Of a DNA stretch of 64,000 bases, positions 1-64,000 are shown in pieces. The notes below the pieces were generated by a model. It was not told where the DNA came from. It saw nothing but the letters and a program-made list of their open reading frames with translations, and did no database searches. The position numbers and the translations under genes were made by a program. The DNA is from an uncultured Anaerolineaceae bacterium (GTDB taxonomy: Bacteria; Chloroflexota; Limnocylindria; Limnocylindrales; CSP1-4), in the NCBI GenBank assembly GCA_964427285.1, contig CAYRTS010000003.1, positions 13,737 through 77,736 of the forward strand, in the 5' to 3' direction. Every line of letters starts with the position of its first letter. Within the stretch, counting starts at the first letter, position 1.

Positions 1-117
1 GATCACCTGTAGCGCATCGTCGACCGAGGTCAGGCTGGCGATCCCTCGAACGGCGGCATCGAGGGCGGCGTGAACGTCCCCCAAGCCTCGCGGCACGCCG
101 ACGTTCCGATCGAGCAT
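1..117 (-). CDS. 5' end of a CDS that runs off the window (partial, unknown function)
   Basis: ATG at 117 on the reverse strand. Translation is MLDRNVGVPRGLGDVHAALDAAVRGIASLTSVDDALQVI..., with mostly G/C third positions. No clear SD. Too short for the ORF track. Confidence 0.25.
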   Translation of the reverse strand, partial: MLDRNVGVPRGLGDVHAALDAAVRGIASLTSVDDALQVI

Positions 118-134
118 CCGGGGGAGGATAGCAA

Positions 135-162
135 ACGGTGAGGGCCCGAAGGCCCTCACCGT
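135..162 (-). terminator. Intrinsic terminator hairpin downstream of the 201..905 gene
   Basis: Perfect 12-bp stem (135-146 / 151-162) with a 4-nt loop. On the minus strand it reads ACGGUGAGGGCC-UUCG-GGCCCUCACCGU followed by UUUGCU. It lies about 40 nt after the stop at 201. Confidence 0.6.
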
Positions 163-200
163 TCCGTGATCGAGGTTCCGGGTCGGAGACCCGTGCCGCT

Positions 201-905
201 TCAGCCCTGGGCCACAATGGTCGCCGGACGGAGGGCCGGGACCCTGACCTTCTCGGTCTCGGGCCGTGTCGCCCACACCAGGCCGACGCCCGTGATGATG
301 AACAGGGCGCCGATGCCGGCGAGGATCCCGGCCATACCGAGCCCGATCGTGAGGGCGGAGGCGGTCACGCTGCCCACGCCGAGTTCAGCGATCAGGGCGT
401 GGGCCGTGCTGGTCCAGATCGCCGCGCGTGCCGGACCCTCGATCGGGTGCGCCCGGTTGAAACCGGTCCAGTAGCGGCCGTCGTTCTGGAACTCGTACGT
501 GCCGGCTGCGAATGTCTCACCGTTGTACTCGACTGGCTCGTCGAGCACGACCGTCGTCGTGGCGTTCAGGGTGTGGTAGGCGATCGTCGCCATCTGGAAC
601 ATGTACTCGCTGGTGGTGTTGACCAGCGGATCGTTCGGGTTCAGCTCCGCGGAGTCGACCGTGTAGCCCCAGTCGGTGACGAGGAGGGCCATGATCGCCT
701 GAGCGCCTTCGACCTCGCCCCGATCGATGAGCTGTCCGGCTTCGTTGTAGGCGAGCGTGACATCCTGCGCGACGCTGAATGCCTGGAGCGCCTGGGCTCC
801 CTGGTTCGTCTTGTACAGCGCGTATCCACTGCCCGCGACGAACGCGAGCCCGAAGACTGCGAGCGCGACGCCGAGGATCTTCAATCGACCGTTCATGATG
901 TTCAT
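201..905 (-). CDS. Hypothetical bitopic/two-TM membrane protein with a ~170-aa extracytoplasmic domain
   Basis: ORF 201..1286 trimmed to the ATG at 905, which is preceded by GGAAAGGA. N-terminal TM is LKILGVALAVFGLAFVAGSGYAL; C-terminal TM is LTIGLGMAGILAGIGALFIITGVGLVW. No family recognised. Confidence 0.6.
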   Translation of the reverse strand: MNIMNGRLKILGVALAVFGLAFVAGSGYALYKTNQGAQALQAFSVAQDVTLAYNEAGQLIDRGEVEGAQAIMALLVTDWGYTVDSAELNPNDPLVNTTSEYMFQMATIAYHTLNATTTVVLDEPVEYNGETFAAGTYEFQNDGRYWTGFNRAHPIEGPARAAIWTSTAHALIAELGVGSVTASALTIGLGMAGILAGIGALFIITGVGLVWATRPETEKVRVPALRPATIVAQG

Positions 906-1453
906 CCTTTCCTGACTCCTGCCTTCTCGTTGCTGACTGACCCCAGCATCGGCGACGCATGGGGTCGGGGAGAAGGGCCAAGCCGACCCATTTGCAGGCG
1001 AATGGCCCCTCACGTGGGGGCCGAATGACACCGGTGACGCCATCCATCCGACGAATTCGCCAGCCTCTACCACTGGCGTGAGTTCGGGCCATTGGGCGGC
1101 CCGCATCGGGCGCTTCGGCTCTATGGCTACAGGCTCGGGAGCGCTTGGGTGATCGGACACGCGGACCCGCGCCCCAGATCGGAGGAAAACGCCACAGTCC
1201 AAGGTGATGTGAATCCTGCAGGACGACACCGAGCGTATCCAGGCCAGGATCCGGCTGGTAGAAACGGTTGAAAAGCGCGCGACCATCGGCGCCGGCGCCG
1301 ATCCCCGTAGGGGCGAGGTTCGCGTAGGCCCAGAAGAACGAACTCAGCATGGCGGCGAGCGGGGTCGCGACCGCCGCGCGGCGCCGCGATCAGTGCCAGC
1401 CGAAAGCGCCCGGCAGCCGATCTGGCGATCGCCGGACGCCAACGTGAACATTG

Positions 1454-1855
1454 TCAGCGGGCGACGACGACCGTAGCGCTGGCGTGGGTGGCGACGTGCT
1501 CCGACACGCTGCCCTGGAGGATCCGGTCGATCATGCCGAGGCGGCGCGCGCCAACGATGACCGTGTCATAGCCGCCTTGCTCGGCGACCTGCTCGATCAT
1601 CTTCGCCGGATCGCCCACGGGCTCGATCAGCTCCGCCTCCAGACCGTCCGCCCGGAGCAATTCCTGCGCCTCGATGAGCTCGTTCGCGTGGACCTTGCGA
1701 TCGTCCCAGGGATCGATCGGAAAGCGATCGGGTCGGCTGGGGACGACGCTGACGACGCCCAACCGAGCGCCGAAGGCCTTGCTCAGCGTGGCGGCTGCCG
1801 CCAGTGCGCGCTTCGATGGCTCGGTGCCGTCGTAAGCGACGAGAATCTTCTCCAT
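1454..1855 (-). CDS. Universal stress protein (UspA family)
   Basis: 133 aa. Begins KILVAYDGTEPS and ends with the Usp signature GSVSEHVATHASATVVVAR. Confidence 0.85.
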   Translation of the reverse strand: MEKILVAYDGTEPSKRALAAAATLSKAFGARLGVVSVVPSRPDRFPIDPWDDRKVHANELIEAQELLRADGLEAELIEPVGDPAKMIEQVAEQGGYDTVIVGARRLGMIDRILQGSVSEHVATHASATVVVAR

Positions 1856-1974
1856 TTTGTCGGACTCCTTTCGCGGGGAGTCGATGTCAGTTCTCGGCTC
1901 CTGAGACTAGGTTCGCCGCCCGATAGGAGCCGGACACCGGCCATCGGTCACGAAACGGGAGTGCCGAAGGGCGT

Positions 1975-2230
1975 GTCCTCGCCCACGGATCAGGATCCCC
2001 GATTCCGCACCCCTACCGGTCCCGACGAGGATCGCCGTCGGGGTGGCCAGACCCATCGCGCACGGGCAGGCGATGATGACCACGCCAATAAACGCGGTGA
2101 GCGCGAGGGTGACCCGTGGTTCCGGCCCGAGCGTGAACCAGGCCACGAAAGCAACGGTCGCCAGGGCCGCCAAGGCTGGAAGGGCGCGAGCGGCCTTCCA
2201 GCGGACTTTGGCATTGCATGTGCGCCACGA
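1975..2230 (-). pseudogene. Remnant of a heavy-metal P1B-type ATPase (TM5-TM6 with CPC motif only)
   Basis: The reverse translation AKVRWKAARALPALAALATVAFVAWFTLGPEPRVTLALTAFIGVVIIACPCAMGLATPTAILVGTGRGAESGILIRG matches the CPC transmembrane metal-site region of CopA/ZntA-type pumps. There is no upstream metal-binding or actuator domain and no DKTGT/ATP-binding domain. Similarity ends right after ILIRG. Confidence 0.7.
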
Positions 2231-2275
2231 CGACGTACCATCCGAGCGGTGACGCAGGAAGACCCGGCGACTGCG

Positions 2276-3046
2276 ATGTGGCGGGCGCTCCTGACCGGTG
2301 AGGACCCGTCGCTCCTCAAGGTCCGTCGGCTTTGGAAGCGAGTGCCCGCGGCGCCCCGCTGCAAGGTGTGCGCCTCGCCCCTTCACGGGTTCGGGGGCGC
2401 AGTCGCACGCATGTTCTGGCACGGACCGATGCGCGACAACCCCCTGCTGTGCAAAGCCTGCTTCGGACAGCTCGCCAAGTTCCCGGGCGGCGCCGAGATC
2501 GAAATCAGCGTGGTGTTCGCCGACGTACGCGGCTCGACCGGCCTGGCCGAGCGGATATCCACTGCACGGTATCGCGCGCTTCTCCAGGACTACTACCGCG
2601 TCACGGCGATCGCCGTCGATGCGAACGGCGGCATCGTCGACAAGTTTCTGGGCGACGGCGTCATGGCCCTGTTCATCCCGGTCATCACCGGCGAAAACCA
2701 TGCCTATCGAGCAATCGAGGCCGGCATGGCGATCCTCACATCTATCGACCGGAGCGGCCTGGTCGACAAGGGCCTCATGGTCGGAGCCGGCGTCCATACG
2801 GGCGAAGCCTTTGTCGGGGCCATTGGCAGCGACGAGAAGATCGATTTCACCGCACTTGGCGACAACGTGAACATCGCGGCGCGCCTGGGCGCGCTGGCCG
2901 GCCCTGGCGAACTGCTCGTCAGTCGCGTGACGTGGGATCGCGCCGGCCTCGGCGTCCCGCCGGAGGAGCGCGAGGTCGAGATCGCGGGGCGGACGGGAAA
3001 CCTCGCGGTGGTCCCACTCGGTCGCTCTGGGGTCACCGTGGCCTGA
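2276..3046 (+). CDS. Class III adenylate/guanylate cyclase with N-terminal CxxC...CxxC zinc ribbon
   Basis: Trimmed from ORF 1451..3046 to the ATG at 2276 (alternative GTG at 2249). Zinc ribbon: CKVCASPL...CKACF. Canonical cyclase motifs are present: VVFADVRGST, DKFLGDGVMALF, GVHTGEAFVG and GDNVNIAARL. Confidence 0.85.
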   Translation: MWRALLTGEDPSLLKVRRLWKRVPAAPRCKVCASPLHGFGGAVARMFWHGPMRDNPLLCKACFGQLAKFPGGAEIEISVVFADVRGSTGLAERISTARYRALLQDYYRVTAIAVDANGGIVDKFLGDGVMALFIPVITGENHAYRAIEAGMAILTSIDRSGLVDKGLMVGAGVHTGEAFVGAIGSDEKIDFTALGDNVNIAARLGALAGPGELLVSRVTWDRAGLGVPPEEREVEIAGRTGNLAVVPLGRSGVTVA

Positions 3047-3110
3047 GCCGGGCAACAAGGCGTGCGAGCCTGGATCCATCCTGCTGCTGCCGGGAAGCCT
3101 GAGGTCGGGG

Positions 3111-3512
3111 TTATCGCGGCGGCGGCAACCGGATCGCGCAGCGTGGTCCGTGAGCGCGCTGGACACGTTCATCGAGCGTGACGAGCGGAGCGTCCAGCGC
3201 CTCGGCAAGCGCGACATACCAGGCGTCGTAGGCCGTCAGGTTGTTGCGCAGCTCCCAGACTCGTCCGGCCTGCGGCTCGTACGGGAAGAACTCCACGCGC
3301 AGCTGGAGAAGATCCTCGTGAGCCAGGGCAGCTTCGTCGGCCGACAGGTCACCGGCGAGCACGGCACGACGAAGCACGTTCGCCACTTCGACCGGCATAA
3401 GATGCGGGGCGGCGAGTTGGTCTCGTGCGATCTCCGCGGCTGCCCATCGGCCGTCCGCCCCGTCGTCCACCAGGGCGGCGACAACCGCGCTGGCATCGAC
3501 CACGAGGGTCAA
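3111..3512 (-). CDS. vapC: PIN-domain toxin VapC
   Basis: LTLVVDASAVVAAL... PIN N-terminus with conserved Asp. The TTG start overlaps the antitoxin stop (GTTGA). ORF 3111..3593 was trimmed to this start. Confidence 0.8.
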   Translation of the reverse strand: MTLVVDASAVVAALVDDGADGRWAAAEIARDQLAAPHLMPVEVANVLRRAVLAGDLSADEAALAHEDLLQLRVEFFPYEPQAGRVWELRNNLTAYDAWYVALAEALDAPLVTLDERVQRAHGPRCAIRLPPPR

Positions 3513-3742
3513 CGTCGGTCGGCGCCGAGATGATCCAGGATCTTGCTTGCGGACAACGTCGAGCCCGCCGCGCTGACGCGTGAGCGGGCGCATGCCAGGA
3601 CCTCTTCGACAGAGGGTTTGCGCGCCAACTCAGTCAACTCCGCCAGCACGTGCGCCTGGAGCGATCGGCCGGAGCGGGCCGCGCGGGCAGCGAGTGCGTC
3701 ACGCACGTCGTCGGGCACATTGCGAATGGTGATCGAGGTCAT
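3509..3742 (-). CDS. vapB: VapB-type antitoxin (FitA/plasmid-stability-like)
   Basis: MTSITIRNVPDDVRDALAARAARSGRSLQAHVLAEL is a typical antitoxin N-terminus. It lies directly upstream of, and overlaps, the PIN gene. Confidence 0.8.
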   Translation of the reverse strand: MTSITIRNVPDDVRDALAARAARSGRSLQAHVLAELTELARKPSVEEVLACARSRVSAAGSTLSASKILDHLGADRR

Positions 3743-3864
3743 CCTCCGTAATCTAACGCCGTTGCATGCAGAATGCAAGCATGCCGCGCACGCCCGTCAG
3801 GCGGACACGGGTCCCGTTGCCCGAGGTCAAGGACGCGGCCTCGCTACAATGGCGCTGCTCTCGA

Positions 3865-3940
3865 GCGGGAGTAGCTCAGTTGGCAGAGCGTCTGCTTCCC
3901 AAGCAGAAGGTCGCGAGTTCGAGCCTCGTCTCCCGCTCCA
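3865..3940 (+). tRNA. tRNA-Gly (anticodon CCC), CCA encoded
   Basis: Hand-folded cloverleaf. Acceptor GCGGGAG/CTCCCGC; D arm GCTC-AGTTGGCA-GAGC; anticodon stem TCTGC/GCAGA with loop TTCCCAA; T arm GCGAG-TTCGAGC-CTCGT; then TCCA. Confidence 0.9.
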
Positions 3941-4046
3941 CTTCCTCGGTTCTGAGCTCAGCACACCAGCTGACCCGGTGCCTTTCATCCCGATCCTGAC
4001 GAGGGCGGGGCTGGTGCCCGCGGGGGAGGAGGCCTCGACGCCGGGC

Positions 4047-4514
4047 ATGGTCGCGTTCCCGATCGACCACGACGCGCTCGCCGGGCATGCGTCTCCCGGG
4101 CTCGAGATCCGCCGGGTGACCGACGCCGCCGGCATCGACGCCCATCGACAGGCCGTGACCGCGGGGTTTGGCTCAGACCCGGCGGTCGCCCTGGGAAGCG
4201 CGTGCCTCGATCTCCTCGACCGGCCCGAGTGCGTCGTCTACGTCGGCTACGCGGACGGTGACCCGGTCGTCAGCGGGCTGGGCTGGCGGACCGGTCGGAC
4301 CATTGGGGTCTACAGCATCGCAACGATCGAGTCGGCGCGTCGACGCGGCTATGGGGCGGCGATGACGGCGCGGGTCGTGGCCGACGGCCTGGTTGCCGGC
4401 TGCGACACCGCGGCGCTCCAGGCGAGCGAGATTGGTCGCCCGATCTATGAGCGCCTTGGCTTCCGAACTGTCGTCAGATACGCCGGGTACCTCGATCCGG
4501 CCCGTGGGGCATGA
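4047..4514 (+). CDS. GNAT family N-acetyltransferase, probably 5'-truncated
   Basis: Acetyl-CoA-binding motif IGVYSIATIESARRRGYGAAM. The ATG at 4047 is the first Met after the tRNA (alternative GTG at 3977). The usual N-terminal domain of two-domain GNATs that precedes the PGLEIRRVTD segment is absent. Confidence 0.7.
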   Translation: MVAFPIDHDALAGHASPGLEIRRVTDAAGIDAHRQAVTAGFGSDPAVALGSACLDLLDRPECVVYVGYADGDPVVSGLGWRTGRTIGVYSIATIESARRRGYGAAMTARVVADGLVAGCDTAALQASEIGRPIYERLGFRTVVRYAGYLDPARGA

Positions 4515-4602
4515 CCGCGCGTGCTGCTGGGTGGACGCGCTAGCCGATCCCGGCGATACAAGCGGGGGCTGCGGCAAACATGCCGTAGTGGGGCGACGAT
4601 GT

Positions 4603-4619
4603 GGCGTATATGGTACGCC
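4603..4619. promoter_or_regulatory. Candidate antitoxin operator palindrome upstream of the second vapBC
   Basis: GGCGTA-TATGG-TACGCC inverted repeat about 20 nt upstream of the RHH antitoxin start. A TATACT -10-like hexamer follows at 4626-4631. Confidence 0.3.
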
Positions 4620-4637
4620 TAGATGTATACTCCACCA

Positions 4638-4850
4638 ATGAAGCGCCTGCAGATCTACATCGAGGAGGAGGTGGACGACGTGCTCGCCATCCGGGCTCGA
4701 CGTGAGCACACGTCCAAGGCCGCCCTCATCCGGGAGGCCGTCCGCCGGTCGATCGGCGAGCCGGAGGCAACGCTGGACCCGTTCCACGACTGGATCGGCG
4801 GCAGTGACGTCGCGTCGGCACCGGTCGACGAGGTCGTCTACGACTCGTGA
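4638..4850 (+). CDS. vapB: Ribbon-helix-helix (CopG-like) antitoxin
   Basis: MKRLQIYIEEEVDDVLAIRARREHTSKAALIREAV is an RHH motif. An alternative ATG lies at 4623. The stop overlaps the next gene's start (GTGA). Confidence 0.8.
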   Translation: MKRLQIYIEEEVDDVLAIRARREHTSKAALIREAVRRSIGEPEATLDPFHDWIGGSDVASAPVDEVVYDS

Positions 4851-5245
4851 GGTTCGTGGATACCTCGTACTGGGTGGCGCTGCGGCTCCGGCGTGATGCC
4901 AACCACAGCGTTGCTGTCCGCCTGTGGGCACCCGGCCAACCGATCCTGACGACGAATCAGGTCGTCGGAGAGACCTGGACGTTCCTGCGCCGTCGCGACG
5001 GGCACCCCGCGGCCGCCGCCTTCTTCGACGCGGTCGAGTCGGCCAATTGGCTCACGGTCGTCCATGTCGAAGATGCGATTGAGCGCGAGGCGCGGGCCTG
5101 GCTTCGACGCCACGATGAGCGGGTCTACTCATTCGTCGATGCCACCAGTTTCGCCGTCATGCGACGAGAGCGCCTCCGGGAGGCGTTGGCGTTCGACGGC
5201 GACTTCAGCGCGGCGGGCTTCGTCGAGGCTCGACCCGAGAGCTGA
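4847..5245 (+). CDS. vapC: PIN-domain toxin VapC
   Basis: RFVDTSYWVALRLRRD... PIN N-terminus, with FVDATSFAVM near the C-terminus. There is a 4-bp overlap with the antitoxin gene. Confidence 0.8.
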   Translation: MRFVDTSYWVALRLRRDANHSVAVRLWAPGQPILTTNQVVGETWTFLRRRDGHPAAAAFFDAVESANWLTVVHVEDAIEREARAWLRRHDERVYSFVDATSFAVMRRERLREALAFDGDFSAAGFVEARPES

Positions 5246-5315
5246 TGGGGCGCCTCGCGCTGCGGGGTGCGGGCAGACTCGATGGGAGTTCGGTCCGCCG
5301 GCCGTCAGCCGACGA

Positions 5316-6482
5316 TCACCTTGGGCTGGAGCCCGGCAAGGGGCCGTCAGGCCGGGGCCTGGCCAGCTCAGGCTCCGGCCCGCGGTCCGTCTCGCGAGCA
5401 GCGAGTTCGGCGTCCAGCTGGGCGATCAGACTTGGTATGCTGGAACGGAGGGCCTCCCCATACGCCGGACCGATGTGTTCCAGCAGCCCGTTCTCCCGTT
5501 TGGTCTTCGGGGCACCGAACCGGAGGTGAATCACCGTTCCGGTCGAGGTCGGCTCGAGCTCGATCGTGTGAAGCAACTTCACGGGACCGCCGGGGGTGTC
5601 GAGGATCGTCCGATCGGTGACGTAGTCGTACGGGCGCCAATCGAGGATCTCCTCGACGACGGCGTCCTTGCCGTGCATGCAATGGTTACTCGAGCCGGGG
5701 CCGCGCCTTCCGCCTCTCGCCCCCTCCACGGTGACCTCCGTCACCCACGGCTGCCACGACATCCGCTGTCCAGGCTTGGTCAGGAAGTCCCAGGCCACCT
5801 GCGGCGGCACCCTTGTAGGCACCGACAGGGCGAGGATCGACTCCTCGGGTGTGACGAAGACGCGCGCGCGAGCCTCTTCCTCCTGCCAGCGGTGCTCCAG
5901 GTCGTGTGCCCAGGCCGGCACGTCGCCGATCCGATCGTAGGTCTCGGTGTGCCGGCGCATGCCGAGTGCGGCCGGGTCGAGGTCGGAGGCATCGATGCAC
6001 TGTTGGGTGATCAGGGCGTAAGCGTCGATGCCCAGTTGCTCGACGACCACGTTCTTCAGCAGCCGGTGCACGACGATCACGTCCGACCCAAGGAACTCCT
6101 GCCGGCCGGCGACCTTCTGGAGGATGGCGACCCCGTGGTGGACGACGAACTTGAGGTCGAGATCGGGGATGCGCGTGCAGGCGTTGCACTCACACGAGGT
6201 GGCCTGGCGGACGTCACGGCGGCGCCGGCGAAACCCGAAGTAGCAGCGCTCGATCGTGTCGAGGAGCATCGTCCCGTCGATGGTCTCGAGCGGCGCGTAG
6301 GTGAATGCCGCATCGCCCTCGAGCTTGACCAGCCGGAAGTTCGGCCGAAGTGCCGTGACGACAGCGCCGACGAGGTCGGCGAGGATGTCCTGGGCGTGGT
6401 CCAGCTCGACATCGGCGAGGTAGCCCGTGTACCCGGAGATGTCGGCGATCAGAAAGCAGGCCGGTTGCGCCGCTGGGAGCAT
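5316..6482 (-). CDS. DUF2652 (nucleotidyl-cyclase-like) fused to an SRPBCC/START-like domain
   Basis: Trimmed to the ATG at 6482. The N-terminal half, FLIADISGYTGYLADVELDHAQDIL...LVKLEGDAAFTY, is the DUF2652 signature. The C-terminal ~150 aa (PPQVAWDFLTKPGQRMSWQPW...) looks like a polyketide-cyclase/START fold. Confidence 0.7.
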   Translation of the reverse strand: MLPAAQPACFLIADISGYTGYLADVELDHAQDILADLVGAVVTALRPNFRLVKLEGDAAFTYAPLETIDGTMLLDTIERCYFGFRRRRRDVRQATSCECNACTRIPDLDLKFVVHHGVAILQKVAGRQEFLGSDVIVVHRLLKNVVVEQLGIDAYALITQQCIDASDLDPAALGMRRHTETYDRIGDVPAWAHDLEHRWQEEEARARVFVTPEESILALSVPTRVPPQVAWDFLTKPGQRMSWQPWVTEVTVEGARGGRRGPGSSNHCMHGKDAVVEEILDWRPYDYVTDRTILDTPGGPVKLLHTIELEPTSTGTVIHLRFGAPKTKRENGLLEHIGPAYGEALRSSIPSLIAQLDAELAARETDRGPEPELARPRPDGPLPGSSPR

Positions 6483-6562
6483 CGGTTCTCGCTGGAGGGG
6501 AGCGCGACGGTCGTCACTATACGTCTGGGTCCCCGGGCCGCAGGTCCCGCACGCCGCGACAG

Positions 6563-7969
6563 TCAGGCCGCGCGGCGCTCGCGCGGCAGGATGACCTCGA
6601 AGCACGTCTCCCCGGGCCGGGATCGGATCTCGATCCGGCCGCCGTGGCGGGCGATCACGCTGTACGAGATGTGGAGGCCCAGCCCGGTCCCGCTTCCGGG
6701 CGGCTTCGTCGTGTAGAAGGGTTCGAAAATCCGCTCGCGGACCTCTGGGGGCATGCCCGGACCGTTGTCGCAGATCTCCACGACCAGGTCGGCGTCGCGC
6801 GTGAACGCACGGATCCGGATCTCACCGTGTCCGCCCATGGCGTCGATCGCATTGTCCAGGATGTTCGTCCAGACCTGGTTGAGCTCGCTGCCGAATGCCT
6901 CGATCTCGGGCAGGTCCGGCTGGTATTCGCGCACAACGCTGACCCCCGCCTTGAGTTTGGGGCGCAGGATCACCAGGGTGTTGTCGAGCCCGGAGCGGAC
7001 ATCCACTCGCTGCACCGGGGCCTGATCCATGAATGAGTACTCCTTGACCGCCTTGACGATCTCGGAAATTCGTCCGGCACCGATCGCGACCTCGTCCACC
7101 AGCGCGTGGACCGTGCTGCCGGCGGCGATCCAGGTGACGATGCGGCCAAGCGCATCGCGAGGGAATTCCGCCTCGATGCGGTCGAGCTGGGCCCGATCCC
7201 ATCCGCCGCCGACGAGCGCAGGTGCGAGCTCGCTCGCCTCGGCGACGCCGCGCTCGGCGAGGAACGTCTCCAACTCCCAGGCGCGGTCGCTGGCGTCGAG
7301 CGGGTCCAGCGGCGCCCGCGCGCCGGCATGGCGAGCCACGTTCTGGGCGAGCTCGGCGACGAACGCCGCGTGCTCTTGATTGTCGACCACCGTTCCAAGC
7401 GCGGCCGTCGCCGCCGCCCAGCGGTCCAGGCCGTGCTCCAGGAGCGACGCGCTCCGCTGAACGGCTGCCGCGGGATTGTTCAACTCATGGGCCAGGCCCG
7501 CAGACAGGGTCCCGAGCGCGGCCAGCTTCTCGCGCTCTCTGAGCATCCCCTCGGTGCTGCGCAAACGGCCCAGCACCGTCCGCAGCATGGAGAGGGTCGC
7601 CGAGGGTCGGGTGCCGAGCAGCTCGAGGATCACGTCGCGCCCGATGCGCACGACCCGCGTCGGGGAGACCGCGAGCAACGAGGCGTTTCGCGGCAGTGCC
7701 TCGAAGATCGCCATCTCGCCGACGATCTCGCCGGGTCCAAGCAGCGCGATCGGAACGTCTGTCGTCCGCGATCGTTTCACGACCCGCAGCTCGCCCGACA
7801 CAATCACGAAGAGGGCGTCGCCGGGCTCGCCCTGGCTGGCGAGCAGGTCACCTCCCGCCAGGTCCATCGGTTCGCCGCCGTCCGCCACCCATGCGAAATC
7901 CTGTTCGGACAGCTCGGCAAACAACGGGATCCGGCGCAACAGCTCGCGGTCGGATCCGTCGGTGGTCAT
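6563..7969 (-). CDS. Sensor histidine kinase with N-terminal cyclic-nucleotide-binding (CAP_ED) domain
   Basis: Trimmed to the ATG at 7969. cNMP-binding region: IPLFAELSEQDF...GEIVGEMAIFEALPRNASLLA. This is followed by the H-box LSAGLAHELNNP and an HATPase with DNGPGMP and GTGLGL. Confidence 0.85.
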   Translation of the reverse strand: MTTDGSDRELLRRIPLFAELSEQDFAWVADGGEPMDLAGGDLLASQGEPGDALFVIVSGELRVVKRSRTTDVPIALLGPGEIVGEMAIFEALPRNASLLAVSPTRVVRIGRDVILELLGTRPSATLSMLRTVLGRLRSTEGMLREREKLAALGTLSAGLAHELNNPAAAVQRSASLLEHGLDRWAAATAALGTVVDNQEHAAFVAELAQNVARHAGARAPLDPLDASDRAWELETFLAERGVAEASELAPALVGGGWDRAQLDRIEAEFPRDALGRIVTWIAAGSTVHALVDEVAIGAGRISEIVKAVKEYSFMDQAPVQRVDVRSGLDNTLVILRPKLKAGVSVVREYQPDLPEIEAFGSELNQVWTNILDNAIDAMGGHGEIRIRAFTRDADLVVEICDNGPGMPPEVRERIFEPFYTTKPPGSGTGLGLHISYSVIARHGGRIEIRSRPGETCFEVILPRERRAA

Positions 7970-7979
7970 CTGGTCCCGA

Positions 7980-9641
7980 TCACAGATCGGCGAGATGCTG
8001 GTGGACGAACTTGACCGCCATGGCACCCTCGCCGACCGACGAGGCGATCCGCTTGACCGAGTCCGACCGGACATCGCCGGCGCTGAAGATCCCCGGGACG
8101 TTCGTCTCCAGCAGGAACGGCTGGCGGGCCGGCCGCCAGCCGGGGGGGCGATCGCCGGCGCGCCCGAGATCGGCCCCCGTGACGACGAATCCGGCCTTGT
8201 CGCGTTCGACGAGATCGCCCAGCCACTCCGTGCGCGGCGCCTGCCCGATGAAGACGAACATCGCGGCGACTGGAAGTCCCGTTTGCGATCCGTCGGCCTT
8301 GTCGGCCACGTCGATCGCCGCGAGCGCCTTTTCGCCGTGCACGGCCACGACGTTGACGTTGGTTCGCACGGTGATGTTCGGGGAGGCCCCGATCTGGTCC
8401 ACCAGATAGGCGGACATCCCGGCTGCCAGCGAGTCGCCGCGGATCAGGACGGTGACATGCTCGACGAACCGGGCGAGGTAGACGGCGGCCTGTCCGGCGG
8501 AGTTGCCACCGCCCAGGACCGCCACGCGCTCACCACGGTAGAAGGACGCCTCTGTGGTGGCGCCGCCGTAGTAGATGCCAGCCCCCGCGAGCCGGACGGC
8601 ATCCGGAAGATCGAGTTTCCGGTACTCGACCCCCGTGGCGACAAGGAGTGCCTGGCAACTCACCTGCGACCCGTCTGCCAGCCGGACCAGCTTGTACGGG
8701 TCCTCCACGGTCACGCCGACGACCTCCTGGGGGGTCAGGACCTCGGCCCCCAGGCGGCTGGCCTGAGCCACGGCCCGACGGGCCAGGTCGGATCCGGAAA
8801 GGCCGGCCGGGAAGCCCAGGTAATTGTCGATCCGGGAGGTAGTCCCGGCCTGACCTCCAGGGGCCTCCCGCTCCACGATCAGGGTCTTGAGTCCCTCGGA
8901 GGCTCCGTAGACAGCGGCGGCGAGGCCGGCGGGTCCGCCACCCACGATGACCAGGTCGTAGTAGGGAAGCGCGGCATGCGTCCGCAAGCCGACGCGCCCC
9001 GCGATATCGGCGTTTGACGGGCCGACCAGGTGGGTCCCGTCGCCAAACACCACCAGCGGCTGCCCGTCGGCGTCCACGCCGGCGCTGACGGCGAGTTCGG
9101 ATGCCTCCTTCTCTTTCTCGATGTCGAGCCAGCGGTACGGGATCTGGTTGCGCGCCAGGTAATCCTTGATCTCGTGCGCGCGGGCAGACCAGCGGTGGCT
9201 GACGACGCGGACGCCCTCGAACGGCGGCCGGAAGCCCGCCCGCCAGTCGCCGAGCACATCCTCAAGGACGGGAAACAGCTTGTCCTCGGGCGGGTCCCAC
9301 GGCTTGAGCAGGTAATGGTCAAGCTGGATGGTGTTGATCGCGGCGATCGCGACCTCGGTGTCGGCATACGCGGTGAGCAGCACGCGCTTGGCGTCCGGAT
9401 AGATCTCGCGGGCCGCCGCGAGGAACTCGACGCCCGACATCGCGGGCATGCGCTGGTCCGCCAGGAAGAGTGCGACGGTCGAGCCGCGCAGCTTCAGGCG
9501 GCGCACTACGTCGAGCGCCACCGCGCCGCTCTCGGCGGCCACGATCCGGTAGGCCGACCCAAATCGGCCGCGCAGGTCGCGTTCGACGGCGCGAAGAACC
9601 TGCGGATCGTCGTCGATCGCGACGATGACGGGGTTCTCCAC
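7980..9641 (-). CDS. Fused response-regulator receiver / thioredoxin-reductase-like FAD/NAD(P) oxidoreductase
   Basis: REC domain: VIVAIDDD...LFLADQRMPAMSG...LLKPW. C-terminal half: YDLVIVGGGPAGLAAA and VAVLGGGNSAGQAA dinucleotide folds. The position of the TrxR redox CxxC reads GGATTEAS (no Cys). Confidence 0.85.
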   Translation of the reverse strand: MENPVIVAIDDDPQVLRAVERDLRGRFGSAYRIVAAESGAVALDVVRRLKLRGSTVALFLADQRMPAMSGVEFLAAAREIYPDAKRVLLTAYADTEVAIAAINTIQLDHYLLKPWDPPEDKLFPVLEDVLGDWRAGFRPPFEGVRVVSHRWSARAHEIKDYLARNQIPYRWLDIEKEKEASELAVSAGVDADGQPLVVFGDGTHLVGPSNADIAGRVGLRTHAALPYYDLVIVGGGPAGLAAAVYGASEGLKTLIVEREAPGGQAGTTSRIDNYLGFPAGLSGSDLARRAVAQASRLGAEVLTPQEVVGVTVEDPYKLVRLADGSQVSCQALLVATGVEYRKLDLPDAVRLAGAGIYYGGATTEASFYRGERVAVLGGGNSAGQAAVYLARFVEHVTVLIRGDSLAAGMSAYLVDQIGASPNITVRTNVNVVAVHGEKALAAIDVADKADGSQTGLPVAAMFVFIGQAPRTEWLGDLVERDKAGFVVTGADLGRAGDRPPGWRPARQPFLLETNVPGIFSAGDVRSDSVKRIASSVGEGAMAVKFVHQHLADL

Positions 9642-9899
9642 GTTCCCTCCTGCTCGATGGGTCGTTGGTCGGCGTCGGACCTTCGCTCTGGAGCGATACT
9701 ACGCGTCGTGAAGCGGTAGAACTGGCCGAGGCGGCACGGCGAGCCGAGATCGGCACCGACGAACTCCGGCGGCTGATCGAACTGGAAGTCGTCATGCGGG
9801 CGGGTCGGACGTGGCCTTCGGGGAAATCGGCCCGGTCGAACGCAAGGGCGTGCCTGGTGCCATGCGCCTGCACGCCGCATTTCGGCCCGGCTGAGTGGC

Positions 9900-9960
9900 G
9901 CGGACCGCCCGCGGACCGCCCGCTGCCGGACTGCTGCCGGACTGCTGCCGGACTGCTGCC
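9900..9960. repeat. Two adjacent 11-bp tandem repeats
   Basis: GCGGACCGCCC x2 (9900-9921), immediately followed by GCTGCCGGACT x3.5 (9922-9960). Located in the 490-bp divergent intergenic region. Confidence 0.9.
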
Positions 9961-10036
9961 GAGAGATATTCGATCAATTGGGCCGCTCCTGGCGAATGAC
10001 GACGCAAGGCACGTAGCCGCCTGGGATGGACGTTGC

Positions 10037-10045
10037 GGGGGGGGG
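10037..10045. repeat. G9 homopolymer tract
   Basis: Nine consecutive G in the intergenic region, about 85 nt upstream of the liaF-like start. Confidence 0.9.
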
Positions 10046-10130
10046 CTAGCCCTACCTCGAAAACGCCGGGTGTCCGGCTGGTCGGCGGCCGCGTACGTTC
10101 GTACGGTTGTGCCATTGAGATCGAACAAAC

Positions 10131-11105
10131 ATGGAGGCAGGAAGGCACATGGTGAATCGGAGATTGCTGTATTTGGGCGTATTCCTTGTTGCGCTTGGCG
10201 CGGTGCTGCTGTACGGGCGGAACGAGACCGCCGATCGCGACGCTGTCCTGCGGGCGCTACAGCTCTGGCCGATCGTGGTCATCGGGCTCGGCGTGGCGCT
10301 GCTATTGCGCGGCACAAAACTGGGCATCGCCGGCGGCGTTCTCGCAGCCGCCATGCCGGGACTGCTGCTAGGGGGCCTGCTCGTGATCGGTTCGAGCCTC
10401 GAGGCTGACTGCGGTGTCAGCGAACCGCGGAGCGTCGAGACTCAGGAGGGTTCGTTTGGCGCTACCGCCCGTGTCGAGATTGGCGTGGACTGCGGCGAGC
10501 TGGCCGTGTCGATGGCGCCCAGCACCAGGTGGAAGGTTGAGACAAGCCACACCGCGGGTGCGAACCCGCGGATCGACGTCGAGCCCGATCGGCTCTCGGT
10601 CGCCTCGACGAACCAACGCACGCGCTTCGGGCTGCCCTGGAGCGGCGGAGACTTCACGATCGTCCTGCCGACCGACAGCCTGCTGGACCTGACCGCCGAG
10701 GTGAATGCCGGTCGCGGTCGACTGGACCTCGCCCGCGCTCGACTCGGCGATCTGCGGGTGGACGTGAATGCCGGCGATGTCCGGGTCGATCTCACCGGCG
10801 CGACCTTCGACACCTTGGCATTGGAGGCCAACGCGGCGTCCGCGGTCGTCCTCCTGCCAGCCAGCGAGGACTTCGAGGCCACCTTTGATGTCAATGCGGG
10901 CGAGCTCACGATCTGCGCCTCGGAGCGCCTGGGCCTGCGGATCCGGGATGAGATCGTCCTTGGCTCAGCGGACTACTCCGGGCTGATCCGCACCGATGGT
11001 GTCTGGGAATCCGCCGGATATGCATCGGCAACCCACCACGCGGACGTGACCGTTTCGGTCAACGTTGGTAGCGTGAACATCAATCCTGAAGGAGGATGCA
11101 AGTGA
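10131..11105 (+). CDS. LiaF-like / DUF4097-type putative envelope-stress membrane protein
   Basis: N-terminal TM helices followed by a repetitive beta-rich domain with DVNAG/EVNAG repeats (LDLTAEVNAGRGRLDL, VDVNAGDVRVDL, FDVNAGELTI). Alternative start at 10149. Confidence 0.65.
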   Translation: MEAGRHMVNRRLLYLGVFLVALGAVLLYGRNETADRDAVLRALQLWPIVVIGLGVALLLRGTKLGIAGGVLAAAMPGLLLGGLLVIGSSLEADCGVSEPRSVETQEGSFGATARVEIGVDCGELAVSMAPSTRWKVETSHTAGANPRIDVEPDRLSVASTNQRTRFGLPWSGGDFTIVLPTDSLLDLTAEVNAGRGRLDLARARLGDLRVDVNAGDVRVDLTGATFDTLALEANAASAVVLLPASEDFEATFDVNAGELTICASERLGLRIRDEIVLGSADYSGLIRTDGVWESAGYASATHHADVTVSVNVGSVNINPEGGCK

Positions 11106-11617
11106 ACTCTCGTCGACTCTATCGCTGCCGCGAGGATCGCAAGCTCGCAGGTGTCGCCGCCGGCATGGCCGAATACCTGGACATGGACCCAACCCTGATC
11201 AGGATCGGCTGGATCCTGTCCGCCTTCCTCGGCGGCTTTACGATCCTGCTCTACATCATCCTCGCGTTCGTGGTCCCGATTGAGCCTGCCGCCAAGGCGG
11301 CCCACGTCGGAGATCCGAGCGTGGACCCCGCTGCCCCGGGTCCCGACGCCGGGGAGAGACCACAAGCCGCGCAGCCGCACTGGACGGCCGATACCGCGTC
11401 CGCGGGCCATGACCACCATCGGCGCTCAGCCGATGATCGGCCCGGACGTGCGGGCATGATCTTCGGTGTCCTGCTCGTCGTGTTCGGCTCGATCGCCCTG
11501 GTAGGCCAGGCGTTCCCCGGCTGGATCGCTGACATCCACCTTGGCCCAGCGTTCGTTCTGGCCGTAGGCGTCGCCCTCCTGATTGGCTCGGCCCGCCGGC
11601 CCGCCGCGGGGTCCTGA
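11102..11617 (+). CDS. PspC domain-containing membrane protein
   Basis: LYRCREDRKLAGVAAGMAEYLDMDPTLIRIGWIL is the PspC signature. GTG start at 11102 follows GGAGGA and overlaps the upstream stop (GTGA). Confidence 0.85.
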   Translation: MNSRRLYRCREDRKLAGVAAGMAEYLDMDPTLIRIGWILSAFLGGFTILLYIILAFVVPIEPAAKAAHVGDPSVDPAAPGPDAGERPQAAQPHWTADTASAGHDHHRRSADDRPGRAGMIFGVLLVVFGSIALVGQAFPGWIADIHLGPAFVLAVGVALLIGSARRPAAGS

Positions 11618-11624
11618 TCGTCGG

Positions 11625-12989
11625 ATGATCGTCGGCGGCCCACTTTTCGTTCTCGGTCTGCTCCTGATCCTGAGCGCCGTGTTTGGCGCTCAGGTCGAGC
11701 GGCGAGCCCGGGGCGTGGCCGCGTTCGTCCTGTCCCCGCTCCATCCGGCCACCTGGCGCTCCACTCGCGCGATCGTCCAGGGATTCTTCATCGAGATCGT
11801 CGCGTTCTCCGTGGTCGTGTCCATCTTCTCGGCCGGGGGCTCATTGCTGGTCGTCGGGGTGGGAGTGGTGGTCATCGGGGTCGGGATCGAGGCCTGCCGG
11901 CTTGTCGCGCGGATCGAGCGTTCCCGCGCCTCTGCGCCCGGCGCTCGGCCGCTCCGGCCGCATCCCTACAGCCCCTACGGCTCGGGACCCCGAGGCCTGG
12001 CGACCGCGGTCTTCCTCGACGTCAATCGCTGGCGTGACGTGGTGTACGTGTTCGTCGCATTGCCGCTGGCCATCCTCGAATTCGCGGTGATCCTCGTGCT
12101 GTGGGTCCTGGCCGTGTCGCTCCTGTCCGTTCCGTTCTGGTTCGCGTCGCCGAACCTCCCGTTCACGGTGACCGGCCTGCCGGTATCGCCCGCGACGGTC
12201 GCGGTGGCGGCCGGCGTGGTCGGGCTCCTCCTGGCCCCGGTCGCGGCCTCCGCATCGCAAGGACTCATGACGCTCCATCGGGCGGTCGTCGCCGGGCTCC
12301 TCTGCTCCTCGGAACAGCGCGCGCTGGAGCGCCGGGTGGAAACCCTCGAAGAGAGCCGCCAGACGGTCCTTGACGTGGAGGCGAGCGAACTGCGGGGCAT
12401 CGAGCGGGACCTCCATGACGGCGCCCAGCAACGCCTGGTGATGCTGGCCATGGACCTCAGCCTGGCGGCAGAGCGGTTCGACTCGGATCCGGCGAGCGCG
12501 AAAGAGCTGGTCGAGGACGCCCGCGACCAGGCCAGGCTGGCCCTTGCTGAACTGCGCGACCTGGTGCGCGGGATCGCACCACCGATCCTGAACGATCGCG
12601 GGCTGGTGCCAGCCTTGCGTTCGATTGCCGGTCGTTGCTCGGTGCCCACGGTCGTACAGAGCAGCCTGCCCGAGGGTGATCGGCTCCCGGACACGCTCGA
12701 GCGGGCAGCGTATTTCGTGGTCGCCGAGGCGCTCGCGAACATCGCCAAGCATGCGACCGCCCGGAGGTGCGAGATTCGCTGCCGACGCGAGGCGGGGGCG
12801 CTGGTCGTCGAGATCTGGGACGACGGTCCCGGAGGCGCGCAGATCATCCCTGGTGGAGGCCTGGCGGGTCTGGCCGGTCGCGTCGAGGCGCTCGATGGTT
12901 CGTTCAGCGTCAGCAGCCCGGCAGGCGGTCCGACGCTCGTGCGCGCCGAGTTTCCCGCGGCGTCCGGAGCCGTGGCCACCGCCGGCTGA
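11625..12989 (+). CDS. Membrane sensor histidine kinase (HisKA_3/LiaS-like)
   Basis: Trimmed to the ATG at 11625. Multiple TM helices, then the HisKA_3 H-box IERDLHDGAQQRLV and an HATPase with DDGPGGA. Confidence 0.85.
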   Translation: MIVGGPLFVLGLLLILSAVFGAQVERRARGVAAFVLSPLHPATWRSTRAIVQGFFIEIVAFSVVVSIFSAGGSLLVVGVGVVVIGVGIEACRLVARIERSRASAPGARPLRPHPYSPYGSGPRGLATAVFLDVNRWRDVVYVFVALPLAILEFAVILVLWVLAVSLLSVPFWFASPNLPFTVTGLPVSPATVAVAAGVVGLLLAPVAASASQGLMTLHRAVVAGLLCSSEQRALERRVETLEESRQTVLDVEASELRGIERDLHDGAQQRLVMLAMDLSLAAERFDSDPASAKELVEDARDQARLALAELRDLVRGIAPPILNDRGLVPALRSIAGRCSVPTVVQSSLPEGDRLPDTLERAAYFVVAEALANIAKHATARRCEIRCRREAGALVVEIWDDGPGGAQIIPGGGLAGLAGRVEALDGSFSVSSPAGGPTLVRAEFPAASGAVATAG

Positions 12990-12997
12990 GCCGCGGC

Positions 12998-13657
12998 CTA
13001 TGACCCGAGGTAGGTCAGGACGGCCAGCACGCGTCGATGATCGTTCTCGGAATCGGGCAACTCCAGCTTCGCGAAAATGTTGCTGATGTGCTTCTCGGTG
13101 GCGCCTTCGGAGACGCCGAGGACCTGCGCGATCCCCATGTTGGTCCGCCCCTCGGCCATGGCGGCAAGGACCTCGCGCTCGCGCGGGGTCAGGCCATGGA
13201 GGCGGTCGTCGGGATGGCGCGGGATCATCAGCTCGGCGACCACCTCGGGATCGAGCGCGGTTCCGCCGCGGGCAACGCGCCGCAGCGCATCCATGAACTC
13301 GCGGATGTCCGCGACGCGGTCCTTCAACAGGTAGCCGACGCCGCCGGCCCGGTCCGCGAGCAGCTCCGTCGCGTACTGCCGCTCCACGTACTGGCTGAGG
13401 ACGAGTACCGGGGAGCCGGGAACCCGACGGCGCGCCTCGATCGCCGCGCGCAGACCTTCGTCGCGCTGGGTGGGCGGCATCCGCACATCGACAACCGAGA
13501 CGTCGGGCCGGTGCTCCACCACGGCCGCCACGAACGACGGTCCGTCGCCCACCTTGGCCACCACGACGCCCCCCGAATCGTTGATCAGCCGGGCCAACCC
13601 TTCGCGCAGGAGCGCGGAGTCCTCGGCGATGACCACCCGGAGCGGCTGGACGTCCAC
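12998..13657 (-). CDS. NarL/LuxR-family response regulator
   Basis: REC domain (RVVIAEDSALLREGL, VVDVRMPP) plus LuxR HTH (LTPREREVLAAMAEGRTNMGIAQVLGVSEGATEKHISNIF). The start is uncertain (GTG at 13657 or 13672). The gene is convergent with the kinase gene. Confidence 0.85.
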   Translation of the reverse strand: MDVQPLRVVIAEDSALLREGLARLINDSGGVVVAKVGDGPSFVAAVVEHRPDVSVVDVRMPPTQRDEGLRAAIEARRRVPGSPVLVLSQYVERQYATELLADRAGGVGYLLKDRVADIREFMDALRRVARGGTALDPEVVAELMIPRHPDDRLHGLTPREREVLAAMAEGRTNMGIAQVLGVSEGATEKHISNIFAKLELPDSENDHRRVLAVLTYLGS

Positions 13658-13768
13658 GCGTCGATCATGCACCAACCGCCCGCGCCCGATGGGTCGGTCG
13701 CCGTCCGTTTGATCGAGCGCCGTCCGTTTGGCCACGTCAGCCTCAGTTCGCCGGGTACCCTGACGCTC

Positions 13769-16195
13769 GTGAGGAGCCAGTACCGCGTCGTGGTCATCGG
13801 TGGCGGGATCGTCGGCGTCAGCATCGCCTACCACCTGGCGCTGCGAGGCATGACGGATGTGGCGATCGTCGAGCGCGACCGACTGACGGCAGGCTCGTCA
13901 TGGCACGCCGCCGGGGGGTTCCATGCCATCAATGCCGACTCGCGGATCGCCGCACTCCAGCGCTACACGATCGGGCAGTACCCGGTCGTGCAGGCAGAAA
14001 GTGGCCAGGACATCGGCCTTCGGATGTCCGGCGGACTCGAACTCGCCGGTACCCCAGATCGCTGGCGATGGCTCAGGTCGGAGCTGGCGTGGCTGCGGAG
14101 CCAGGGCCACGACGGCGCGCATCTGCTCTCCCCCGAGGAAGCCGCCGCCATGGTCCCGATCATTGATCCGGCCGGCCTGTTCGGCGCGTTGTTCGATCCG
14201 GAGGAGGGCAATCTCGATCCCAACGGCGCCGTATACGCCTATGCCGCGGCAGCCCGGACGCGCGGGGCGGAGGTCATCGTCGGCAACCGGGTCACCGCCC
14301 TGGAGCGACGCCCGGACGGCGACTGGGATGTGTCGACCGAACAGGGAACCATCACCGCCGAGCATGTCGTGAATGCGGCCGGGCTGTGGGCTCGCCGGGT
14401 CGGGCGGATGGTCGGCGTGGACCACCCACTCGTGCCGATGCCTCATCACTACCTGGTCACCGACGAGATCCCGGTCGTCGCCGCGATCGAGGGGCTCATG
14501 CCGGCGGTCACCGATCTCGAGGGCTTCACCTACCTCCAGCGCGAGGGCAACGGGGTGCTCCTGGGGATCTATGAACAGCGCCCGGTCCACTGGCAGGTGG
14601 ACGGGGCGCCGTGGGACTTCGGGATGACCCTCTTTCCCGAAGATGTCGAGCGGATCGCGCCCGAGCTGCGAATGGCGTTCGAGCGCTTCCCGGTGCTCCG
14701 GGACGTCGGGGTCCGGAAATGGGTGAACGGTGCGTTCACCTTTACGCCGGACGGAAACCCGCTCGTCGGACCCGTTGACGGCATCCCCGGCTACTGGGCG
14801 GCCTGCGGCTGCATGGCGGGGTTCTCGCAGGGCGCCGGGATCGGGCTCGCGCTGGCGAACTGGATCGTCGACGGCGATCCCGGCTACGACGTGTTCGGAA
14901 TGGACGTCGCCCGGTTTGGCGGGTATGCCGCAGACGACCGCTACCTGCGAGCGACGACGGCCCAGTTCTACGCCCGGCGGTTCGTGATGGCCTACCCGAA
15001 CCAGGAGCTGCCGGCCGGGCGACCGCTGAAGACATCCCCCTGCCACGAGGTCTTCCTGGCGTCAGGCGCACGGTACACCGTGAACTGGGGCCTCGAGGTG
15101 CCGCTCTACTTCGCGCCGGATCCCGGGTTCGTCGAGACGGCGGCGATCGGGCGATCCAACGCCGAGCCGATCGTGGCCCAGGAGGTCGCGGCGGTCCGGA
15201 CGGCCGCGGGTGTTTATGAGATCGCGGGGTACGCGCGCTATGAGGTGACCGGGCCGGCTGCCGCGGCCTGGCTTGACCATCTCCTCGCCGGGCGACTCCC
15301 TGGCGTCGGGCGGATCCGGCTGGCACCGATGCTTGGGCCGGCCGGCCGGCTGATGGGCGACTTCACGGTGACCCGGCTGGCGCAGGATCGATTCTGGCTG
15401 ACCGGCTCCTACTACCTCCAGGATTGGCATCTGCGCTGGTTCCGCAGCCAGCTGCCGTCCGCCGGGGTCTCCCTCCGAAACCTCACCGAGGATCTGATGG
15501 GCTTTTCGGTCTCCGGCCCCGCATCGCGGTCGATCCTGGAGACGCTCGCCGCTGATGACGTGTCTGGCGCCGCGTTCCCATTCCTGACCGCACGTGCGAT
15601 GGAGGTCGCTGGCCTGGATGCGACGGTTGGTCGGATTTCGCTGACCGGCGAGCTTGGCTACGAGATCGTGGTCCCGACCGAACGGCACCTGGCGCTCTTC
15701 CACGCCCTCCGCGACGCGGGACGGGCGCACGGCCTGCGCCTGGTCGGTGACCGGGCGATCGACTCGCTCCGCCTCGAGAAGGGCTATGGCATCTGGTCGG
15801 CTGAGTTCCGCCAGGACATCACCCCGGGGATGTCGGGGCTGGACCGCTTCGTCGCGTTCGACAAGGGCGCGTTCACCGGGCGCGAAGCGGCGCTGCGCGA
15901 GCGCGAACACGGTGTCGCTCGCACGCTCGTCCTGCTCGATGTGGACGCGGCCGACGCCGACGCCGCGAAGGACGACGGCATCTGGCTCGATGGACGGCTT
16001 GTGGGGGTTGTGACCTCTGGCGCCTATGGCCACCACGTGGGAAAGAGCCTGGCACTCGCCTACGTGGATTGCGAGGTGGCAGCGGCACCGCCTGAACTCA
16101 CCATCACTGTAGTCGGCGAGCCGAGACCGGCCCGGATCCTGCCGGAGATCCCGTACGACCCGCTGGGTCTACGATTGCGGGACGTTCCTGGCTGA
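13769..16195 (+). CDS. Dimethylglycine/sarcosine dehydrogenase-like FAD oxidoreductase with C-terminal GcvT (folate-binding aminomethyltransferase) domain
   Basis: Trimmed to the GTG at 13769. Motifs: VVVIGGGIVGVSIAYHL and SSWHAAGG (covalent-flavin His context). The C-terminal ~400 aa carries GcvT-like motifs (GYEIVVP, RLEKGY). Confidence 0.8.
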   Translation: MRSQYRVVVIGGGIVGVSIAYHLALRGMTDVAIVERDRLTAGSSWHAAGGFHAINADSRIAALQRYTIGQYPVVQAESGQDIGLRMSGGLELAGTPDRWRWLRSELAWLRSQGHDGAHLLSPEEAAAMVPIIDPAGLFGALFDPEEGNLDPNGAVYAYAAAARTRGAEVIVGNRVTALERRPDGDWDVSTEQGTITAEHVVNAAGLWARRVGRMVGVDHPLVPMPHHYLVTDEIPVVAAIEGLMPAVTDLEGFTYLQREGNGVLLGIYEQRPVHWQVDGAPWDFGMTLFPEDVERIAPELRMAFERFPVLRDVGVRKWVNGAFTFTPDGNPLVGPVDGIPGYWAACGCMAGFSQGAGIGLALANWIVDGDPGYDVFGMDVARFGGYAADDRYLRATTAQFYARRFVMAYPNQELPAGRPLKTSPCHEVFLASGARYTVNWGLEVPLYFAPDPGFVETAAIGRSNAEPIVAQEVAAVRTAAGVYEIAGYARYEVTGPAAAAWLDHLLAGRLPGVGRIRLAPMLGPAGRLMGDFTVTRLAQDRFWLTGSYYLQDWHLRWFRSQLPSAGVSLRNLTEDLMGFSVSGPASRSILETLAADDVSGAAFPFLTARAMEVAGLDATVGRISLTGELGYEIVVPTERHLALFHALRDAGRAHGLRLVGDRAIDSLRLEKGYGIWSAEFRQDITPGMSGLDRFVAFDKGAFTGREAALREREHGVARTLVLLDVDAADADAAKDDGIWLDGRLVGVVTSGAYGHHVGKSLALAYVDCEVAAAPPELTITVVGEPRPARILPEIPYDPLGLRLRDVPG

Positions 16196-16251
16196 CGGCG
16201 GCGCCCCAGGCAGGATGTCACCGGGTATGGGTCCCAGGAATCACCGCGGCG

Positions 16252-16941
16252 TCAGGCGGTCTTCGTCCCGGCCGTGGCGAACGCCATCGCCCGTTGGAGC
16301 GCGGCGGCCCGCATGTCGCCCGGGATCTCGACCGGGCCGCCCAGCGCCTGCGCATTGATGGCCGCCTGGGCCGCCTCTTCGACGACGCCGCCGACCAGGA
16401 TTGCCAGGTCCGCCGACCGATGGAACACGAGGACCCCGTGGTTGGCCAGCAGCACCGCAGGGACACCGGGTCGCACGGCCCGCCGGATATTTGCGATGGA
16501 CGCCTCGGACCCTCGCGGACCGTAGGCAGCGACAGGCACGCCGTCAGGTAGGCCGAACATCGCGAGCGCTTCGATCCAGCAGTCGATCGGGCGATTGGCA
16601 ACAGCGAATGCCGTCGCGAACGGAGAATGCGTGTGGACGACGCAACCGACCTCGGGCCCGTCCTGGTACATCGCCGTGTGCATAGCCACCACGGCGCCCT
16701 GGATCGGCGGCAGCTGACCTTCGAGGAGCGTCCCGTCGAGGCCGACCCGAACGACGCCATCCGGCCCGAGCCCCCGGAGCGACGGGGCTGACGTGAAATA
16801 CATCTCCTCCGCGCCGGGGGCTCGCAGGCTGACGTTCCCATGCCCATTCGCCGAGATCGCCCCGCCGGCGACCACCCTGGCCGCCGCACTCAATACCTCG
16901 TCCACGAGAGTCTTGTCCAACTCTGGGCCTCCAATCGCCAT
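16252..16941 (-). CDS. Class II aldolase/adducin family protein
   Basis: 229 aa. Motifs: NGHGNVSLR, CVVHTHSPFATAFA and LLANHGVLVF. Confidence 0.8.
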   Translation of the reverse strand: MAIGGPELDKTLVDEVLSAAARVVAGGAISANGHGNVSLRAPGAEEMYFTSAPSLRGLGPDGVVRVGLDGTLLEGQLPPIQGAVVAMHTAMYQDGPEVGCVVHTHSPFATAFAVANRPIDCWIEALAMFGLPDGVPVAAYGPRGSEASIANIRRAVRPGVPAVLLANHGVLVFHRSADLAILVGGVVEEAAQAAINAQALGGPVEIPGDMRAAALQRAMAFATAGTKTA

Positions 16942-17260
16942 GAATCGGTTGTGGATGTCTACGGTCTGCCGTGCGGCCGGGATATCGGCCTGGAACGCGC
17001 CGGTCCGCCGGGGAACATGGTATGCGCGCAGGCAGCTGTGGACCTCCGCTGCGAGTCGGCGTGCTTCGGCGCTCGCGGTCGAGCCGCACCCGGGCGGCAG
17101 CGATCGCGACTCATCGCCGCTCCGCCGGCGCCTATCCGCCCGCCGTCAGTCGCCGAGCTGTCGGCCAACGACGGCCAGAGCGCGCCACTGAATTCGCGGT
17201 CCCGGTCGGCTCGCTTTCCGATACGCTCTCGCAGACGTTTTTTTCGAGAGGACGATCGGA

Positions 17261-17626
17261 TTGATGTGCTCCAACTGCGGGACCGCGAACGAGGCAGGGC
17301 GCAAGTTCTGCGGCGAATGCGCGAGCCCGCTGGTCGCCAGCGCCTTGCCGGCGCCGCCACCCGTCCGCGCCGGCCCCTCGACCTCAGGAGAAGCGCCTGT
17401 CGCCGAGCTCAGGCTCGTCTCCATCCTCTTTGCCGACCTGGTCGGTTTCACGACGCTCGCGAAGGGCCGCGATGCGGAGGACACCCGAGAACTCCTGTCC
17501 CGCTATTTCATCTCCCGCCTCGACGCGGCGCTCCCTCGTTCATTCGACTCGGGCAGTCATTCCGCCACGCCCGAGCCACAAAGCGCACCAAGTCAGGATT
17601 TCCCAAGCACCACACTCGCCCGTTGA
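17261..17626 (+). pseudogene. Truncated zinc-ribbon + class III cyclase N-terminus (remnant of a large cyclase/ATPase-type regulator)
   Basis: CSNCGTANEAGRKFCGECASPL zinc ribbon, then LRLVSILFADLVGFTTLAKGRDAEDTRELLSRYF, the first strand and helix of a cyclase domain. The sequence then degenerates and stops. The GDxxMAxF, IGxHxG and NxAxR motifs are absent. Confidence 0.6.
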
Positions 17627-17657
17627 CGGCGGAAGGATTGCGAGCAGAGGAGGAGCC

Positions 17658-19505
17658 ATGAGCCGCCTCGGGTCGGCGGTGCTCACCGTCGTCATGCTTG
17701 GTGTCGGGGCGCTCCTGTTTGCGGGCCGCCTTGCGCAGGAAACGCTCGCGCAATCTCACGCGGATCGATCCGAGATCGTCCTCGTCTTCGATTTTTCCGC
17801 CTCGATCCTCAATGACGCGGCGAACCGCGACCGTTTCGCCGCCGCGCTCGACGGGATCGCGGATCGCATCGACGCGACGTCGTCGGACCTCGTTGCGGGC
17901 GACGCCTCCGTGACGATCGTCCAGTTCGCCGCGAGCGCCGCGGACTACCCCGGCTGCGTCGACCTGAAGCTGGTCGAAAGTCCTGAGACCGTCGCCCGCT
18001 TCGCCGATTGCCTGAGAAACGTTGCCGCGGCGTACCGGAGGGGCCTGGATCCCGCTCTCACCCGGACGATTGGGTTTGACACGAACTATGTCGCGGCAAT
18101 GGAGCAAGCGGCCCGGCACCTTGCCGTGGACGCCGTCCGACCGGCGCTGATCCTGTTTACCGACGGTAAGCACGACGTCGCTGGGGTCCCTGTCAGCCAG
18201 GTGCAACCGGCGCGCGACAGACTCTTTGCGAGCCGCTCGCCGTTCGCGCTGCTGCCGGTGGGCATGGGCCTCAACCCGTTGGAACGCGACGCGCTCGAAA
18301 GCGGTCTCGTCAACCTACAGATGATTCGGGAGATGCCCGCCTGCATCAGCGGGACACAGTTCGATTGGCCGCAGGTCGTGTTCGAGTCACCGGATGAGGC
18401 CGGCAACGCTGTCGCCGTCGCGCTCCAGGACGTCACCTGCACCTTCACGGTCGCGCCGACGACGACATCCTCGCCGATACCCACCCCGGTGCCAATTCCG
18501 ACTCCGCTGCCAACGCCGGGGGCGGCACGCGGCATCGGGCTCACGCCCGGCGATGGGCGAATCGAGGTGAGTTGGAGCGCGCCCGCCACGGCGCAGGCGC
18601 TGATCGTCGACTACCGGATCCGCTGCCGCTCGGGCGAAGGCGAGTGGACGGAATCGGACGAGGGCACGTCGCTCGAGACGTTAGTTGTCGTCGAGGGACT
18701 CACCAACGGATCCGCCTACGAATGCGAGGTCATGGCCGTTGCTGCGACCTCGGAGGGCGCGTGGATCGCGGCGTCCTCGACCGCCACGCCCGTCGGTCGT
18801 CCGACGGCGCCCGGGAAGCCGGTCGTTCAGGCCCTTGATCGCGCGGTGCGGGTCGAGGTTCCGGCGGTCGATCCGTCGCTGGTATCCAGCTATCGGTACG
18901 AATGCTCGGACGACCAGGGACAAACGTGGCCGGTGGCGATCGACGTCGCCGCGTCGGCGATCACGGCGACTGAGATCACGAACCTGACCAACGGCGTGGC
19001 GTACGTCTGTCGGGCCTTCGCCGCGAATGTCGCGGGCGTCAGCGACCCGTCAGCGACGTCAGACGCCGTACGACCCTGCGGGTCGGTCGTCGAGTGCAAC
19101 CCGTTTCTTGCTCCGGTCCTCGGAGTCCTCGGGGTGGTGCTGCTTGGGGGGCTGCTCGCGGCGGTCTATGCTCTGTATCGCGATCGAACCCGCGGATATG
19201 TGGTGGCCGTGGTCGACGTGACCCACACGACGAATCTCGGGTATGGATCAAGGCTCGGGATCGGGTTCGTCCGCCCCCAGCCACGCGGACCCGTCACGGG
19301 CATCGTTGCCGATCGAAACAGGAGCGCGGAGCTCCGCATTCGGCACCTCGGTGGTGATCGATTCGAACTGACCGACCAGTTCAACCGCCAGGTCGCGACA
19401 TCAGGGCAGCCAGTGACCGTCGTGGACTCTGTCGGCGTCCGCCATCAGGTCACCCTCCGGAGATTCCGCGGAGCCACGGCATCGCCGATGTCAACCCGTC
19501 GATGA
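17658..19505 (+). CDS. Secreted/membrane-anchored vWA domain protein with two fibronectin type III domains, one TM helix and a ~110-aa cytoplasmic tail
   Basis: ATG at 17658 follows GAGGAGGAG. Signal-like N-terminus; MIDAS VLVFDFSAS...ILFTDGKHD; Pro/Thr linker; two FN3 units (IEVSWSAP...YRIRC..., VRVEVPAV...YRYEC...); TM FLAPVLGVLGVVLLGGLLAAVYALY. Confidence 0.8.
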   Translation: MSRLGSAVLTVVMLGVGALLFAGRLAQETLAQSHADRSEIVLVFDFSASILNDAANRDRFAAALDGIADRIDATSSDLVAGDASVTIVQFAASAADYPGCVDLKLVESPETVARFADCLRNVAAAYRRGLDPALTRTIGFDTNYVAAMEQAARHLAVDAVRPALILFTDGKHDVAGVPVSQVQPARDRLFASRSPFALLPVGMGLNPLERDALESGLVNLQMIREMPACISGTQFDWPQVVFESPDEAGNAVAVALQDVTCTFTVAPTTTSSPIPTPVPIPTPLPTPGAARGIGLTPGDGRIEVSWSAPATAQALIVDYRIRCRSGEGEWTESDEGTSLETLVVVEGLTNGSAYECEVMAVAATSEGAWIAASSTATPVGRPTAPGKPVVQALDRAVRVEVPAVDPSLVSSYRYECSDDQGQTWPVAIDVAASAITATEITNLTNGVAYVCRAFAANVAGVSDPSATSDAVRPCGSVVECNPFLAPVLGVLGVVLLGGLLAAVYALYRDRTRGYVVAVVDVTHTTNLGYGSRLGIGFVRPQPRGPVTGIVADRNRSAELRIRHLGGDRFELTDQFNRQVATSGQPVTVVDSVGVRHQVTLRRFRGATASPMSTRR

Positions 19506-19526
19506 TTCGGTGACCCCTTCCACCAC

Positions 19527-19841
19527 GTGCCGAACGGTACTCCAATTGACACCCACAACGACGTGTGCGAGCCTGCGCCCGTGCTCAAGACCAAGCGGAC
19601 ATACAACTTGCCGCAAAGGACGATCGAGACCGTTCAGTCGCTCGTCTCGGACCGGCATGTCGCGCCGACGCAGGATGCCCTGGTCGAACTCGCCGTCGAC
19701 GAGCTGGCCCGTCGTGTACGTGATGCCGACGAATCCAGTGCATGGTCGACCGCAGCGGCCGACCCGGAGTTCGTCGCCGAATCTGACGCGCTTGAGGCCG
19801 CCTACCGGACGGCCGACGCCGAGACGTGGCCGAAGCCGTAG
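19527..19841 (+). CDS. Antitoxin (RHH-like) of a MazEF/PemIK-type module
   Basis: Small acidic protein with KRTYNLPQRTIETVQSLV. Its stop overlaps the toxin start by 1 nt. The exact start is uncertain. Confidence 0.65.
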   Translation: MPNGTPIDTHNDVCEPAPVLKTKRTYNLPQRTIETVQSLVSDRHVAPTQDALVELAVDELARRVRDADESSAWSTAAADPEFVAESDALEAAYRTADAETWPKP

Positions 19842-20242
19842 TGAGCCAACCGCTCCGCTGGGCGGTGGTCATCGTTGACGTCGATCCGGCCGCTGGCCAT
19901 GAGCAGGCAGGATCCCGGCGCGCCCTCGTGGTCAGCTACGAAGCGTTTCACCGTTCGGGCCTTCTGACGATCTGCCCAATCACCGCGGCTCGCGCGACGC
20001 CCCGCTACCCCGGCGAGATCGCGATCCCGGCCGGCCAGGCCGGCCAGACAGGAGACGGGCTCATCCTGTGCGCTCAGATCCGGACCATTTCCGCCCGCCG
20101 GATCTTGGCGACCGGGATCCTGCAGGGCGGCGGCGTGGCCTATCTGACCGACTCGGCGATCCGCGGGGCGGTCCGGGCGGCGCTCGGCCACCATCTCGGA
20201 CTCGACATTCTTCAGATCACCGATGGAGCCGCTGGCGCATGA
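19841..20242 (+). CDS. mazF: MazF/PemK family endoribonuclease toxin
   Basis: WAVVIVDVDPAAGHEQAGSRRALVVSYEAF...ICPITA...LILCAQIRTISARRI matches the PemK/MazF pattern. GTG start at 19841. Confidence 0.8.
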   Translation: MSQPLRWAVVIVDVDPAAGHEQAGSRRALVVSYEAFHRSGLLTICPITAARATPRYPGEIAIPAGQAGQTGDGLILCAQIRTISARRILATGILQGGGVAYLTDSAIRGAVRAALGHHLGLDILQITDGAAGA

Positions 20243-20263
20243 CAGGGCCTGGCCTCGCCTGAT

Positions 20264-20385
20264 CTACTCTGTGCGGGCCAGCTCCGCGGCGGCGGCCTGG
20301 ACGGCCGCAACGATCCCGACGTAGCCGGTGCCGCGGCACAGGTTGCCGGACAGGCCGGCCCGGATTTCGTCCCCCGGGGCGGCTG
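20264..20385 (-). pseudogene. 3'-terminal remnant of a (2Fe-2S) CoxS-like small-subunit gene
   Basis: Reverse translation ...DEIRAGLSGNLCRGTGYVGIVAAVQAAAAELARTE* parallels the C-terminus of the intact gene at 49788..50270 (DDIRAGLSGNLCRCTGYVGIVAAVQAAAAELTRAD*). One cluster-ligand Cys is replaced by Gly. The nucleotide similarity to 49790-49890 is visible by eye. Confidence 0.75.
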
Positions 20386-20392
20386 GCGCACG

Positions 20393-21550
20393 ATGGGCCG
20401 GCCGGTCGCCACGACGGTACGCACGTACACTACGATCCGCTGCTCTGGAGGCCCCTTGACCGAGACAGTGACCGCCACTCCGCTCGCCCGGACGATCGCC
20501 GACACGCCGACCGACATCTGGAACGATTCGTGTGCGGTCGACGAGCTCGAGTACGCGATCGCGTTCGGGGCCGTCGGCGCGACCGCCAATCCGACCATCG
20601 TCCACGACGTCTGGAAGGCGGACCCGGCGCACTGGCAGGCGCGCGCACAGGCCCTCGCGTACACGAAACCCGGATGGACCGAGATCGAGATCGCCTGGGG
20701 CATCGTCGAGGAGATGTCGCTCACCGGGGCCCGGCTGCTCGAGCCGACGTTCGTCCGACACGGCGGGCGCAAGGGCCGCCTCTCGATGCAGACGAACCCG
20801 ACCTTCTGGCGGTCGCCCGACCTGATGCTGGACCAGGGCCTCCACTTCGCATCGCTCGCGCCCAACATCATCGTGAAATTCCCGGCCAGCGCAGTCGGGA
20901 TCGGCGTCATGGAGGAGGCGACCTACCGGGGCGTGAGCGTGAATTGCACGGTGAGCTTTTCCGTCGCCCAGGCAGTCGCCGCCGCGGAGGCCGTTGAGCG
21001 CGGGCTCCAGCGGCGCGAGGCGGAGGGCCTCCGCGTCGATGACATGGGTCCGGTGATCACGATCATGATGGGCCGCCTCGAGGATTGGCTCCGGACCGTC
21101 GCCGAGCGGGACGGGATCATCTGCGACCCCGCGGCCCTTCCCTGGTCAGGGATCGCCGTCTTCAAACGCGCCTACGCCATATTCCAGGAACGGGGGCTGC
21201 GTGCCCGCCTGCTCGGGGCCGCCATTCGCCACCACTACCACTGGAGCGAGCTGATCGGCGGCGAGTGTGTGGTCACCCTTCCGTCCGTCTGGCAGAAGCG
21301 ATTCAACGCCTCGGCGATCGAGGTTCGCCCGCGGATCGACGACCCGGTGGACCCACGGATCGTCAGTGAACTGTCGGCCCGTTTCACGGACTTTGGCCGG
21401 GCCTACGAGCCTGAGGGCCTCGCGATCGCCGAATTTGATTCGTTCGGGCCGACGGTGCGAACCCTCCGCGCGTTCATCGGCTCGTACCACGACCTGCTCC
21501 ACGCGGTCGGCGACGCGGTTCTGCGGAACCCGGACGTTCGGGCGAAGTAG
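20393..21550 (+). CDS. Transaldolase family protein
   Basis: Motifs: GATANPTIV, GRLSMQTNP, and the Schiff-base lysine context IIVKFPAS. The start is uncertain; it may lie downstream of 20393. Confidence 0.75.
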   Translation: MGRPVATTVRTYTTIRCSGGPLTETVTATPLARTIADTPTDIWNDSCAVDELEYAIAFGAVGATANPTIVHDVWKADPAHWQARAQALAYTKPGWTEIEIAWGIVEEMSLTGARLLEPTFVRHGGRKGRLSMQTNPTFWRSPDLMLDQGLHFASLAPNIIVKFPASAVGIGVMEEATYRGVSVNCTVSFSVAQAVAAAEAVERGLQRREAEGLRVDDMGPVITIMMGRLEDWLRTVAERDGIICDPAALPWSGIAVFKRAYAIFQERGLRARLLGAAIRHHYHWSELIGGECVVTLPSVWQKRFNASAIEVRPRIDDPVDPRIVSELSARFTDFGRAYEPEGLAIAEFDSFGPTVRTLRAFIGSYHDLLHAVGDAVLRNPDVRAK

Positions 21551-21562
21551 GGTCACCGACGA

Positions 21563-22489
21563 ATGCCCGAGCCCATCAGGATCCACCCCGCGGCGCCTCC
21601 CAACCACCTGTCGTGCCCGGAGCTTCGGGTCCGTCCGGGCGACGACGGCGCGGCCATCTCGGTGACCCCCGAGCGTGCCGACTGGCGCCACCTGTCCTTC
21701 CGCGTCGCCGCACTCGGCCAGGGCGAGACCATCGATGCGGGCGCCGATGGCCAGGAAGCCGTTGTCGTGACCATCTCCGGCGGAGGCGTCCGCGTCACCC
21801 ACGGACCAGGCCGCGAGGCGATCGACCTGCCGGGTCGCAGCTCGCCGTTCGACGCTCTGCCGTGGTCGGTCTACCTGCCGGCCGGCACGCCGGCCACGGT
21901 CGTCGGCCGGCCGGATGGCTCGGGACCAGGCGGCCGCGCCATCGTTGCGATCGCCGAAGCGCCACGGTCCGGCTTCGAGCGGGGCGCCGGAGCGCCGTTC
22001 GTCATCGAGCCTGGCGACGTCAGGGTGGAGGTCCGCGGTGCCGGCAACGCGACCCGCCAGATCAACGTGATCGTCGGCCCCGACGCGCCGGCCGACAGGC
22101 TCGAAGTCGTCGAGGTCCTGACGCCGTCTGGCAACTGGTCGTCCTGGCCGCCCCACAAGCACGATCGCGACGCCATGCCCGCTGAGGCCGTGCTTGAGGA
22201 GATCTACTACTACCGGTTTCGCCGTCCAGGGGCATGGGGACTCCAGCGCGTGTATCGGGGGGATCGGTCGCGCGACTGCCTCTTCGAGGTCCATGACGGC
22301 GACTGCGTGCTCGTCACCGACGGCTACCACCCCTTCGTGGCCGCCCACGGCGACGATGCCTATTACCTCAACGCGCTGGCCGGAGATCGGCGAACGATGG
22401 CCGCCTCGTTCGACCCGGACCTTGACTGGGTCCGCGAGACATGGCCGGCCTTGGGGCCCGATCCGCGGGTCCCGCTCGTCGGCCGCTGA
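21563..22489 (+). CDS. iolB: 5-deoxy-glucuronate isomerase
   Basis: 308 aa. SWPPHKHD...LEEIYYYRF and the cupin-like C-terminal half are typical of IolB. Confidence 0.8.
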   Translation: MPEPIRIHPAAPPNHLSCPELRVRPGDDGAAISVTPERADWRHLSFRVAALGQGETIDAGADGQEAVVVTISGGGVRVTHGPGREAIDLPGRSSPFDALPWSVYLPAGTPATVVGRPDGSGPGGRAIVAIAEAPRSGFERGAGAPFVIEPGDVRVEVRGAGNATRQINVIVGPDAPADRLEVVEVLTPSGNWSSWPPHKHDRDAMPAEAVLEEIYYYRFRRPGAWGLQRVYRGDRSRDCLFEVHDGDCVLVTDGYHPFVAAHGDDAYYLNALAGDRRTMAASFDPDLDWVRETWPALGPDPRVPLVGR

Positions 22490-22505
22490 CGGCCCGCCGC
22501 ACCCG

Positions 22506-23465
22506 ATGACGACGCGTGGCCTCGAACTCGGCATGTACACCGATTCGGTCACCGATCACACCTTTGAGTCCGCCCTGGATCTGGCCGCTCGCGTCGGTGC
22601 GACCGGGATCGAGATCGCCACGGGCGGTCAATCGTCGGCGCCCCACCTGCGGATCGACGAACTGCTCTCTGACCGGAATGCGCGCGCGTCGTTCGCTTCG
22701 GCGTTCGCCAGTCGCGGTCTGCGCATCGCCGCCCTCAATTGCTCGGCGTGGCCGCTTCACCCGGTCCACGGCGCCCGGCACGTCGAACTGATCCGCTCGA
22801 CCATTCGTCTGGCCGGCGAGCTTGGCATCCGCAAGATCGTGACGATGTCTGGCAACCCTGGCGACGGCCCTGGGGCGACGGCGGTCAACTTCACGTGGTA
22901 TCCATGGCCGGCCGATTCGATGGCATTGCTCGACCGTCAGTGGGCGGCGGCGATCGAGCTCTGGGGGGACCTCGGCGCGTATGCAGCGGCCCACGGCGTC
23001 GAGCAACTCGCGTTCGAGCTGCACCCGCTGCACCTCGTCTACAACGTCCCGACCCTGTTCAGGCTGCGCGAGGCGGTCGGTCCGATCATCGGTGCGAACG
23101 TGGATCCGTCACATCTGTTCTGGCAGGGGATGGACCCGCTTGCCGTGATCGGCGCACTGGGGTCGGCCGTCCATCACGTTCACCTCAAGGACACGCAGGT
23201 GGTGGCGGACCAGGTTGCGATCGCCGGGGTCCTCGACCAGCGCCCGTTTGACGTTCCCACGGAGCGGGCGTGGGTGTTCCGGACCGTCGGCAGCGTCCAC
23301 GGGCCCGAGTTCTGGTCGGCCTTCCTCGCCGGGCTCGAGCGCGTCGGTTACGACGATGTGCTGGCGATCGAGAACGAGGACGCCAGCCTGTCCGCACAGG
23401 AAGGCGTCGAGCAGGCGGCTGCCTTTATGCGCCCCCTGCTCGCCGATCGACGCGCCCGGTCCTGA
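22506..23465 (+). CDS. Sugar phosphate isomerase/epimerase (xylose-isomerase-like TIM barrel)
   Basis: Trimmed to the ATG at 22506. Motifs: ELHPLHLVYN, HHVHLKD and AIENED, typical of the AP_endonuc_2 TIM barrel. Confidence 0.75.
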   Translation: MTTRGLELGMYTDSVTDHTFESALDLAARVGATGIEIATGGQSSAPHLRIDELLSDRNARASFASAFASRGLRIAALNCSAWPLHPVHGARHVELIRSTIRLAGELGIRKIVTMSGNPGDGPGATAVNFTWYPWPADSMALLDRQWAAAIELWGDLGAYAAAHGVEQLAFELHPLHLVYNVPTLFRLREAVGPIIGANVDPSHLFWQGMDPLAVIGALGSAVHHVHLKDTQVVADQVAIAGVLDQRPFDVPTERAWVFRTVGSVHGPEFWSAFLAGLERVGYDDVLAIENEDASLSAQEGVEQAAAFMRPLLADRRARS

Positions 23466-23480
23466 TTCGGACGACCGCGC

Positions 23481-24584
23481 CTACTCCGTCGCGCTCAGCT
23501 CGTCGATGCGGATCCGGCGTCCCTCGCGGGCCGAGGCGAGGATGGCGTCGCACAGGACGGCGGCGTGGTAGCCATCCTCGAACGTGGCCTGCTCCGCGGG
23601 CACCGGCCGACCCTCGATGACGGCCGCCAGGAAGTCGCGCCACTCATGCACGAAGCTGTGCTCCCAGCCGATCGTGTGGCCGGGCGGCCACCAGAGGCCC
23701 ATGAACGGATGGTCCGGCTGGCTCACGAGCACGTCGCGGAAGCCGCCGGTTCGGTCGGCCTCGTCCGCACTGTAGAAGACATGCAGGCGATTGAGGTCCT
23801 CCATGTCCCACCACAGGGAGCCCAGCGTGCCGTTGAACTCGACGACCTGGCGTCCCTTCCAGCCCCACGCAACACGCGACACCTCGAGCGACGCGATCCC
23901 GCCGCCGCGCAGATCGATCGCGGCGACGTAGGCGTCCTCGACGTCCGGCCCGAACGAGGTCAGCTTCGCCGTCGTCGCCTGGACCGCCTCCGCCTCGCAC
24001 CCGAGGTAGCGCAGGAAATCGACGATATGCGCGTAGTCCGTCACCGCCCGCGAGCCATTGTGCGGGCGGGACGGCGTGGTGCCGGCGGCGTGATCCTGCA
24101 GATAGACCGCGCGGAACTGCACCGCGTCGCCGAGCCTGCCGGACTCGATGAGCTCGCGGGCCAGCCGCATCGCGGGCACATACCGGTACTGGAAGCCACA
24201 GACCGCAGGCACGCCGGCGCGTGCGGCTGCGTCCATGAGCCGCCGGGCCTCGAACCGATCCGCGCCGAGGGGCTTCTCGCACAGGACCGGCTTGCCGAGC
24301 GCCAGCGCTGCCTCGGTCGCCTCCACGTGCGCCGAGGCGCCCATGAGGTTCGCCACGATGTGGACGTCGGGATCGTTGACGACATCGGCCCAATCGGTCC
24401 TGAACCGGTCGATCCCGAGGTCGCGTGCCATGGCCTCACCTCGACCGCGATCGCGCGCCGACAGCGCGACAACCTCAACCGGTCTGGTGAGCGGCGCCAG
24501 ATGGTCCAGGGTCCGGATCGCGTGGACATGCGCTCGGGTGATCCAGCCCGCGCCGAGGACGCCCACGCCGAGACGATCAGTCAT
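23481..24584 (-). CDS. Gfo/Idh/MocA family oxidoreductase
   Basis: LGVGVLGAGWITRAH Rossmann N-terminus and the EKP motif (VLCEKPL). ATGA overlap with the upstream gene. Confidence 0.85.
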   Translation of the reverse strand: MTDRLGVGVLGAGWITRAHVHAIRTLDHLAPLTRPVEVVALSARDRGRGEAMARDLGIDRFRTDWADVVNDPDVHIVANLMGASAHVEATEAALALGKPVLCEKPLGADRFEARRLMDAAARAGVPAVCGFQYRYVPAMRLARELIESGRLGDAVQFRAVYLQDHAAGTTPSRPHNGSRAVTDYAHIVDFLRYLGCEAEAVQATTAKLTSFGPDVEDAYVAAIDLRGGGIASLEVSRVAWGWKGRQVVEFNGTLGSLWWDMEDLNRLHVFYSADEADRTGGFRDVLVSQPDHPFMGLWWPPGHTIGWEHSFVHEWRDFLAAVIEGRPVPAEQATFEDGYHAAVLCDAILASAREGRRIRIDELSATE

Positions 24585-25609
24585 GCGTCGTCAACGGCGA
24601 TCGGCCGCCCCTCGCGCATCGATCGTTCGGCAGCCAGGGCGATCCGCAGCGCGGCGAGGCTGTCCGCCCCGGTGATCTGAACGGGCGTGTCGTTGCCGAT
24701 CGCCTGCGCGAACGCGCGCATCTCCGCTCTGTACGCGAGCTCGAAACGCAGGGCCCCTGCCCCCCAGCCGGCACCGACCGGCGAGGGGCCGGCCTCGCCC
24801 GACGCCGACCCACCACGCGGGATCACCGGCCGCGAGCCGATCGCGATCGTGCCGCGCTGACCGACGATCTCGGTCCGTACGTCCTCGGCCAGGGCGCTGC
24901 GGGCAAGCTCGATCGAGCCGGTCGCCCCGCTCGCGAATCGGAGATTGATCACGGCGCTGTCGACATCGCCGACCGCCGCCAGCTCCGGGTAGGCGAGCGT
25001 CGATCCCCATGCCTGGACCTCGATCACCTCGTCGTCCATCAACCAGCGGGCGAGGTCGTACTCGTGGATGCCCATGTCCACGTGGATCCCCCCACTCACG
25101 GCCGGGTCCGCCTGGTCGGCTGGAGGGGGCCCTGGGTCGAACTGGAGGCTCTTGAACATGATGGGACGGCCGATCTGGCCGGCCACCAGTCGCGCGCGCC
25201 CACGCCGGTAGGCCGGGTCGAACCGGCGCATCAGGCCAATTTGGAGGCGGACTCCGGCGCTGGCGGCTTCGGCCATCGCGGTCTGGGTATCGGCGACGGT
25301 CAGCGCCAGTGGCTTCTCGCAAAACAGATCGCGGCCGGCGGCGGCGACCTGGCGCACCACCTCGAGGTGATGGCGCGACGAGACAGCGATGACGACACCG
25401 TGCAGACCGGGCAGCTTCGCGAGCTCGGCGGCCGAGCTGACGACGGTGTCGACCCCGAGGTCGCCGGCCAGCCGCCGCGCCGCATCGACATTGATGTCGG
25501 CGATGCCCACCAGCCGCGCCTCGGGCACGTCGTGCGCAATCACGCGGGCCAGGATGGAGCCCATCCGCCCGATACCGACCACCCCGAGCCCGATCTTCGC
25601 GGCGGTCAC
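24581..25609 (-). CDS. Gfo/Idh/MocA family oxidoreductase (IolG-like inositol dehydrogenase candidate)
   Basis: IGLGVVGIGRMGS and LFCEKPLA motifs. GTGA overlap with the upstream gene. Confidence 0.8.
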   Translation of the reverse strand: MTAAKIGLGVVGIGRMGSILARVIAHDVPEARLVGIADINVDAARRLAGDLGVDTVVSSAAELAKLPGLHGVVIAVSSRHHLEVVRQVAAAGRDLFCEKPLALTVADTQTAMAEAASAGVRLQIGLMRRFDPAYRRGRARLVAGQIGRPIMFKSLQFDPGPPPADQADPAVSGGIHVDMGIHEYDLARWLMDDEVIEVQAWGSTLAYPELAAVGDVDSAVINLRFASGATGSIELARSALAEDVRTEIVGQRGTIAIGSRPVIPRGGSASGEAGPSPVGAGWGAGALRFELAYRAEMRAFAQAIGNDTPVQITGADSLAALRIALAAERSMREGRPIAVDDA

Positions 25610-26670
25610 GCTCGAACCTCCGACATGATCTGGGCCGAGCCGGTGGACGCCGCCTGTTCAGCCGCCTCGAGGACCGCCAGGACCGCCAGCGAATCGGCCG
25701 GGTCGACCGGCACCGGGCCATCGCCTCGAATGGCGTCGCGCATCAGCTCATAGAACGTGCGATACCGGCCGGGTTCTGTCGGGACGCGGCTGACGGACCC
25801 GTTCATCCGGGACAATCGCCCGAAGCGTTCCGGCGGCTCCTCTCCGAAGCCTGGTTCGCTCGGGCGCATCCCGCCCACGAGCTGCTCCTCCTGCACGTCG
25901 AGGTCCTCCTTCACATACTCCCCGGCCAGGCCTCGGACGCGGAGCCGCGGGCCCACGTGCGAGGCGATCAGCGATGTCCAAAGTCGCGATCGGACGCCAT
26001 TCGCGTGGTCGATCGCGATGAACACGGAATCCTCCACCGCTGTTCCGGGCCGACGACGATCGACCTGGGCCCACACACGCCGCGCCGGCCCGAAGAGAAT
26101 CAGGCTCTGGTCGACGAGGTGGGAGCCCAGGTCTCGGAGCGGGCCACCGGCCTCGAGGGCCGACTCGCGCCATTCGGGGCCAACCGGACTCAACCGCTCG
26201 AATCGCGCTTCGAGGCTGTCGATCGATCCCAGGGTGTCCTCGGCGATCAGCCGGCTGAGCGTCATGAATTCGCCGTCCCAGCGACGGTTCTGGAAGACGG
26301 ATAGCAGGCGACCCGCTGTCGTGGCCGCCTCGATCATGCGTTCTGCCTCGGCGACGTCCATCGCGATCGGCTTGTCGACGACGACATGCCGGCCGGTCGC
26401 GAACGCCTGACATGCGATCGCAAGGTGCGTGCGGTTGGGCGTCGCGACAACCACGAGGTCGATGTCAGAGCGGTCGAGCAGCTCCTCGACGCCTCCGACG
26501 ACTTCCGCGCCGGGGTACTCCGCTGCAGCCCGAGCCGCGCGCCCCGGATCCGACGTGGCGACGACCGCCAGATGGAGCCCATCGACCGCGTCGATGAATG
26601 GCGCATGGAACGAGCGCCCCGCGAGGCCGTAGCCGACGAGCCCAACCCGGATCCCACCGCGCGGTGTCAC
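25606..26670 (-). CDS. Gfo/Idh/MocA family oxidoreductase
   Basis: IRVGLVGYGLAGRSFH and VVVDKPIA motifs. The start lies 2 nt after the aminotransferase stop. Confidence 0.85.
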   Translation of the reverse strand: MTPRGGIRVGLVGYGLAGRSFHAPFIDAVDGLHLAVVATSDPGRAARAAAEYPGAEVVGGVEELLDRSDIDLVVVATPNRTHLAIACQAFATGRHVVVDKPIAMDVAEAERMIEAATTAGRLLSVFQNRRWDGEFMTLSRLIAEDTLGSIDSLEARFERLSPVGPEWRESALEAGGPLRDLGSHLVDQSLILFGPARRVWAQVDRRRPGTAVEDSVFIAIDHANGVRSRLWTSLIASHVGPRLRVRGLAGEYVKEDLDVQEEQLVGGMRPSEPGFGEEPPERFGRLSRMNGSVSRVPTEPGRYRTFYELMRDAIRGDGPVPVDPADSLAVLAVLEAAEQAASTGSAQIMSEVRA

Positions 26671-26672
26671 GG

Positions 26673-27914
26673 TCAGCCGGCCAGGTACTTGGCGGCCACC
26701 TCGGCGAATTGTGCCGCGCGGGCACGCGCGACATCCCCGTCGTCGCGCATGCGCAGACCGAACGGGGCGAGGTTCGCGTCGGACACGCCGATGCCAAAGC
26801 TGATCGAGCGCTCCAACAAGGCGTCCGTACGGGGCAGCATGCCCTGCCGATAGTCGACCGCCTGGTCATTGCTGCAACGACAGTCGAACGGGCAGCCCTT
26901 GCCGGTTACGGTGCGCTTCTCGAGCACGTGCTCCATGTGCGTGTAGACATGCCAGCCGGATTCGGAGAGCGTGATCGACCCGATCTCGGCCGCGATGTCG
27001 TGGGCGATCTCGGCCGTCGGGAGGATGACCACGCAGTGCGTCGCCACGTCGCCATCGGGGTCCGTCAGTTCGCGGAACTCAACACCTGGCAGCGCCGACA
27101 GCGCGGACTTGACGATCGCCTTGTTGGCTCGCAGATGGGTCCGAATCATGTCCAGCCTTCTGAGCTGGGCCAGCAGGACCGCGCCGGACAGTTCCGTCAT
27201 CCGAAAGTTCATGCCAAGGAACGGGCGCGTCGCGTACTTCGAACCGAGGCGGTCCGGCGCATGGCCCTGGTCGTGCATCGCGAAGCAGCGGCCATACAGG
27301 CTCTCGTCATCGGTGACGATCATGCCGCCGTCGCCGCAGGTGATCGTCTTGTACTCGTTGAAGCTGAACGCCCCGATCGTCCCGATGCCACCGACGCCGC
27401 GTCCACCGTACGATGCACCGAAGGCCTGTGCGCAGTCCTCGACGAGGGCGATCCCGTGCCGATCCGCGACCGCCTTCAACTCGTTCAGCCGAGCTGGGGC
27501 GCCGAGCATGTGCACGACGATGATCGCCTTGGTCCGCGATGTGATCCGGGCTTCCACGTCGACCGGGTCCAGGTTGAACGTCCGGTCGATCTCGGCGAAG
27601 ACCGGGACGGCGCGGGCGTAGACCACGGCCGAGATCGTGGCCACGAACGTGAACCCGGGCACGATGACCTCGTCGCCGGGGCCGATGCCAAGACCCAGCA
27701 GCGCGAGCCACAGGCCACCCGACCCGCCGGCGCTGAGCCCGAGACCGTATCGGACGCCTGCGAGTGCGGCGACCTGTTGCTCCACCCGGCGACATTTCGC
27801 ACCAAAGGCAGGGTCGTCCGACGGCCCGTACCGGCTCAGGTACCGACTCGTCAAGACCTCGAGGACTTCGGCGATCTCGTCGTCGCCGATCAGCTCCACA
27901 CCAGGCCCGGGCAT
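26673..27914 (-). CDS. DegT/DnrJ/EryC1/StrS family PLP aminotransferase (copy 1)
   Basis: Trimmed to the ATG at 27914. Motifs: VIVPGFTFVATISAV, LVEDCAQAFGA, and the PLP-lysine context FSFNEYKTITCGDGGMIV. The C-terminal extension carries GCPFDCRC. Confidence 0.85.
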   Translation of the reverse strand: MPGPGVELIGDDEIAEVLEVLTSRYLSRYGPSDDPAFGAKCRRVEQQVAALAGVRYGLGLSAGGSGGLWLALLGLGIGPGDEVIVPGFTFVATISAVVYARAVPVFAEIDRTFNLDPVDVEARITSRTKAIIVVHMLGAPARLNELKAVADRHGIALVEDCAQAFGASYGGRGVGGIGTIGAFSFNEYKTITCGDGGMIVTDDESLYGRCFAMHDQGHAPDRLGSKYATRPFLGMNFRMTELSGAVLLAQLRRLDMIRTHLRANKAIVKSALSALPGVEFRELTDPDGDVATHCVVILPTAEIAHDIAAEIGSITLSESGWHVYTHMEHVLEKRTVTGKGCPFDCRCSNDQAVDYRQGMLPRTDALLERSISFGIGVSDANLAPFGLRMRDDGDVARARAAQFAEVAAKYLAG

Positions 27915-27930
27915 GCGCGCCTCCAATCTG

Positions 27931-27944
27931 TGCAAGCGATTGCA
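27931..27944. promoter_or_regulatory. LacI-type operator (site a)
   Basis: TGCAAGCGATTGCA (reverse TGCAATCGCTTGCA) lies in the divergent region between aminotransferase copy 1 and the iolE-like gene. It has the classic TGnAAnCGnTTnCA palindrome architecture. Confidence 0.6.
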
Positions 27945-28041
27945 TAGCACCGTATCAGTCCGATATCATGAGCGTCAACCCAGCCGTCGCCGACGTGCCA
28001 GCGGGCCGTGCGACGCATCAGGAGTGAGCTGAGGAGATCGT

Positions 28042-28932
28042 GTGACCGACCTGCTCGAACGCGTCGCAGGGGCGCCGATCACATGGGGCGTGGACGAATC
28101 GCCTGGCTGGGGCCACCTCATGGGCCGGGATCGAGTCCTGGCCGAGATGTCGGCATCCGGGCTGATGGCCACGGAGCTCGGTCCCGACGGCTACCTGCCG
28201 TCAGACCCGGGCGAATTGCGCGACTACCTGGCCCGCTATGACATGAGCATCGTCGGCGGCTTCGTGCCCGCGCTGCTGTACCGGCCCGACCGGCTGGAGG
28301 CCGAGCTCGAATACGTGGTCCGGGCATCGCGGCAGCTTGCCGCCACGGGGTCGAAGGTGCTCGTGCTTGGGCCCTCCTCCCACCACGACGGGTATGACAC
28401 GCGCATCGAGATGGGCGACGACGAGTGGGCGATCTTTCTGGCCAACCTCCGACGCGTCGAGGAGATCGCCGACGACGCCGGGCTCAAGACGGCCCTGCAT
28501 CCACATTGGGCCATGGCGATCGAGGACGGCAGCGACGTCGAGCGGCTGCTGGACGCGTCCGATGTGGGGCTGTGCATCGACACCGGACATCTGTACCTTG
28601 CCGGGACCGACCCGGTCGATGTGGCCCGGATGGCGACCGGCCGGGTGTTGCACGTGCACCTCAAGGATGTCGATCGCGCCCTGGCCGAGCGCGTGCGCAA
28701 CGGCGAGGTCCTCTTCAGGCAGGCGGTGATCGATGGGCTGTTCACGCCCCTTGGCGCGGGAGGGGTGGATATCGGAGGCGTGATCCGGACCCTCGAGCGT
28801 GACGGCTTCCGCGGCTGGTACGTCCTCGAACACGACGTCGTGCTGGGCGCCGAGCCGGCAGCGGGCGCCGGTCCGCTGGTGGACGCGGTCGAGAGCGTCG
28901 CGTTCCTGCGCCAGCTGGCCGCGACCCTCTGA
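28042..28932 (+). CDS. IolE-like inosose dehydratase / sugar phosphate isomerase-epimerase TIM barrel
   Basis: GTG at 28042 follows GAGGAG. Motifs: APITWGVDESPGWG at the N-terminus, LHPHW, IDTGHL and HVHLKD. Confidence 0.65.
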   Translation: MTDLLERVAGAPITWGVDESPGWGHLMGRDRVLAEMSASGLMATELGPDGYLPSDPGELRDYLARYDMSIVGGFVPALLYRPDRLEAELEYVVRASRQLAATGSKVLVLGPSSHHDGYDTRIEMGDDEWAIFLANLRRVEEIADDAGLKTALHPHWAMAIEDGSDVERLLDASDVGLCIDTGHLYLAGTDPVDVARMATGRVLHVHLKDVDRALAERVRNGEVLFRQAVIDGLFTPLGAGGVDIGGVIRTLERDGFRGWYVLEHDVVLGAEPAAGAGPLVDAVESVAFLRQLAATL

Positions 28933-28945
28933 GCGGCCGTCGGTC

Positions 28946-29836
28946 GTGAAGGGGCAGCAGGTCGAGTGCGTGGTCCCGGCGCGAGCCGCGCTCGGGGAGT
29001 GCCCATTGTGGAGCGATCTCGAGGCGTGCCTCTACTGGGTCGACATCGATGGTCGGGCCATTCACCGCTACGACCCAACGACGGGCGTCGATGAGCAACG
29101 AACGGTCCCGGGGCGCCCGGGGTCGATCGCCTTGACGGCGGAAGCCGGCAGCCTCCTCGTCGCGATCGAGCACGCCCTGGGGTTCTTCGACTGGAAATCG
29201 GGGTCATACGATCAGTGGATCGGCCTCGAGCCTCCGGGCACGGGGAACAGGCTCAACGATGGGCACTGCGACCGGGCCGGGCGGTTCTGGGTGGGGAGCA
29301 TGTTCGATCCCGCGTCCGCGGGCCGGTTCACAGGGTCCCTCCATCGGGTGGATGCCAATGGAGAGGTCGCGACCGTGCGATCCGGGGTCGGCGTGGCCAA
29401 TGGCCTCGCCTTCTCGCCAGATGGCACCACGATGTACTTCGCGGATACGCTGCTGGACACCGTGTGGGCGTTCGACTACGACCTGGCTTCCGGGGAGGCG
29501 TCCAACGAACGCGTGTTCCTCGACTTCGCCGATCTCCCCGGCCGACCCGACGGGGCGTGTGTCGACGCGGACGGCTGCTACTGGATCGCGTGCGCCTATG
29601 GCTGGGCCGTGCTCCGGATCACGCCGAAGGGCGAGATCGATCGCCGGATCGACCTCCCGGTCGAGATCCCGACCATGCCCGCGTTCGGCGGCCCGGACAT
29701 GTCCACATTGTTCATCACCTCGATCGGGGAGCGGGCCTCGCGGCCGAGCGCTCCGGGCCAGCGCGATGCGGGCGGCCTCTTTGCGATCGAGACCGGCGTG
29801 CGTGGCCTGGTCGAGCCGCGCTTCGGTGTCACCTGA
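28946..29836 (+). CDS. SMP-30/gluconolactonase/LRE family protein
   Basis: Trimmed to the GTG at 28946. Motifs: ECPLWSDLEACLYWVDI, NDGHCDRAGRFWVG and NGLAFSPDG. Confidence 0.8.
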   Translation: MKGQQVECVVPARAALGECPLWSDLEACLYWVDIDGRAIHRYDPTTGVDEQRTVPGRPGSIALTAEAGSLLVAIEHALGFFDWKSGSYDQWIGLEPPGTGNRLNDGHCDRAGRFWVGSMFDPASAGRFTGSLHRVDANGEVATVRSGVGVANGLAFSPDGTTMYFADTLLDTVWAFDYDLASGEASNERVFLDFADLPGRPDGACVDADGCYWIACAYGWAVLRITPKGEIDRRIDLPVEIPTMPAFGGPDMSTLFITSIGERASRPSAPGQRDAGGLFAIETGVRGLVEPRFGVT

Positions 29837-29855
29837 TGACTCGGAGGGCCCCCGC

Positions 29856-30821
29856 ATGACGTCCAGCGAGCTGCCGCGGGTGTGGTTCGAACGCGTGATC
29901 CCGCCCGGGCTCGCGGGAGAGGTCGCCGCCGTCGCGATCGTGCTCGGTCCATCCACGGCCGACGACCCGTTCGCGGGCCTGGCGAGCGCCCGGGCCGCGG
30001 TCGCCTCGAACCTGCGCTACGACGCGGGGCTGATGGACCACGCCCCAAACCTGCGGGTCATCGCCCGGACAGGCATCGGCTACGACCTGGTCGACGTGGC
30101 CGAGGCCACCCGGCGCGGGATCGCGGTCTGCAACACGCCCGATGGGCCAACGATTTCGACCGCCGAGCACACGGTCGCCCTGATCCTGATGGTCGCCAAG
30201 AACGTCAAACGGGCCGAATCGGAGCTCCGCGCAGGCATCGGCGGCTACTACGCCAGACACGCTGCGATCGAGCTGGATGGCAAGGTGCTGGGTCTCGTCG
30301 GGTTCGGTCGTATCGCGCGTCGCGTGGCCTCGGTCTGTGACGGCCTTGGGATGCGTGTGATGGCTTTTGACCCGTTGCTGCCCACCAGCGCCTTTCCGCC
30401 CGGGGTGGTTCGTGCTGAGTCCCTGGAGCAGCTCCTCAGCGAGGCCGACGTCGTGTCGGTCCACGTGCCGCTGGTCGACGATACTCGCGCCATGTTCGGG
30501 GAGGTCGCGTTCAGCCAGATGAAGGCGGGAGCCGTGTTCGTCAACGCCGCGCGCGGTGGGCTCGTCGACGGGGACGCGCTGCTCGCGGCACTCGATGCGG
30601 GCCGACTCTTCGGTGCCGGTCTGGACGTCACCGACCCCGAGCCGCTGCCGGCCGACCACCCGCTTCTGCAGCGCGATGATGTCGTGGTCACGCCGCATGT
30701 CGCGTCGGCGACAGCGGACGGCAGGGTGCGCATCTTCCGGGCCGCACTCGAGCAGGTCATCGATGGTTTGGCGGGGCGCCGTCCGGCCCATCTCGTCAAT
30801 CCCGAGGTCTGGGACCGATGA
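29856..30821 (+). CDS. D-isomer-specific 2-hydroxyacid dehydrogenase family protein
   Basis: Trimmed to the ATG at 29856. NAD fold LGLVGFGRIARRVA, plus NAARGGLVD and VVVTPHVAS (catalytic His). Confidence 0.85.
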   Translation: MTSSELPRVWFERVIPPGLAGEVAAVAIVLGPSTADDPFAGLASARAAVASNLRYDAGLMDHAPNLRVIARTGIGYDLVDVAEATRRGIAVCNTPDGPTISTAEHTVALILMVAKNVKRAESELRAGIGGYYARHAAIELDGKVLGLVGFGRIARRVASVCDGLGMRVMAFDPLLPTSAFPPGVVRAESLEQLLSEADVVSVHVPLVDDTRAMFGEVAFSQMKAGAVFVNAARGGLVDGDALLAALDAGRLFGAGLDVTDPEPLPADHPLLQRDDVVVTPHVASATADGRVRIFRAALEQVIDGLAGRRPAHLVNPEVWDR

Positions 30822-31993
30822 CGACATCGATCGGGATCGGGGTGGTCGGCTTTGGCTGGATGGGCCAGGCCCACGCGCGTGCGTACCGGAACATACCCGT
30901 GTACTTCCCGGAGAGTGGCCTGAGGCCACGGCTCGTCGCCGTCGCCGACAATGTCCCCGCCCGTGTCGCACTGGCCACGGAGAACTTCGGTTTCGCCAGC
31001 GGGGTGGCCGACTGGCGGGATCTGCTCGATCGCGACGACATCGACGTCATCGACATCACCGCCCCCAACGCCCTCCACCGGGAGATCGCCGTTGCCGCCG
31101 CGGCGGCGGGCAAGCCGATCGCCTGTGAGAAGCCGGTCGGGATCGACCCAGCCGACACGGCCGTCATGGAACGGGCCGCCCGCACGGCCGGAGTCATCAC
31201 CGGCTGCGGCTACAACTACCGCTGGGCGCCGCTCGTGCAATACACCCGCCAGCTCATCAGGGAGGGGCGCCTCGGCGAGCTGACACACTACCGGGGTCGA
31301 TTTTTCTCGATGTACGGACGCGACCGGCTCGGCGTGCTGTCATGGCGCTACCTCCAGGAGGAGGCCGGCTATGGCGTGTTGAGCGACATCATGTCCCACA
31401 CCATCGACATGGCGCAGCACCTCGCCGGCCCGATCGCCCGCGTCGTTGCGGTCCGGCATACCTTCGTCAGGGAGCGCCCACTCCCCCGGGCCGGAACCAC
31501 CACGCACTATGCTCGCGGCGCGGTGGGCGACCCAACCGGCCGGGTGACCAACGAGGACTACGTGGGTGCGCTGGTCGAGTTCGAAAACGGTGCTCGTGGC
31601 ACGCTCGAATCGGATCGCTCGATCTTCGGACCGCAGAGCTCGATGGCGTTCGAGTTGAACGGCTCGAAGGGTGCCGCATCCTGGGATCACGAGAAACTGA
31701 ACCAGCTCCAGCTGTACCTCCCCGAGGAACAGCCCAACGACGGATTTCTCGAGGTCCTCGCGGGCGACGCGTTCCCGCATCACGGCAACATCGTTCCGGG
31801 GTCCGGCAATTCGATCGGCTTTGAGGACCTCAAGACGATCGAAGCGTTCGAGTTCCTCAAGTCGGTGGCCGCGGGACGTCAGCACAGCCCCGGCTTCGGC
31901 GATGCCCTGGCAAACGCGTCCGTCGCCGCGGCGATGATCCGCTCCTGGGCATCGGAACGCTGGGAAGACGTCGTCAGCCTGCGCATCGACTAA
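30818..31993 (+). CDS. Gfo/Idh/MocA family oxidoreductase
   Basis: IGIGVVGFGWMGQAH and IACEKPVG motifs. ATGA overlap with the upstream gene. Confidence 0.85.
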   Translation: MTTSIGIGVVGFGWMGQAHARAYRNIPVYFPESGLRPRLVAVADNVPARVALATENFGFASGVADWRDLLDRDDIDVIDITAPNALHREIAVAAAAAGKPIACEKPVGIDPADTAVMERAARTAGVITGCGYNYRWAPLVQYTRQLIREGRLGELTHYRGRFFSMYGRDRLGVLSWRYLQEEAGYGVLSDIMSHTIDMAQHLAGPIARVVAVRHTFVRERPLPRAGTTTHYARGAVGDPTGRVTNEDYVGALVEFENGARGTLESDRSIFGPQSSMAFELNGSKGAASWDHEKLNQLQLYLPEEQPNDGFLEVLAGDAFPHHGNIVPGSGNSIGFEDLKTIEAFEFLKSVAAGRQHSPGFGDALANASVAAAMIRSWASERWEDVVSLRID

Positions 31994-32004
31994 CGAGGGC
32001 ACCC

Positions 32005-32775
32005 ATGCTCACGAACACGACCAAGGCGAAACTGGCCCAGGGCAAACCCGTCTTCGGCTGTTTCGTGCGCTACGCCGAGCCGTCCCTCGCCGAGTACGTG
32101 GCCATGCTGGGCTGGGACTTCCTCGTCTTCGATGGCGAGCATGGGACGCTGCAACCGCGCGACCTCGAGGATCTGTGCCGGGCGTGTGAGCTGCGGGATG
32201 TGACGCCGATCGCGCGGGTCACCACGAACCAGCCGCACACGATCCTGCGCTTCATGGACAGCGGGATGCACGGAGTCCACGTCCCGTGGGTCAACACTCC
32301 CGAAGCGGTCGAGGAGGCGGTTCGCTCTGTCAAATACTCGCCGCGCGGTGCCCGCGGGCTGGCCGGGACGCGGGCGTCGGAGTGGGGCATCCGTGAAGGG
32401 TTGGATGCCTATGTGGAGCGCGCCAACCGCGAGACGATGGTCATCGTCCATATCGAGACCCGGGAGGCCGTCGACGCCATCGAGCAGTACGTTGCGATTG
32501 ATGGGGTCGACGTCCTGTTCCTCGGGCCGACCGACCTGTCGCAGTCGCTGGGGTATCCCGGCAAACCGGGCCACCCCGATGTCGTCGCGGCCATGGAGCG
32601 CGTCGCGGAGGTCGTGGTGCCGTCTGACAAGGTGCTCGGGATCTACGCGGGGAGCGCCGCGATGACCCAGGAGTGGCTCGCGCGCGGAGCCCGCTATTTC
32701 ACGACCGGACTGGAGATGTTCCTCAAGGAGGGCATGACGGCCCACCTGGAGCGGGTGCGAGGTGACCAGCGATGA
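32005..32775 (+). CDS. HpcH/HpaI family (class II, pyruvate-type) aldolase
   Basis: 256 aa. Motifs: FDGEHG, VRVTTNQP and GVDVLFLGPTDLSQSLG. Confidence 0.8.
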   Translation: MLTNTTKAKLAQGKPVFGCFVRYAEPSLAEYVAMLGWDFLVFDGEHGTLQPRDLEDLCRACELRDVTPIARVTTNQPHTILRFMDSGMHGVHVPWVNTPEAVEEAVRSVKYSPRGARGLAGTRASEWGIREGLDAYVERANRETMVIVHIETREAVDAIEQYVAIDGVDVLFLGPTDLSQSLGYPGKPGHPDVVAAMERVAEVVVPSDKVLGIYAGSAAMTQEWLARGARYFTTGLEMFLKEGMTAHLERVRGDQR

Positions 32776-34628
32776 AGACGATCCGACTGACCACGGCACA
32801 GGCCATCGTTCGCTGGCTCCTTGCACAGCGCACGGTCGTGGACGGCGATGAGGTGACCGTGTTCGCGGGCGTATTCGCCATCTTCGGACACGGCAACGTG
32901 ACGAGTCTTGGCGAAGCCCTCGAACCCGTCCAGGACAGGTTGCCGACGTGGCGCGGCCACAACGAGCAGTCGATGGCGCTGGCGGCCGTCGCCTATGCCA
33001 AGGCGATGCGCGGGCGCCGGATCATGATCGCCACGACGTCGGTCGGGCCAGGGTCGACGAACCTCGTGACCGCCGCCGCCGCCGCGCATGCCAACCGGCT
33101 GCCCGTCCTGCTCCTGTCGGGCGACACGTTCCAGCACCGGATCGTCGATCCCGTCCTTCAGCAGGTCGAGCATTTCGACGACCCCACGATCACGGTCGCC
33201 GATGCCTTCAAACCCGTCACCCGCTACTGGGATCGGATCACCCGCCCGGAGCAGATCGTCCGGTCGTTGCCGCAGGCCCTCGCGGTCATGCTTGATCCGG
33301 CGACGCGTGGGCCGGCGTTCTTCGCGCTGCCCCAGGATATCGGGGCGGAGGCCTACGACTATCCGGTCGCCTTCTTCGAGCCGAAGATCCACTACATCCG
33401 CCGCCCCGGGCCTGACCCACGCGATGTGGAGGCGGCCGTGACCCTGCTGCGAGGTGCTAAGCGGCCCCTGATCATCGCCGGCGGCGGGGTCCACTACTCG
33501 GGAGCCGTCGATGTCGTACGGGCCTTCGCCGAGAAGCATCGGATCCCGGTCGTTGAGACCGTCGCCGGGAAGGCGACGCTCCTCCACGACCACCCGAATT
33601 ACGCGGGCCCGATCGGGGTGACCGGAGCCAAGGCCGCCAACGCCGTCGCCGGGCGGGCCGATGTCGTCGTCGCCGTCGGGACCCGACTGCAGGACTTCAC
33701 CACTGGCTCCTGGGCGTTGTTCAGGGATCCCAATGTCCGCTTCGTGTCGGTCAACACGGCCAGTTGGGACGCGCACAAGCAGGCGGCCCAGCCGGTGATC
33801 GGCGACGCGAAGGTCTCGCTCGAGGCGCTCGATGCCGCGCTCGACGCCGCCCTCGGAGAGCCGATCGGCTCGACGGACTGGCTGGCCTTCGCGCAGGCGC
33901 AGATCGCCGACTGGCACGGCTATCTCGACTCGTGGAAGGGGCGCGTGCACGACGGTCCCCCGGCCTACGCGGAGGTGATCCAGGTCATCAACGAGATCTG
34001 TGCCGACGACGACTATTGCCTGTCCGCGGCGGGTGGCCTGCCTGGCGAACTGGCCATGGGCTGGCGCTCGAAGTCGGTTGGCTCGTTCGATTCGGAGTAC
34101 GGCTACTCGACGATGGGCTACGAGATCGCCGGCGCCTGGGGCGCCAGGCTCGCCCGCGGCGGAGGCGAAGTCATCGCGTGGGTGGGCGACGGCTCGTACC
34201 TGATGATGAACTCGGACATTTATTCGACGGTGATGACCGGCCACAAGGTCATCTTCCTCGTCTGCGACAACGGCGGGTACGCGGTCATCAACCGTCTCCA
34301 GGTGAACGCGGGCGGCGCCGAATTCAACAACCAGCTGGCCACGACCCGTCACGAGCGGTACCTCCAGGTCGACTTCGTGGCGCACGCCCAGGCGATGGGC
34401 GCCATCGCCGAGCGAGTCGAGGGCGTCGCGGACCTCCCGGCGGCCTTTGCGCGGGCCAAGTCCGCGGACCGCAGCTACGTGATCGTCATGCCCATCGACC
34501 CGTATGCCTGGACCGACGGCGGTGCCTGGTGGGAGATCGGCGTGCCCGAGGTCAGCGAGCGGGCAGCGGTGCGCGCGGCACGGGCGCAGTGGGAAGCCGA
34601 CAAGCAGCATCAGCGCGTCGGCGTCTGA
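32772..34628 (+). CDS. iolD: 3D-(3,5/4)-trihydroxycyclohexane-1,2-dione acylhydrolase (TPP enzyme)
   Basis: The N-terminus MKTIRLTTAQAIVRWLLAQ...FAIFGHGNVTSLGEAL and the TPP motif GDGSYLMMNSD are typical of IolD. ATGA overlap with the aldolase gene. Confidence 0.85.
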   Translation: MKTIRLTTAQAIVRWLLAQRTVVDGDEVTVFAGVFAIFGHGNVTSLGEALEPVQDRLPTWRGHNEQSMALAAVAYAKAMRGRRIMIATTSVGPGSTNLVTAAAAAHANRLPVLLLSGDTFQHRIVDPVLQQVEHFDDPTITVADAFKPVTRYWDRITRPEQIVRSLPQALAVMLDPATRGPAFFALPQDIGAEAYDYPVAFFEPKIHYIRRPGPDPRDVEAAVTLLRGAKRPLIIAGGGVHYSGAVDVVRAFAEKHRIPVVETVAGKATLLHDHPNYAGPIGVTGAKAANAVAGRADVVVAVGTRLQDFTTGSWALFRDPNVRFVSVNTASWDAHKQAAQPVIGDAKVSLEALDAALDAALGEPIGSTDWLAFAQAQIADWHGYLDSWKGRVHDGPPAYAEVIQVINEICADDDYCLSAAGGLPGELAMGWRSKSVGSFDSEYGYSTMGYEIAGAWGARLARGGGEVIAWVGDGSYLMMNSDIYSTVMTGHKVIFLVCDNGGYAVINRLQVNAGGAEFNNQLATTRHERYLQVDFVAHAQAMGAIAERVEGVADLPAAFARAKSADRSYVIVMPIDPYAWTDGGAWWEIGVPEVSERAAVRAARAQWEADKQHQRVGV

Positions 34629-34631
34629 GTC

Positions 34632-35417
34632 ATGGCTGACCTGGACGGCAAGGTCGCCATCGTCGTCGGGGCCGCGTCCTATCTCGGGGCGGCCATCACC
34701 GCGGCCCTCCTCGCCGACGGCGCCAAGGCGGTCCTCGCCGACCGCGATACCAGCGACCCGGACGAGCTCATGGCGCGGTTCGGCGCCGACGCCATGTTCG
34801 TGCCGACCGACGTCACCGACGACGCTGACCTTGAGCGGCTGGTCCGGACCACGGTGGATCGCCACGGCCGGATCGACATCCTCGTCTTCGCGGTCGCGAT
34901 CTTCGATGACGACCTGCTCGAGTCATCCCGGCAGCTCTGGCGACGGGTGCTCGATACCAACCTGGTGTCGGCGGCCCTGCTGACCCAGGCGACCGCCGCG
35001 CACATGACTGCCGGCGGCGCGATCGTGTACATCGCATCGGTCAGCGGCACCTTCTCGCAGCCGAACCACGTGGTCTACAACGTCGGCAAGGCCGGACTGC
35101 TCATGCTCGTCAAGACGGCCGCCCAGCAGCTGGCTCCGCGCGGCATCCGGGTCAACGCGGTTTCGCCGGGATGGATGTGGAGCCGGAACATCGAGCGCCG
35201 GTACGGGACGCGTGAGCGGGCCGATGCGCTCGGCGCCGAGTTCCATCCCCTCGGCCGGATCGCGGACCCCGAGGAAGTGGCCGAAGCGGTCCGCTTCCTC
35301 GTGTCCGATCGGGCCTCGTTCGTGACGGGGACCGAGCTGCTCGTCGACGGCGGCTTTTCAGCGATCGGGCCGCTCGCCCTCGGTCAGGCCTTCGAGAAGA
35401 TCCGCACCATCTCGTAG
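34632..35417 (+). CDS. SDR family oxidoreductase
   Basis: Cofactor motif VVGAASYLGAAI and catalytic YNVGKAG. Confidence 0.85.
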   Translation: MADLDGKVAIVVGAASYLGAAITAALLADGAKAVLADRDTSDPDELMARFGADAMFVPTDVTDDADLERLVRTTVDRHGRIDILVFAVAIFDDDLLESSRQLWRRVLDTNLVSAALLTQATAAHMTAGGAIVYIASVSGTFSQPNHVVYNVGKAGLLMLVKTAAQQLAPRGIRVNAVSPGWMWSRNIERRYGTRERADALGAEFHPLGRIADPEEVAEAVRFLVSDRASFVTGTELLVDGGFSAIGPLALGQAFEKIRTIS

Positions 35418-35427
35418 CGCGACGAAG

Positions 35428-36447
35428 TTACTCGGAGCCGGGCGTGATGACCACCTTGGTGGCGGCGCCGGAGCGCAGCAGGTCGAGGCCCTCGGCCAGC
35501 CGCTCAAGCGGCAGCACGTGGGTCACGATCGGCGCGAGGGTCAGGACGCCCTGCTCCACCATCCGGATCGCCTGCGGGAACGTGAAGTTCGTGATGTAGG
35601 TGCCCATGACCGTCAGCGATCGGGCCGTGATGGAGTACTGGTGGATGGGCGGACTCACGTTGGCGTTCTGGCCGAACAGGACGATCCGCCCGCCCAGGGC
35701 CGCCGCCTCGACGGCCGTTCCAAATTGCGTCCCAACCGCGTCAACGACGATGTCGGCACCGCCGGGCAGGATTTCCTCGCGGGTGGCGGCGAACACATCC
35801 GGCGCGACGGCACGACTCGCCCCGACGGCCTCGGCGACCGCTCGCCGGGCCTCCGTCGGCTCGACGACGATGATCGGCGACGCACCGGCGGCCCGGAAGA
35901 CGGCGACGAACAGACAGCCGATCGCCCCGGCCCCGAAGATGACCGCCGATTCACCCGGCCGCGGGTTCGCCCGGTTGGCTCCGTTGACGACGCAGGCAAG
36001 GGGCTCGATCAGAGCCGCCACCTCGGACGTCGCCGCCTCTCCAAATGGGAAGACCGCACGCGCCGGGGCCTTCGCGAACCGGGCCAGGGCGCCGTTCCGG
36101 AAAATGCCGAGTGCACGGACGTTCTCGCAGTTGGCGGGTCGTCCCGCCCGGCAGTAGCGACAGAAGCCGCACGTCGCGTCCGGATCGACCGCGACCCGCT
36201 GCCCGATCGAGAGGCCGCTGGCCCGCGCGCCTTCGCCGAGGCCAGTGATGTGGCCGATGAACTCGTGGCCCATGACCACGCCGGGGTCGGCCGGGTGGCC
36301 GGGCGGCACGTTCAGGATCTGGAGATCCGTGCCGCAGATGCCACACGCCTCGACCTCGATGATCACATCGTCGGGCGCCTCGAGGAGAGGCTCCGCAACG
36401 TCCTCAAGGCGCACGACGCCCTGGCCCGCAAAGACTGCAGCACGCAT
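35428..36447 (-). CDS. Zinc-dependent (MDR) alcohol/polyol dehydrogenase
   Basis: Trimmed to the ATG at 36447. Motifs: CGICGTDLQ, GHEFIG, CGFCRYCRAG (structural Zn) and GAGAIG. The start overlaps the permease stop (ATGA). Confidence 0.85.
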   Translation of the reverse strand: MRAAVFAGQGVVRLEDVAEPLLEAPDDVIIEVEACGICGTDLQILNVPPGHPADPGVVMGHEFIGHITGLGEGARASGLSIGQRVAVDPDATCGFCRYCRAGRPANCENVRALGIFRNGALARFAKAPARAVFPFGEAATSEVAALIEPLACVVNGANRANPRPGESAVIFGAGAIGCLFVAVFRAAGASPIIVVEPTEARRAVAEAVGASRAVAPDVFAATREEILPGGADIVVDAVGTQFGTAVEAAALGGRIVLFGQNANVSPPIHQYSITARSLTVMGTYITNFTFPQAIRMVEQGVLTLAPIVTHVLPLERLAEGLDLLRSGAATKVVITPGSE

Positions 36448-37277
36448 CAGGCGCCCTCCGGATTGCGGCGCCGTCCGGGGACTCGGCGAGCCCGCCCCAG
36501 CACCAGGGAAGCGATAGCGAAGATGAGCAACGTGGCGACCAGCATGATCGTGGCCACGGCATTGACTTCCGGAGTGACCCCGAATTTGATCCGGGTATAG
36601 ATGTAGGTCGGCAACGTGGGCTGGGCGCCGACCGTGAACCAGGTGATGACGAACTCGTCGATCGAAAGGGTCACGCTGATCAGGGCTCCCGCCAGGATCG
36701 CCGGCGAAATCAGTGGAAGGACGATGTGACGGATCGCCTGTCGGGGCGACGCGCCCAGATCCGCGGCGGCCCATTCGAGCGCCCGATCGAAGCCCTGGAG
36801 CCGGCTGGCCACGATCAGGACGACGAACGGCACCGTGACGACGAGCTGGCCCGCGATCACGGTGCCCAGCGATAGCGGCAGGTCGACGGCCCGGGCAAAG
36901 AAGATCAGCAGCGATACGCCGACCAGGACTCCCGGCACCATGATCGGCAGGGTGAACGCGATCCTGGTGGCGTTCGGGTATCGAACCCCGCCGCGCACGA
37001 GGACGAAGGCGGCCATTGTCCCGATGATGGTCGCCAGGATGGCCACCACCACGGCGACGGTGACCGAATTCGAGAGTGCACGGATGAGGACACGATTGTC
37101 GAACAAGGCCTCGTACCAGCGCAGCGTGAAGCCTGTAATCGGTAGCCCCGGCGTCTGCGACTCGTCGAACGAGAAGATGATCATGAACGCGATCGGCAGG
37201 TAGAGAAAGACCATCAGGGCGCCGAACCACACCCGGAGGCTCCAGCGCACGGCGCCGGAATGCCGACTGACGGGCAT
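36447..37277 (-). CDS. ABC transporter permease (PotC-like)
   Basis: Six-TM BPD-type permease with EAA-like loop AAADLGASPRQAIRHIVLPL. Alternative ATG at 37316. Confidence 0.8.
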   Translation of the reverse strand: MPVSRHSGAVRWSLRVWFGALMVFLYLPIAFMIIFSFDESQTPGLPITGFTLRWYEALFDNRVLIRALSNSVTVAVVVAILATIIGTMAAFVLVRGGVRYPNATRIAFTLPIMVPGVLVGVSLLIFFARAVDLPLSLGTVIAGQLVVTVPFVVLIVASRLQGFDRALEWAAADLGASPRQAIRHIVLPLISPAILAGALISVTLSIDEFVITWFTVGAQPTLPTYIYTRIKFGVTPEVNAVATIMLVATLLIFAIASLVLGRARRVPGRRRNPEGA

Positions 37278-37299
37278 GGTCGCGAGCGGGTCGACGCGG

Positions 37300-38217
37300 C
37301 TAGGCACGGGCGACAACGTCCTCGAACCGAAGGTAGCGGCGGAACACGATGAGCAACAGCAGAACGAAGGCCGCGATCAGGAAGCTGACGGCGGCACCCT
37401 CTGGGATGAGGGCGTTCTTGAAGAAGTTGGCTACCAGGTTGGCGATCAACAGGCCGTTCGCGCCGCCGACCATGATCGGTGTGAGGAACTCGCCGAGGAT
37501 CGGGATGAACACGAAGATGCACGCGGTGATGATGCCCGGCCGGATCTGCGGCAACAGGATGTGCCGGAATGCCTGGTCCGGGCGAGCGCCCAGGTCCTGA
37601 CCGGCCGTCAGCTGGGTGAAGTCGAAACGCTCGAGAGACGCATACAGGACCAGCGCCGCAAATGGCACGTAGACATACACCAGCACGATGAAGGTGCCGA
37701 AGTCGTTGTAGACCAGGAGTCGCGAAGGCTCCGAGATCAGACCAATCGCCTGGAGCACCTGGTTGAGCGCGCCGAACTCACCGAGGATCGCCTGCCACGA
37801 GTAGACCCGCAGCAAATAGCTCGTCCAGAAGGGGACGATGATGAGCAGGAGTGCGAAGCGCGCCCATCGGCGGGAGACGTATCGGGCGAGGAAGTACGCG
37901 ACGCCGAAGGCGGCCGGCAACGAGGCGAGCGTAACGGCGGCTCCCATGATCAATGTCTTGAGGAGCGTTCGAACGTAGGTTGGATTGTCGAAGAAGTTGG
38001 TGTAGTTCTCGGCTGTCCAGACCGCCACGACGTCCAGATTCTCGTTGGTCGACCAGAACGAAAACACGAACATGACCGTCAGCGGCGCCACGAACAGGCC
38101 CACCAGGATCACCCCGGCCGGCAGGAACGGGGCGAGCTGCCGCAGCCGGGCCGTCCGACTGGCGTTGACGGACGTCGGCGGGGCCAATGCGGCCCCGCCG
38201 GCGAGATCGTTTGCCAT
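37300..38217 (-). CDS. ABC transporter permease (PotB-like)
   Basis: BPD-type permease with AGQDLGARPDQAFRHILLPQ. Confidence 0.8.
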   Translation of the reverse strand: MANDLAGGAALAPPTSVNASRTARLRQLAPFLPAGVILVGLFVAPLTVMFVFSFWSTNENLDVVAVWTAENYTNFFDNPTYVRTLLKTLIMGAAVTLASLPAAFGVAYFLARYVSRRWARFALLLIIVPFWTSYLLRVYSWQAILGEFGALNQVLQAIGLISEPSRLLVYNDFGTFIVLVYVYVPFAALVLYASLERFDFTQLTAGQDLGARPDQAFRHILLPQIRPGIITACIFVFIPILGEFLTPIMVGGANGLLIANLVANFFKNALIPEGAAVSFLIAAFVLLLLIVFRRYLRFEDVVARA

Positions 38218-38245
38218 CGTGTGCGACGTGGCTCCGGGTGTGCGA

Positions 38246-39355
38246 CTAGGCTCCGAAGACCTCGTTGAACAGCTGGATCGACTTTTCCGTCGAGGTGCCG
38301 GGGCCCTTCAGGGTCGTCGCCGCAAGGATCGCCTCGGACTCGCTGTAGCGATACCGATCGGCGCGATCCCCCTCACCCTGGTTGACCAGGACCTTGTAGG
38401 CCGCCTCGTTGAACAGCGGCCGACCGTGGGTGATGAAGTTGGCGGCGATGTTCTCGGCCGTGTTGGCCTTCTCCAGGTAGGGCATCAGCAGCGAGGTGTT
38501 GGCGCCGCCCTTGACGATCATCTCGGCGTCCATCCAGCCGACCGTCCCCTCCTTCGGGATAAAGCCCCTGATCTCCGGGCCGCCGCCGTCCTTGACCCGG
38601 TCCTCGTTGCCGAAGTTCCCGGTGATCAGGTACGCCTCCTCGCTGATCATCGCGTTGACGCTGTCGGTGGCCTGCTGCGCAAACTTGAGGACATTGGGCT
38701 TGAGCTTCTCGAGGTATCCCTTGACCGTGGCGAGCTGGTCGTCAGTCATGTTGTAGCAGTCGTTAAAACCCGCCGCCTTGCCCATGTAGGCGACGATCTC
38801 CTCGGGCTGGTTCTCGATCACCAGGCGACCCTTGTATTTCGGGTCGAGGAGCACTTGCCACGAGTCCGGGGCAGGGTCGACGAACTTCGGGTTGTAGTAG
38901 ATGCTGATTGGCGACCAGCCGAACGGGTAGCCAAGGTAGCCTTCGGGCTTCGTCCAGATCGGGAACTCCCTGGCGAACGAGTAGAGCTCCGACGAGATCT
39001 TGATCTCGTTGATGTCGAATGCCTCGATGAGTCCGTCCTTGAAGTAGGCGTCGGGCACCCACAGAGCGTCTCCGGAGATCATGTCGAGCTGACCCTTGAC
39101 CTCCTTGAGCTTGGCGAAACCCTCGGCGTTACCGGACAGCTCGCTGATGTTGGCGATGATCTTGTCCGATGTCTCGATGGCCTTGAGCTGCGTGTCGATG
39201 TAGTGGTCGCCCCAGGTCATCCAGTTGAACGTGCCACCCTGCGACCCGATCCCGCCGCACGCGGATACGACACCACCGAGCCCGACAACGGCCCCGACGG
39301 CTCCCGTTAGCTGCAAGAACCTGCGACGCGTGTAGGCCTGATCCAATACGGTCAT
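38246..39355 (-). CDS. ABC transporter substrate-binding lipoprotein (PotD/PotF polyamine-type fold)
   Basis: Tat-like RRRFLQ motif and lipobox VSAC at the N-terminus. The length and composition fit extracellular solute-binding family 1. Confidence 0.75.
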   Translation of the reverse strand: MTVLDQAYTRRRFLQLTGAVGAVVGLGGVVSACGGIGSQGGTFNWMTWGDHYIDTQLKAIETSDKIIANISELSGNAEGFAKLKEVKGQLDMISGDALWVPDAYFKDGLIEAFDINEIKISSELYSFAREFPIWTKPEGYLGYPFGWSPISIYYNPKFVDPAPDSWQVLLDPKYKGRLVIENQPEEIVAYMGKAAGFNDCYNMTDDQLATVKGYLEKLKPNVLKFAQQATDSVNAMISEEAYLITGNFGNEDRVKDGGGPEIRGFIPKEGTVGWMDAEMIVKGGANTSLLMPYLEKANTAENIAANFITHGRPLFNEAAYKVLVNQGEGDRADRYRYSESEAILAATTLKGPGTSTEKSIQLFNEVFGA

Positions 39356-39359
39356 TCCT

Positions 39360-40505
39360 TCACCCTCCTGCTGTTTCCTGGTCCGGTTCAGGTTCGTCGC
39401 CGGCGGCGACGACGGTCGACTTGCGGGGATCCCACGACAGGTGCACTTCTCGATCGACCATCTCCTCCTCGGCAGTCCGCTCGTCCGACTCGTGGAACCG
39501 TATCGCCACGAGGACCCCGGCGTCGGTTTGGACCGTGATCCTCGTATGGTTTCCCATGAATGCGACGTTGGTGGTCCGGCCGGCGATGACGGCCGCCGGC
39601 GATGATCCGTGATCCGCGATCAGGCTGACCGCGACCGATTCGGGTCGAACCATCAACGCGACGCGGCCGTTCGGGGTAGCAGCCGTGCTCCCTGCGTGGG
39701 TCGGCAGCACGGTTCCGTCGCGCAGGCGGATGGCCGGTCCGTCAGGGCCGTTCGTCAGTTCGCCGTCCAGGAAGTTCGACTCGCCGATGAAGTCGGCGAC
39801 GAACCGGTCGAGCGGTCGGAGGTAGATCTCGCGGGGCGTCCCGACCTGTCGGACTCGACCGCTGGCCATGACCGCAATGCGGGTCGACATGGACAGGGCC
39901 TCTTCCTGGTCGTGGGTGACGAACACGAACGTCGTGCCGACCTGGCGATGGATACGCGCCAGCTCGACCTGCATCTGCTTGCGCAGCTTGAGATCGAGCG
40001 CCCCGAGCGGCTCGTCGAGCAGCAACACCGCCGGTCGCTTGCACAGGGCGCGGGCGAGCGCGACACGCTGCGCCTGGCCGCCCGACAGTTGCACCGGATA
40101 GCGATCCCCGTAGCCCGAAAGGTCGACGAGCTCGAGATACTCGCCCACGCGCCGATCGATCTCGGGGCGGGGCAGGCTCTCCATGCGGAGGCCGAAGGCG
40201 ACATTCTGGGCGACCGTCATGTGCGGGAACAGGGCGTAGTTCTGGAACACGGTATTGACGTTGCGCTGATGGGGCGGCAGGTCGTTGACCCGGCGACCCT
40301 CGATCCGCAGCTCTCCCGAGGTGAGCGGGACAAACCCGCCAATCAGGTTGAGTGTCGTCGTCTTGCCGCATCCGGATGGACCGAGCAGGCAGAAGAACTC
40401 GCCAGCTTCGATCTGAAGCGAGACGCCGTCGAGGGCGATGGCCTCGCCGTAGCGCTTGGTTACGTCGATGAGCTCGATCGCGGGGACAGCACGATCCCCA
40501 CTCAT
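39360..40505 (-). CDS. ABC transporter ATP-binding protein (PotA-like)
   Basis: Walker A GPSGCGKTT, signature LSGGQAQR and Walker B LLLDEP, plus a C-terminal TOBE-like domain. The start is uncertain (ATG at 40505, 40556 or 40571). Confidence 0.85.
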   Translation of the reverse strand: MSGDRAVPAIELIDVTKRYGEAIALDGVSLQIEAGEFFCLLGPSGCGKTTTLNLIGGFVPLTSGELRIEGRRVNDLPPHQRNVNTVFQNYALFPHMTVAQNVAFGLRMESLPRPEIDRRVGEYLELVDLSGYGDRYPVQLSGGQAQRVALARALCKRPAVLLLDEPLGALDLKLRKQMQVELARIHRQVGTTFVFVTHDQEEALSMSTRIAVMASGRVRQVGTPREIYLRPLDRFVADFIGESNFLDGELTNGPDGPAIRLRDGTVLPTHAGSTAATPNGRVALMVRPESVAVSLIADHGSSPAAVIAGRTTNVAFMGNHTRITVQTDAGVLVAIRFHESDERTAEEEMVDREVHLSWDPRKSTVVAAGDEPEPDQETAGG

Positions 40506-40566
40506 CCCAGCGAGCCCAGACCTGGCACCGCCGCCCTCCCTGTCGCGAAGAGTCATCCGTGGCTCG

Positions 40567-40580
40567 TGCATTCGATTGCG
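40567..40580. promoter_or_regulatory. LacI-type operator (site d)
   Basis: TGCATTCGATTGCG, flanked GTG...CAG like the other sites. It lies upstream of the ABC importer operon. Confidence 0.55.
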
Positions 40581-40667
40581 CAGACGGTAGCACGCCCCCG
40601 CTGGCCTCGTCTACCCAATTTCGTTTCGCAAGGACGAGGCGCGTGCGACGACATGCGCTCCGTTGCC

Positions 40668-41435
40668 CTACTCCGCCACAAAGGCGGCGACGCGGCAGAT
40701 GCAGCCCTCGCCTCCCTGCCAGCGCCACGGGAAGGCGCCCATGTCCACGCGTCGGCCGGCGACCTCGGCGAGCTCTCCGCCGAGGTTCTCCAGCATCGAG
40801 ATGTCGTTCCGCGCGGTCGCGTAGTGGATGTATTCGAAATCCTTCGCCGGCAGCGTCTCTTCGATCGGCCGGCCGCTCATCGTCTCGTACTCAGCGACGA
40901 GATCGGGTCGCATGTGGCGGACGCGCGTGTGCAGCGAGTGGTCGATCGAGGCGAGATCTGCGCCGATCCACTTGATCCGCTTGCCGATGAGAAAGTCGAT
41001 GACCTCGGGCTGCGGACCCGGATGACGGTCGAAGTAGGTCACGTCATCGCGCGTAGGCTTGGTCCAGTTGTACCGGTCCCAGCCGGTGAAGAGGACGACG
41101 ATGTCGCCCTCGCGGATCGACTCGCCCGGCGGGAGGTGGGCCTCGACGTCGGCCAGGCTGTAGTAGCTCCAGGGTCTGGTGATCGGCCGGAGGTCGATCA
41201 CCAGACCCGTCCCGTAGAGCTCACTCAGCTCGATGCTCCCGAGGTCCCGGCCGGTCTCGCAGTAGTGGCTCGGCGCGTCGATGTGCGTCCCGGTATGCAT
41301 GTTCGTCTTCACGAGCATCGTGCTCTTGCGGTCCCGGTGATGCGTCGTGATGTCGGTGACCTCGATCGAGGCGAACTGCGGCCAGGTGGGCATCCGATCG
41401 CCCCACGGCTGGGTCAGATCGACGACACGTGTCAT
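40668..41435 (-). CDS. Cyclase family protein (kynurenine-formamidase-like metal hydrolase)
   Basis: HTGTHIDAPSH metal-binding motif; 255 aa. Confidence 0.75.
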   Translation of the reverse strand: MTRVVDLTQPWGDRMPTWPQFASIEVTDITTHHRDRKSTMLVKTNMHTGTHIDAPSHYCETGRDLGSIELSELYGTGLVIDLRPITRPWSYYSLADVEAHLPPGESIREGDIVVLFTGWDRYNWTKPTRDDVTYFDRHPGPQPEVIDFLIGKRIKWIGADLASIDHSLHTRVRHMRPDLVAEYETMSGRPIEETLPAKDFEYIHYATARNDISMLENLGGELAEVAGRRVDMGAFPWRWQGGEGCICRVAAFVAE

Positions 41436-41465
41436 GGCTTGGCTCCGATGGTCATGGGGACAACC

Positions 41466-42515
41466 TCAATCCGTCATTGGTGCGGCCGTGGACGCCCGGA
41501 CGACGAGCTCCGTGGGCATGGTCAGACGGACCTCCGCAATCGGCCGCCCCTCCAGGCGATCGATCAGCAGGTGAGCGCCCGCGACCCCCATCGCCAGCTG
41601 GGGTACGCGCACCGTCGTGAGCGCGGGCTCGAGCAAGCCGGCCAACGGGATGTCGTTGAAGCCGACGATCGACAGGTCGCCCGGGACATGAGCGCCGATC
41701 TCGCGGAGTCGCTGGAGCATGCCAATGGCGATCAGGTCGTTGGCGGCGAAGACCGCCGTCGGCCGGGCAGGCCCGGCGAGCATGATCCGGAGCGCCTGCT
41801 GGCCGGCCTCTTCGGAGAACGCATCGGCCTCGATCACGAGCTGAGGCTCGTCGGCCAAACCGTACGCGAGGACCCCGGCTCGGTACCCCTCGCGCCGGTC
41901 GACGCCCGTCGTCGTGTTCTGTGGGCCGGCGATGTGGCCGACCCTGCGGTGGCCAAGAGCGGCCAAATGGCCGACGACCTCGACGGCCGCGGCGTGGTTG
42001 TCGACGACGACGGCGAGGTCTTCGGTGCTGCGGGTCGCTCGATTGAGCAGGACGAACGGGAAAGCCTCCTCGCGCAACCCGGCGATCGTATCGTCGGCCA
42101 TCTGCGAGGACGCGATAAGCAGTCCGTCGACCTGTCGCTCGCGGAGGACGCGCAAGTAGGTCGCCTCCCGTTGCGGCTCGTCATTCGAGTTGCACAGGAT
42201 GATGTTGTAGCCCCGCTCGAGGGCTGCGTCTTCGGCGCCCTTGATGATTGACGAGAAGAACGGGTTCCTGATGTCCGGGACCAGCATTCCGAGCGTCAGC
42301 GTCCGCTGCAGGCGAAGGCTGCGGGCGATGGCCGAGGGCCGGTAGCCAAGGCGGTCGGCGGCGGCCAGGACACGTTGCCGCGTCTCCGGTGCGAAGGCGC
42401 CCCACTTGACGCTCGCCGTGGCGTGGTCGTTCAGGACGCGTGACACCGTGGACGGGTGCACCCCGGCTTCGGTCGCCACATCGGTGATCGTCGTTCGAGT
42501 TTTCGCAGTGCGCAT
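41466..42515 (-). CDS. LacI family transcriptional regulator
   Basis: The N-terminal HTH TITDVATEAGVHPSTVSRVLN is followed by a periplasmic-binding-protein-like sugar-binding core. Confidence 0.9.
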   Translation of the reverse strand: MRTAKTRTTITDVATEAGVHPSTVSRVLNDHATASVKWGAFAPETRQRVLAAADRLGYRPSAIARSLRLQRTLTLGMLVPDIRNPFFSSIIKGAEDAALERGYNIILCNSNDEPQREATYLRVLRERQVDGLLIASSQMADDTIAGLREEAFPFVLLNRATRSTEDLAVVVDNHAAAVEVVGHLAALGHRRVGHIAGPQNTTTGVDRREGYRAGVLAYGLADEPQLVIEADAFSEEAGQQALRIMLAGPARPTAVFAANDLIAIGMLQRLREIGAHVPGDLSIVGFNDIPLAGLLEPALTTVRVPQLAMGVAGAHLLIDRLEGRPIAEVRLTMPTELVVRASTAAPMTD

Positions 42516-42537
42516 CTCGCTACCGCCGTGCGCTGTC

Positions 42538-42551
42538 CGAAATCGATTGCT
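42538..42551. promoter_or_regulatory. Degenerate LacI-type operator (site e)
   Basis: CGAAATCGATTGCT, immediately upstream of the lacI-family gene at 41466..42515. One good half-site and one weaker. Confidence 0.4.
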
Positions 42552-42578
42552 CAGGGTACCGCCGGGGCAGGATGATGG

Positions 42579-43568
42579 TCAAGCGGAGGGCGACATTCGA
42601 ATGTGGACCTTGATGTTGCGGCCCGTGTCCCGGGCCGCCGCCAGAGCCTCATCGGCACGGCTCAGGGGGATGGTGGCGGTCACGATTCGTGACGGATCGA
42701 CGCCGCCGCTCGCGATAAAGCGGATCGTCTGCGGCCAGACGCCGACGGAACCGATCAGCCCTCGCAGCCGGAGCGCCTTCGACTGGATCAGGCCAAGCGG
42801 CGCCGACACCGTCGAGCCGACGTTGATGCCGGCGTAGGCAATGCGCCCCGAATGTGCCGCGATCTCGAGCGCAAGCGCCATCGCGGACGGCGCTCCGGCC
42901 GCCTCGATGACGGCGTCGAAGCCGCGGCCGTGGGTCAGGTCGGCGACGCCATGGAGGAAGTCACCCGAGGTCGGATCGAGGGTCGCGGTTGCCCCGAGGT
43001 CGAGGGCCATGTCGCGACGTCGAGGCTGCGGTTCGATGACCACCACCCGGGCGTTGTTGGCCGAGACCGCGAGCAGGGATAGGAGCCCGATCGGACCGCC
43101 TCCCAGCACCGCGACGGTATCGCTCGGGTCCACGCCGCCGAGACAGGTCACCGCCTTGTACGCAACGCTGAAGGGCTCCACCAGTGCGGCCTGCGTGTAG
43201 GTCATTGACTCCGGGATCCTGTGGAGCCACTCCGCCTTTGCCTTGAATAGCTCCGCCGCGGCGCCGCTGATGTTGAATCCGAAGTGATCGCGACCGCCGG
43301 GTCCCACGGCGCACTCGCCGACGACTCGATCGCCGGGTCGGAGACCGGAGACGGCCGATCCGACCTCAACGATGTCTCCGGCCCACTCGTGCCCGGGGAT
43401 GATCGGGTAGGTGAAGGGAATGATGTAGCGCCCCTCGAGGAGTTCGAAGTCGGAGTGACAGATCCCGACGGTATGCGGGCGGATCAGAACGTCGTCCGCG
43501 CCGATCGCCGGCGAGTCGACCTCCAGGACGGCGGCGTCATTAGGACCCGAGTAGACGAGTGCCTTCAT
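42579..43568 (-). CDS. Zinc-dependent (MDR) alcohol/polyol dehydrogenase
   Basis: Trimmed to the ATG at 43568, which is preceded by GGAGG. Motifs: GICHSDFE, GHEWAG and GGGPIG. Confidence 0.85.
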   Translation of the reverse strand: MKALVYSGPNDAAVLEVDSPAIGADDVLIRPHTVGICHSDFELLEGRYIIPFTYPIIPGHEWAGDIVEVGSAVSGLRPGDRVVGECAVGPGGRDHFGFNISGAAAELFKAKAEWLHRIPESMTYTQAALVEPFSVAYKAVTCLGGVDPSDTVAVLGGGPIGLLSLLAVSANNARVVVIEPQPRRRDMALDLGATATLDPTSGDFLHGVADLTHGRGFDAVIEAAGAPSAMALALEIAAHSGRIAYAGINVGSTVSAPLGLIQSKALRLRGLIGSVGVWPQTIRFIASGGVDPSRIVTATIPLSRADEALAAARDTGRNIKVHIRMSPSA

Positions 43569-43670
43569 CTGCTGAACCTCCGGGACGCACGGATCGCGCC
43601 CTTCCTGCGGGGGGCGGCGAGCAAAGGGCGGCTCCATTGACGCCACCACTGGGCCGATGCTACCATCTTG

Positions 43671-43684
43671 TGCAATCGTTTGCG
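43671..43684. promoter_or_regulatory. LacI-type operator (site b)
   Basis: TGCAATCGTTTGCG lies between the divergent Zn-ADH and aminotransferase copy 2, 20 nt upstream of the ATG at 43704. Confidence 0.6.
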
Positions 43685-43703
43685 CGCAAGGAGGCCATTG
43701 ATC

Positions 43704-44936
43704 ATGTCCGGCCCAGGTACTGACCTCATCGGCGCCGAGGAACTCGCCGAACTCGCCGAAGTGATCGCCAGCCGCCACCTCAGCCGCTTCGGTCCCGATG
43801 ATCCGAGCTTTCCGGCCAAGGTCCGCAAGTTCGAGGAGACGGTCGCCGAGCTGGCTGGGACGGACTATGCCCTGGCCGTCAACTCCGGCACGAGCGCCCT
43901 GTTCCTGGCCCTGGTCGGGCTCGGGGTCGGACCCGGCGACGAAGTCATCGTGCCGGGCTTCACCTACGTCGCGACGATTTCCGCGGTGGTCTACGCCCGG
44001 GCGCGGCCGGTCCTGGCCGAAATTGATGAGACGTTCGACCTCGACCCGGCCGATGTCGAGGCACGGATCACCCCGCGGACCCGGGCGATCATCGCCGTCC
44101 ATATGCTGGGTAACCCGGCCCGGATCGCCGAGTTGCGTGCAGTGGCCGATCGGCACGGGCTCGCCTTGATCGAGGACTGCGCGCAGGCGTTCGGGGCGAC
44201 GTATGGCGGTCGCTGGGTGGGCGCGCATGGAGCCGTCGGGACCTACAGCTTCAATGACTTCAAAACGATCACCTGTGGCGATGGCGGGATGCTCGTCACC
44301 AACGACGAGGATCTCTACCGCCGCGCCTTCGCCATGCACGACCAGGGGCACAGCCCGAACCGGCGCGGCGTCGAAATCGGCAATCGGCCATTCCTCGGGC
44401 TGAACTTCCGGATGACCGAGCTCGCAGGCGCGGTGCTCCTCGCCCAGGTCCGCCGACTCGACTGGATCCGGGACCACCTTCGCGCGAATCGCGACATCGT
44501 CCAGGACATCATCGGCGAGGTGCGTGGCATCGAGTTCCGGACGCTACCGGATCCTGCTGGCGATCTGGCCACCCACCTCGTCGTGATCTTCCCCGACGCG
44601 GCCACAGCCGGCGCGGTGACCGCCGAACTCGGCTCGAACACGCTTGCGACGAGCGGCTGGCACGTCTACACGCACATGGAGCACGTGCTGACCGGACGGA
44701 CGATCACCGGCCGTGGCTGTCCGTTCGACTGTACGTGCACGGACGAACGGCCGGCTTCGCACCAGGCGGGGATGCTCCCCGCAACGGACCGGCTGCTCGA
44801 GCGATCGATGAGTTTCTCGATCGGCGTCAGCGATCCGCACCTTGCCCCGTTCGGCCTCCGGATGCGCGACGGCGACGACGTCGCGCGGGCCCAGGCCGAA
44901 CGTTTCCGGTCGGTCGCGTCGCGCATCCTGGCCTAG
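43704..44936 (+). CDS. DegT/DnrJ/EryC1/StrS family PLP aminotransferase (copy 2)
   Basis: Trimmed to the ATG at 43704, preceded by AAGGAGG. Collinear with copy 1 over its full length (VIVPGFTYVATISAV, YSFNDFKTITCGDGGMLV, GCPFDCTC). Confidence 0.85.
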   Translation: MSGPGTDLIGAEELAELAEVIASRHLSRFGPDDPSFPAKVRKFEETVAELAGTDYALAVNSGTSALFLALVGLGVGPGDEVIVPGFTYVATISAVVYARARPVLAEIDETFDLDPADVEARITPRTRAIIAVHMLGNPARIAELRAVADRHGLALIEDCAQAFGATYGGRWVGAHGAVGTYSFNDFKTITCGDGGMLVTNDEDLYRRAFAMHDQGHSPNRRGVEIGNRPFLGLNFRMTELAGAVLLAQVRRLDWIRDHLRANRDIVQDIIGEVRGIEFRTLPDPAGDLATHLVVIFPDAATAGAVTAELGSNTLATSGWHVYTHMEHVLTGRTITGRGCPFDCTCTDERPASHQAGMLPATDRLLERSMSFSIGVSDPHLAPFGLRMRDGDDVARAQAERFRSVASRILA

Positions 44937-45983
44937 CTATTTGCTGACGATGTCGCGCGCGGGCGTGCTCTCGCCGACGATCAGTCGGACCGGCAGGACC
45001 TCGGACGCCGGCATGGATCCGTCCCGGGCGGATGCCACCAGCATCTCCACCGCCCGTCGCCCAAGATCAACCGATGGCACCGCCACGGTCGTCAGTCGAG
45101 GGTGCGATCGGCCAGCCTGGGCAATCCCGTCGAAACCGGCGACGGCGATGTCGCCCGGAACGTCGAGGTGGGTCATGCGGAGCGCATCCATCAAGGCAAG
45201 AGCGAGCTTGTCGTCGTAGCAGATGACGGCGTCGGGACGATCGAGGGCGAGCGAATTGGCGACGATCGACGGGTCTCGCCAGCCGGTGACACCGGCATCG
45301 TAGGCGCGAAGACGCTCGCCGACGAGGCTGCTGAGCATTCCCCGCGCGGCAGAACGCCTGATCAGATCCGAGGCGCCGCCGCCCGCACCGACATACGCGA
45401 TCCGCCGGTAGCCTCGCTCGACGAGGTGTCCCACGGTGGCCGCCACGCCGGCGGCGTCGTCGCTTCGCAGGACCCCGCCGTCCGGGGGCCCGTCCCCATT
45501 GGCAAGACCCGGGTACTCGGGTTTCACGAAGACGATGCGTTCCTTCGACACCTGCGCGTAGACCTCGGCGGGAGGGCTCACGCACGACGCGAGGGCGATG
45601 CCGTCGGCGCGATGCTCGACGAACGCGTTGAGCGCCCGCTGCTCTCGAGCCGAATCGCGGAGCCCGGTCATGATGAAGACGGCATACCCGAGATCAGTGG
45701 CCGCCTCCTCGAATCCCGCCGCCACCTGGCCGTGCACCGGATCGGCAAGGTCGTCGAGCAGGAGCCCGAGGATGTGCGTCCGCCGGGAACGCAGACTGCG
45801 CGCCGCGGCGTTGGGCGCGTACCCCAACGTTACGGCCGCGGCTCGTACGGCGGCGCGGGTCGGCTCACCGATCCGCGGGTCGTCCTGGAGGGCACGCGAC
45901 GCGGTCGACTCCGACGTGTCGGCCGCGCGCGCGACGTCGGCCAGCGTGACTCGCGGTTCGGTCGCGCTCCGCTCGTCGGACAC
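44937..45983 (-). CDS. LacI family transcriptional regulator
   Basis: HTH VTLADVARAADTSESTASRALQ plus a sugar-binding core. GTG start. Its stop abuts the aminotransferase stop with no gap. Confidence 0.9.
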   Translation of the reverse strand: MSDERSATEPRVTLADVARAADTSESTASRALQDDPRIGEPTRAAVRAAAVTLGYAPNAAARSLRSRRTHILGLLLDDLADPVHGQVAAGFEEAATDLGYAVFIMTGLRDSAREQRALNAFVEHRADGIALASCVSPPAEVYAQVSKERIVFVKPEYPGLANGDGPPDGGVLRSDDAAGVAATVGHLVERGYRRIAYVGAGGGASDLIRRSAARGMLSSLVGERLRAYDAGVTGWRDPSIVANSLALDRPDAVICYDDKLALALMDALRMTHLDVPGDIAVAGFDGIAQAGRSHPRLTTVAVPSVDLGRRAVEMLVASARDGSMPASEVLPVRLIVGESTPARDIVSK

Positions 45984-46043
45984 CGGCGGCCTCCTCGTGC
46001 AGATCTACCGGGAATCCCCGTTCGGAGGCCTGACGGGGACCCG

Positions 46044-46057
46044 TGCAATCGGTTGCG
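46044..46057. promoter_or_regulatory. LacI-type operator (site c)
   Basis: TGCAATCGGTTGCG lies in the divergent region between the second lacI-family gene and the CehA-like gene. Confidence 0.6.
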
Positions 46058-46167
46058 CAGCACGCTAGCATACGGCGACGAGAGGCGTCAATCCGGGAGC
46101 GTCGCGTGGGATGGGAGGATTGGCAGATGGCGCACACGATGAGGAAAGCGTCGGGGGAGGATCGGCG

Positions 46168-48783
46168 ATGACGCCGCTGGCCAGGCGAGTGGCCACGTCA
46201 TTGGCCACGCCGATCGATCTGCGCCGGCAGCGTGACGCCAGTGACGACGACCTCGCCGCCCGGCTCCACCCGGCCTACCGCGAGTCGATCGGTCGCATCC
46301 CGGTCGGTCGGCAGGTCTTCCGCGGGCTGCCATTCTGGCTGGCCGGGCCGGCGGCTCGGCGCCGCTGGATCGTGCTGGACCGGACGGTCGAGGTGGACCT
46401 GCGGTCATACGGGTCGGCCAGTCACGTGGTGATCGCCCATTTCTGCGACGCCTGGCAAGGACCGCAGGGGCGTCGACCCGACGACCTGCCGGTCGGTTGG
46501 GTCGAGGCCGTCGGCCAGGACCTCGCCCGCTACACGCTCACTCCCGTCGCCGGTCCACCGGCCGGCGGGCTGATCCGGCGACGGTTCGAGGTCAATGAGG
46601 GCATCATCGGCTGGGGACAGGGTGCGTTCGCCGCCCATCCGCACCGGTTCGACGAGCCGCTCGACTGGCGCGGGCCCTATCCCGCTTCGGAACCGCCTCG
46701 CTACGCAGCGCCGGGGCAGGCCGGCCTGCTGGCGATGCTCCCGGGCGCGTGGGGGCCGGCGCAGACCGGCGTGGCCGACAGTGTCCCGAGCCCGACGAAC
46801 GAGATCGTGCTGTGGCTGCACGAGATCGAAGTCCCCGGCGGATCAACCGGCCTGGCTCGTCTGCGCATGGAGCCGTTGGCCTTGCCGCGCGACGGGAACG
46901 TCGTCGTCGTCGCGGCGATCACCGTGTTCCGGGGGACCGACTCGCCGCTCCGTCTTGAGCCAAGGCGAACGCTGCGGATCGAGGGCCACCCCGCGAGTGA
47001 CGGCCCAGGTGCGCGCAGCCGACCATCGGTCCGGGTCGATCTCGGCCAGGTCATCCGGGAACGGGCAGCCCCGGCTCCTCGCGGCCCGGCCAGTTGGCCG
47101 GCCGATTCGATCGCGGGTTGGGGGAGCGCACGGACCACGGTCGCTTCCTCGGCCACACTCGTCGACATCGCCATGGCGCGGGATGCCACGATCTCGCTCA
47201 ATGACGAGGTCGTGCCGGCGCGGCAGCTTCCAGCGGATGGCCGACCGCGTCGGTTCGGCGGGGTCACGATTGAGCCCCTGCCGCTGGCGACCCGCCGAGT
47301 CCAGGTCGAAGTCGTCGACACCGCGACCGGTGAACCGATGCCGGCGCGTGTCCATTTCCGTGCCGCGGACGGCCGCTACCTGCCGCCGCTCGGCCATCGC
47401 GAGGAAATCAACCCAGGCCTGAATGAGGATGTCGGAGCCGACCTGATCCTCGGCGACACGCCGTACGCGTATGTATCGGGCCGCTTCGCGATCGATCTGC
47501 CGGTCGGCACCGTCCACATCGAGGCGGTCCATGGTTTCGACCATCGGCCGCTCCGGCGATCCATCGAGGTCGACGGGGGAACGGAACCGCTCGTGCTGGC
47601 CCTCGAGCCCGTCCCTGGACCGACAGGTGAGGACTGGGTGGCGGCCGACAGCCACGTCCACTTCATCTCGCCGACGTCGGCCCTCCTCCAGGCCCAGGCC
47701 GAGGGAGTCGAGATCGTCAACCTTCTCGCGACGCAGTGGGGCGATCACCACACGAGCGTCACCGATCTGCCGATCGCCGCGGTGCACGACCGGTCCGGGC
47801 GCCACATCGTCGTGATGGGCAGCGAGAACCGCCAGAACATGCTCGGCCATATCGGCCTGCTCGGCGCCGCCAGCGCGATTCTGCCGATGGCCAGTGGCGG
47901 CTCGCCGGAGGGTCGCATGGGTGATCCCCTGAGCATGCTCATGGCGGACTGGGCGGACGCGGTGCGTGCGCAGCATGGGCTGGCGCTGGCAGTCCACTTC
48001 CCACTGCCCTATGCCGAGGTCGCCGCCGACATCGTGGCCGGCAAGATCGATGCAGTAGAGATGCAGGCGCTGACGCCCGGCGTCGATGGTCCATCGATCC
48101 GGGAGTGGTACCGCTTCCTCAACTGCGGCTTCCGGCTGCCGGTTGTCGGTGGCACGGACAAGATGTCGGCCGAGATCCCGCTCGGCGGGATCCGGACCTA
48201 TGCCCGCCTCGCGGCCGGGCTGGAGCTGTCGTTCGAGGCGTGGGCGGACGCGGTCCGCGCTGGCCGGACGTTCGTCTCGTCGGGCCCATTGATCGAGTTC
48301 GTCGTCGACGGCCGCGAGCCTGGTGACGTCATCGCGTTCGGATCGGGCGGTGGGACCGTCGAGGTCCGAGCGAGCGCGTGGGCCGCGCTCCCTGTCATCG
48401 ATGGGATCGAGCTCATCCACGATGGCGCGGTCGTGGCGTCGACCAAGGCAGCGGGAGGCACGGATCGCCTGGCCCTCGCCGAGCGGGTGACCGTCAAGAA
48501 CGGTGGCTGGCTGGCGGCCCGGGTCACGAGCGGCGAGCAGATCCCGTCGGCCTTCGCCACCAGCATGGGCGCCCATACCTCGCCGGTGTATCTCGAGGTG
48601 GGCGGGCGACCGGCCTTCAGCGCAGCCGATGCCGCGGTCATCGGGACGATCATCGACGGGGCACGGACCTGGGTTGAATCGATCGCGACCGTCGCGTCCG
48701 GGGCCGACCGGCGGCGGCTGGCCGGCTACTTCGAGACCAGTCGGGCCCGCCTCGACGCGATGATCCGCGAGCACGCGAGGTAA
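46168..48783 (+). CDS. Large protein: unknown N-terminal ~430 aa plus C-terminal CehA/McbA-type (PHP-like) metallohydrolase domain
   Basis: ATG at 46168 follows GGAGGA. The C-terminal half has WVAADSHVHF, GSENRQNMLGHIGLLG and GGTDKMS, as in CehA/McbA-family metal hydrolases. I recognise nothing in the N-terminal half. Confidence 0.6.
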   Translation: MTPLARRVATSLATPIDLRRQRDASDDDLAARLHPAYRESIGRIPVGRQVFRGLPFWLAGPAARRRWIVLDRTVEVDLRSYGSASHVVIAHFCDAWQGPQGRRPDDLPVGWVEAVGQDLARYTLTPVAGPPAGGLIRRRFEVNEGIIGWGQGAFAAHPHRFDEPLDWRGPYPASEPPRYAAPGQAGLLAMLPGAWGPAQTGVADSVPSPTNEIVLWLHEIEVPGGSTGLARLRMEPLALPRDGNVVVVAAITVFRGTDSPLRLEPRRTLRIEGHPASDGPGARSRPSVRVDLGQVIRERAAPAPRGPASWPADSIAGWGSARTTVASSATLVDIAMARDATISLNDEVVPARQLPADGRPRRFGGVTIEPLPLATRRVQVEVVDTATGEPMPARVHFRAADGRYLPPLGHREEINPGLNEDVGADLILGDTPYAYVSGRFAIDLPVGTVHIEAVHGFDHRPLRRSIEVDGGTEPLVLALEPVPGPTGEDWVAADSHVHFISPTSALLQAQAEGVEIVNLLATQWGDHHTSVTDLPIAAVHDRSGRHIVVMGSENRQNMLGHIGLLGAASAILPMASGGSPEGRMGDPLSMLMADWADAVRAQHGLALAVHFPLPYAEVAADIVAGKIDAVEMQALTPGVDGPSIREWYRFLNCGFRLPVVGGTDKMSAEIPLGGIRTYARLAAGLELSFEAWADAVRAGRTFVSSGPLIEFVVDGREPGDVIAFGSGGGTVEVRASAWAALPVIDGIELIHDGAVVASTKAAGGTDRLALAERVTVKNGGWLAARVTSGEQIPSAFATSMGAHTSPVYLEVGGRPAFSAADAAVIGTIIDGARTWVESIATVASGADRRRLAGYFETSRARLDAMIREHAR

Positions 48784-48801
48784 CGAGGCGCCCCGGGCGG
48801 A

Positions 48802-49770
48802 TCAGTCGGCCGCGAGCTCCCGCGCAACACCGGCCAGCGCCTCGAGGGTCGCCGGGTCGAACGGCGCCATCCAATCGAACACGACGAGCGATGCGCCCGC
48901 TTCGGCCAGCGCGGCCAGCCGGTCGGTGATCATCGAGATCGGGCCCACGAACGGGTTCGCCGCGGCCGCATCGCGAGCGACAGCTGCCGGCGTCCCGTGA
49001 CGGGCGAGGATCGCGGCATGGTCGTGCTGCGCAGCCCGCATCGTCGGACGCACGAGGGGCGAAGGCTGGCCGATCGTCCGGCGGATCGATCCGGGCGACC
49101 GACCGACGGACTCGCAATGCGCATCGAGGACGCCGTTCAGCCGGGCGAATTCAACGGGATCGTTGCCGTCGGCGTTCCACCAGTCGGCGTAGCGAGCGAC
49201 GATCCGTAGCGTCCGTTTCTCGCCCGAGCCGCCGATGATCAGCGGGAGTCTCGACTGGAGTGGCGGCGGGTCATTGACCGCGTCGTGCGCCTCGAACCAT
49301 CGGCCGGCCAGGGTCACGCGCTCGCCGTCGAGCAGCCCGCGGCAGATCGCGGCAGCCTCTTCCAGACGGTCGAGTCGCTCCCGCACGGCCGGGTACGGGA
49401 AGCCGTACATCCGGTGGTCGCGCTCGTGCCAGCCGGCGCCGATCCCGAGCACCGCCCTCCCTCCCGACGCGTGATCGAGCGCCGTCGCCATCCGGACGAG
49501 CAGGCCCGGGTTGCGGTAGCCGACGCCCGAGACCATGCACCCGAGCCGGATGCGGGAGGTGGTGGCCACCCACCCGCCCAGGACGGACCAGCCCTCGAAG
49601 ACTGGCCCATCGACCGGGCCGACCACCGACTCCGGGCCGAGGGCGGGCACGAAATGATCGTTCGACCATAGCGATTCGAAACCCAGCTCATCGATCGAGC
49701 GGCCGGCCGCCATGAGGTCCGGCCACGCGACGTGACTCGCCCAAACCTGGAGGCCGACCGCGATTCCCAT
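48802..49770 (-). CDS. LLM-class (luciferase-like) F420-dependent oxidoreductase
   Basis: Trimmed to the ATG at 49770. Motifs: FESLWSNDHF, LGIGAGWHERDH and PLIIGGSGEKRTL. Confidence 0.75.
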   Translation of the reverse strand: MGIAVGLQVWASHVAWPDLMAAGRSIDELGFESLWSNDHFVPALGPESVVGPVDGPVFEGWSVLGGWVATTSRIRLGCMVSGVGYRNPGLLVRMATALDHASGGRAVLGIGAGWHERDHRMYGFPYPAVRERLDRLEEAAAICRGLLDGERVTLAGRWFEAHDAVNDPPPLQSRLPLIIGGSGEKRTLRIVARYADWWNADGNDPVEFARLNGVLDAHCESVGRSPGSIRRTIGQPSPLVRPTMRAAQHDHAAILARHGTPAAVARDAAAANPFVGPISMITDRLAALAEAGASLVVFDWMAPFDPATLEALAGVARELAAD

Positions 49771-49787
49771 GGCTCGGGCGACTGGGC

Positions 49788-50270
49788 TCAGTCGGCCCTT
49801 GTCAGTTCGGCGGCGGCGGCCTGGACGGCTGCGACGATCCCGACATAGCCGGTGCAGCGACACAGGTTGCCTGAGAGGCCGGCCCGGATGTCATCCTCGG
49901 TTGGGTCCGGGTTGGCGCGCAGGAGGGCGGTCGCGCTGATCAGCATCCCGGGGGTGCAGAACCCGCACTGGACGCCGCCGTGCTCGAGGAAGGCCCGCTG
50001 CAGCGGATGGAGCGTGGAGCCCGAAGCGAGCCCCTCGACGGTCGTGACCTGGCGACCATCGGCCTGCAGCGCGAGATACGAGCAGGAATTCACCGGACGG
50101 CCGTCGATCAGGACCATGCAGGCGCCGCACTCGGAATCGTCGCAGCCCTCCTTGGATCCGGTCAGTCCGAGTTCGCCGCGCAGGACGGACAGCAACGTCC
50201 GGCCCGGCTCGATCTCCAGTGGGTAGCTCGTTTCGTTCACCTGGAGCGTCACGGGGTAGCGCACGATCAA
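49788..50270 (-). CDS. (2Fe-2S)-binding small subunit of a xanthine-dehydrogenase-family molybdoenzyme (CoxS-like)
   Basis: Motifs: GCDDSECGACMV, CGFCTPG and CRCTGY. Confidence 0.9.
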   Translation of the reverse strand: MIVRYPVTLQVNETSYPLEIEPGRTLLSVLRGELGLTGSKEGCDDSECGACMVLIDGRPVNSCSYLALQADGRQVTTVEGLASGSTLHPLQRAFLEHGGVQCGFCTPGMLISATALLRANPDPTEDDIRAGLSGNLCRCTGYVGIVAAVQAAAAELTRAD

Positions 50271-51163
50271 CTCGCTCCGAAGGTGCTGGCGCTGGCTGGA
50301 ATCAGGAGCGTCTCGCCGCGTGCCCGGGCGATCGCCCCGGTGACGGCGCGGCGCACGACAACGGCCGCCATCGCCCGGCGGTAGTCGAGCGAGGCGCGGA
50401 CGTCGGAGATCGGCGTCGCGGCCCCGGCCGCGAGCCTGCCCGCTTCCGCTGCGGCGGCGGGTCCCCCGTCGGAGCCGATCAGGGAGGATTCGGCGGCGGC
50501 GATCCGGCGAACCGTCGGGGCAAGCGCCGTGATGGCGATCCGGGCCTCGCGAACAATGTCGCCCTCGAGACGCACCACGGCTGTTGCGCCGACCACGGCG
50601 ATCTCCATCTGGCGGCGGTACTCGAGTCGGACATAGCAGCTGCCGGCTCCTGTGAGTTCGGGTAGCTCGACCGCGACGATGATTTCGTCCTGGCGGATGG
50701 CGGTCCGACCGGGACCGCTGAACAGATCGGCAAGGGCGATGCGGCGGCTACCGGTCGCGGAGCGGACTTCGACGAGCGCTTCGAAACAGAGCAACGGCCC
50801 GCTCGTCTCGGCAGCCGGCGAGGCGTTCGCGAGGTTCCCGCCGAGCGTCCCGATGTGCCGCGTGGCCGGTGAGCCGACGATCGATGCCGCGTCGGCGATG
50901 GCTGTCCAGCGGTCACGGATGGCCTGATCAGCGGCGAGATCGGCGTGGCTGGTGGTCGCGCCGATCCGGAGGCCACCGTCAGTCGCGACGATCCCGTGGA
51001 GCTCTGCGATCCGGTCCAGCGCCACGAGGTCTTCGGGCAAGGTCCACTTGCCCTGGCGGGTCCCGACAACGAGGTCCGTCCCGCCGGCGACGGGTCGGTG
51101 TCCCGAGGCGACCGCGGTCAGGGCGTCGGCCAGCGAGCTCGGGGCGCTGAAATGCCCGCCCAT
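50267..51163 (-). CDS. FAD-binding medium subunit (CoxM-like)
   Basis: Trimmed to the ATG at 51163. Motifs: PVAGGTDLVV and GTLGGNLANASPA. Confidence 0.85.
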   Translation of the reverse strand: MGGHFSAPSSLADALTAVASGHRPVAGGTDLVVGTRQGKWTLPEDLVALDRIAELHGIVATDGGLRIGATTSHADLAADQAIRDRWTAIADAASIVGSPATRHIGTLGGNLANASPAAETSGPLLCFEALVEVRSATGSRRIALADLFSGPGRTAIRQDEIIVAVELPELTGAGSCYVRLEYRRQMEIAVVGATAVVRLEGDIVREARIAITALAPTVRRIAAAESSLIGSDGGPAAAAEAGRLAAGAATPISDVRASLDYRRAMAAVVVRRAVTGAIARARGETLLIPASASTFGAS

Positions 51164-51164
51164 C

Positions 51165-53447
51165 TCAGCTTTCGCCGTTCGCGGCAATGGCGCCCCAGAT
51201 CCGCTCGGGCGTCATCGGCAGCTCGTGGATCCGGGTACCCAGGGCCCGGGCGATGGCATTGGCGATGGCGCCGGGCGTCGGGACATTCGGCGGCTCGGCG
51301 ATCCCCTTGAGCCCCTTGGGACCGGCGGCCGGTGAGGGAGCGTCGACGAAGTCGACGTGGATCGGCGGCATGTCCGCCACGGTCTGGAGCTTGTAGTCGA
51401 GGAGGTAGGCGTTGCGCTGCCGGCCGTCCGCTGAAAGCTGGATCCCCTCGCTGAGCGCCTGCCCGATCCCCATCGCCACGCCGCCGTAGATCTGGCCGGC
51501 CGCCCCGATCGGGTTAATGATCATCCCCGATTCGTGGGCCGCAGCGATCTCGAGGACGCGGACAACGCCGGTATCGCGGTCGACCTTGACCCGGGCGGCG
51601 TGGGTGAAGAACGTGGGCGCCGCAAACGACTCCGCACCCAGGCGCCCAACGCAGCTAGCGGCGTTGACGGCCGGCTTGGGTGGCGGCAGACCTGAGCCGC
51701 GCCCCAGCAACAGGCCGGCCCCCGAAGCCTCCGAGGCGAGATCCGCGATCGACACCGATGCGGTGCTGCTCCCCTTGACCCGGGCCATCCCATCGACAAG
51801 TTCGAGATCCGCCAGGTTGGCCTCGAGAAGATTGGCGGCAAGCTCGAGGAGCTGATCCCGGACCTCGGTCGCGGCGGCGATCACCGCCCGGCCGTTGTTG
51901 AACGTGGTCTGCGAGCCACTGGCGCCGCTGTCGTACGGCCCGGCGTCCGTGTCCTGGTACAGGATCCTGAATTGGTCTGGCCGCATCCCGAGCACCTCGG
52001 CGGCAAGGATCGGCAGGGCCATGACGGCGCCGGTGCCGCATTCCTGGGCCCCGGTGACGATCGTCCCGCTGCCATCGGCATTGATCGTGAGGTGGGCCCC
52101 CGACGCCAGCGGGAATGACGGCCACCAGCCGGTCGCGATACCGATCGCCTCGCCCTCTGGCAACGACTTCCCCCAGCCGACGGCGGCCGCCGCGCGCTCG
52201 AGCGTCTCGATGACGCCGATCCGCTCAAAGACCTGTCCCGTCGGACCGGTGTCACCTTCGTGGACCAGGTTCCGGCGACGGAATTCGACCGGGTCAAGGC
52301 CCAGTCGTTCGGCGACAACGTCATGGTGCTGTTCGAGCGCCCAGCAGGTCGTCGGTCCGGTTGGCGCCCGAACGGATCCTGATGGTTGGGTATTGGTGTA
52401 GACGACATCGGCGGTGACATCGACATTCGGGATCCGGTACGGCCCGACCGCGAACATGGCGGCCAGCTGACCGAGGAACGGCTCGTCCATGCTGTACGCG
52501 CCGTTGTCCACGATCAGGTGTCCGCGGCGGGCCACGATCGTGCCATCGCGCCGAACGCCCGTCTCGAGTTCCATGATCATTCGTTCGCGGCGATGGTCCG
52601 GCAACAGGAATTCCTCGCGCCGCGAGAAGACCACCTTGACGGCCCGACCGGCGGCCTTTGACAGCGCCGCGACCTGGGCCTCGAAACCGAGTTCGCATTT
52701 CGCCCCGAACCCGCCGCCGAGGTGGGGCACGATCACCCGGATCTGGTTCTGCGCGAGGCCGAGCGTTTCGGCCACCCCGGACCTGACCGCAAACGGCACC
52801 TGCGTGGACGTCCAGATGGTCACGTGGTCGCCAGTCCACTCGGCGAGGATCGCCCGCGGCTCGATCGGGACCGCATGGGAGCCGTCCGCAATGTAGCGAT
52901 CCTTGACCACGATGTCTGCTTCGGCCATGGCGGTCGCGGCGTCGCCCTTCACGATCGTGGATCGCGACGCGAGATTGCGGTCACGGACGAGGTTTTCGTC
53001 GGCCTCATAGGTCGCCCACGCATCGTGGACCAGGGGCGCATCGGGGCGCGTCGCAAGTTGAAGGTCGGTCACGGATGGGAGGACTTCAAGGTCGATATCG
53101 ATCAACGCCGCCGCCCGGGCGGCAATCTCAGGGGTGGCGGCGGCGACCGCGGCGATCAGCTCTCCCTCCCAGCGCACGACGTCGCGGGCGAAGAGCGTCC
53201 GGTCCTTGAGGAAGGCCCCGTAGCGGAGGTCGGGCACGTCCGCTGCCGTGATGACCGCATGGACGCCGGGCAGCGCTCGTGCGGCCGCCGTATCAAGCCG
53301 GCGGATGCGGGCGTGGGGGACATCGGCCACGCGGAACGCCCCGTGGAGCATCCCGGTCACGGTGAGGTCCGCCGTGTAGCGCCCGCTACCGGTGACCTTG
53401 TCCCGGCCGTCCTGCCGGATCAGTGCGGGGGGCGGGATCGGCGTCAT
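51165..53447 (-). CDS. Molybdopterin-binding large subunit of a xanthine dehydrogenase/aldehyde oxidase family enzyme (CoxL-like, not a CO dehydrogenase signature)
   Basis: Trimmed to the ATG at 53447. Motifs: RQDGRDKVTGSGRYTAD and HLGGGFGAK. The active-site loop reads SGSVRAPTGP rather than AYxCSFR or AYRGAGR. Confidence 0.85.
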   Translation of the reverse strand: MTPIPPPALIRQDGRDKVTGSGRYTADLTVTGMLHGAFRVADVPHARIRRLDTAAARALPGVHAVITAADVPDLRYGAFLKDRTLFARDVVRWEGELIAAVAAATPEIAARAAALIDIDLEVLPSVTDLQLATRPDAPLVHDAWATYEADENLVRDRNLASRSTIVKGDAATAMAEADIVVKDRYIADGSHAVPIEPRAILAEWTGDHVTIWTSTQVPFAVRSGVAETLGLAQNQIRVIVPHLGGGFGAKCELGFEAQVAALSKAAGRAVKVVFSRREEFLLPDHRRERMIMELETGVRRDGTIVARRGHLIVDNGAYSMDEPFLGQLAAMFAVGPYRIPNVDVTADVVYTNTQPSGSVRAPTGPTTCWALEQHHDVVAERLGLDPVEFRRRNLVHEGDTGPTGQVFERIGVIETLERAAAAVGWGKSLPEGEAIGIATGWWPSFPLASGAHLTINADGSGTIVTGAQECGTGAVMALPILAAEVLGMRPDQFRILYQDTDAGPYDSGASGSQTTFNNGRAVIAAATEVRDQLLELAANLLEANLADLELVDGMARVKGSSTASVSIADLASEASGAGLLLGRGSGLPPPKPAVNAASCVGRLGAESFAAPTFFTHAARVKVDRDTGVVRVLEIAAAHESGMIINPIGAAGQIYGGVAMGIGQALSEGIQLSADGRQRNAYLLDYKLQTVADMPPIHVDFVDAPSPAAGPKGLKGIAEPPNVPTPGAIANAIARALGTRIHELPMTPERIWGAIAANGES

Positions 53448-53596
53448 GGCGGGAGGATACCGCACGGCCGGAGTCGGCGAGGCGCCAGGAAACAGGTATC
53501 GACGGCCACGCTGGGTCCATACTCTGCGGATCATGCCGCACTCCATCAGCGCTGCCCGATTCGGCGGACCTGACCCTGTCCCAGGAGGTCCGGAGC

Positions 53597-56500
53597 ATGG
53601 CCCTGGCTGACGAACCAGGAGTCGCGGTCGCCGTTAGATCCAGCGTGACCTTGTGTCCGCTGGCGATGCAGGCGCGCGGCTCGGGCGAGCGGCTGGTGGG
53701 CCGGCCGATCGAGCTGGCCGCCATTCGCCAGGAACTGGCCACCGCAGCGTCGGGGAAGTTCGCCTGCGTGACCCTCGAAGGGGAGCCGGGGATCGGCAAG
53801 ACCCGGCTTCTCATGGCGGCCCTCGACCTGGTCGCGGCTGAGGGCTTCATTCCGGCGGCGGTCGCTGCGGACGAGGAGCTGCGGGGCCCCTTTCTGCTGG
53901 CCCGGTCCATCTTCGGATGCCAGGCCATCCAGGAGCTGCCCGCCGCCAGCCCTGCCGGATCGGCGGTGCGGCGAGCGCTCGACGCGATCGCCGGCCGGGA
54001 CGACCCGTCCCTGGCTGGTCTCCCCGCGGACGACAAGCTCCTGCGGACCTACGACCTGGCGGCCGTGGCCATCGCGGAACTGGCCGCGGTGCGCCCGCTT
54101 GCGATCGTCCTGGACGACCTGCAGTGGGCCGACGAGGACAGCCTGCGGCTCCTTCGCTATGTCATCCGGAGCGCGGCCGGCAGCCGGATCCTCCTGCTCA
54201 TCGCCCTGCGCCCGGAGGAAACCGCCGGATACAACGAGCTGGTCACCCTGGTCGCCGACATGGAGCGACTCGGCTTCCTGCGCCGGCTCCGCCTCCACCG
54301 CTTCACCCCGGCCGAGACCGCGGACTTCCTCCGACTTGTCCTCGGCGGCGATGTCAATCCTCTCAGCGGGGCGACGGTTCATGGGCAGGCCGAGGGCGTC
54401 CCGTTCATCGTCGAGGAGCTGGCCAAGGCGTATCGCGAAGCGGGCATGATCCGCCCGGTGGATGGCGTATGGACACTCGCCAGGAACGCGAGTCGCATCG
54501 TCCCTGCCGCGGTCCAAACGCTGATCCACCGGCGCGCGGCCCGGCTACCGGATGCCACCAAGGCGCTCCTGGCGGACGCGGGGATTCTCGGCCGCAGTTT
54601 CAGCCTGCGCGATCTTCGCGCCGTGAGCGACCAGCTGGGCGGTTCGGCCGTGGACGGTGCCGATCTGACCGAGCTGCTCGCCCCGGCAATCGCCGCCGGG
54701 TTGCTGATGCGATACCCCGAGGGGTCGGCGGCGGATTACGCCTTTCCGCATGAACAGGTCCGCGACTTCGTCGTGTCGTCGCTCCCGACGACGCGGCGGC
54801 GGCGTCTTCATGGCGCCATCGTGGAACTCCTGTCCGGGGCCGGCGAGCCATCTCCGGAGAGCCTGCCCATGCTCGCCCATCACGCCCGTGCGGCAGGCAA
54901 CGCGGAACTCAGCGCCCAGTTCGCCATCGAGGCCGCGAAGACGGCGCTCGCTCGGAACGCGCCGGAAGAGGTGATCCGGTCGGTCGAGCTGGGTCTCCCC
55001 GTGATCATCGAGCCACGAGACAGGGTGACGCTGCTGCTCCTGCGTGACGAAGCGCTTGGCATGCTTCACCGGTCGGGCGAGCGGCTGGACGCGCTGGCCG
55101 AAGTGTCAGCCCTGGCCGACGCGCTGCGCGACCCGAGCCTGACGCTCCGGCTGATGCTCCGGCGGTCGGCCGCGCTGCGCGACTCCAGCGACGAGGAGAC
55201 GGCGGCCGACGTCGCCCGGGAGGTCCGCCGCCGGGCTCAGGCCATGAAAGACCGACACCTGGAGCTGGCCGCGGACCTCGAACTCGGCCAGGCCCTGCTT
55301 CGGAGCCCACTCGGGGAAGCGTTCGTACCGGTCATCACGGAGATCGATGCCGACGGGGCGGGAGAAGCGTTCGAGTCGGCAGTCGAGCTGGCCCGGGCGC
55401 TCGGGGACGATCGCAGCCTCGCTGCCGCAAGCCGGGAGCTCGGCGTGGTCGCCATGGCCAGGGTCCGCGCCGCGTTCATCGATACGGTCCTCTCCGGCGC
55501 CCTTCCGCAGGACGTGCTCCTCAACGGTCCCCTTGCCGTGGTGTACAAGGAAGCGGTCGGTCGGTTCCAGCAGGCGATCGAGCTGTACGACCGCCTGGGC
55601 GATCGACATGGGCTGATGTCGTCCATCCTGGGTCTGGCGTATGCGACGTGGGGCGCCGAATTCGTTTTCTCGGGGGCGATCCGTCGCCTCGACGAACTCC
55701 GCCGACTCACCAATCGCATGTCGACCCTGGCCACAGAGAGCGAGCGGAACCTGGCCGAACTTCAACTCCTGTACGGGATTCATGTCTATGCCCGTGAGTT
55801 CGGGGATCCCGACCTCAGCCTGTCTCGCGGCGAGGAGGCCTATCGCCGAGCTCGTGCGCTCGGCGACCGGACGGTGGAGTTCCTGGCCGCGGGGGGGATG
55901 GCGTTGGCGCGCCTCCAGGTGGGCGGCGTCGCGGAGGCCGAAGACTGGCTGAGGCGAGCCGCGGAGGCGGCCTCGGCCGCTCCGACCCCGCTCAAGGCAC
56001 GGCGGTTGGAGTCCTGGCGCGGGCGCTGGGCTGGGGTTACTGGGCAGACCGCGGAGATGCGCAAACACCTCGCGCGGGCCGTCGAACTGGCGGTCGAGCA
56101 AGGTCTGCCCGCAGCTCGTTGCGAGGCGATGGCGCGCCTCGCGATCGAGGCGGCACGGCTGGGAAGCCAGGAGCGTGACAGCGAGCTGCTCGCCGTGGCC
56201 GAAGGTGCTGCGCAGGAGGCCATCGAGCTGGCCGCATCGCTTCCGGGACATCCGCCCTGGCGCGCCCAGGCCAACGCGGCGCTCACCTACGTCCATCTGG
56301 CGCGCAATGAGCCGGATGCCGCGCTCCAGAGCGCGCGATCGGCCGTGGCCGACTTCTTCGAGAGCGAGCAGGCCGAGATGTTCCTGGAGATCTGGCTGCC
56401 CTGCGCGCGCGTGATCCTCCCGCTGGGCACCGAGGACGAGGCGGCGGCTATCCGTGGCAGGCTCCAGATCCTGCTCGGTGGTGTCGCCGAACACACGCTC

Positions 56501-56833
56501 GACGACGCGTTGCGGGGTCGCTGGTTCGCGACCATGCCCCAATCCGAGATCGCCGAGTTGGTGGGCGGGGTCGAGGCGGCCCGGCTCGCCTACCGGACAT
56601 CCCCGCTCATGGTGGCCCACGGCAGCCTGCCCACCGCGTCGATCGAGCTGAACCCCGAGGAGCAGCGGCTCCTTCGCCTCATGACTGAATCGCATACGGA
56701 CTCCGAGATGGCGACCACGCTTGGCGTCAGCGAGGAGCAGGTCGTGCGGCAGCTGGGAGAAGTGATGGCCAGGCTCAATGCCCCGTCGCGAGCCACCGCG
56801 GCCGCGTTTGCCCTGATCCAGCGATTGGTCTGA
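53597..56833 (+). CDS. Large ATP-binding LuxR-family (LAL/MalT-like) regulator
   Basis: ATG at 53597 follows GGAGG. Walker A GEPGIGKTRL and Walker B IVLDDLQWAD, a long helical/TPR-like middle region, and a C-terminal LuxR HTH (EEQRLLRLMTESHTDSEMATTLGVSEEQVVRQL). Confidence 0.85.
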   Translation: MALADEPGVAVAVRSSVTLCPLAMQARGSGERLVGRPIELAAIRQELATAASGKFACVTLEGEPGIGKTRLLMAALDLVAAEGFIPAAVAADEELRGPFLLARSIFGCQAIQELPAASPAGSAVRRALDAIAGRDDPSLAGLPADDKLLRTYDLAAVAIAELAAVRPLAIVLDDLQWADEDSLRLLRYVIRSAAGSRILLLIALRPEETAGYNELVTLVADMERLGFLRRLRLHRFTPAETADFLRLVLGGDVNPLSGATVHGQAEGVPFIVEELAKAYREAGMIRPVDGVWTLARNASRIVPAAVQTLIHRRAARLPDATKALLADAGILGRSFSLRDLRAVSDQLGGSAVDGADLTELLAPAIAAGLLMRYPEGSAADYAFPHEQVRDFVVSSLPTTRRRRLHGAIVELLSGAGEPSPESLPMLAHHARAAGNAELSAQFAIEAAKTALARNAPEEVIRSVELGLPVIIEPRDRVTLLLLRDEALGMLHRSGERLDALAEVSALADALRDPSLTLRLMLRRSAALRDSSDEETAADVAREVRRRAQAMKDRHLELAADLELGQALLRSPLGEAFVPVITEIDADGAGEAFESAVELARALGDDRSLAAASRELGVVAMARVRAAFIDTVLSGALPQDVLLNGPLAVVYKEAVGRFQQAIELYDRLGDRHGLMSSILGLAYATWGAEFVFSGAIRRLDELRRLTNRMSTLATESERNLAELQLLYGIHVYAREFGDPDLSLSRGEEAYRRARALGDRTVEFLAAGGMALARLQVGGVAEAEDWLRRAAEAASAAPTPLKARRLESWRGRWAGVTGQTAEMRKHLARAVELAVEQGLPAARCEAMARLAIEAARLGSQERDSELLAVAEGAAQEAIELAASLPGHPPWRAQANAALTYVHLARNEPDAALQSARSAVADFFESEQAEMFLEIWLPCARVILPLGTEDEAAAIRGRLQILLGGVAEHTLDDALRGRWFATMPQSEIAELVGGVEAARLAYRTSPLMVAHGSLPTASIELNPEEQRLLRLMTESHTDSEMATTLGVSEEQVVRQLGEVMARLNAPSRATAAAFALIQRLV

Positions 56834-56838
56834 CGCGG

Positions 56839-57573
56839 ATGCTTACCGTTCGCGTCGACCGTACCCGCTGCATCGGCGCCGGCAATTGCATCCACGTCGC
56901 ACCGACCGCGTTTGACTGGCTCAAGGGCGATCACGGCAAGGCCGAGGTGGTCGATCCGACGAGCGTTGAGGAGGAGCTCGTCCGTGAGGCGGCCTTCGTG
57001 TGTCCCACCCAGGCCATCACCGTCGAAGTCGTGGAGGAACTTCTCCCCTGGCAGCTTCGCCAGCGTAGCCAGGTGACCCGACGGGTGGTCAAGACCTTCA
57101 TGTTCACCGACATCGTGGGCTCCACCAACCTGCTCGAGATGCTCGGTGACGAGGCCTGGAACGACCTGCTTCGCTGGCACAATGAGACCCTGCGCGGCCT
57201 GTTCGTCAGCTTCGAGGGCGACGAGGTGGCGGCCACCGGCGACGGCTTTTTCGTGGGCTTCGACTCCCCCGATGCCGCCCTCGCCTGTGCGGTCGCCGTT
57301 CAGCGAACGCTGCTTGAGCACCGCCAGAAGCACGGGTTCGCGCCACAGGTGCGCATCGGCGTCCACGCCTCGGGCGCGACCCAGGTCGGGCGCAACTTCC
57401 AGGGCAAGGGGGTGCACGAGGCCGCCAGGATCGCGGCGCTGGCCGAGGGCGGCCAGATCCTCGCGAGCCAGGAGACGGCGACCGGCGGCCGCTATCCCGC
57501 CGGGGATCCGCGAACCGTCACCCTCAAGGGAATCTCGGCGCCGATGGAGATCGTCACGATCGGCTGGCGGTGA
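56839..57573 (+). CDS. Ferredoxin (single-cluster Fer4) fused to a class III nucleotidyl cyclase domain
   Basis: The N-terminal VRVDRTRCIGAGNCIHVAPTAF...AAFVCPTQAI is a small-ferredoxin pattern. Cyclase motifs follow: FMFTDIVGST, TGDGFFVGF, RIGVHASG and GVHEAARI. The gene starts 6 nt after the LAL regulator stop. Confidence 0.8.
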   Translation: MLTVRVDRTRCIGAGNCIHVAPTAFDWLKGDHGKAEVVDPTSVEEELVREAAFVCPTQAITVEVVEELLPWQLRQRSQVTRRVVKTFMFTDIVGSTNLLEMLGDEAWNDLLRWHNETLRGLFVSFEGDEVAATGDGFFVGFDSPDAALACAVAVQRTLLEHRQKHGFAPQVRIGVHASGATQVGRNFQGKGVHEAARIAALAEGGQILASQETATGGRYPAGDPRTVTLKGISAPMEIVTIGWR

Positions 57574-57622
57574 CTCGGGGACGGGTCGCCGGTCACGTCC
57601 AGGAATCGAAAGGATGCGACGC

Positions 57623-58987
57623 ATGAGCGAGGACGTTCCGGCGGGACTGCGTGGGCCACTCGCGCACGTCCTGGAGGTCCGGGGGGCGAAGCGGACCGGC
57701 CTGCACGTTGGGCTCGAGCACCGGGAAGCGCTCGTCTACACCCTCGGCAAGGCGGCCGAGCTCGAGCACCTGATCATGCTGCAGTACCTGTTCGCAGCGT
57801 TCTCGCTGAAGCAGACGGTCGGCGAGGGACTGTCTGCGGAGACGCTGCCCGCGGTCCAGCGCTGGCGCAAGACGTTGCTGCAGATCGGCGAGCAGGAGAT
57901 GCTCCACCTGGCGATCGTCCAGAACCTCCTGACGGCCGTGGGCGCGGCCCCCCGCCTGACCCGCCCGAACTTCCCGCTTCCGGCTCACGCCTACCCGGCG
58001 GGCGTCCGGATCGAATTGCTGCCGTTCGGTGAGGCTGCGCTGCGCCACTTCGCCTTCCTCGAGCGGCCGGAGGGGCTTGCCGTCGACGACGCCGAGGGCT
58101 TCGAGGCCCTGGGCCGGGCAATCGCCCTGCCCCTCGACCAGGCGGACGAGATCGTGCCGCAGCTGCAGGAGTTCGACACGATCGGCCAGCTTTACCGGTC
58201 GATCCAGGCCGGCCTGGAGCACCTGGACGACAAGCTAGGCTCCGCGCGGCTGTTCATCGGGCCGCCCAATGCCCAGGCGACCGCCGAACACTTTCGGTGG
58301 ACAGAGCTCGTGGCCGTGACGGACCTTGCATCGGCGCAGCGGGCGATCGACACGATCGTCGAGCAGGGCGAGGGCGCCCGCGGCGAGTGGCGGAACGCAC
58401 ACTTCGGGATGCTCCTGGGGATCCTCGAGGAGTACCTCGCGATCCGCCGGCTGGATCCGGGGTTCGAGCCCACCCGGCCAGTCGTGGCGGCCAATGTCCG
58501 GCCGCAGGCCACCGGTGCCAGCATGCCGCTCATCACCGATCCGGGCACGGTTCGCTGCATGGACCTCCTCAACGTCACCTATGAGGTCCTGCTCCAGGTC
58601 CTCTCCCGCTATTTCGCCCACACGGACGAAACGCCAGAGCAGCTCCGGGTCCTGGCCGACGTGTCGGTCGGCCTGATGTATGCCGCGATCAAGCCGCTCG
58701 GGAACGTCGTCACGACGCAGCCTGTCGGGGCGGACCTGCCGGGCGTGATGGCGGGCCCGGGTTTCGAGCTTTTCTACCAGGTCGACTATCTGCTCCCGCA
58801 CCGCGAGGCCGCATGGATCGTGATGGAGGAACGGCTCCGTGAGGCGGCGGCGTTCGCCGTCCGCTGCGGTCAGGCCTGCACGATCGCCCTCATGGAGCCG
58901 CTGGCCAAGGTTGCCCGCTCGCTCGAGAAGTACGCCGACATGCTCGCGGCCGCGGGTATCAGCGAAGAGGTGTCAGGCCCCCTGTGA
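57623..58987 (+). CDS. Ferritin-like domain protein (VioB N-terminal-domain type), function unknown
   Basis: Trimmed to the ATG at 57623 (alternative 57614). AAELEHLIMLQYLFAAFSL...GEQEMLHLAIVQNLLTAVG resembles paired ExxH-type helices of ferritin-like proteins. Confidence 0.6.
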   Translation: MSEDVPAGLRGPLAHVLEVRGAKRTGLHVGLEHREALVYTLGKAAELEHLIMLQYLFAAFSLKQTVGEGLSAETLPAVQRWRKTLLQIGEQEMLHLAIVQNLLTAVGAAPRLTRPNFPLPAHAYPAGVRIELLPFGEAALRHFAFLERPEGLAVDDAEGFEALGRAIALPLDQADEIVPQLQEFDTIGQLYRSIQAGLEHLDDKLGSARLFIGPPNAQATAEHFRWTELVAVTDLASAQRAIDTIVEQGEGARGEWRNAHFGMLLGILEEYLAIRRLDPGFEPTRPVVAANVRPQATGASMPLITDPGTVRCMDLLNVTYEVLLQVLSRYFAHTDETPEQLRVLADVSVGLMYAAIKPLGNVVTTQPVGADLPGVMAGPGFELFYQVDYLLPHREAAWIVMEERLREAAAFAVRCGQACTIALMEPLAKVARSLEKYADMLAAAGISEEVSGPL

Positions 58988-59221
58988 GACCTCGTAGAGG
59001 GTGTGTGCCTCGAGCCCATGGGCTTCGCGATGCACCTTTGTGGCCGTCTCCCGGTCCGGCGCGTCGACGAGGCAGAAGACTTTGCCCGCGTCCTCGTCCA
59101 CCCAGTAGTGCTTGTAGTTGACGCCGTACTTGCCCTGGACTCGAACGTCGGCTTCGTGCGCTCCGACCACGTCCGCGGCCTTTACGCCGGGAATATCGTG
59201 CACGTCCATGTACGTGGGCAT
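58973..59221 (-). CDS. DUF4242 (SCO4226-like) small protein
   Basis: MPTYMDVHDIPGVKAADVVGAHEADVRVQGKYGVNYKHYWVDEDAGKVFCLVDAP is the DUF4242 pattern. Its 3' end overlaps the ferritin-like gene's 3' end by 15 nt. Confidence 0.8.
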   Translation of the reverse strand: MPTYMDVHDIPGVKAADVVGAHEADVRVQGKYGVNYKHYWVDEDAGKVFCLVDAPDRETATKVHREAHGLEAHTLYEVSQGA

Positions 59222-59381
59222 TGGGTACCTCCGAGCCGGTGCGACCGCCTTGGGCGCATCTCCGGGATTCTGTCACGTCGGTCAACTACGCGCGGGCAGC
59301 CTGGAGTCATCGGGCGGCTCCGGGCCGCAAGGCAGATTGAGGATGCGCCATCATCCGGCCCGTGGCTGAGGATCACGGCAG

Positions 59382-60536
59382 ATGAGTCAGGCTCGCTCCG
59401 ATGTCGTCGTGATTGGCGGCGGGATCGTCGGCACGGCGGCGGCGGCGTTCCTGGCGGAAGCGGGCGCGCGGGTCACCCTCATCGAGCGGGAAGGGCTCGC
59501 GTCGGGCGCCTCGGGCGCAAATTCGGGCGTCGTCCAGCATCCGTTCGATCCCGTGCTCGCTGCCCTCTACCGCGAGACGATCGGCCTCTACCGAGAGCTG
59601 GCGACCGCGGACCTTGGGTTCCGTCTCGGCGCTGAGCCAGCCGGGCTGCTGTACGTCTCGACCGACGAGGCGGCCGTTCGAAGCGTTGACCGTTCGCTCG
59701 CCGACACCTTTCCCGAGCTGACTCGCGACGTTGTCTCCGGGCCCGCACTCGAGCGTCTCGACCCTGCCGTCGCTCCGGGTATTCACGCCTGCCGTGTCGG
59801 GATCGGGTACCCGGTCTACCCCGGCGCCTCGACGTATGCCTACGCGACTCTCGCGGAGCGCCGCGGCGTCCAGATCCGGCTGGGACGAACGGCCCGGTTG
59901 GTCAATCGAGGGGACGACGTCACAGGCGTCGTCGTGGACGGACACGTCCTGCCGTGCGACGCGGTCCTCGTGGCGGCTGGCCCATGGGCGCCCGAGCTGA
60001 TTGACCCGACCGGTCACTGGCGACCGATTCGACCTCGCTGGGGAGTCGTCGTGGAGGTGGAACTCACTGACGGGCCCACCCATGTCCTCGAAGGAGCCGA
60101 GATCAAGGCGATGGTTGATACCCCACTGTCCGCGCCCGGAACGGGAACCGGCGACGCCGATGACCTCGTCGACTTCAGCCTCGTGCCGCTGCCGGGGCTC
60201 GCCACGGTCGGGTCCACGTCGCTCGCCGCCCAGCCCGACCCGTCCGCCTGGGTCGAGCGGATCCTCAGCCGCGCAGCGACGTTCGTGCCGCGCGTCGCCG
60301 ATGCCCCAATCCGCGGTGCACGCGCCTGTGCCCGACCCCAGAGTGCGGACGGCAGGCCGCTCGTGGGGCGGGTCCCGGGCCGTCCCGGACTGTTCATCTG
60401 CGCCGGCCACGGGTCATGGGGCATCTCGACTGGTCCTGCCTCGGCGCGCCTCGTGGTCGATGAGATCCTCGGGCGCGGGCCGGGCATCTCTCCCGATCTC
60501 GATCCCGCCAGGTTCGGGGCGCCAGCAGCGTTATGA
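59382..60536 (+). CDS. FAD-dependent oxidoreductase (DAO/glycine-oxidase family)
   Basis: VVVIGGGIVGTAAAAFLAEAG dinucleotide fold and the C-terminal GHGSWGIS motif. Confidence 0.8.
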   Translation: MSQARSDVVVIGGGIVGTAAAAFLAEAGARVTLIEREGLASGASGANSGVVQHPFDPVLAALYRETIGLYRELATADLGFRLGAEPAGLLYVSTDEAAVRSVDRSLADTFPELTRDVVSGPALERLDPAVAPGIHACRVGIGYPVYPGASTYAYATLAERRGVQIRLGRTARLVNRGDDVTGVVVDGHVLPCDAVLVAAGPWAPELIDPTGHWRPIRPRWGVVVEVELTDGPTHVLEGAEIKAMVDTPLSAPGTGTGDADDLVDFSLVPLPGLATVGSTSLAAQPDPSAWVERILSRAATFVPRVADAPIRGARACARPQSADGRPLVGRVPGRPGLFICAGHGSWGISTGPASARLVVDEILGRGPGISPDLDPARFGAPAAL

Positions 60537-61208
60537 GCGACCGAATACCAGCAGGATGTTGTCCCGGTTCAGGATGAGATCGCCAACGCCCACGGCGACC
60601 AGTAGGATCCCGCCGATGACCTCGATCGTGCGGTGCCGGCTGGCGATGAAGCGAACGATCTGCTCGCGCCGCGCCCCGGCCAGGAGCGACAACAGGACGA
60701 GCGGCAGCCCGAATCCGAGGCCATACGCGAGGAACGTCGCGATCCGCGGCAGGATCTCAGCCAAGCCGACCGAGTAGGCGATCAGCGAGAGCGCGAAGGC
60801 TCCGGCGCAGGGCAGCGCAAGCGGACCGAGCATCAGCCCATACAGGTACGCCTGCGCGAACGGGTTGGCGACGAGCGGGACGCTGGTGCCCGGCAGTCGC
60901 TCGAACGGGTTGCGACCGGCCACGAGCAGGAGTCCGAGGACGATGAGCAGCCCGTCCACGAACGGGATGAGATAGCCAAGCAATGCGCCGATCGGGATCG
61001 CGACGATCACCAGGACGACCGCCACCGCGAGCATGGTGCTGAGGACGCCGGCCAGGATGAGGAGACCAAGCAACCCGGTCCCCCGCCGGCCGGTCAGGGC
61101 TGCGGAATTGGCCGAGAGGTAGGTCAGGAAGCTCGGGTAGAGCGGCAGCAGGCAGGGGCTTGCCGCACTGCCAAGGCCCAGGGTGAACGCCAGCCAGAGG
61201 CCGTCCAG
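60531..61208 (-). CDS. ccdA: Cytochrome c biogenesis / thiol-disulfide transporter CcdA (DsbD family); start codon unresolved
   Basis: The track ORF begins at the TTG at 61073. The same frame upstream reads LDGLWLAFTLGLGSAASPCLLPLYPSFLTYLS, the conserved first TM with the essential Cys. The second conserved Cys context is LALPCAG. The only start-like codon upstream is CTG at 61208. Confidence 0.7.
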   Translation of the reverse strand: MDGLWLAFTLGLGSAASPCLLPLYPSFLTYLSANSAALTGRRGTGLLGLLILAGVLSTMLAVAVVLVIVAIPIGALLGYLIPFVDGLLIVLGLLLVAGRNPFERLPGTSVPLVANPFAQAYLYGLMLGPLALPCAGAFALSLIAYSVGLAEILPRIATFLAYGLGFGLPLVLLSLLAGARREQIVRFIASRHRTIEVIGGILLVAVGVGDLILNRDNILLVFGRS

Positions 61209-61209
61209 G

Positions 61210-61881
61210 TCAGGCGCCGTGTGCTTCGGCCAGGGCGACGATCTCGTCCGGACTCTTGTGTCCGTACTCGGTGAGCGTCACCTGGCCGTCCGTTCCGACG
61301 ATCGCGATCGGAGTCGAGGGTGGGTTGAGGAACTGATCGCCGAAGTCGGCAGCGAGCGCGCGCCCCACATCGTTCCCGGCGATGGCGTAGCGGCCGTCAA
61401 AGCCGTTCCGCTCGCGGTATGCGGCGAGGCTGGCCGCGTCTTCGTTCGGGTCGACATCGAGCACGACATAGACGACCGAGTCGGCTGGCAGCCGCCCGAG
61501 GGCGGTCATGACGTCGCCCTGCTGGGCACGGCAGTTGGAGCACCAGATCGCCATCGATTCGATGAGAATCACCTTGCCGGCATGATCCGCGATCCGGAAC
61601 GTCTCGCCGGTCGACACGTCCACGAGCGGAGCGGTCGCCCAGGCCTGCGCCAGGACCACGGCGGGGGCGGTGCTCGGTGGGACGGCACCGGGTGCGGCCG
61701 TTGTCGGCGCCGTCGTCGGCGCCAACGAAGCGGAAGGGGATGTGGGTGCCGCTGCGCTGGTTGCCGCGGGCACAGGGGTGGCAACGGGCTCCGGTGCCGC
61801 TTGACCAGCGCAAGCCGCGACGACTAGGAGCATGGCGATCGTCGGCGCGATCCGGGCGATGACCGGGAATCGAGTCAGCAT
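61210..61881 (-). CDS. TlpA/ResA-like thioredoxin-fold lipoprotein (redoxin)
   Basis: Lipobox LLVVAAC, a Pro/Ala/Thr-rich linker, and a thioredoxin fold with WCSNC. Alternative ATG at 61899. Confidence 0.8.
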   Translation of the reverse strand: MLTRFPVIARIAPTIAMLLVVAACAGQAAPEPVATPVPAATSAAAPTSPSASLAPTTAPTTAAPGAVPPSTAPAVVLAQAWATAPLVDVSTGETFRIADHAGKVILIESMAIWCSNCRAQQGDVMTALGRLPADSVVYVVLDVDPNEDAASLAAYRERNGFDGRYAIAGNDVGRALAADFGDQFLNPPSTPIAIVGTDGQVTLTEYGHKSPDEIVALAEAHGA

Positions 61882-62005
61882 CCGCACATCTTGCGTCAAT
61901 CAGATGACCGTTCGATGTCACGACGGGAACGGCGTTCGATGCGGCCGCTTCCTGCGGTACCCTCGCCTCCTCGAGTCGCGCAGGAGCCGTGGGTGATCCG
62001 ATCGA

Positions 62006-63997
62006 ATGACTGATTCCTCGTCGGCGCGGCCATTCCCTCGCCTGTTCGAGCCGCTTCGGATCGGGAGCGTGACCCTGCGCAACCGGATCGTGTCGTCGGG
62101 CCATGACACGGTGATGGCCGCCGACGGGATGGTTACCGAGCAATTGATCGCCTACCAGGCGGCTCGGGCTGCCGGCGGGGTCGGGTTGATCGTGGTCCAG
62201 GTGGCGGGCGTCCACGAGACGGCGCGCTACACGTCGCACATCCTGATGGCGACCGAGGACGCCTGCATCCCCGGCTACCGTCGACTCGCTCAGGTCGTCC
62301 ACGGCCACGGCAGCGCGATCGTCGGCCAGCTGTTCCATGACGGTCGGGAGCTGATGGAGTCTCCTGATGGCACACTCCCGGTCGCCCTCGCGCCGTCGGC
62401 CGTGCCCAACGAGCGGTTCCACGTCATGCCGCGGGCCATACCCATCCCGCTGATCGAGGAGATCCGGGCCGGGTACGCCTCAGCGGCACGCCGACTGTGC
62501 CAGGCCGGACTTGATGGGGTCGAGGTCGTGGCCAGCCATGGCTATCTGCCAGCCCAGTTCCTCAACCCGCGGGTCAACCTGCGAACGGACCAATATGGCG
62601 GCAGCGCCGAGAACCGGCTCCGGTTCCTGCGCGAGACGATCGCTGGGATCCGGGCAGAGATTGGACGCGAGCCGGTGGTCGGGCTACGCATCTCGATCGA
62701 CGAAATTACGCCCGAGGGCCTCACCCCCGACGATGTCCTGCCGGCCCTGGCGACGCTCGACGCCGACGGCCTCCTCGATTACGTGAGCGTCGTTGCGGGG
62801 ACCTCGGCGACGCTCGCGGGATCGGGCCATATCGTCCCGCCGATGACCTGGCCCAATGCCTACACGGCGCCGCTCGCCGCGAAGGCGAAGTCGGTCGTGT
62901 CGGTCCCGGTCATCGTGGCCGGCCGGATCAACCAGCCCCAGGAGGCCGAACGGATCCTGGAACTGGGGCAGGCCGATGCGTGCGCCATGACCCGGGCGCT
63001 GATCTGCGACCCGCTCCTGCCGGTCAAGGCCGCCGATGGTCGAACCGACGAGATCCGCGCCTGTGTCGGCTGCAACCAGGCGTGCATCGGGCACTTCCAC
63101 GCCGGCTACCCGATCTCGTGCATCCAGTACCCGGAAAGCGGGCGCGAGCTCGACTTCCCGGAGGCAGCGCCGAGGACGCACGCCCTCGCGCGAACGGTCA
63201 TGGTCGTCGGAGGCGGTCCCGGTGGCCTGAAGGCCGCGACCGTCGCCGCCGAGCGCGGCCACCGAGTGACCCTGTACGAGGCGGCCCGGCGGGTTGGCGG
63301 CCAGGTCCTCCTCGCAGAACGGGTCCCCGATCGCGCGGAATTCGGGGGTGTCGTGACCAATCTCCTGGGCGAGGCGGAACGCGCCGGCGTCCAGATCGTC
63401 ACCGGCACCACCGTCGACCTCGACCTTGTCAGGCGTGAGCACCCAGACGTGGTGATCGTTGCGACCGGCGCTGGGCCTCGCCGACCGCCGATCGAGCTGA
63501 CCGGAGCGCCGATCGTGCTCGATGCGTGGGAGGTTCTGCGCGGGGCGCAGGTCCCCGACGGGCGAATCGTGGTCGCCGACTGGCGGTGCGACTGGGTCGG
63601 CCTGGGGATGGCGCAGCTCCTCGCCGAGCGCGGCCGGAAGGTCACCCTGGGCGTGGACGGGTACATGCCCGGGCAACGCATCCAGCAGTACGTCCGCGAC
63701 GCGATGATCGCGGCCGTGACCCGGGCCGGTGTCGATGTGCGACCACTCGTCCGCCTGTTTGGTTATGACGGATCGGCGGTCTTCTTCCAGCACGTGCTCA
63801 CAGGCGAAGCCGTCATCGTGGAGGATGCGGCCGCACTGGTGCTGGCCCAGGGGCATGACCCGGTCGATGGCCTGCTGATAGCCCTGGAGGCCCCGGGCGC
63901 GTTTGACGGGGAGGTCCACGGGATCGGCGACTGCCTCTCGCCCCGGACCGTGGAGGAGGCGGTTCTCGAAGGGCTCAGGGTGGCCAGCGCCCTCTGA
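62006..63997 (+). CDS. NADH:flavin oxidoreductase (OYE-like) fused to an FAD/NAD(P)-binding domain (FadH / 2,4-dienoyl-CoA reductase-type)
   Basis: OYE N-terminus LRIGSVTLRNRIV...GVEVVASHGYLPAQFL...RTDQYGGS. Fe-S motif CVGCNQACIGH. The second half has VMVVGGGPGGLKAA. Confidence 0.85.
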   Translation: MTDSSSARPFPRLFEPLRIGSVTLRNRIVSSGHDTVMAADGMVTEQLIAYQAARAAGGVGLIVVQVAGVHETARYTSHILMATEDACIPGYRRLAQVVHGHGSAIVGQLFHDGRELMESPDGTLPVALAPSAVPNERFHVMPRAIPIPLIEEIRAGYASAARRLCQAGLDGVEVVASHGYLPAQFLNPRVNLRTDQYGGSAENRLRFLRETIAGIRAEIGREPVVGLRISIDEITPEGLTPDDVLPALATLDADGLLDYVSVVAGTSATLAGSGHIVPPMTWPNAYTAPLAAKAKSVVSVPVIVAGRINQPQEAERILELGQADACAMTRALICDPLLPVKAADGRTDEIRACVGCNQACIGHFHAGYPISCIQYPESGRELDFPEAAPRTHALARTVMVVGGGPGGLKAATVAAERGHRVTLYEAARRVGGQVLLAERVPDRAEFGGVVTNLLGEAERAGVQIVTGTTVDLDLVRREHPDVVIVATGAGPRRPPIELTGAPIVLDAWEVLRGAQVPDGRIVVADWRCDWVGLGMAQLLAERGRKVTLGVDGYMPGQRIQQYVRDAMIAAVTRAGVDVRPLVRLFGYDGSAVFFQHVLTGEAVIVEDAAALVLAQGHDPVDGLLIALEAPGAFDGEVHGIGDCLSPRTVEEAVLEGLRVASAL

Positions 63998-64000
63998 AGC

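Follow-up and report, generated by a model that had tools for sequence, protein, structure and literature searches.

A conserved gene pair coding for a STAND-LuxR regulator and a ferredoxin-cyclase fusion, a candidate Fe-S-gated signalling unit of uncultured soil bacteria

Organisation of the locus

The window analysed here is a stretch of 64,000 nucleotides from an uncultured Anaerolineaceae bacterium. Two adjacent genes of its forward strand form the locus under study, with the following features:

53584 to 53589, + strand: Shine-Dalgarno-like AGGAGG, 7 nt 5' of the regulator ATG, read from the sequence
53597 to 56833, + strand: LAL-type STAND regulator of 1078 aa (NTPase, winged helix, TPR-like solenoid, LuxR HTH)
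53780 to 53803, + strand: Walker A motif GEPGIGKT, regulator residues 62-69
54098 to 54139, + strand: Walker B region, regulator residues 168-181, AIVLDDLQWADED
56612 to 56818, + strand: LuxR/NarL-type helix-turn-helix at the regulator C-terminus, residues ~1006-1074
56834 to 56838, + strand: 5-nt spacer cgcgg
56839 to 57573, + strand: ferredoxin-cyclase fusion gene, 244 aa, from ORF translation and homologue comparison
56848 to 57024, + strand: single-cluster ferredoxin domain, residues 4-62 (C11, A14, C17, C55-P56; Fer4_13 and Fer4_15)
57025 to 57093, + strand: conserved linker, residues 63-85, including the invariant LLPWQ.R
57094 to 57570, + strand: class III cyclase homology domain (CHD), residues 86-244, from Pfam Guanylate_cyc, HMM matches and the AF2 fold

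The regulator start at 53597 was favoured over a GTG at 53423 because of the AGGAGG at 53584 to 53589, and the length of the orthologues (1041-1100 aa) is consistent with this choice. The regulator TGA (56831-56833) is separated from the ATG at 56839 by 5 nt, and not by the 6 nt given in the initial annotation.

The upstream regulator

The upstream product had been described as a 1078-aa ATPase-LuxR regulator, and both parts were recovered: Pfam AAA_16 matches residues 32-198 (E 2e-17) and a LuxR-type HTH lies at the C-terminus. The AF2 model has a mean pLDDT of 84.8 and, among PDB folds, comes closest to the STAND-TPR protein 6mfv (E 7e-12). Within the Walker A region, G62, E63, P64, G65, G67, K68, T69 and R70 are invariant in 35 orthologues and at least 95% conserved in 54; within the Walker B region, D173, Q176, W177, D179 and D181 are invariant across the 35. 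The HTH of this copy scores under the Pfam GerE cut-off (16.6 vs 23.5 bits). As a single sequence it matches RhlR (E 2.5e-4), the regulator family profile matches the DNA-binding domains of NarL, DevR, VraR and GerE (E 4e-8), and AF2 places a four-helix bundle at residues 1020-1074.

The ferredoxin domain and the linker

The fusion of a ferredoxin with a cyclase domain, previously read from the ORF translation, is borne out by three Pfam matches in the 244-aa product, each exceeding the curated cut-off: Fer4_13 (residues 6-62, E 2e-10), Fer4_15 (residues 4-62, E 5e-9) and Guanylate_cyc (residues 86-215, E 3e-9). The listed homologues, at least 120 in number, are 239-247 aa long, share 69-98% identity and have one common architecture.

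The ferredoxin domain contains just three cysteines. C11, C17 and C55, together with P56, are invariant in 30 family members, and the fourth ligand position is Ala (A14) in 28 of them. The closest PDB sequences are single-cluster ferredoxins (1rof, 1dax, 2z8q, 8amp). [quoted passage not shown] The AF2 model has low confidence in this part (pLDDT 30-60), and its packing on the cyclase can therefore not be read from the model. In the linker, L68, L69, P70, W71, Q72 and R74 show no variation among the 30 members; residues 63-85 can be aligned to the N-terminal extension seen in Ma1120 (4wp3) and lie inside the span matched by the LipJ model NF058673.

The cyclase domain

The CHD matches Ma1120 (E 5e-31) and Rv1900c (E 6e-28) in HMM searches, and its AF2 fold matches the structures of both proteins with TM scores of 0.88-0.91 (0.91 for Ma1120 4wp8, rmsd 1.5 A). 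Residues were called from profile alignments, plain pairwise MAFFT alignment putting the GDG motif in the wrong place. The domain keeps the two metal-binding Asp, D91 (FTDIVGST) and D135 (TGDGFF), as the initial annotation had stated, and also the transition-state Arg R197 and the triphosphate-binding K230. D91, D135, H193 and R197 are each found in 30/30 family members, and position 230 is Lys or Arg in all 30.

Two substitutions proposed by eye proved correct. A131 occupies the Lys position, aligned with K101 of Ma1120 and with the Asn of EVNTAGDG in Rv1900c in profile alignments against the solved structures. H193 occupies the Asn position, aligned in profile alignments with A164 of Ma1120 and the His of GVAVHIGARV in Rv1900c. 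A third substitution, absent from that first description, is N186 at the position of the adenine-specifying Asp (D157 in Ma1120). Ala at 131 is no family feature, since this position is Val in 17 members, Thr in 7 and Ala in 3, and also Leu, Ser or Gly. The shortened segment before the NxxxR motif was likewise confirmed: H176 and H193 are 17 residues apart, against 25 in the canonical cyclase of the window (2276 to 3046), and this short arm is a trait of the CHD subgroup.

A wider sample was formed by the best 150 representatives of 50%-identity clusters, counted where the position was aligned. D91 is found in 148/148, D135 in 146/146 and R197 in 144/146; at the Asn position, aligned in 146 of the 150, His occurs in 133 and Asn in 12. 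Judged from these alignments, His is the norm at this position in the subgroup, as it is in Rv1900c. The 2005 work of Sinha et al. is said to have found Rv1900c active though it lacks canonical residues. Ma1120 has Ala in place of the Asn and is catalytically active as an adenylyl cyclase; restoring Asn (A164N) costs it activity (PMC4215837). The substitutions can thus not be taken as the sign of a peculiar or degenerate enzyme. Because the two metal-binding Asp, the transition-state Arg and the basic residue for the triphosphate (Lys or Arg) do not vary, the cyclase of the fusion is probably an active enzyme. Its substrate cannot be named, since both canonical substrate-specifying residues are gone and the Lys position varies within the family.

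Genomic linkage of the two genes

A full-length regulator orthologue lies directly upstream of the cyclase gene, on the same strand, in 80/80 species-level genome loci, with a gap of -7 to +48 nt. These orthologues share 47-56% identity, stand upstream of every family member examined and, where the upstream sequence is long enough, nearly always span about 1055-1077 of the 1078 residues. In a sample of 401 genomes of the phylum, searches with each gene gave the identical 7 genomes, in which the two are adjacent; neither gene was found without its partner in the sample. Distances among the regulators and among the cyclases are correlated (Mantel r 0.89, 0/999 permutations), as expected for any adjacent co-inherited pair. 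No third gene is conserved at the loci, the most frequent flanking ORF family occurring in at most 13 of 81. The linkage is therefore strict in both directions, and the earlier suggestion of a functional pair receives strong support from the 80 loci and the 7 shared genomes. The two genes are a conserved pair, and a putative signalling unit, of uncultured soil bacteria.

Proposed function

Our preferred reading, to which we give a probability of about 0.45, is that the two-gene operon would be a self-contained signalling pair in which an Fe-S-gated soluble cyclase works with a STAND regulator. The first gene encodes a transcription regulator of the LAL/MalT-like STAND class, built of an NTPase that binds ATP, a winged helix, an extended TPR solenoid and a LuxR HTH at the C-terminus. 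The second encodes a class III nucleotidyl cyclase, soluble and belonging to the Rv1900c/Ma1120 subgroup, with the three-cysteine ferredoxin as putative N-terminal sensor. A change in the redox state of the cluster, or in its integrity, would be relayed through the LLPWQ.R linker to the cyclase homodimer and determine how fast cNMP is made; the product would most likely be cAMP, with a loose purine specificity. The cyclase, or its locally made product, may then act on the partner regulator and so switch target promoters. In favour of this reading, Pfam finds AAA_16 in 15, TPR_MalT in 15 and GerE in 11 of 63 non-ferredoxin relatives of the CHD, and in the relatives for which hit positions were read the CHD lies at the C-terminus, after GerE; the genome of the window also encodes 10 cNMP-binding ORFs and 7 CHD genes. 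Because Pfam detects no cNMP-binding domain in the regulator, the direct step from product to regulator is conjectural. It also counts against our sensor reading that [3Fe-4S] ferredoxins are usually electron carriers and not sensors.

The signal might also flow in the opposite direction. The STAND regulator would then be the sensor, oligomerising on ligand and ATP and recruiting and pairing two ferredoxin-cyclases, with the cyclase as an output effector alongside the LuxR HTH, and the cluster would add a second, gating input. Class III cyclases indeed need dimerisation to form their active sites (PMC4174876), and the modelled TPR solenoid of the regulator is similar to LGN and other TPR proteins that bind peptides. 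Moreover, in the closest non-ferredoxin relatives for which domain positions were read, the CHD is the terminal domain of STAND proteins, in architectures including AAA_16-TPR-CHD, NB-ARC-TPR-CHD and AAA_16-TPR-GerE-CHD. The genome of the window itself encodes three CHD-STAND-TPR proteins. The fused relatives are however related to the regulator just distantly, with E values no better than 1e-27 across the NTPase part, the contact between regulator and cyclase is a prediction, and the split-form cyclase has its own sensor-like domain, a better fit to an input role; we hold this reversed order to be unlikely. We judge similarly doubtful that the CHD makes no cyclic nucleotide and, by binding nucleotide or dimerising, serves as a redox-dependent co-activator or anti-activator of the regulator. 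In its favour, the canonical hexad has lost its Lys, Asp and Asn, the two genes are inherited as a unit, and for the mycobacterial cyclase-LuxR proteins Mclx2 and Mclx3, which lack catalytic residues, allosteric binding of nucleotides has been suggested (PMC4452763). Yet D91, D135, R197 and the Lys/Arg at position 230 do not vary in the family and hardly do so in the subgroup, which would be unexpected without catalysis. Furthermore, Ma1120 is active and Rv1900c reportedly so (again Sinha et al. 2005) without the same canonical residues.

Two further readings are far less probable. A Pycsar-like cyclic-nucleotide anti-phage system could be suspected from weak PADLOC matches to PycC (25.5 bits, E 2e-6) and from a distribution that is patchy across families, the pair being absent from the two other searched genomes of the window's genus. 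The PycC matches, however, amount to general CHD homology, PADLOC gives the regulator no match, no effector with transmembrane or TIR domains adjoins, the partner of the cyclase is a DNA-binding regulator and the flanks are ordinary metabolic genes, which makes a defence role very improbable. The pair is flanked in the window by xanthine-dehydrogenase-family genes on one side and ferritin-like and FAD-oxidoreductase genes on the other, and the ferredoxin could be an ordinary electron carrier for one of these oxidoreductases, its adjacency to the regulator being incidental. The neighbourhood survey contradicts this: these neighbours are conserved at no other locus surveyed, while the regulator is kept in all 80 and the ferredoxin is covalently joined to the cyclase in every member. 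We find such a carrier role hardly credible.

Comparison with known systems

The regulator resembles LAL/MalT-type STAND regulators and 6mfv in its AAA_16 NTPase, intact Walker A/B, winged helix, TPR-like solenoid and C-terminal LuxR HTH; we know of none reported to depend on a ferredoxin-cyclase as obligatory partner. In both sequence and fold the CHD is best matched by Rv1900c (LipJ) from M. tuberculosis (1ybt/1ybu) and Ma1120 from M. avium (4wp3-4wpa, 5d0e-5d15). Like it, these two have a short dimerisation arm, keep the metal Asp pair and the Arg, possess a similar N-terminal linker and carry a non-canonical residue at the Asn position, which is Ala in Ma1120. Rv1900c departs from the canon at both sites, with Asn at the Lys position and His at the Asn position, whereas Ma1120 keeps the Lys and the Asp where the fusion has Ala (variable in the family) and Asn. 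The N-terminal partner is an alpha/beta hydrolase in LipJ, none in Ma1120 and the three-cysteine ferredoxin in the fusion. Unlike the ferredoxin-cyclase gene, the two mycobacterial genes have no link to a STAND regulator.

The joining of a ferredoxin to a class III cyclase is not wholly unprecedented, and cyclase-STAND-LuxR fusions are also known. The mycobacterial Mclx proteins (Rv0386, Rv1358, Rv2488c; PMC4452763) carry the same three functional parts, CHD, AAA/NB-ARC and LuxR, on one chain, with non-canonical substrate residues and, for Rv0386, a reported purine side activity. Their CHD is N-terminal and fused, while here it is encoded by a separate downstream gene, and they have no ferredoxin domain. 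An Fe-S module beside a class III CHD is also found in certain membrane-bound class IIIb cyclases, whose ferredoxin module is cytosolic (PMC4821796, PMC10463352). Among them, CyaC of S. meliloti contains Fe-S, is redox-regulated and binds a regulator encoded next to its gene (PMC10463352); by analogy, redox regulation and a complex with the neighbouring regulator may be proposed for the fusion. CyaC is a membrane-bound class IIIb enzyme with a six-helix di-haem b anchor, a [2Fe-2S] cluster and partners of the TetR and CRP types, whereas the fusion is predicted to be soluble, with a Fer4-type three-cysteine ferredoxin, a short-arm CHD and a STAND-LuxR regulator as partner.

Gene organisation and domain architecture

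The two genes under study encode a 244-residue ferredoxin-cyclase, in which a ferredoxin domain is fused to a class III cyclase homology domain (CHD), and a 1078-residue STAND regulator lying just upstream. The coordinates and the ferredoxin-CHD fusion proposed in the initial annotation were found to be correct, as judged from the ORF call and from Pfam matches above cut-off. The tight linkage reported there also stands, the two genes closely adjoining each other, but the spacer that had been set at 6 nt is 5 nt long.

Features of the regulator and ferredoxin-cyclase genes (window coordinates; residue numbers count along each protein)
53597..56833 (+): regulator ORF, 1078 aa; AAA_16 NTPase (Pfam, E 2e-17); AGGAGG 7 nt before the ATG
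Regulator residues 62-69: Walker A, GEPGIGKT, invariant in 35-54 orthologues
Regulator residues 172-181: Walker B, DD.QW.D.D, invariant in 35-54 orthologues
56831-56833 (+): regulator TGA, followed by cgcgg (5 nt) and the ferredoxin-cyclase ATG
56839..57573 (+): ferredoxin-cyclase ORF, 244 aa (ORF call)
Ferredoxin-cyclase residues 6-62: Fer4_13 (Pfam, E 2e-10, 41.7 bits, above the curated cut-off)
Ferredoxin-cyclase residues 4-62: Fer4_15 (Pfam, 37.3 bits, above the curated cut-off)
Ferredoxin-cyclase residues 86-215: Guanylate_cyc, PF00211, CHD (Pfam, E 3e-9, 37.0 bits against a cut-off of 21.9)
Ferredoxin-cyclase residues 86-244: CHD over its full extent, separated by a linker from the Fer4-type domain (4-62)

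Of the NCBIfam models, that of LipJ (Rv1900c) matched the ferredoxin-cyclase best (residues 64-236, E 5e-30), through its cyclase part; the score is far under the whole-protein cut-off because the match is confined to the CHD. In the AlphaFold model, the CHD had pLDDT values of 80-95 and compared with Ma1120 of M. avium at a TM of 0.91 and an rmsd of 1.5 A, and with Rv1900c of M. tuberculosis at a TM of 0.88. The ferredoxin domain was poorly modelled by AF2 (pLDDT 30-60). At least 120 homologues of 239-247 aa were listed, and the architecture was identical in all those listed.

Ferredoxin domain and linker

The ferredoxin domain contains just three cysteines, C11, C17 and C55 (the latter followed by P56), all invariant among 30 family members, and 28 of these 30 have A14 where a fourth ligand would be. 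The motif CxxA/GxxC(x)nCP is that of [3Fe-4S] ferredoxins and CxxCxxC(x)nCP that of [4Fe-4S] ferredoxins (PMC6237146). With Ala at the second position of the motif, the pattern of the ferredoxin-cyclase is the one predicted for a [3Fe-4S] cluster. The PDB sequence matches of the module were single-cluster ferredoxins from Thermotoga, Desulfovibrio, Pyrococcus and M. tuberculosis. Conservation is nearly equal in the ferredoxin domain and in the CHD (mean pairwise identities of 0.71 and 0.75, respectively), and the linker between them carries an invariant LLPWQ.R.

Active-site residues of the cyclase domain

Residue roles were mapped using HMMER alignments together with the published numbering of Ma1120 (K101, D157, A164 and R168; PMC4215837). 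The closest solved structures were those of Ma1120 (4wp3; E 5e-24 with the single sequence, 5e-31 with the family profile) and Rv1900c (1ybt; E 2e-19 and 6e-28, respectively). A pairwise MAFFT alignment of the CHD to the canonical cyclase of the window (2276..3046) shifted the GDG motif by 7 columns, and the profile alignments were preferred.

Active-site positions of the ferredoxin-cyclase CHD
Metal Asp: D91, opposite the metal Asp of Ma1120 and Rv1900c; invariant
Metal Asp: D135, opposite the metal Asp of Ma1120 and Rv1900c; invariant
Lys position: A131
Asp position: N186
Asn position: H193
Transition-state Arg: R197, retained
Triphosphate Lys of the LKG motif: K230

The replacements of Lys by Ala and of Asn by His, which had been proposed by eye, were confirmed by the formal alignment to solved structures (A131 and H193), and a third one, of Asp by Asn (N186), had been overlooked. 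The substrate-specifying pair, either Lys/Asp (adenylyl) or of Glu/Cys type (guanylyl), is absent, and the transition-state Asn-Arg pair is incomplete, R197 being kept and the Asn replaced by H193. In the 1ybt alignment, Rv1900c has N (EVNTAGDG) opposite A131 and H (GVAVHIGARV) opposite H193. Rv1900c is reportedly active, with a guanylyl side activity, and its N342 and H402 were said by Sinha and colleagues in 2005 to be dispensable. The shortened segment between IGVH and the NxxxR motif was recovered as well, with 17 residues against 25 in the canonical cyclase; this interval (H176-H193) is ungapped relative to Ma1120. As judged from these alignments, the CHD belongs to the short-arm Rv1900c/Ma1120 subgroup, which we take to be class IIIc in the Linder-Schultz scheme.

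Statistics on this subgroup were computed by aligning to the family profile the 150 nearest cluster representatives (50% identity) from a set of 1.84 billion proteins. Where the positions were aligned, the two metal Asp were present in 148/148 and 146/146 representatives and the Arg corresponding to R197 in 144/146. The Asn position holds His in 133 representatives and Asn in 12, the Lys position varies freely (D 68, K 27, N 14, S 10, V 7 and others) and the Asp position is likewise free. By this measure, the substitutions of the ferredoxin-cyclase are not unusual within its subgroup. Since Ma1120 works as an adenylyl cyclase although its Asn position holds Ala, an intact Asn-Arg pair is dispensable in the short-arm subgroup; restoring the Asn in Ma1120 (A164N) drastically reduced activity (PMC4215837).

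Within the family, residues were counted over 30 members sharing 69-84% identity with the query. D91, T133, D135, G191, H193, E194 and R197 were invariant, position 230 was K or R, position 131 was V, T, A, L, S or G, and position 186 was N in 26 members, D in 3 and S in 1. These counts describe a strongly constrained catalytic core and an unused canonical base-reading pair. The pattern favours an active enzyme, whose substrate is not legible from its sequence.

The STAND regulator

Two Pfam domains scored under their cut-offs in the window's copy of the regulator, GerE (16.6 against 23.5 bits) and TPR_12 (20.1 against 30.1 bits). The profile of the regulator family matched the DNA-binding domains of NarL, DevR, VraR and GerE over residues ~1006-1080 (E 4e-8), the single sequence matched RhlR (E 2.5e-4), and together these matches mark a C-terminal LuxR-type HTH. 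The AF2 model (pLDDT 84.8) has a four-helix HTH at its end and, at residues ~398-1000, a solenoid made up entirely of helices, which matches TPR proteins; it also contains an NTPase of alpha/beta type and a winged helix. Among PDB folds, the model came closest to 6mfv, a STAND-TPR protein (E 7e-12), and the next matches were TPR proteins that bind peptides and Apaf-1. We conclude that the protein is a LAL/MalT-like STAND regulator with no recognisable cNMP-binding domain.

Only one of the five cysteines of the regulator, C842 (window 56120-56122) in the TPR-like solenoid, is kept in at least 90% of the orthologues. Proposing it as a fourth ligand to the three-Cys cluster of the ferredoxin-cyclase would be pure speculation.

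Linkage of the two genes

On four long metagenomic contigs, the same AAA_16/TPR/GerE gene was found upstream, ending 2-3 nt before the ferredoxin-cyclase, in neighbourhoods that are otherwise unrelated. At 80/80 species-level genome loci of the ferredoxin-cyclase, the gene immediately upstream encodes a regulator homologue in the same orientation, with gaps of -7 to +48 nt between the two genes. In nearly all the loci with enough upstream sequence, the regulator alignment extends over ~1055-1077 of the 1078 residues at ~50% identity.

Co-occurrence was analysed in 401 genomes evenly drawn from the window's phylum. Full-length ferredoxin-cyclase was detected in 7 of them. A second search, made with the regulator and with a stricter first look that weak matches may escape, gave orthologues at E 1e-274 or better (48-52% identity) in these 7 genomes and in none of the rest of the sample, always adjoining the cyclase. 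The two other searched genomes of the window's own genus lack both genes. No third conserved gene was found, the largest family of flanking ORFs being present at 13 of 81 loci. The pairwise distances of the two proteins are correlated (Mantel r 0.89, 0/999 permutations), as expected for a regulator and a ferredoxin-cyclase inherited as one unit.

The NCBI labels of the 80 genomes are Actinomycetota for ~65 and Chloroflexota for 11. The nearest relatives of the window (97% and 84% identity) are labelled Chloroflexota, and rows with the two labels interleave on the tree. Because labels of MAGs are unreliable, we do not claim any transfer across phyla. Near-identical modules bear different labels at loci L070 and L073 (Dormiibacterota and Actinomycetota) and at loci L048 and L049 (Planctomycetota and Actinomycetota), probably through binning or labelling error.

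Four cluster representatives from error-prone assemblies (P0134, P0223, P0124 and P0148), whose regulator part is the C-terminus, were considered as natural regulator-ferredoxin-CHD fusions. They were rejected as assembly frameshift artefacts on account of out-of-frame stretches in the alignment.

Cyclase domains joined to STAND proteins

The ferredoxin is carried by only ~10 of the 155 aligned CHD matches. In the other close relatives (50-60% CHD identity), the match mostly ends at or near the C-terminus of the protein. A Pfam run on 63 such relatives, in a sample deliberately enriched for proteins of at least 1000 aa, retrieved TPR_12 (23), AAA_16 (15), TPR_MalT (15), GerE (11) and BTAD (4). 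Protoglobin and CHASE2 were each detected once, indicating that the CHD subgroup is also coupled to haem-type and membrane sensors. The AAA_16-TPR-GerE-CHD proteins, such as cluster representatives P0143 and P0175, have the same domain order as the regulator and ferredoxin-cyclase taken together, and by Rosetta-stone reasoning this argues for a functional link between the two.

The window's own genome encodes further CHD proteins, on contigs C12, C2, C6, C126 and C11 (loci L102-L106), and cNMP-binding proteins.

Cyclic-nucleotide genes of the window's genome
Three CHD-STAND-TPR proteins with N-terminal CHD: 914, 983 and 874 aa
LipJ-like alpha/beta-hydrolase-CHD protein: 444 aa, His at the Asn position
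Further CHD protein: 290 aa
cNMP-binding ORFs: ten

This cyclic-nucleotide apparatus is large for a genome of 3.35 Mb. Within the window, the protein of gene 2276-3046 (+) has 256 aa and a class III CHD of canonical type, in which K, D, N and R are complete and the arm has 25 residues; its N-terminal segment contains two CxxC pairs (CKVCASP ... CKACF) and is zinc-ribbon-like.

Promoter region and neighbouring genes

Scans of window 53300-57800 detected neither a sigma-70 promoter nor an intrinsic terminator. The regions preceding the regulator gene in 59 non-redundant loci were searched for a conserved operator, and no palindrome stood out above shuffles. The sole enriched word was GGCTACCCT, located at -18 to -46 in 10 of the 59 regions, all actinobacterial (18-46 nt before the regulator start in loci L046-L049, L066, L072, L080, L083, L087 and L101), which looks like a -10 element of TANNNT type. 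The word is missing from the window, where CCATACTCT is found instead, ~80 nt upstream.

A ferritin-like gene (PF12902; 57623-58987, +) begins 49 nt past the ferredoxin-cyclase stop, with no terminator-like site between the two. It was not found beside the pair in the other loci and is an unconserved neighbour. On the other side, genes for Mo-binding (793 aa) and FAD-binding (306 aa) subunits of the xanthine dehydrogenase family (50267-53546, -) are divergent from the regulator; the Mo subunit has its first ATG at 53546, just 50 nt away from the regulator ATG (53597).

Proposed mechanism and alternatives

Anatomy, conservation and linkage are established here, and we infer the steps of a mechanism. 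The Fe-S cluster would sense redox, oxygen/NO or iron status, the linker would relay the state of the cluster to the CHD homodimer, and the cNMP output would shift in response. The cyclase or its product would then act on the STAND regulator and alter transcription. A bolder joint reading, which we hold tentatively with a probability of roughly 0.3, is that the gene pair forms a 'private' second-messenger circuit and includes the first soluble Fe-S-gated nucleotidyl cyclase. The cluster, of [3Fe-4S] type and reporting redox, oxygen/NO or iron status, would toggle the cyclase dimer through the invariant linker. The STAND regulator would carry its own cyclase docked on the TPR-like solenoid, and the locally made nucleotide would be the inducer of that single regulator, with a signal insulated from the ten cNMP receptors and six other cyclases that the cell contains.

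The order of command may be the reverse, the regulator recruiting and activating the ferredoxin-cyclase as its effector, or the CHD may be a non-catalytic partner of the regulator rather than the active enzyme favoured by its conserved residues. A function of the pair in Pycsar defence is unlikely, as the similarity to the Pycsar cyclase (PycC) is weak and of a general CHD kind (25.5 bits, E 2e-6) and no effector neighbour is conserved. That the ferredoxin would be a plain electron carrier is also improbable, given that no flanking ORF family occurs in more than 13 of 81 loci.

Light, pH, lipids, haem, bicarbonate and quinones are known inputs of class III cyclases; to our knowledge, no soluble member with a ferredoxin-type Fe-S cluster as its gate has been characterised. 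The ferredoxin-cyclase family, with ~70% identity and a presence in uncultured soil Actinomycetota and Chloroflexota (at least 80 genomes at species level), is likely to be important for the physiology of its hosts in view of this conservation and spread. Strictly paired as it is with a single STAND-LuxR regulator, it is a simple test case for signal separation among many cyclases, and may illuminate why cyclase domains are frequently joined to STAND ATPases, including in the poorly understood mycobacterial Mclx proteins.

Comparison with known systems

Our literature search found no paper on a ferredoxin-CHD architecture of this kind. The association of cyclase, ATPase and LuxR domains is known from the mycobacterial Mclx proteins, of which Rv0386 alone has been characterised (PMC4452763). 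In the Rv0386-type Mclx, an N-terminal CHD, the ATPase and the LuxR HTH form one polypeptide, whereas here two genes are involved, the CHD is downstream of the regulator and a ferredoxin domain is added, so that the pair is not of Mclx type.

A combination of ferredoxin and class III cyclase domains has been described in one small set of class IIIb enzymes, which a di-haem b anchor holds in the membrane (PMC4821796). Among them, CyaC of S. meliloti has a [2Fe-2S] cluster, is redox-regulated and forms complexes with the TetR regulator CycR, encoded adjacently, and with Clr; its authors propose complex formation as a route to specificity in cAMP signalling (PMC10463352). The CyaC type combines a six-helix di-haem b membrane anchor with a [2Fe-2S] module (PMC4821796, PMC10463352). 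The ferredoxin-cyclase differs from it, as its Fer4-type domain (4-62), linker and CHD (86-244) fill the 244 residues and leave no space for a membrane anchor. Distinctive here are a soluble protein, a Fer4-type three-Cys domain, a short-arm CHD, a separate gene placed after that of the regulator and, further, a strict one-to-one partnership between the two.
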